Below are positions 1-64,000 of a stretch of 64,000 bases of DNA, in pieces. The translations under genes and the position numbers were made by a program. The notes under the pieces were generated by a model. It did not search any database. It was given only the letters and a program-made list of their open reading frames with translations, and was not told the DNA's origin. Position 1 is the first letter of the stretch, and each line of letters begins with the position of its first letter. Source of the DNA: Octopus vulgaris (Eukaryota); contig OX597833.1 of the NCBI GenBank assembly GCA_951406725.2, positions 72,168,001-72,232,000 on the forward strand, given 5' to 3'.

Positions 1-339
1 ACACTAACATTATTCATCTAGAGGAGCATTCTGGTTTCTTTCAAACCTTCTCATATATTCTCAGCAGTCACCACCTATGTCCTATGTTCACTGCCATGTA
101 GCATAACTGTTCAAATACAGGTGTCGTACAATCTGCCTTTCACTCTGAAGGAGAGGCCCTTTGTTATTAACAATAGTAGATCACCATCATCGTTGTTCGA
201 CCATGGTCAAGACAATGGAATTTACTATGTTATGCCAGACCTCACAGTCCATCATAGCATTACGGAGGTCATGTTACTGGCTGCCAGTATCCATGGAGAT
301 TACACCAGGGTAGGAGAGTGTGCGTTATCTGGTATCGCG

Positions 340-690
340 AGCAGATGGCTTCCAGAGAAGAGTAGAAATTATTTCGTTTTCAGCTCTACAACAATGTCCA
401 GCAAACTGGACTCTTCTACCTTACACAAGAGATGATACAGGTGGTAATTTCCCATGTATTTGTACTTTGGTTGGATGACGCTTCCACGAGAGATTTTGAG
501 CTCTCATAAGGAGACAAGTATAATAAGTTCCATCCAACTGCCTCTCCAGCTTCTTTGATAACATCCAGGTTTCTGAGCTATATAGTAGAATTGGTTCAAC
601 TGTGGCTTTGAAGATTTTAAGCTTGAAATCTCTACTTAGATTTGATGACCAGATCTTATGCATATCATTACAGGCAGACAATATAGTTCT
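340..690 (-). mobile_element. Non-LTR retrotransposon (RTE-like) RT C-terminal fragment
   Basis: ORF 421-681(-) KLKIFKATVEPILLYSSETW...LLMRAQNLSWKRH resembles the post-RT region of RTE-type LINEs; truncated and degraded. Confidence 0.7.
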
Positions 691-1311
691 AGAGACACAA
701 AATATATGAGCTAGTCATGGTTGATATGCTTTGATCATAAGTTTGCTCAACTAGGGTTGTCTTGAGGGCTAAACATCAGCAAAATTATAAAAACAATTTT
801 TTAAGCTTTACTTGCTCTCAAGAATAAGATGCATATTGCTGTTTCACTTGCAGCTGTTGTTGGGCAAGTGTTTTTTTACTATAGCCTTGGGTTGACCAAT
901 GCCTTATGAGTATATTTAGTAGATGGAAGCTGTGAAAACCCACCAGATATATGTGTACTTGTATTGTTGATGCTTGATCCTAAGTCAACTCTGATTGAAT
1001 AGACCAATGAGCAAAAGTATTTTAGTCAAGATCATCTGGCCTTTTTCTATATCTACAACATAATTGTCTAATGTATTCTTTCTGTTTTGTGACAGCAAGT
1101 TGTAAATTCAAGGAGTTTGATTACTAAGAGAGCAAGTGATCATATAGAATCTCTTTTAAATGCTTGAAGTACCTCTTGAATTAAGCTGTGTCCCAAATTG
1201 CATGTCTTTATGTAAAAGTATAACTTAGCTAGTCAAAAAATAGTCATCAATAAAATAAACCCTTTGATGCTGGTGCTGTTGCATGATCACAGCCTAGTGA
1301 CTGAACAGTGG

Positions 1312-1355
<44 letters not shown>

Positions 1356-1505
1356 ATGCGTGCGTGTGTATGTGTGTCTGTGTGAATATTTTGTTTGACA
1401 TTGAGAAAATGTGTAAAATTTATTAACTGTATACCCAATCAAACCATCTAGCTCATTCCAGCATGGAAAATAGATGTTTGATGATGATGATGTCTATATT
1501 TACAG

Positions 1506-45330
<43,825 letters not shown>

Positions 45331-45503
45331 AGATTGTTTGTATAAAAACATTATATATGAAACCATTCAAAGTCTTCTTTTTTATAACTGGTTTCTATCA
45401 CTGTTCTTGTGCAAGATCTCAAAGAATATAGGAAAAACTTCCATTCTAAATTGCTTGCAACAAGAACTGTTGTTTACAGATATTTTCCTTATTTAATACA
45501 AAA

Positions 45504-45534
45504 AATAAAAAATAAATAAAACTCTTTTAAATAA
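45504..45534 (+). terminator. Polyadenylation signal cluster of gene A
   Basis: Four AATAAA hexamers about 175-205 nt after the stop, followed by a GT/T-rich tract. Confidence 0.65.
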
Positions 45535-46342
45535 AAGAAGGTAACTGTTTTTTTATTAGATTTCTCTCCAATTCGCTTTTACCCTCTTGCCCCTGCCACT
45601 TCTCACAGATACAGTTATCATCAAGTCATCATAAGTATCATCTCAGTTTGTATTTTTGTATTTATATTACACACACACACACACATGCGCACACACACAT
45701 GCACACCCACACACACACACACAATATTCAAGTGTACAAATGGAAGAAAAAGCACGCAAAACTACAGTGAAGTCTATGAATCCAATTGAAAATGTTGCTT
45801 GTCATTACTTGATATTTACCATCTGAAAGAATAGGTAAGTATGGGCAAGAGAGTATTGCAACAGAGTAAACTGGTAGCTTTCTGTAAATATACATATGTA
45901 TGCAGTGGCCCGGGAACAAAATTTGCTTAGGGGGTGCAAACTCAGTTCCAAAGTTTGGCACTACTGGAGAAGTGTGGATCCGAGTTCTGGGAGTGTGCAT
46001 GTCACAAATTTGCACATGCAAGCGCATTAGTCGTAAGTAGTCGATTTTAGCCCACAGGTAGACAACGAGATTAATCTGTTGCTACTTGCTGTAAATGGAG
46101 GGTGGGTTATCCATCTAATACAAGAAGAAAATTGCAGATAAATTGAATAAAAACATGAAAAATAAACAAAATGATATTTCATTGAAAAGTAAACCATTCT
46201 GAAAGATAGTTCAGAATGTTTTCAAAACATTCATCTCCAGCTTTTCCCATACTTTATTAAGGGTTAGGGGTTAGGGTTGAGGGTTAGGTTGAGGGTTAGG
46301 GGAGATGAATGTTTTTTTCAGTATTCAATGATTATTTTTCAT

Positions 46343-47638
46343 GGATCTTTTCACTTTGACCGGCAGATTTTTGAAATCATTTCTTTGTAACTAAACACGT
46401 TTAAACTTCGTATACTGGTAGAATGTGTTACATAAAACATCTTTTTCTCTTGGCTTTCTTGAGAAAATTCTGTAGTTTGTAAGCTATTTGTTGTTAAATT
46501 TCTTGCATTTCGGCAATTTCAACCAATCAATGACGTCTATTGAGATGAATACAATTTCTGCTGTAGTTTGTCAACAACAATTTCCTGCGGTGTCTACTCA
46601 GTTTGTCAGTTATTTATGACATATTTCATATCAGTTACGTTCCCATGAATAAAAGATTATCGTTATTAAACTTTTATTAATAAACACATATTCTAAGTTC
46701 ACAACACATGCAGTTTTAATTTCCCTCTCTGTTGCACAGATACACACATTACATATTATATATTCGTTTAAGAAACAGATTGGGTTTATTTACATTTCTG
46801 AAGAAAAAAGATACCCTTCCCTCCACCCTAACCCCTAACCCTAAAACAGATTGAAATGCAATAGATCGATACTAGGGTCATAATTATGGGTGGACACTAT
46901 ATGTGGGAACGGTTTTCTTATCCAGCTCTGTTTACGAGTGACCCCTCAGTTTATGGCCACAAAATGTTTATATTTGCAGCTTATTTACATTTCTGATGAA
47001 AAAAAGATACCCTCTCACCCCACCCCTGACCCTAATCCCACATATATAAAAAATAAAAACTTTACGGAAAGTGACGATCTTCAAATGTAAACAAATACAC
47101 GTGTGTGGTCATAAACTGAGCTGGAAAACAAAACCGTTCCTTCATTTAGTGTCCACCCATAATTATGACCCTAGTATCGATCAATTGCATTTCAATCTGT
47201 TTTAGGGTTAGGGGTGGGGGGAAAGTATCTTTTTTCTTCAGAAATGTAAATAAGCTGCAAATATAAACATTTTGTGGCCATAAACTGAGGGGTCACTCGT
47301 AAACAGAGCTGGATAAGAAAACCGTTCCCACATTTATTGTCCACCCATAATTATGACCCTAGTATCGATCTATTATTGACACCGCCGGAAGTTGTTGTTG
47401 AAATTGTTGCCAAACAACAGCAGAAATTGTATTTACCTTAATAGACGTCATTGATTGGTTAAAATTGCCGAAATGCAAGAAATTTAACAACAAATAGCTT
47501 ACAATCTACAGAATTTTCTCAAGAAAGCCAAGAGAAAAAGATGTTTTATGTAACACATTCTACCAGTATACGAAGTTTAAAGTGTTTAGTTACAAAGAAA
47601 GTAATTTCAAAAATCTGCCGGTCAAAGTGAAAAGATCC
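46343..47638. mobile_element. Complete foldback element with 9-bp TSD (Mutator-like; Merlin not excluded)
   Basis: About 250-bp TIRs GGATCTTTTCACTTTGACCGGCAG...CTGCCGGTCAAAGTGAAAAGATCC; flanks ATTTTTCAT / ATTTTTCAC (copy 1 has ATTTTTCAC on its left). Confidence 0.85.
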
Positions 47639-47811
47639 ATTTTTCACTTTTATATTCAATTTATTTGCAATTTTCTTTTTGTATTACATGGATAACCCCG
47701 CTCCATTTACTGCAAGCAGTGCTCATCCGTGCATCTCGTTGTTTCCCTTTTTGTTAAAATCACCTAGTAGTGTGTATCCGCGCGTCTCGTCGTTTGCCTT
47801 ATGAGCTAAAG

Positions 47812-48060
47812 TTCTAGTTAGGCTAATGATAACATATTTAATGCAGGGATGCATTAAAAAAAGCTAACCAAAATGCTCCCTGCATTTAATATGTTAACAT
47901 TGATTAAGGTATCAGCTTTCAAACCTATTGGACGGTGTGTCTAAGTTATATCTGCATAATTTAAGCATAAATTATGCAACAAGACTGAGGACAGATAACC
48001 TCAAAATTTTAAATGACCTTTATAACATGTCAGTATTTATCTTCAAGTCCCTATACATGT

Positions 48061-48091
<31 letters not shown>

Positions 48092-48995
48092 TATATATAT
48101 ATTATCATCATCATCATCATTGTCATGATCTAACGTCTGTTTCCAATACTGGCATGGGTTGACAGGAGTTGACCAGTTGAAGAACTGCCTGGGCTCCATG
48201 TCTGTTTTGTCATGGTTTCTACAGCGGGATGCTCTTCCTAACACCAACCACTTTACAGAGTGTACTGGGTACTTTTACGCAGCACTAGCACAGATGCTTT
48301 TATGTGGCACCATCACTCACGGGCCTGCAACCTAAGGATCACTCGGCTGAAAGAGGGTTTTAGGGGACATGCCTGTATGCAAGGGCAACCATGATTTTAC
48401 TTAGCTTGTCATGGTCTTCTCAAGCACAGCAAATGGCCAGAAGACTCAGTCCCTTGTCAGCTCCTCTGTGAGGCCCAATGTCTGAAGTTCCTTTCTCACC
48501 ATTTTGTCTTCCTAGCTCTACACCTTCCACATGTTCACTCCACAATTAGAGACCAGCACTTCTTAATGCAACCGTCTTCATTCATATGCATCACATGGCC
48601 ACACAAGTGCTCTCTCTTCTCTCTTGCAGACTACATCTGATGCTACATATGCCCGGTTTATCCCTCAAATCACTTACACTCTCTCATATAAGCACACTGA
48701 CATCACCCATCCAGCAGAGAATACTGGCTTAATTTCTTTCAAGCCTTTGCATATCCTCAGTATTCACATCCCATGTCTCACTGCCACTGGAGACTGGAAA
48801 TTGTTTTTGGTATCATAATATTTATTCACCAGTAAGAAGGAATCAACTGGGATTTACCCTAACTCTCTACACAATAGTATGTGCACATAATTGTGGAGGT
48901 TCACATGTTTTGATGCCAAAATTCAGTCCATGGTGTTGTAAGTTTATGAGGTGGTAGATTCATAAGTCTGTGTGTATATGTATTCCATGGATCAT
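47812..48995 (-). repeat. Inverted copy of 51957-53159 (left arm of 1.2-kb inverted repeat)
   Basis: Reverse complement read end to end; ORF 48624-48818(+) is identical to 52134-52328(-); I saw only one substitution plus microsatellite length differences. Confidence 0.97.
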
Positions 48996-49218
48996 TTATT
49001 TGTACATCTTTCTATGAATTCATTTCTATTCCGTTATTTTGATATGATTGTGTGTGTGTGTATGAATTTTCAAAGTGTGAATTGTCTCTTGTGCATGAAC
49101 GAAAGAAGGTTGATTCTCTTATGTTTAAAGTATTCATTGTCGATGTTATGGTATTCATACTTAAGAATTTCATGCATGATCTCCCACCCACTTTGACACC
49201 CCTCCAACCTGAATAAGT
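48994..49218 (+). repeat. Direct copy of 51577-51801 (225 bp)
   Basis: Identical except one visible substitution (TCGATG/TTGATG). Confidence 0.96.
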
Positions 49219-49514
49219 GACTTTCCAATTTGCCGTGAAACCATTTGGTAGCTGGTATCGTTACAAGGTCTATTTATATTTATATTTAAACGATGATGAT
49301 GATGATGATGATGATGATTGTATATTTATAGAGAGGGCAAATTTAGCCGGTACTACTTAGGAAGAGTGGTCCCGGTGCGTGCACTCACGTACTTGCGCAT
49401 CCACGCTAGCTAGTCGTGACTAGTCGATCCTTACTTTGTGTTTTTGTGTTTTATTTACTTTGTTTAAAAAGATTATTTACTTTGTGTTTTATTTACTTTG
49501 TTTTAAAAAAAATT

Positions 49515-50173
49515 GGATCTTTTCCTTTTGAACGGCAGTTTTCAACACAATTTCTAGTTAACTAAACACTTTTAAGCTTCGTTTTCTGGTAGAATGTGTC
49601 AAAATAAAACATTTTTTTCTCTTGGCTTTCTTGAGAAAAATGTAATTTGTAAGTTTAACGTAGTTTAATTTTTTGAATTTTAACCAATTAATGGCCTCTA
49701 TTGAGCTAAAATCATTTGCTGCGTCTAAAACAGACAACATCCTGTCACTAACCCTAACCCTAAATTTTAGCCTTTCGTTTGTTTTTTTTTCTTAATTGTT
49801 AAATTAATTTAATTGTTATGCGTGTGTCTAAAATTATTTGTTTTGTTTTTGTTTTGAACTATTTTCCATTGCTTTTGTTTTTTTTTTTTTCTTAATTGTT
49901 AAATTATTAAAACAAATAATTTTAGACACACGCGCGTAACAATTAAATTAATTTAACAATTAAGAAAAAAGAAATGAAAGGCTAAAATTTACGGTTAGGG
50001 TTAGGGTTAGTGACAGGATGTTGTCTGTTTTAGACGCAGCAAATGATTTTAGCTCAATAGAGGCCATTGATTGGTCAAAATTTGAAAAATGAAACTACTT
50101 TAAACTTACAAATTACAATTTTCTCAAGAAAGCCAAGAGAAAAAAATGTTTTATTTTGACACATTCTACCAGA
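49515..50173. mobile_element. Second-subfamily foldback element inserted in the centre of the mariner MITE, right arm truncated
   Basis: GGATCTTTTCCTTTTGAACGGCAG...; arms about 49585-49850 / 49905-50173; TAACCC/GGGTTA motifs. Confidence 0.8.
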
Positions 50174-50489
50174 GCTTATCATCACATTCTTCTAGAAAAT
50201 AATTCTCAAGCTAATGAGGGATCCCCTAACTTGGTTGCTTGATCTGCCAGAAATAGCATCCAATTTCCATCAGATTATACTCTAGCATCTTAAAAGTAAT
50301 GTGGTCCCAGTTTTACTGCACAACCCATGTCAGCATGGAAAGTGGATGTTAAACGACGACGACAACGAGGAAGAAAAAGAACCAGAGTGATCACTGTTGA
50401 AATCTCTTTGATCACATAACTTCTCCATAAAGATTGGCATTTGGTTTTGCTTCACTGAAAGTCACCCTGTGTTACCTATGTTACTTAAC

Positions 50490-51179
50490 ATAGGTAAATC
50501 ATTCAATTTCTCTTTAATAAATCACTCCTCTTTCTCTTCTTATTCTTTGGTATCATTCTCATATTATTTCCATGCTTCTACCCTATACCCCTCTCTTTTT
50601 CCCTTGTTTATTCTATCTCCCTTTTCTCTTTCCATCTGTCTTTATTGCACTTTTTCATTCTCTTTTTACCTTTCTCAGTTTTTTTTTTCTCTCTCTTCTT
50701 TTGTCTTTTCTTTTCTTTTCTCCACTCTTATCCCCTGTCTCTCTTTGCTTTTTTCTGTTCCCCTTTTCCACCACATTTCCATACATTTTCCCCCTTTCTA
50801 CCTCTTATTTCTTTCCACTTTCTCTCTTACTGTTTTTTCAGATCCAAAAATCCCCTTATTTATATCTTTTCCTTTACTTCTTTCTCTTCCTCTTTTTCTC
50901 TCTCATCTGCCTTTCTATTCCCTATTCTTCACCACACTGTTTCAATTCTTGCTCTTTCTCTTTAAACACCAACCCCATTTATTTATTTTTCATTTAACTC
51001 TTTCTCTCTCTCCACATTTTCCAATATTGCACAATCATCAACCTATTTTTTTGTTCCACTTTTCCACACCCTCCACTCTCTTCTCATTCATTCACTATTC
51101 TTCTTTATCTCTATTTCTTTCTCTCTCTCCCCTCTCCCTCCCTCCCTCTCCCCTCTCCATCCTCTCTCTTTTCTTTCAG
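50490..51179 (+). other. About 690-bp pyrimidine-rich tract ending in a strong 3' splice acceptor
   Basis: Very T/C-rich, ends TTTTCTTTCAG 55 nt before gene B ATG. Confidence 0.7.
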
Positions 51180-51234
51180 TTATGTCATTTCGGTGCTTTT
51201 CCTAACTGTCATTCATCTCATATTCCACAAGCTT

Positions 51235-51279
51235 ATGGCAGGCGACAACTTTCAAGCATTCTGTGAGTCACCACTTTGG
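51235..51279 (+). CDS. ABCC1: Gene B (second ABCC1/MRP1-like) first coding exon
   Basis: ATG GCA...: MAGDNFQAFCESPLW|gtaaat, matching the MRP N-terminal FC...PLW motif; phase 0 fits the next exon; missed by the ORF track. Confidence 0.88.
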
Positions 51280-51956
51280 GTAAATATTAGAGAGTTTGTT
51301 ATTTTTTTCTCTCGCATTTACTTTAGTTCACATTAACAAAACTCTAAGTGGTTTGTTTGTATTTTTTCTTTATCTGTATATCTAAATAGCCATTTAGAGG
51401 TCAGCTTGTAAATCTATCTGTCATTTTAGCTGTTGGCCTACCTTTCTAGCGACATATCTCACTAGCTTACTGTCTATCTGTTTGTTTATCTGCCACCTTG
51501 TCTGTCCATCTCTGTACTTCTCAAGCTATAATCCGGCTGTATATTTGTTGAGCTAAATATTTTATTCAATGTACTTATTTATTTGTACATCTTTCTATGA
51601 ATTCATTTCTATTCCGTTATTTTGATATGATTGTGTGTGTGTGTATGAATTTTCAAAGTGTGAATTGTCTCTTGTGCATGAACGAAAGAAGGTTGATTCT
51701 CTTATGTTTAAAGTATTCATTGTTGATGTTATGGTATTCATACTTAAGAATTTCATGCATGATCTCCCACCCACTTTGACACCCCTCCAACCTGAATAAG
51801 TTTTTTTCTCTGGACACCAATTATATGCATTATATGAATATTATGTATAAAAGACACATGCCTCCATAAACTTATGCTGGATTCCTTCATTGAACAGATA
51901 TATGTGCATTAAACATATTCATGACACCACATGGTTCACAGAATTCATGACATCAC

Positions 51957-52849
51957 ATGATCCATGGAATACATATACACACAGACTTATGAATCTACCA
52001 CCTCATAAACTTACAACACCATGGACTGAATTTTGGCATCAAAACATGTGAACCTCCACAATTATGTGCACATACTATTGTGTAGAGAGTTAGGGTAAAT
52101 CCCAGTTGATTCCTTCTTACTGGTGAATAAATATTATGATACCAAAAACAATTTCCAGTCTCCAGTGGCAGTGAGACATGGGATGTGAATACTGAGGATA
52201 TGCAAAGGCTTGAAAGAAATTAAGCCAGTATTCTCTGCTGGATGGGTGATGTCAGTGTGCTTATATGAGAGAGTGTAAGTGATTTGAGGGATAAACCGGG
52301 CATATGTAGCATCAGATGTAGTCTGCAAGAGAGAAGAGAGAGCACTTGTGTGGCCATGTGATGCATATGAATGAAGACGGTTGCATTAAGAAGTGCTGGT
52401 CTCTAATTGTGGAGTGAACATGTGGAAGGTGTAGAGCTAGGAAGACAAAATGGTGAGAAAGGAACTTCAGACATTGGGCCTCACAGAGGAGCTGACAAGG
52501 GACTGAGTCTTCTGGCCATTTGCTGTGCTTGAGAAGACCATGACAAGCTAAGTAAAATCATGGTTGCCCTTGCATACAGGCATGTCCCCTAAAACCCTCT
52601 TTCAGCCGAGTGATCCTTAGGTTGCAGGCCCGTGAGTGATGGTGCCACATAAAAGCATCTGTGCTAGTGCTGCGTAAAAGTACCCAGTACACTCTGTAAA
52701 GTGGTTGGTGTTAGGAAGAGCATCCCACTGTAGAAACCATGACAAAACAGACATGGAGCCCAGGCAGTTCTTCAACTGGTCAACTCCTGTCAACCCATGC
52801 CAGTATTGGAAACAGACGTTAGATCATGACAATGATGATGATGATGATA

Positions 52850-52882
<33 letters not shown>

Positions 52883-53159
52883 TATTGTGTGTGTGTGTGT
52901 GTGTGTGTGTACATGTATAGGGACTTGAAGATAAATACTGACATGTTATAAAGGTCATTTAAAATTTTGAGGTTATCTGTCCTCAGTCTTGTTGCATAAT
53001 TTATGCTTAAATTATGCAGATATAACTTAGACACACCGTCCAATAGGTTTGAAAGCTGATACCTTAATCAATGTTAACATATTAAATGCAGGGAGCATTT
53101 TGGTTAGCTTTTTTTAATGCATCCCTGCATTAAATATGTTATCATTAGCCTAACTAGAA
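51957..53159 (+). repeat. Right arm (source) of the 1.2-kb inverted repeat, gene B intron 1; includes an RTE 3' remnant
   Basis: Reverse complement of 47812-48995. Confidence 0.97.
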
Positions 53160-53623
53160 TGTGTATAGTAATTGTGATGCTGATTCTGTCTTATGTGAAT
53201 AGTTTGTTATTATATCCTCCATTGACTGGTTGGATTTATCTAAGCACGAAACTCTGAGCAACAATGTTTTAGGTTAGAAAGAGCATCCATCCACTGAACC
53301 CATGGCAAAAGGGACAGTGGAGCTTGACAGATTCATCTGACCTGTTGGATCCTGTCAAACTGTCCAACCCTTGACAACAGGGAAAACAGATATGTATCAT
53401 GATGATGATATCTATATGTACAGAACATATGTGCTTGAAAAGGTTAAACAAAAGCATTCACACACTAGAAAAAAAAAACTTCCTTTCATAGCATATTTTT
53501 AAAAAAATTAATTTTTTAAAAATCATCTGTACACTTCAAAAACTGTGTCAAGTAATTCAAATAAACTTTCAAGTATATCTATATCTATATCTATATATAT
53601 ATATTAAAATTGATACAGTCTAA

Positions 53624-55183
53624 TAAAGGGGAGAGTGAAAAATAGAACTTTAGAAATTGGTAACGAAGAATCGATGTTTTGTTGTGAATTAGGGTTAAAA
53701 GAAAGGTGTATAAAGAACTTTGCAATTAAAAATTTTAAAGATAGCTATTTTTGATCAAATTTTGGATTTCATGCATTATATATTGTAACAAATACATATT
53801 TCTATATAGCAGAATGCAAAACAGTCAATATAGTATCCTTAAGAGGTTGCATGGAAAGTTTCAATACAATTGACTAATATCTTGGTCATTGACTATAAAA
53901 AGAACGGAAATGCAAAATTCTCTTCAGTGCTGCTGCAATGGTCATTGTGTGGACATATGTCATATGTGTGTGAAGTTTTCTGCTTTCTACCTTGACTTTA
54001 GGCCATCATATTAAAATTAATGATCGTGTTAACTTTAATGTTGTTTACATTTAGTGATGACTTATAAGCCAATAAAGTCTCATAATAGTGAATGCCCAAT
54101 ATTTGGTACTCCATGTGATCTCAGTGAGCAAGTTTTGCCAGCTTACAAGGATGTACTAAAATGCATTTTATTTGAACGAGAAAAAGAAAAGTATGCAGTT
54201 AAGAAGTATCTTTCAATTAAACAAATTGTGAAGATTGTAGCAGAAAAGATAACTCTTCTTCGGCAAAAGGTATCCATCCCTTGTGTTATGATTCAGTCAG
54301 TTGAACCGAAAATCTTAAACTTTTATCTAAAGAACCAAGCATTACTAAAATCTGTGAAAAATAGAAAAAATGTGCCATCATCTCAAACAGTGTGTAATGT
54401 GTTTAAAAACAATGCAACAAAAGATTTATTTGACATGTCCTGTTGCAAGTGCAACTCCTTTAAAAACTGCAGTTGTGGTAGAGACAACAAAAGTACCACA
54501 GAGAGATTAATTTACAGGATTAATGGACAAATCGGAAAATGATCATTGGCAGAATAGATCAAGCAGTATCTAAACAGAATGTTCTGAGGTTAATTAGAAA
54601 GAATTGGCCAGATCACAGTTGCCCTTCTACATCAGCAAAGGAAAGTTTAAGGTTTTCGGTTTAACTGACTCAGCCGTAACCCAAGGGATGGATGACTTTT
54701 GCCAAAGAAGAATTATCTTTTCTGCTACAATCTTGACAATTTGTTGAATTTATTTTAATGTGTGTGTAAACTAGACCTCATGTAACATGTATATTCAGTG
54801 ACCCTGTATTAAAAATGATAAATAAAACAAAGTTGAAAAGTCTATTTATTTCAGATAATTTCAAAATTTCAAGTGCACTGTGGAGCCTGAGGATATAAAT
54901 TTTAGAACTTAAGATTTTAACCCTTGTTTTTAAAGGATTTCACAAAAAAAAATTGATCCGTAGCAATGAACGTAAAAAATAAAATGAGGAATGGCACACG
55001 TGTTATAAATTGATTTTTTGCTCATTATTCAAAATTTCAAGTGGGCTGCGGAGCGTGAAGACGTAAATTTAAGAACTGCAGATTTTAACACAGATGTTTT
55101 TAAAGGATTTCGCAATAAAAAATATATTCTTGAAAACATATTTCAAAAATCTGTGTAAAAAGTACCTTTTTCACTCCACCCTA
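53624..55183 (+). mobile_element. Internally deleted hAT (hATm-like) transposon
   Basis: Imperfect TIRs TAAAGGGGAGAGTGAAAAA / TTTTTCACTCCACCCTA; TSD CAGTCTAA / CTGTCTAA; ORF 54054-54542 CPIFGTP..LPAYKDVLKC...DLFDMSCCKC resembles a transposase N-terminus; subterminal repeats at about 54860 and 55030. Confidence 0.7.
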
Positions 55184-55613
55184 CTGTCTAATTCATGCCA
55201 GCATGGAAAACATTAAATGATGATGATGATATATATATCAAATAGGTTACAAGACAAGACCCCTCAACTGAGCAGGGAGTAGTGTTGAGTGGGGTGGCTT
55301 TGTACCAGGAAATGAGACGTTAGAGTATGAATAGAGGGACAGAAATAGGTGTCTTGCAGTAAAAGGAAATTCATGGCTATCTCAGTTGGAGAAAAAGAGA
55401 GGTGAGATGATGGCGAATATGTGACAGGGTAGGGAGCGGGAAGCAGTTTGATTTCTCTTTCTTTTTCCTTGAGACTTTCATGACAATGTTGTGCATAAAG
55501 ATTATTTCCAATAAAAGTTTCTGGCTTCTGCTCTCTTGGATATTCCAACCTGCTATCATTCAGGAAAAAACATGATACATGGTCCCTGCTCACCAATGAC
55601 TATTTATTCTGTA

Positions 55614-56540
55614 TCATCATCATCGTCATTTAACATCCGCTTTCCATGCTAGCATGGGTTGGACAGTTTGACTGGGGGCTGGCGAACCAGATGGCTGCAC
55701 CAGGCTCCAGTCTTGATCTAGCAGAGTTTCTACTGCTGGATGCCCTTCCTAATGCCAACCACTCCGAGAGTGTAGTAGGTGCTTTTACATGCCACCGGCA
55801 TGGGGGCCAGTCAGGTGGTACTGGCAATGACCTCGCTTAAATTTTTTTACACATGCCAACAGCACAGGTGCCAGTAATGCGATGCTGGTAATGATCCCGC
55901 TCGAATGGTGCCTCCTACATGCCACTGGCACGGAAGCCTGTTAGCCGCTCTGGCAACGATCACACTCGGATGGTGCTCTTAGCACCCTACTAGCACGGGG
56001 CACAAGTGCCAGTAAGGTGAGGATGGCAACGATCACACTTGAATGGTGCCTTTTATGTGCCACTGGCATGGAAGCCGGCTAGCCGCTCTGTCAACGATCA
56101 TGCTCGTATGGTGCTCATGCCTGTCATCGAATTTCATTTTGATTTCGATTTCACTTGCCTGAACAGGTCTTCGCAAGCAGAGTTTAGTGTTCAATGAAGG
56201 AAAAGGTACACACAAGTGGGCTGGTTACACCCCTGGCATAGGCCATGAGGTTATGGACACATTTGGCTTGCCGGGTCTTCTCAAGCACAGCATATTTCCA
56301 AAGGACTCAGTCACTAGTCATTTCCTTGGTGAGGCCTAAAGTTTGAAGGCCGTGCTTCACCACTTCATCCCAGGTCTTCCTGGGTCTACCTCTTCCACAG
56401 GTTCCCTCAACCGCTAGGGTGTGGCACTTTTTCACACAGCTATCCTCATCCATTCTCGCTACATGACCATACCAGCGCAGTTGTCTCTCTTGCACACCAC
56501 ATCTGATGCTTGTTAGGTCCAACATTTCTATTTCAATCTG
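55614..56540 (-). mobile_element. RTE LINE 3' end with minisatellite-like UTR and (GAT)n tail
   Basis: RQLRWYGHVARMDEDSCVKKC...GRGRPRKTW (56307-56558 -). Confidence 0.9.
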
Positions 56541-57352
56541 ACAGTTGAGAACTAACAACTACATGTATCTTTATGTGTGTGTGTGTGTGTGAGTGTTTGC
56601 ATTACTCACACATGTTTGCAGTCATGTCTGCTTGTCAAGAGCAGGGTTCATTAGCCACCAATGGAGCTGCAAATGCAAGATATAAGTTTGTCCTAGAGCA
56701 CACAATGTTCCTGAAGGTCAGCAGTGGTCTTTCTCGGTTACAAGTGAATGGCTATCATCATCATATATATGTATGTATGTCACAAAACCTCCCCAAAACT
56801 AGACACCAATACCTAAGTGTTATCTAAGCTTAGTAAGATGATGTCTGAAGAAAGACCAACCAACATCAGTCAAAGTAACTTCCATGAACTCCAGTAGAAT
56901 GAAGGACAACTCAGAATAACAAGACTAAAACATTAAATTTCACAAACAAGCATAACAAATGTGTATTCCTGTCATCAGCTGCCAAATGGATATCACTCTG
57001 CTTTTGACACCTGGGTGGCACCTTTCAATCCAGTGGTGTCATTTACTTTGAAAACATAAACACTGCTTGGGAATCAACTGTAACAAGCAAGTGTGAAACA
57101 TTAGCATAAAACATGACAGCATTTTGTTCCTTTACTCATTGGTTTGCAGCAATCTTAAAAGATTACCAATTCATTCCTATTGACTCCAAGGACTTCGTTC
57201 AGTATTCATTTTTAACAATTTTTATTTAATAATGACTAGATTCACTGACTCAGTTATTTCCATTCAAAGACATAACTCACATCCCTTTACATTTTTCATA
57301 TTTTTTGAAGGACAAGCTGCAATTTATTTATTTATTTATTTTTCTCCTTCAG

Positions 57353-57544
57353 AATTCCTCACTGACATGGAGTTCAAACAACGGTTCTTGGCCCCAGTTT
57401 ACCGACTGCTTTCAAAAAACAGTTCTTGTATGGATACCTTGTGGTTGGTTGTTTCTCACACTGCCTTATTACTCATATCACCTCATCACAACTCGTGGAA
57501 AATCGAAATCTAGGCATATCACATTTTTCAGCATTTTAAAAACT
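57353..57544 (+). CDS. ABCC1: Gene B exon 2 (TMD0)
   Basis: cttcag|NSSLTWSSNNGSWPQFTDCFQKTVLVWIPCGWLF...ILKT|gtaagt. Confidence 0.95.
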
Positions 57545-58462
57545 GTAAGTAAAAAGCTGTTTTTTTTTTCCATTTCCATGCTGATGTTGTTGTTGTTGTT
57601 GTTGTTGTTGTTCATGGTGGTAGTGGTGGTGGTGGTGGTGGTGGTGGTGGTGGTAGTTGTGGTAACAGCCTCAATTGGAGGAATGGTATAGTTGAGACTA
57701 GTTATTGTTGTTGAAGGTGCTCGTGGTAGAGTGGGGTATGTGAAAATAGTTGCTTTGGTCGAGAGTGGGGTGAAGGTAACTGTTGTGATTGTGTGGGGTT
57801 GAAGCTGGTTGTTTGGTTGAATCATGGAGGCACTGGCAGTGGAGTGATAATAACTGAAGCTGTTCCCTTTTTTTTTTTTCCCTGTCCTTTTTCTGTTTTG
57901 CAAGTTACCTAGCAACCTCACAGTAGATAAAAAAAAAAGGCACCCAGAACACACTGTAATATGGTTAATACTAGGAAGAGTACCCTGCCATAAAAATCAT
58001 GGCAAAGCTGACATTGAAACTCAGCATAGCCCTGCAACTTTCTGGATCTTGTAAAACCATCCAATCCAACCAATGCTTGCAAGGAAAACAGGCGTTAACT
58101 GATGATGATGTAACACATATACACACATGTGCATCGTCATATATATAGTATTGACTTGTCTGAGTCCTGGTAACATCACAAAGATACTCCAATGTAGCAA
58201 GCCACTTGATTTGCTGAAAGAAACTGTTGAACTTTGCTTGCATTAAGTACTTCAAATCCAGATCATTCTTACTAAATCGATATATGTGTGTGGGTGTGAT
58301 TATGCATCAAGATAAAGAATCATTGGGGTTTGTTTATTTTCGCTTATCTATCACAACATGCCTATCCCTCATTTTGCCTGCTAATCGGCATAGTTCCTTC
58401 TCTTTCAACCAATATTTTAATTCTCTCTCTCACTCACTCACTCCCTCTCTCCCTCTTCTCTG

Positions 58463-58494
<32 letters not shown>

Positions 58495-58699
58495 TCTTTC
58501 ATGATATTCTTTTGTAACAAATATACAATATATATACTAATTCATATTTATAATGTATAATTTGTAGATTTTAATTCTTAATATTACAAAGTATAATTTT
58601 TATTCTTAATTTTTAATTCGTAAATTTTAATTTTTAATGCTTAATTGGATTGCTTATTTTTAAAGGGATGTAAAATTAGATATACAATATTTTGAAATA

Positions 58700-58833
58700 G
58701 AACCTGAAGATGTGTTGGAATAATTGTAAATCTGACAATTGCATATATGTATTTATATATGTGTATATATGGGTATATAGTCGTGTATATGTAGGTATAT
58801 TGTAATCTTCCAATACTGAAACACGTGTAGTTC
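58700..58833 (+). ncRNA. Candidate type I hammerhead ribozyme with enlarged stem II, sense in gene B intron 2
   Basis: GAAC-CUGAAGA-u-GUGUUGGAA...(87 nt)...UUCCAAUAC-u-GAAA-CACGUG-UA-GUUC. Confidence 0.72.
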
Positions 58834-58835
58834 CT

Positions 58836-59222
58836 TCATCATCATCATCATTTAGCGTCCGTTTTCCATGCTAGCATGGGTTGGACGGTTTAACTGGGGT
58901 CTGTGAAGCCGGAAGGCTTCATCAGGCCCAGTCAGGTTTGGCAGTGTTTCTACGGCTGGATGCCCTTCCTAATGCCAACCACTCCGCGAGTGTAGTGGGT
59001 GTTTTTACGTGCCACCTGCACAGGTGCCAGACAGAGCTGGCACAACGGCCACGAACGGATGGTGCTTACGTGTCACCGGCACGGGGCCAGCCGAGGCTGG
59101 CAACGTACACGAGCGGATGGTGCTTTTACGTGCCACCGACACGGGGCCAGACAGAGCTGGCAAACGGCCACGAACAGATGGTGCTTTTACGTGTCACCGG
59201 CACGGAGGCCAGCCGAGGCAGG
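58836..59222 (-). mobile_element. RTE-derived 3' end/SINE with about 60-bp tandem units
   Basis: (CAT)n-TTTAGCGTCCGTTTTCCATGCTAGCATGGG, followed by repeated GGTGCTTTTACGTG.CACC units. Confidence 0.85.
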
Positions 59223-60353
59223 CATTTAGTAAATATAGGTATTAACTAAAGTATGATATAATTAATGAAGTACATTATATACCCAGCTGGAAATTTTGGT
59301 TATATGCTTTAAGTATTATTTCATGATGTGCAAACTGATGCCAAGAGTTTACTGTAAGATGTACTCATTGGGTTATTTTTGTATTATCTGCAATAGAAAA
59401 CCCGCATATCAATTAATCTCCAGAAATTGAATATTGACTTTTATCAGATATTTTGTATATTTATAGATAAATATATAAATATACAATAAATAAGACCCCC
59501 AAGGTACGATATGTAGATGCATATGATGCTGAAGGGTTACACCTGATTGATTTGGAAAATTGTTTTCCCAAATTATTTATATCAATTTGTATTTTATAGT
59601 TAGATCTTAATTTCTAAATTCACAAAATCAAGGTTTGTCAAAAACAATGTAAAACTTTCTAACACTTTTTATTGTCCCAATTAGCAGACTCAGGATGTCT
59701 ATGATATTTAATTACAGCATTCTATGTTCTGAGTACAAATCTTGCTAAGGTCTGTATTGCTTTCCACCCTACTCAAATCGATCAAATATAATACCACCTA
59801 AGTACTAGTTCAAATCATATTCTATAATATATTGATTCTGAATAAAGACTAAATTTACTGCCTTGGTGTATAAATTTCTGTGGTAGGGCATAAATATGTC
59901 TCACTTAAAATTTAAGTATTCATTCTGAAATTCTTTCATGCTAAACCTTAGCAATAAAAGAGTTCTCCCCTTTTTTCTGTACTTCTTTGCTAGCTATGAA
60001 TTTCTTTTGTATATGAATAAGGATGTGAATCAATCAAGGACAACCTGCAAAAGTATATGAATGGCATGCCTAAAAAAATTAGTTGAATTTTACTAATAGT
60101 GTGGCCCACCTGATGATGATCCATCTTTCATGTTGCCCTCTTCTCAAAAAAGGTTGCTCGTGCCTGGTGTAAATAGCAAGATACATGAAGCTGAGGAGGA
60201 ATTGAAAATCACTTCTATAAAATATCCTAATTGTGATTGGGTTTCAAATAAAATACTAAGATCATGTTTTCCAAATGCTAAAATATTTTCTTGGTCAAAT
60301 ATCATATTTCAATCTCTTTAACTTATTTTTGTAGTTCTACCTTTATTTTACAG

Positions 60354-60473
60354 CTTTTAAGCTTCTTCCTAGCTGTATTTGTCCTTTGTGATTTAATAAT
60401 GAGTATTTACTATGAAAATGCTCACCTTACAGCAGTGGACTATATTGCAAGTATATTCCAGATTATAGCTTAT
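60354..60473 (+). CDS. ABCC1: Gene B exon 3 (TMD0)
   Basis: ttacag|LLSFFLAVFVLCDLIMSIYYENAHLTAVDYIASIFQIIAY|gtaagt. Confidence 0.88.
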
Positions 60474-60589
60474 GTAAGTATTGTAATGGGTTTGTTAATC
60501 GTCTTTTTATTTTGTATGTTCTTATTTCATTTACAAATAATTTGCAAGTAAAGCAACAACAAAATGTTAAATTCTTTTAAAACCTCCAT

Positions 60590-61190
60590 CATAATTTTCT
60601 GTAAGATTGGGAGACTGGGAGAAATAGGTTGGCAGAAAGTAATACCAAGTTGTGGGAAGAGAGACTAGGCATCAATGTGTACTTAACTAAGGGAGAAACA
60701 GAAAGTATGAACTTGACACAGATTTTGCTATATGGGAACCAGAAACACAAGGTATTTGGAATTGCAAGACAGTTACATGAAAAAAGCTGAGATGTTTTCA
60801 TGGACAAGTCTATTTGGAATGATGGTGATGCACTTTCCTTTAATAATACTGAAAAGAAAAGCATGGAAATACCAGTATGAGTGATTGAGGAAAGAGAGCT
60901 TAGCCCAAGGGACCAGCTGATCAAGTTAACAATTCTATGGTAGATAGAGCAATTAAGGATATGAAGGCAGGGAAAGGAACCAGTTCGTTGGAGCTAGTTA
61001 CTGAGGTACCTTAAAACATCTGGTGAAGTAGGGTATGGGCTTGTCACCCGAATAGTTAATCAGACTGTAGAAGAAGGTATCATATTTTACTTGTATGACA
61101 GTCATAGTAAACACAAGGACAAAGGAGATGTTCTAAAGAGAGGAAACGACAGAAACATGAAACTGTTGGACCAGGCTGTCTGTGAATGAA
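60590..61190 (+). mobile_element. Degraded RTE LINE internal fragment
   Basis: Purine-rich ORF2-like remnant (VFGIARQ..., MKAGK, DKGDVL...RNMKLL) with stops. Confidence 0.6.
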
Positions 61191-62321
61191 AGAGTAATAT
61201 TGGGCTTGCGCATATTTTACCACCACTCCTTTCTTACCTCTCCCCCATCAAGATATCTGCGTTTCAGGAGTACCCCTTATTATCACTCTTTTTTGAGACC
61301 TTTTGCCTCAAAATCGATTCTCATTCAAGCCATAGTGGCATAGAAGAATAGGTGTTAAAGGAATGATCAAACCACACACACACACATACACACTAACACA
61401 CGTGATGGACACAGTGTGGATGACCGGATGGTTCAGTGGTTCACTTCACAGTCATGATGCTCCAGGTTCAATCTCACAGCATGGCATTTTAGGCAAGTGT
61501 CTTTTACAATAACTTTGAGTCAACCAAGCTGTATGCCCACAAATATGGCCTTACATGAAAGACTTCAGGAGTTTCCTGGGTTAATTCACTTGTGGATGTT
61601 AATTATATTTGATAATATTTTTGCCAGAGTTTGCCAGCTCTGTCTGGCCCCCGTGTTGGTGGCACGTAAAAGCACCATCCGTTCGTGTCCGTTGCCAGCC
61701 TTGCCTGGCCCCGTGCCGGTGACACGTAATTATATTTGATAATATAATGGAAGGGAGATAATGGAGAATTGCATGTTTTTGCATAAATGAAAAATGCATT
61801 CTCAGGAAAATGGAAAATGGGAAGGTCCAAAATATAATATCAAAGGTTTATAGAGTCCAGGGCATAACTAGAGTGTGTGATGCCAGAGACAGCGTTTGGG
61901 TTGATTCCATCCCACCCCACTGGGTCGTCTATAGGCTATGCTATTTCATACAGCAGAAATTCAAGTGCTGCCCTCATAAGACCATCATCCAGGGTGGGCT
62001 GCTAATCTATCAGCTTTGCTACTGAAGGAGACAGCTCTAAACGAGTGTCCTTAGATGTATGTTGTAAAGGAAATAAGAAAGACAATTATTTTAATGTATG
62101 CGATAAAATTACATATAATTTATATGATCTCTGAGTGAATAAGAAAATTTATAATTCGTAACTCCTGAAAGGAAGTTCCTTTCAGAACTTATCAGTTATT
62201 GATTTTCTCATTCATTTACTATCTTCATCCCCCCCCCCCATCTCTCTTATTCAGTCATATCTCTCTAATTCAATCATGTCAGCAACTAAACTTTATGCTT
62301 TTTTTGCTTCTTTATTTGTAG

Positions 62322-62450
62322 TTATCTGCAATGATTCTCATGCAACTTGAACGCCTGGCTGGTACTGTAACATCAGGAGTTCTGTTCATTTACTGGTTAC
62401 TTTCTTTGTTGACCAGTACCATTCTATGTTACAACAAAGTCATATTAAAG
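62322..62450 (+). CDS. ABCC1: Gene B exon 4 (TMD0)
   Basis: ttgtag|LSAMILMQLERLAGTVTSGVLFIYWLLSLL...VILK|gtaagg. Confidence 0.94.
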
Positions 62451-62759
62451 GTAAGGTTCACCAAAAATGCTCTTGCCCCAGAAGAAGGCAGGGTTATACA
62501 GACTTGTTTTATCTCAGATAAAGTTGGTCTTTAAAATAATTGACAATGTCACTATCCTTATTATCATCAGAAGCATCATTAAAATTGTCGTCATCATCAT
62601 CATCCTCGTCATTAACATAATAATCAGTATCATCACTGTTATCATCATCAACATTATCATCATCATTACAATCATCTCCATTTTATTATCATCATCATCA
62701 TTATGAACATCACAATTGTTCTTATTATATTGTTACTACATAGGAAGCAGACAAATCAA

Positions 62760-63956
62760 AAATCCCTTCAGGTAGATGGCCCTGCTCAGTAGAAAAGGTG
62801 TAGGTAGAAACTCCATAAGATGTACCTGGTGTAAGCTATGGACACATAAGAAGTGCAGTAATATCAAAGGAAGGTTAACTGGGAAGATAATCTTTGTGTG
62901 TGGCAGATTTACAGGGGCAATAAACACTGAAGATGTACGTAAAACAGATTCCATCACATGCCAGGGGGAGAAACTAGAAGTAGTTGATAGCTTCTGTTAG
63001 GTGACCAAGTCAGTAGCAGAGGTGGATGCTCTGAGAGCATAGCTGCTAGAATAAGAATAGCCTGGGCAAAGTTTAGAGAGTTCCTCCCTTGCTAGTAACA
63101 AAGGGTTTCTTGCTCAGAGTGAAAGGTAGACTGTATGATGCTTGTGTGTGAACAGCCATGCTACATGGTAGTGAAACAGGCTGTAACTGCTAAGGACCTA
63201 CATAGGCTTGAAAGAAAGGAAGCTAGTATGCTCCACTTGATGTGTAATGTCAGTGTGCACACACAACAGAGTGTAAGCAGCCAGAGAGAAAAGTTGAAGC
63301 ATCAGCTGTGGTGTGCAAGAGAGACAACTGTGCTGGTATGGTCATGTGTTGCATATGGAATAGGACAGCTGTGTGAAGAAGTATCACACCCTGACAGTGG
63401 AGGGAACCTGTGGAAGAGGTAGACCCAGGAAGGCATGGGATGAGGTGGTGAAGCATGATCTTCGAACATTGGGCCTCATGGAAGCAATGACAAGCAACTG
63501 AGACCTTTGGAGAAATGCTGTGCTTTAGAAGACCTGTCAAGCCAAGTGAGATCATAGCTGTGGCCAATGCCAGTGTTGCATAACTGGCCTGTTTAAAAGT
63601 ACCCTTCAATCATCAGGCAATACACTGTGCTTGAGAAAATCTGTTGAGTCGAGTAAAATCATAGTCATGGCCAGTGCCAGTGCTGTCTGACAGGCACCAT
63701 TGCTAGTAGCACATAAAAAGCATCGTCCGAGTGTGGTCAATGCCAGTACCGTCTGACTGGCTCCTGTGCTGGTGGCACATAAAAAGCAACCACTACACTC
63801 TCAAAGTGGTTGATGTCAGGAAGGGCCTCTTGTAGAAACCTTGCCAGATCAGATTGGAGCATGGCGCAGCCTCCTGGCTTGCCAGTCCTCAGTCAAACCG
63901 TCCAACCTATGCCAGCATGGAAAGCAGATGTTAAATGAGGATGATGACGATGATGA
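62760..63956 (+). mobile_element. RTE LINE 3' portion with (GAT)n tail
   Basis: GVGRNSIRCTWCKLWTHKKCS, LEVVDSFC, GRGRPRK-type segment; same family as 55614-56540 in opposite orientation. Confidence 0.9.
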
Positions 63957-64000
63957 TCTCTGTCATCATCATTGTTGTAACCACACCCATCAACATGTGC

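What the first reader, a model, noticed from the sequence alone, without database searches (positions are those of the whole stretch)
47812..53159. Start exon of ABCC gene B enclosed by a near-perfect 1.2-kb inverted repeat: possible invertible switch or giant dsRNA hairpin
Seen: arms 47812-48995 and 51957-53159 are almost identical reverse complements. The 2.96-kb spacer holds the pyrimidine tract and the ATG exon (51235-51279). Inference at DNA level: recombination between the arms would flip the start exon and inactivate the gene reversibly without changing the flanks. Inference at RNA level: if transcription starts upstream of 48995, the pre-mRNA could form a 1.2-kb duplex that loops out exon 1. 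That would be a strong ADAR/Dicer substrate, relevant if the host is a coleoid cephalopod with extensive A-to-I editing. Near identity implies a very recent origin or ongoing gene conversion.
Basis: partly seen in the sequence, partly recalled or inferred. Interest (0 to 1): 0.82.

Follow-up and report, generated by a model that had tools for sequence, protein, structure and literature searches.

The report
Repair patch brackets octopus MRP1 exon
About 1,400 bases of the first intron of an octopus drug-pump gene have a near-identical, mostly backwards copy just upstream of the gene's first coding exon; the copy is real and young and is likely an ordinary DNA-repair scar, which could in principle let that exon flip or be deleted, although no flip has been seen.

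Summary
The inverted repeat is real: one substitution outside a microsatellite, plus a 19-nt microsatellite indel. The exon encodes residues 1-15 of an octopus MRP1 protein, 15 of 15 identical. The unit is thus a 1,407-nt two-donor insert (47812-49218) that replaced about 0.8 kb of a hAT-like transposon, with 1-3 nt microhomologies, no target duplication and no poly(A). Short-read contigs show the duplication in two runs of organism A from separate studies; a run of a ~1% diverged organism B has only the intron copy. This fits a chimeric repair-mediated duplication (Pace et al. 2009), larger than the human ones. Its youth explains the identity, so conversion is not needed. Spacer orientation and the transcription start could not be tested. 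Flipping would be an F8-intron-1-type accident rather than a switch; a 1.2-kb RNA hairpin is unlikely. The scan has noted such repair scars in other genomes. Ordinary; interest low.

The parts
45903..47811 (+). Left part of a non-autonomous hAT-like DNA transposon (16-nt terminal repeat at 45903, nested internal palindromes); acceptor site of the insert
47812..48995 (-). L: derived, inverted copy of intron-1 segment 51957-53159
   Evidence: its inner junction is absent from organism B contigs, and contigs of two organism A runs break at 48995.
48996..49218 (+). X: derived, direct copy of intron-1 segment 51579-51801, joined to L through 2 nt of microhomology (12 of 16 columns alike with one gap)
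   Evidence: junction unitig 48966-49023 in run X1; about twofold depth in runs X1 and X2.
49219..49500 (+). Right remnant of the same transposon; joined to X through 3 nt of microhomology; about 0.7-0.83 kb of element interior is missing between 47811 and 49219; no right terminal repeat in this copy
   Evidence: L051 positions 646 to 1475; interior segment present in 8 of 11 other copies.
49509..50173 (.). Palindromic MITE-like repeat inside the spacer
50935..51234 (+). Pyrimidine-rich region before the ATG (80% C+T); likely promoter and 5' UTR; paralog A has a similar tract but lacks the CAG at -56
   Evidence: promoter role inferred.
51235..51279 (+). First coding exon of ABCC gene B (MRP1/ABCC1-like)
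   Evidence: 15 of 15 residues identical to P0001; 13 of 15 to paralog A exon 1.
51579..51801 (+). X': donor of X (ancestral intron 1)
   Evidence: Contiguous with the 155-nt gap and R in organism B (record 31); an old dispersed repeat on C5 spans 51777-52077 without a break.
51802..51956 (+). 155 nt between the two donor segments, not copied
51957..53159 (+). R: donor of L (ancestral intron 1); holds an old RTE-like LINE remnant (about 52160-52870) and a hairpin at about 53070-53146
   Evidence: Paralog A intron 1 matches 52934-53158 at 73% in the same orientation; remnant has 10,036 candidates, scored ones about 73-78% alike (RTE label recalled); hairpin z = -4.87.
57353..57547 (+). Exon 2 of gene B
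   Evidence: 94% to P0001.
45214..45535 (+). Last exon of tandem paralog A with three AATAAA hexamers at 45504-45535, 2.3 kb before L
   Evidence: use as the poly(A) site is inferred.
5164..8164 (+). Complete sister copy of the transposon with both terminal repeats and an 8-bp target duplication; reference for the empty site

Best explanation
The left arm and the 223 bases after it are a young 1,407-base copy of two pieces of gene B's first intron, likely made when a DNA break in a transposon remnant upstream of the gene was repaired by both broken ends copying nearby DNA, and it likely has no programmed function. Shown: the two-piece structure, the direction of copying (R and X' ancestral), the loss of transposon interior, the short junction homologies, presence in two runs of organism A and absence in one run of organism B. 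Inferred: a break in the palindrome-rich element lost about 0.8 kb; the left end invaded at 53159 and copied 1.2 kb leftwards; the right end invaded at 51801 and copied 223 nt; the two new ends annealed at a short patchy homology (two-ended synthesis-dependent strand annealing). Inferred consequence: exon 1 is now flanked by an inverted pair (rare homologous recombination would invert 48996-51956) and by a direct pair (recombination would delete about 2.6 kb with exon 1). Either would be a null allele of gene B, perhaps buffered by paralog A.
For: Insert interrupts a transposon whose other copies run on past the junction; interior segment present in 8 of 11 other copies and missing here (829 nt in L051). 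Donors lie 2.4 and 3.0 kb away and 155 nt from each other; no target duplication, no poly(A/T) tract; microhomology about 1 nt, 2 nt and 3 nt at the three junctions. These are the features of chimeric repair-mediated duplications in PMC2671141 (parts 1-3 of 8 read). Runs X1 and X2 (organism A, two studies) break at 48995 and at 48994/49218, with X at 84.9 and 37.8 against junction depths of 39.9-47 and 22.9; run X4 (organism B) has one unbranched 1114-nt contig in the ancestral order. Copy-donor divergence 2 of 1362 nt (0.15%, 95% range 0.02-0.53%) is below A-B divergence 5 of 500 nt (1.0%, 0.3-2.3%). Two older near-identical copies of the same intron piece lie 168 kb and 80 kb away, so local copying from this donor has happened before.
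Against: The insert (1407 nt) and the target deletion (about 0.8 kb) are well above the human proximal cases (max 619 nt; deletions 1-15 nt; PMC2671141). In X1 the arm depth (122.5) is nearer three than two times the junction depth, so X1 could be heterozygous or hold another copy. X1 may be the source of the assembly. Only one run of organism B was examined. The sequence cannot separate a DNA from an RNA template. The divergence ranges overlap slightly.
Confidence: 0.75

Rival explanations
1. The patch was copied from RNA: both break ends primed reverse transcription on one nascent gene-B transcript (twin priming in cis), giving an inverted long piece, a direct short piece and an internal deletion.
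For: Both ends copy the same strand, the sense strand of gene B (a 1-in-2 coincidence). The layout with an internal deletion and a longer first product (1203 vs 223 nt) matches L1 twin priming as described in 10.1101/2024.08.27.596794 (passages). The donor ends 25 nt after an ATTAAA and before a 22-of-30 G+T stretch; the hexamer alone occurs at 4-6% of positions, both together at 0.1-0.2% (threshold chosen after seeing the site). Class 2 TSIPs are proposed to be RNA-derived patches (PMC5110952).
Against: No poly(A), no target duplication. The ATTAAA is part of a hairpin stem and of an old dispersed repeat, so it need not be a cleavage signal. Two-ended DNA repair gives the same layout (PMC2671141, Fig. 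1 legend). TSI donors in PMC5110952 were distant, not adjacent. The one A-to-G difference in sense orientation is explained by CpG decay in the donor, since the older copy L036 shares the copy's base.
Confidence: 0.1
2. Whatever its origin, the repeat now drives recurrent inversion of exon 1 by ordinary non-allelic homologous recombination, so that inverted null alleles of gene B segregate in the species.
For: 770-nt perfect run and 3-kb spacer. F8 intron 1 inversion has the same anatomy (PMC7507428, passages). Human inversions between inverted repeats are often recurrent (11 of 16; PMC3961182), one at 5.35e-5 per generation (PMC6748972; repeat size not seen). Paralog A is 95-98% identical over several kb of the 3' half.
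Against: Only the productive orientation is known (the assembly). Gene B exons look intact in the tblastn pieces. Short reads carry no information on orientation.
Confidence: 0.15
3. Transcription starts upstream of L, or runs through from gene A, so one RNA holds both arms and folds into a 1.2-kb duplex that is edited or diced.
For: One 174-nt contig of run X14 (RNA only by guess) crosses the L/X junction with no differences, depth 10.8, 27 letters on the short side. Gene A ends only 2.3 kb before L.
Against: That contig is below the 31-letter rule, may be DNA or copies of one molecule, and reaches only 27 nt into L. Gene A has three AATAAA hexamers at 45504-45535. The CAG acceptor at -56 is not conserved in paralog A, and no non-repeat match was seen among the first 40 rows of the upstream comparison of A and B. 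Both copy-donor substitutions are CpG transitions on the intron side, a weak hint (n = 2) that only the donor lies in a methylated gene body (gene-body methylation recalled).
Confidence: 0.1
4. The arms are a programmed, reversible on/off switch for the transporter, like flip/flop mating-type switching in yeasts.
For: Geometry only: one inverted pair around exon 1.
Against: Absent in a ~1% diverged relative; built from an arbitrary intron piece with a LINE remnant; no second expression state gained; no recombinase gene in the window's ORF list as far as shown; similar near-perfect pairs occur in blind samples.
Confidence: 0.02
5. The hAT-like element captured host DNA as cargo and is a Pack-type transposon.
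Against: This copy has no right terminal repeat in the window. None of 11 other copies showed a >=100-nt, >=95% local duplicate demonstrably inside the element (for one copy on C1 the right end is not known). No second copy of element plus cargo was found. A transposase-made break remains a possible trigger of the repair.
Confidence: 0.05
6. The left arm is an assembly error.
Against: Junction unitigs, breakpoints and about twofold depth in two runs from separate studies.
Confidence: 0.02

Closest known systems
Chimeric repair-mediated duplications, RDs (Pace, Sen, Batzer, Feschotte 2009; PMC2671141, parts 1-3 of 8 read)
   Same: Insert interrupts a transposon; donors within 5 kb; two donors close to each other joined by microhomology; deletion at the target; no poly(A), no target duplication; lineage-specific.
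   Different: 1407 nt versus a maximum of 619 nt for human proximal RDs; target loss about 0.8 kb versus 1-15 nt; donors 155 nt apart versus 289-3432 nt; an invertebrate, whereas the parts read cover vertebrates only.
F8 intron 1 inversion, int1h-1/int1h-2 (PMC7507428, passages)
   Same: An intron-1 segment has a near-identical copy outside the gene; recombination between them detaches exon 1 from the rest.
   Different: Copies are about 126 kb apart in F8 and 3 kb here; inversion is observed in patients but not observed here; this locus also has a direct pair that would allow deletion, and a tandem paralog.
L1 twin-priming insertions and class 2 templated sequence insertion polymorphisms (10.1101/2024.08.27.596794, passages; PMC5110952, part 1 of 4 and passages)
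   Same: Inverted plus direct piece with an internal deletion, both templated on one strand; microhomology; class 2 TSIPs lack target duplication and poly(A).
   Different: No poly(A) primer tract; donor is adjacent, not distant; no evidence of an RNA step.
Flip/flop (FF1) mating-type switching in Ogataea and Ascoidea (PMC6692504, passages; PMC5720833, start of abstract)
   Same: One inverted repeat of kilobase size around an invertible gene region.
   Different: There the arrangement is shared by a clade, both orientations are found and inversion is induced; here the repeat is missing in a close relative and no second orientation is known.

Membership tests
Repair-mediated duplication (proximal, chimeric) | Insert of >=50 bp interrupts a transposon copy | tested here: met
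Repair-mediated duplication (proximal, chimeric) | Donor within 5 kb, more than 50 bp away, single parental copy | tested here: met
   Donors 2.4-3.0 kb away; only two near-identical full copies in the genome searches; a 531-nt part has a third, older copy.
Repair-mediated duplication (proximal, chimeric) | Microhomology, deletion or filler at junctions; no poly(A/T) tail | tested here: met
   About 1, 2 and 3 nt microhomology, about 0.8 kb deletion, no tail; empty site inferred from sister copies.
Repair-mediated duplication (proximal, chimeric) | Empty orthologous site in an outgroup | tested here: inconclusive
   Organism B lacks the duplication (unbranched donor contig), but the empty acceptor site itself was not seen.
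Repair-mediated duplication (proximal, chimeric) | DNA rather than RNA template | not testable with these tools
   Intron-only donor; layout fits both.
Inversion polymorphism by recombination between inverted repeats (F8 Inv1 type) | Near-identical inverted repeats flanking an exon | tested here: met
Inversion polymorphism by recombination between inverted repeats (F8 Inv1 type) | Both orientations observed | not testable with these tools
   All listed runs are kept as contigs; the junctions are the same in both orientations.
Programmed flip/flop switch | Arrangement shared by related species | tested here: not met
   Absent in the one run of organism B examined.
Programmed flip/flop switch | Inducible inversion with two expression states | not testable with these tools
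   Needs long reads or PCR across tissues.
LINE-mediated twin-priming insertion | Inverted plus direct piece from one template strand, with internal deletion | tested here: met
   compared with passages.
LINE-mediated twin-priming insertion | Poly(A) tail and target-site duplication | tested here: not met
   Neither at 47811/47812 nor at 49218/49219.
Pack-type (cargo-carrying) hAT transposon | Cargo between two intact terminal repeats with target duplication | tested here: not met
   No right terminal repeat for this copy in the window at up to 3 mismatches.
Long intramolecular dsRNA (ADAR/Dicer substrate) | Both arms in one transcript | tested here: inconclusive
   One weak contig at the L/X junction in a run guessed to be RNA; start site unknown.

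The most novel reading that the evidence does not exclude
A germline break next to an active gene was patched from that gene's own nascent intron RNA, with both break ends priming on one transcript. Intron 1 of this MRP1 copy, the source of at least three local copies, would then be a repeated donor, and the newest patch leaves exon 1 able to flip or drop out as a recurrent null allele of a xenobiotic pump.
Probability: 0.1. Interest if true: 0.65.

Novelty: new member of a known kind. Interest (0 to 1): 0.25.

Why it matters
As it stands it is a clean, datable example of a two-donor repair duplication in a mollusc, larger than those described in human. It shows how a single repair event can create F8-like architecture, here with both an inversion and a deletion route for exon 1 of a multidrug transporter. 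It gives a cheap marker that separates organism A from organism B in the runs seen, and a simple locus for measuring recombination between short inverted repeats in octopus. It would matter more only if inverted alleles, an RNA duplex or an RNA template were shown.

Tried and rejected
Arm as a mobile element with long terminal repeats: rejected, the arm is a composite of intron DNA with two full copies only. Misassembly: rejected for the two inner junctions; the outer junction at 47811 stays untested. RNA: no RNA holder listed on record; X14 has no cover at 48787-48968, which is no evidence either way. The idea that the 125-nt LINE piece beside the L036 copy came from upstream of gene A: rejected, many 96-98% copies exist genome-wide. 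Helitron-type end at the donor boundary (hairpin plus CTAG): not kept, the motif is not conserved in the four dispersed matches and is not followed by T (Helitron rule recalled). Fold-back inside the donor as cause of the L/X junction: only a 19-nt, 84% inverted match was found. ADAR marks in the copy: not supported. The bacterial promoter scan is not applicable to this host and gave nothing. The ungapped count 9 of 16 used a register off by one; the 12 of 16 with one gap comes from the BLAST columns. Literature: a search for octopus, ABCC1, tandem duplication, cephalopod gave 87 papers with at least 3 terms, and the 10 listed had no occurrence of ABCC1; octopus, A-to-I editing, inverted repeats, intron gave 10 papers, 8 listed, none on this locus by title; searches on abortive gap repair, templated insertions and RNA-templated repair were seen as listings only, apart from the papers cited. 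These searches do not show that the locus is absent from print. No supplements were read.
Full report
Observation. The arms exist at the stated places: 1203 columns, 98.25% identity, 2 mismatches, one 19-nt gap. The gap and one mismatch are in a microsatellite, and the longest perfect run is 770 nt. X starts exactly where the left arm ends, so the derived unit is 47812-49218.

Gene context. The window lies at C20:72168001-72232000 of a 2.8-Gb assembly. A search with exon 2 returned 4 proteins among 11 candidates, the best an Octopus bimaculoides MRP1 at 94%; its first 15 residues are encoded by 51235-51279. tblastn on 264 kb (window plus flanks) shows two tandem MRP1-like genes, A (exon 1 about 29 kb before the window, last exon 45214-45330) and B (51235 to about 43 kb beyond the window), and a third ABCC on the other strand further upstream. 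A and B are 95-98% identical over several kb of their 3' halves and far less in intron 1.

Direction of copying. R is the original. Paralog A's intron 1 matches the outer 225 nt of R at 73% in the same orientation. An old dispersed repeat on C5 spans the end of X', the 155-nt gap and inner R without a break. In run X4 (organism B) a single 1114-nt contig holds inner R, 155 nt and X' in the ancestral order without branching.

Not a misassembly; young. In runs X1 and X2 (organism A, two studies) contigs end exactly at 48995 and at 48994/49218. X1 has a 58-nt piece across the L/X junction (depth 39.9) and a piece across the X/transposon junction (47); X has depth 84.9. X2 has X at 37.8, the arm at 40 and the X/transposon junction at 22.9. 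Copy and donor differ at 2 of 1362 non-microsatellite positions, organisms A and B at 5 of 500. The copy is therefore probably younger than the A/B split, and conversion is not needed.

Acceptor site. Both flanks belong to one non-autonomous transposon. Nine other copies align up to 47810-47812 and then run on with element sequence. An interior segment of about 700 nt is present in 8 of 11 copies and missing here; in L051 the two junction points are 829 nt apart. This copy has no right terminal repeat in the window. Junction homologies are about 1 nt, 2 nt (12 of 16 columns with one gap) and 3 nt; there is no target duplication and no poly(A/T).

Mechanism (inferred). Read from each side, the left break end copied 53159 to 51957 and the right end copied 51801 to 51579, both on the plus strand, and the two products annealed. 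The present case is larger in insert and deletion. The same layout arises by L1 twin priming (passages), and the donor ends 25 nt after an ATTAAA, so an RNA template is not excluded; but that hexamer is part of a hairpin and of an old repeat and the tail is missing. I give it 0.1.

Switch. Recombination between L and R would invert 48996-51956 and detach exon 1, as in the F8 intron 1 inversion (passages); such inversions recur in humans. Recombination between X and X' would delete exon 1. Short-read contigs cannot show orientation, so neither is tested. Programmed flip/flop systems in yeasts are shared by clades and inducible; this repeat is missing in the closest relative examined.

Hairpin. 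It needs a start upstream of L. Against: transposon DNA upstream, a triple AATAAA ending gene A at 45504-45535, and a CAG acceptor at -56 that paralog A lacks although it shares the pyrimidine tract. For: one 174-nt contig of run X14, RNA only by guess, crosses the L/X junction with 27 letters inside L. Unresolved, unlikely.

Background. In 5 blind 200-kb blocks there was 1 inverted pair of at least 1 kb and 97% within 20 kb (3.7-kb arms, 99.3%, C5) and one of 465 nt; Poisson range 0.03-5.6 per Mb. The C5 pair has reverse transcriptase and endonuclease-like frames and looks like a Penelope-type element (label recalled, no family search run). Long near-perfect inverted pairs are thus not exceptional here. 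Earlier notes of this scan report similar repair scars around exons in other genomes; they are unchecked and were not used as support.

Verdict. Real, recent, explained by a known kind of repair duplication; possible mutational liability, no sign of function. New member of a known kind; interest 0.25.

Noticed in passing
L036:1501-2031 (G000:C20:72047987-72048517): A 531-nt, 98.9% copy of arm interior 48159-48689 sits in an intron of a third ABCC gene 168 kb upstream, fused to a 125-nt piece of a young LINE; depth in organism B suggests it predates the A/B split.
   Followed up: partly
G000:C20:72299899-72300024 (68 kb beyond the window end): A 127-nt, 97% copy of 48298-48424 inside an otherwise ~75% diverged LINE remnant; looks like one-sided conversion from the same donor.
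   Followed up: partly
window:22000-45402 versus 22-43 kb beyond the window end: Tandem MRP1 paralogs A and B are 95-98% identical in blocks of 1-5 kb including introns in the 3' half, but only about 70-88% in the 5' half: concerted evolution of the second half with divergence of the first transmembrane domains.
   Followed up: no
window:5164-8164 and 45903-49500: Non-autonomous hAT-like family with nested palindromes, telomere-like GGGTTA runs and several internal-deletion forms; two copies within 41 kb.
   Followed up: partly
L080 (G000:C5:50020424-50028687): 3.7-kb inverted arms at 99.3% around an 844-nt spacer, with reverse transcriptase and endonuclease-like open frames; likely a young Penelope-type insertion.
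   Followed up: partly
window:48969-49139: Run X14 (RNA by guess) has an isolated 174-nt contig that takes the L-specific path at the L/X junction, with 3 unmatched letters at its low end; unexplained.
   Followed up: no
window:29260-30090: 277-residue open frame resembling a PIF1-type helicase, probably a Helitron fragment in an intron of gene A (label recalled).
   Followed up: no
L171 (G000:C1, block positions 14047-19955 from 69165401): Another local inverted pair, 755 nt at 95.9%, 4.4 kb apart, near a copy of the same transposon.
   Followed up: no
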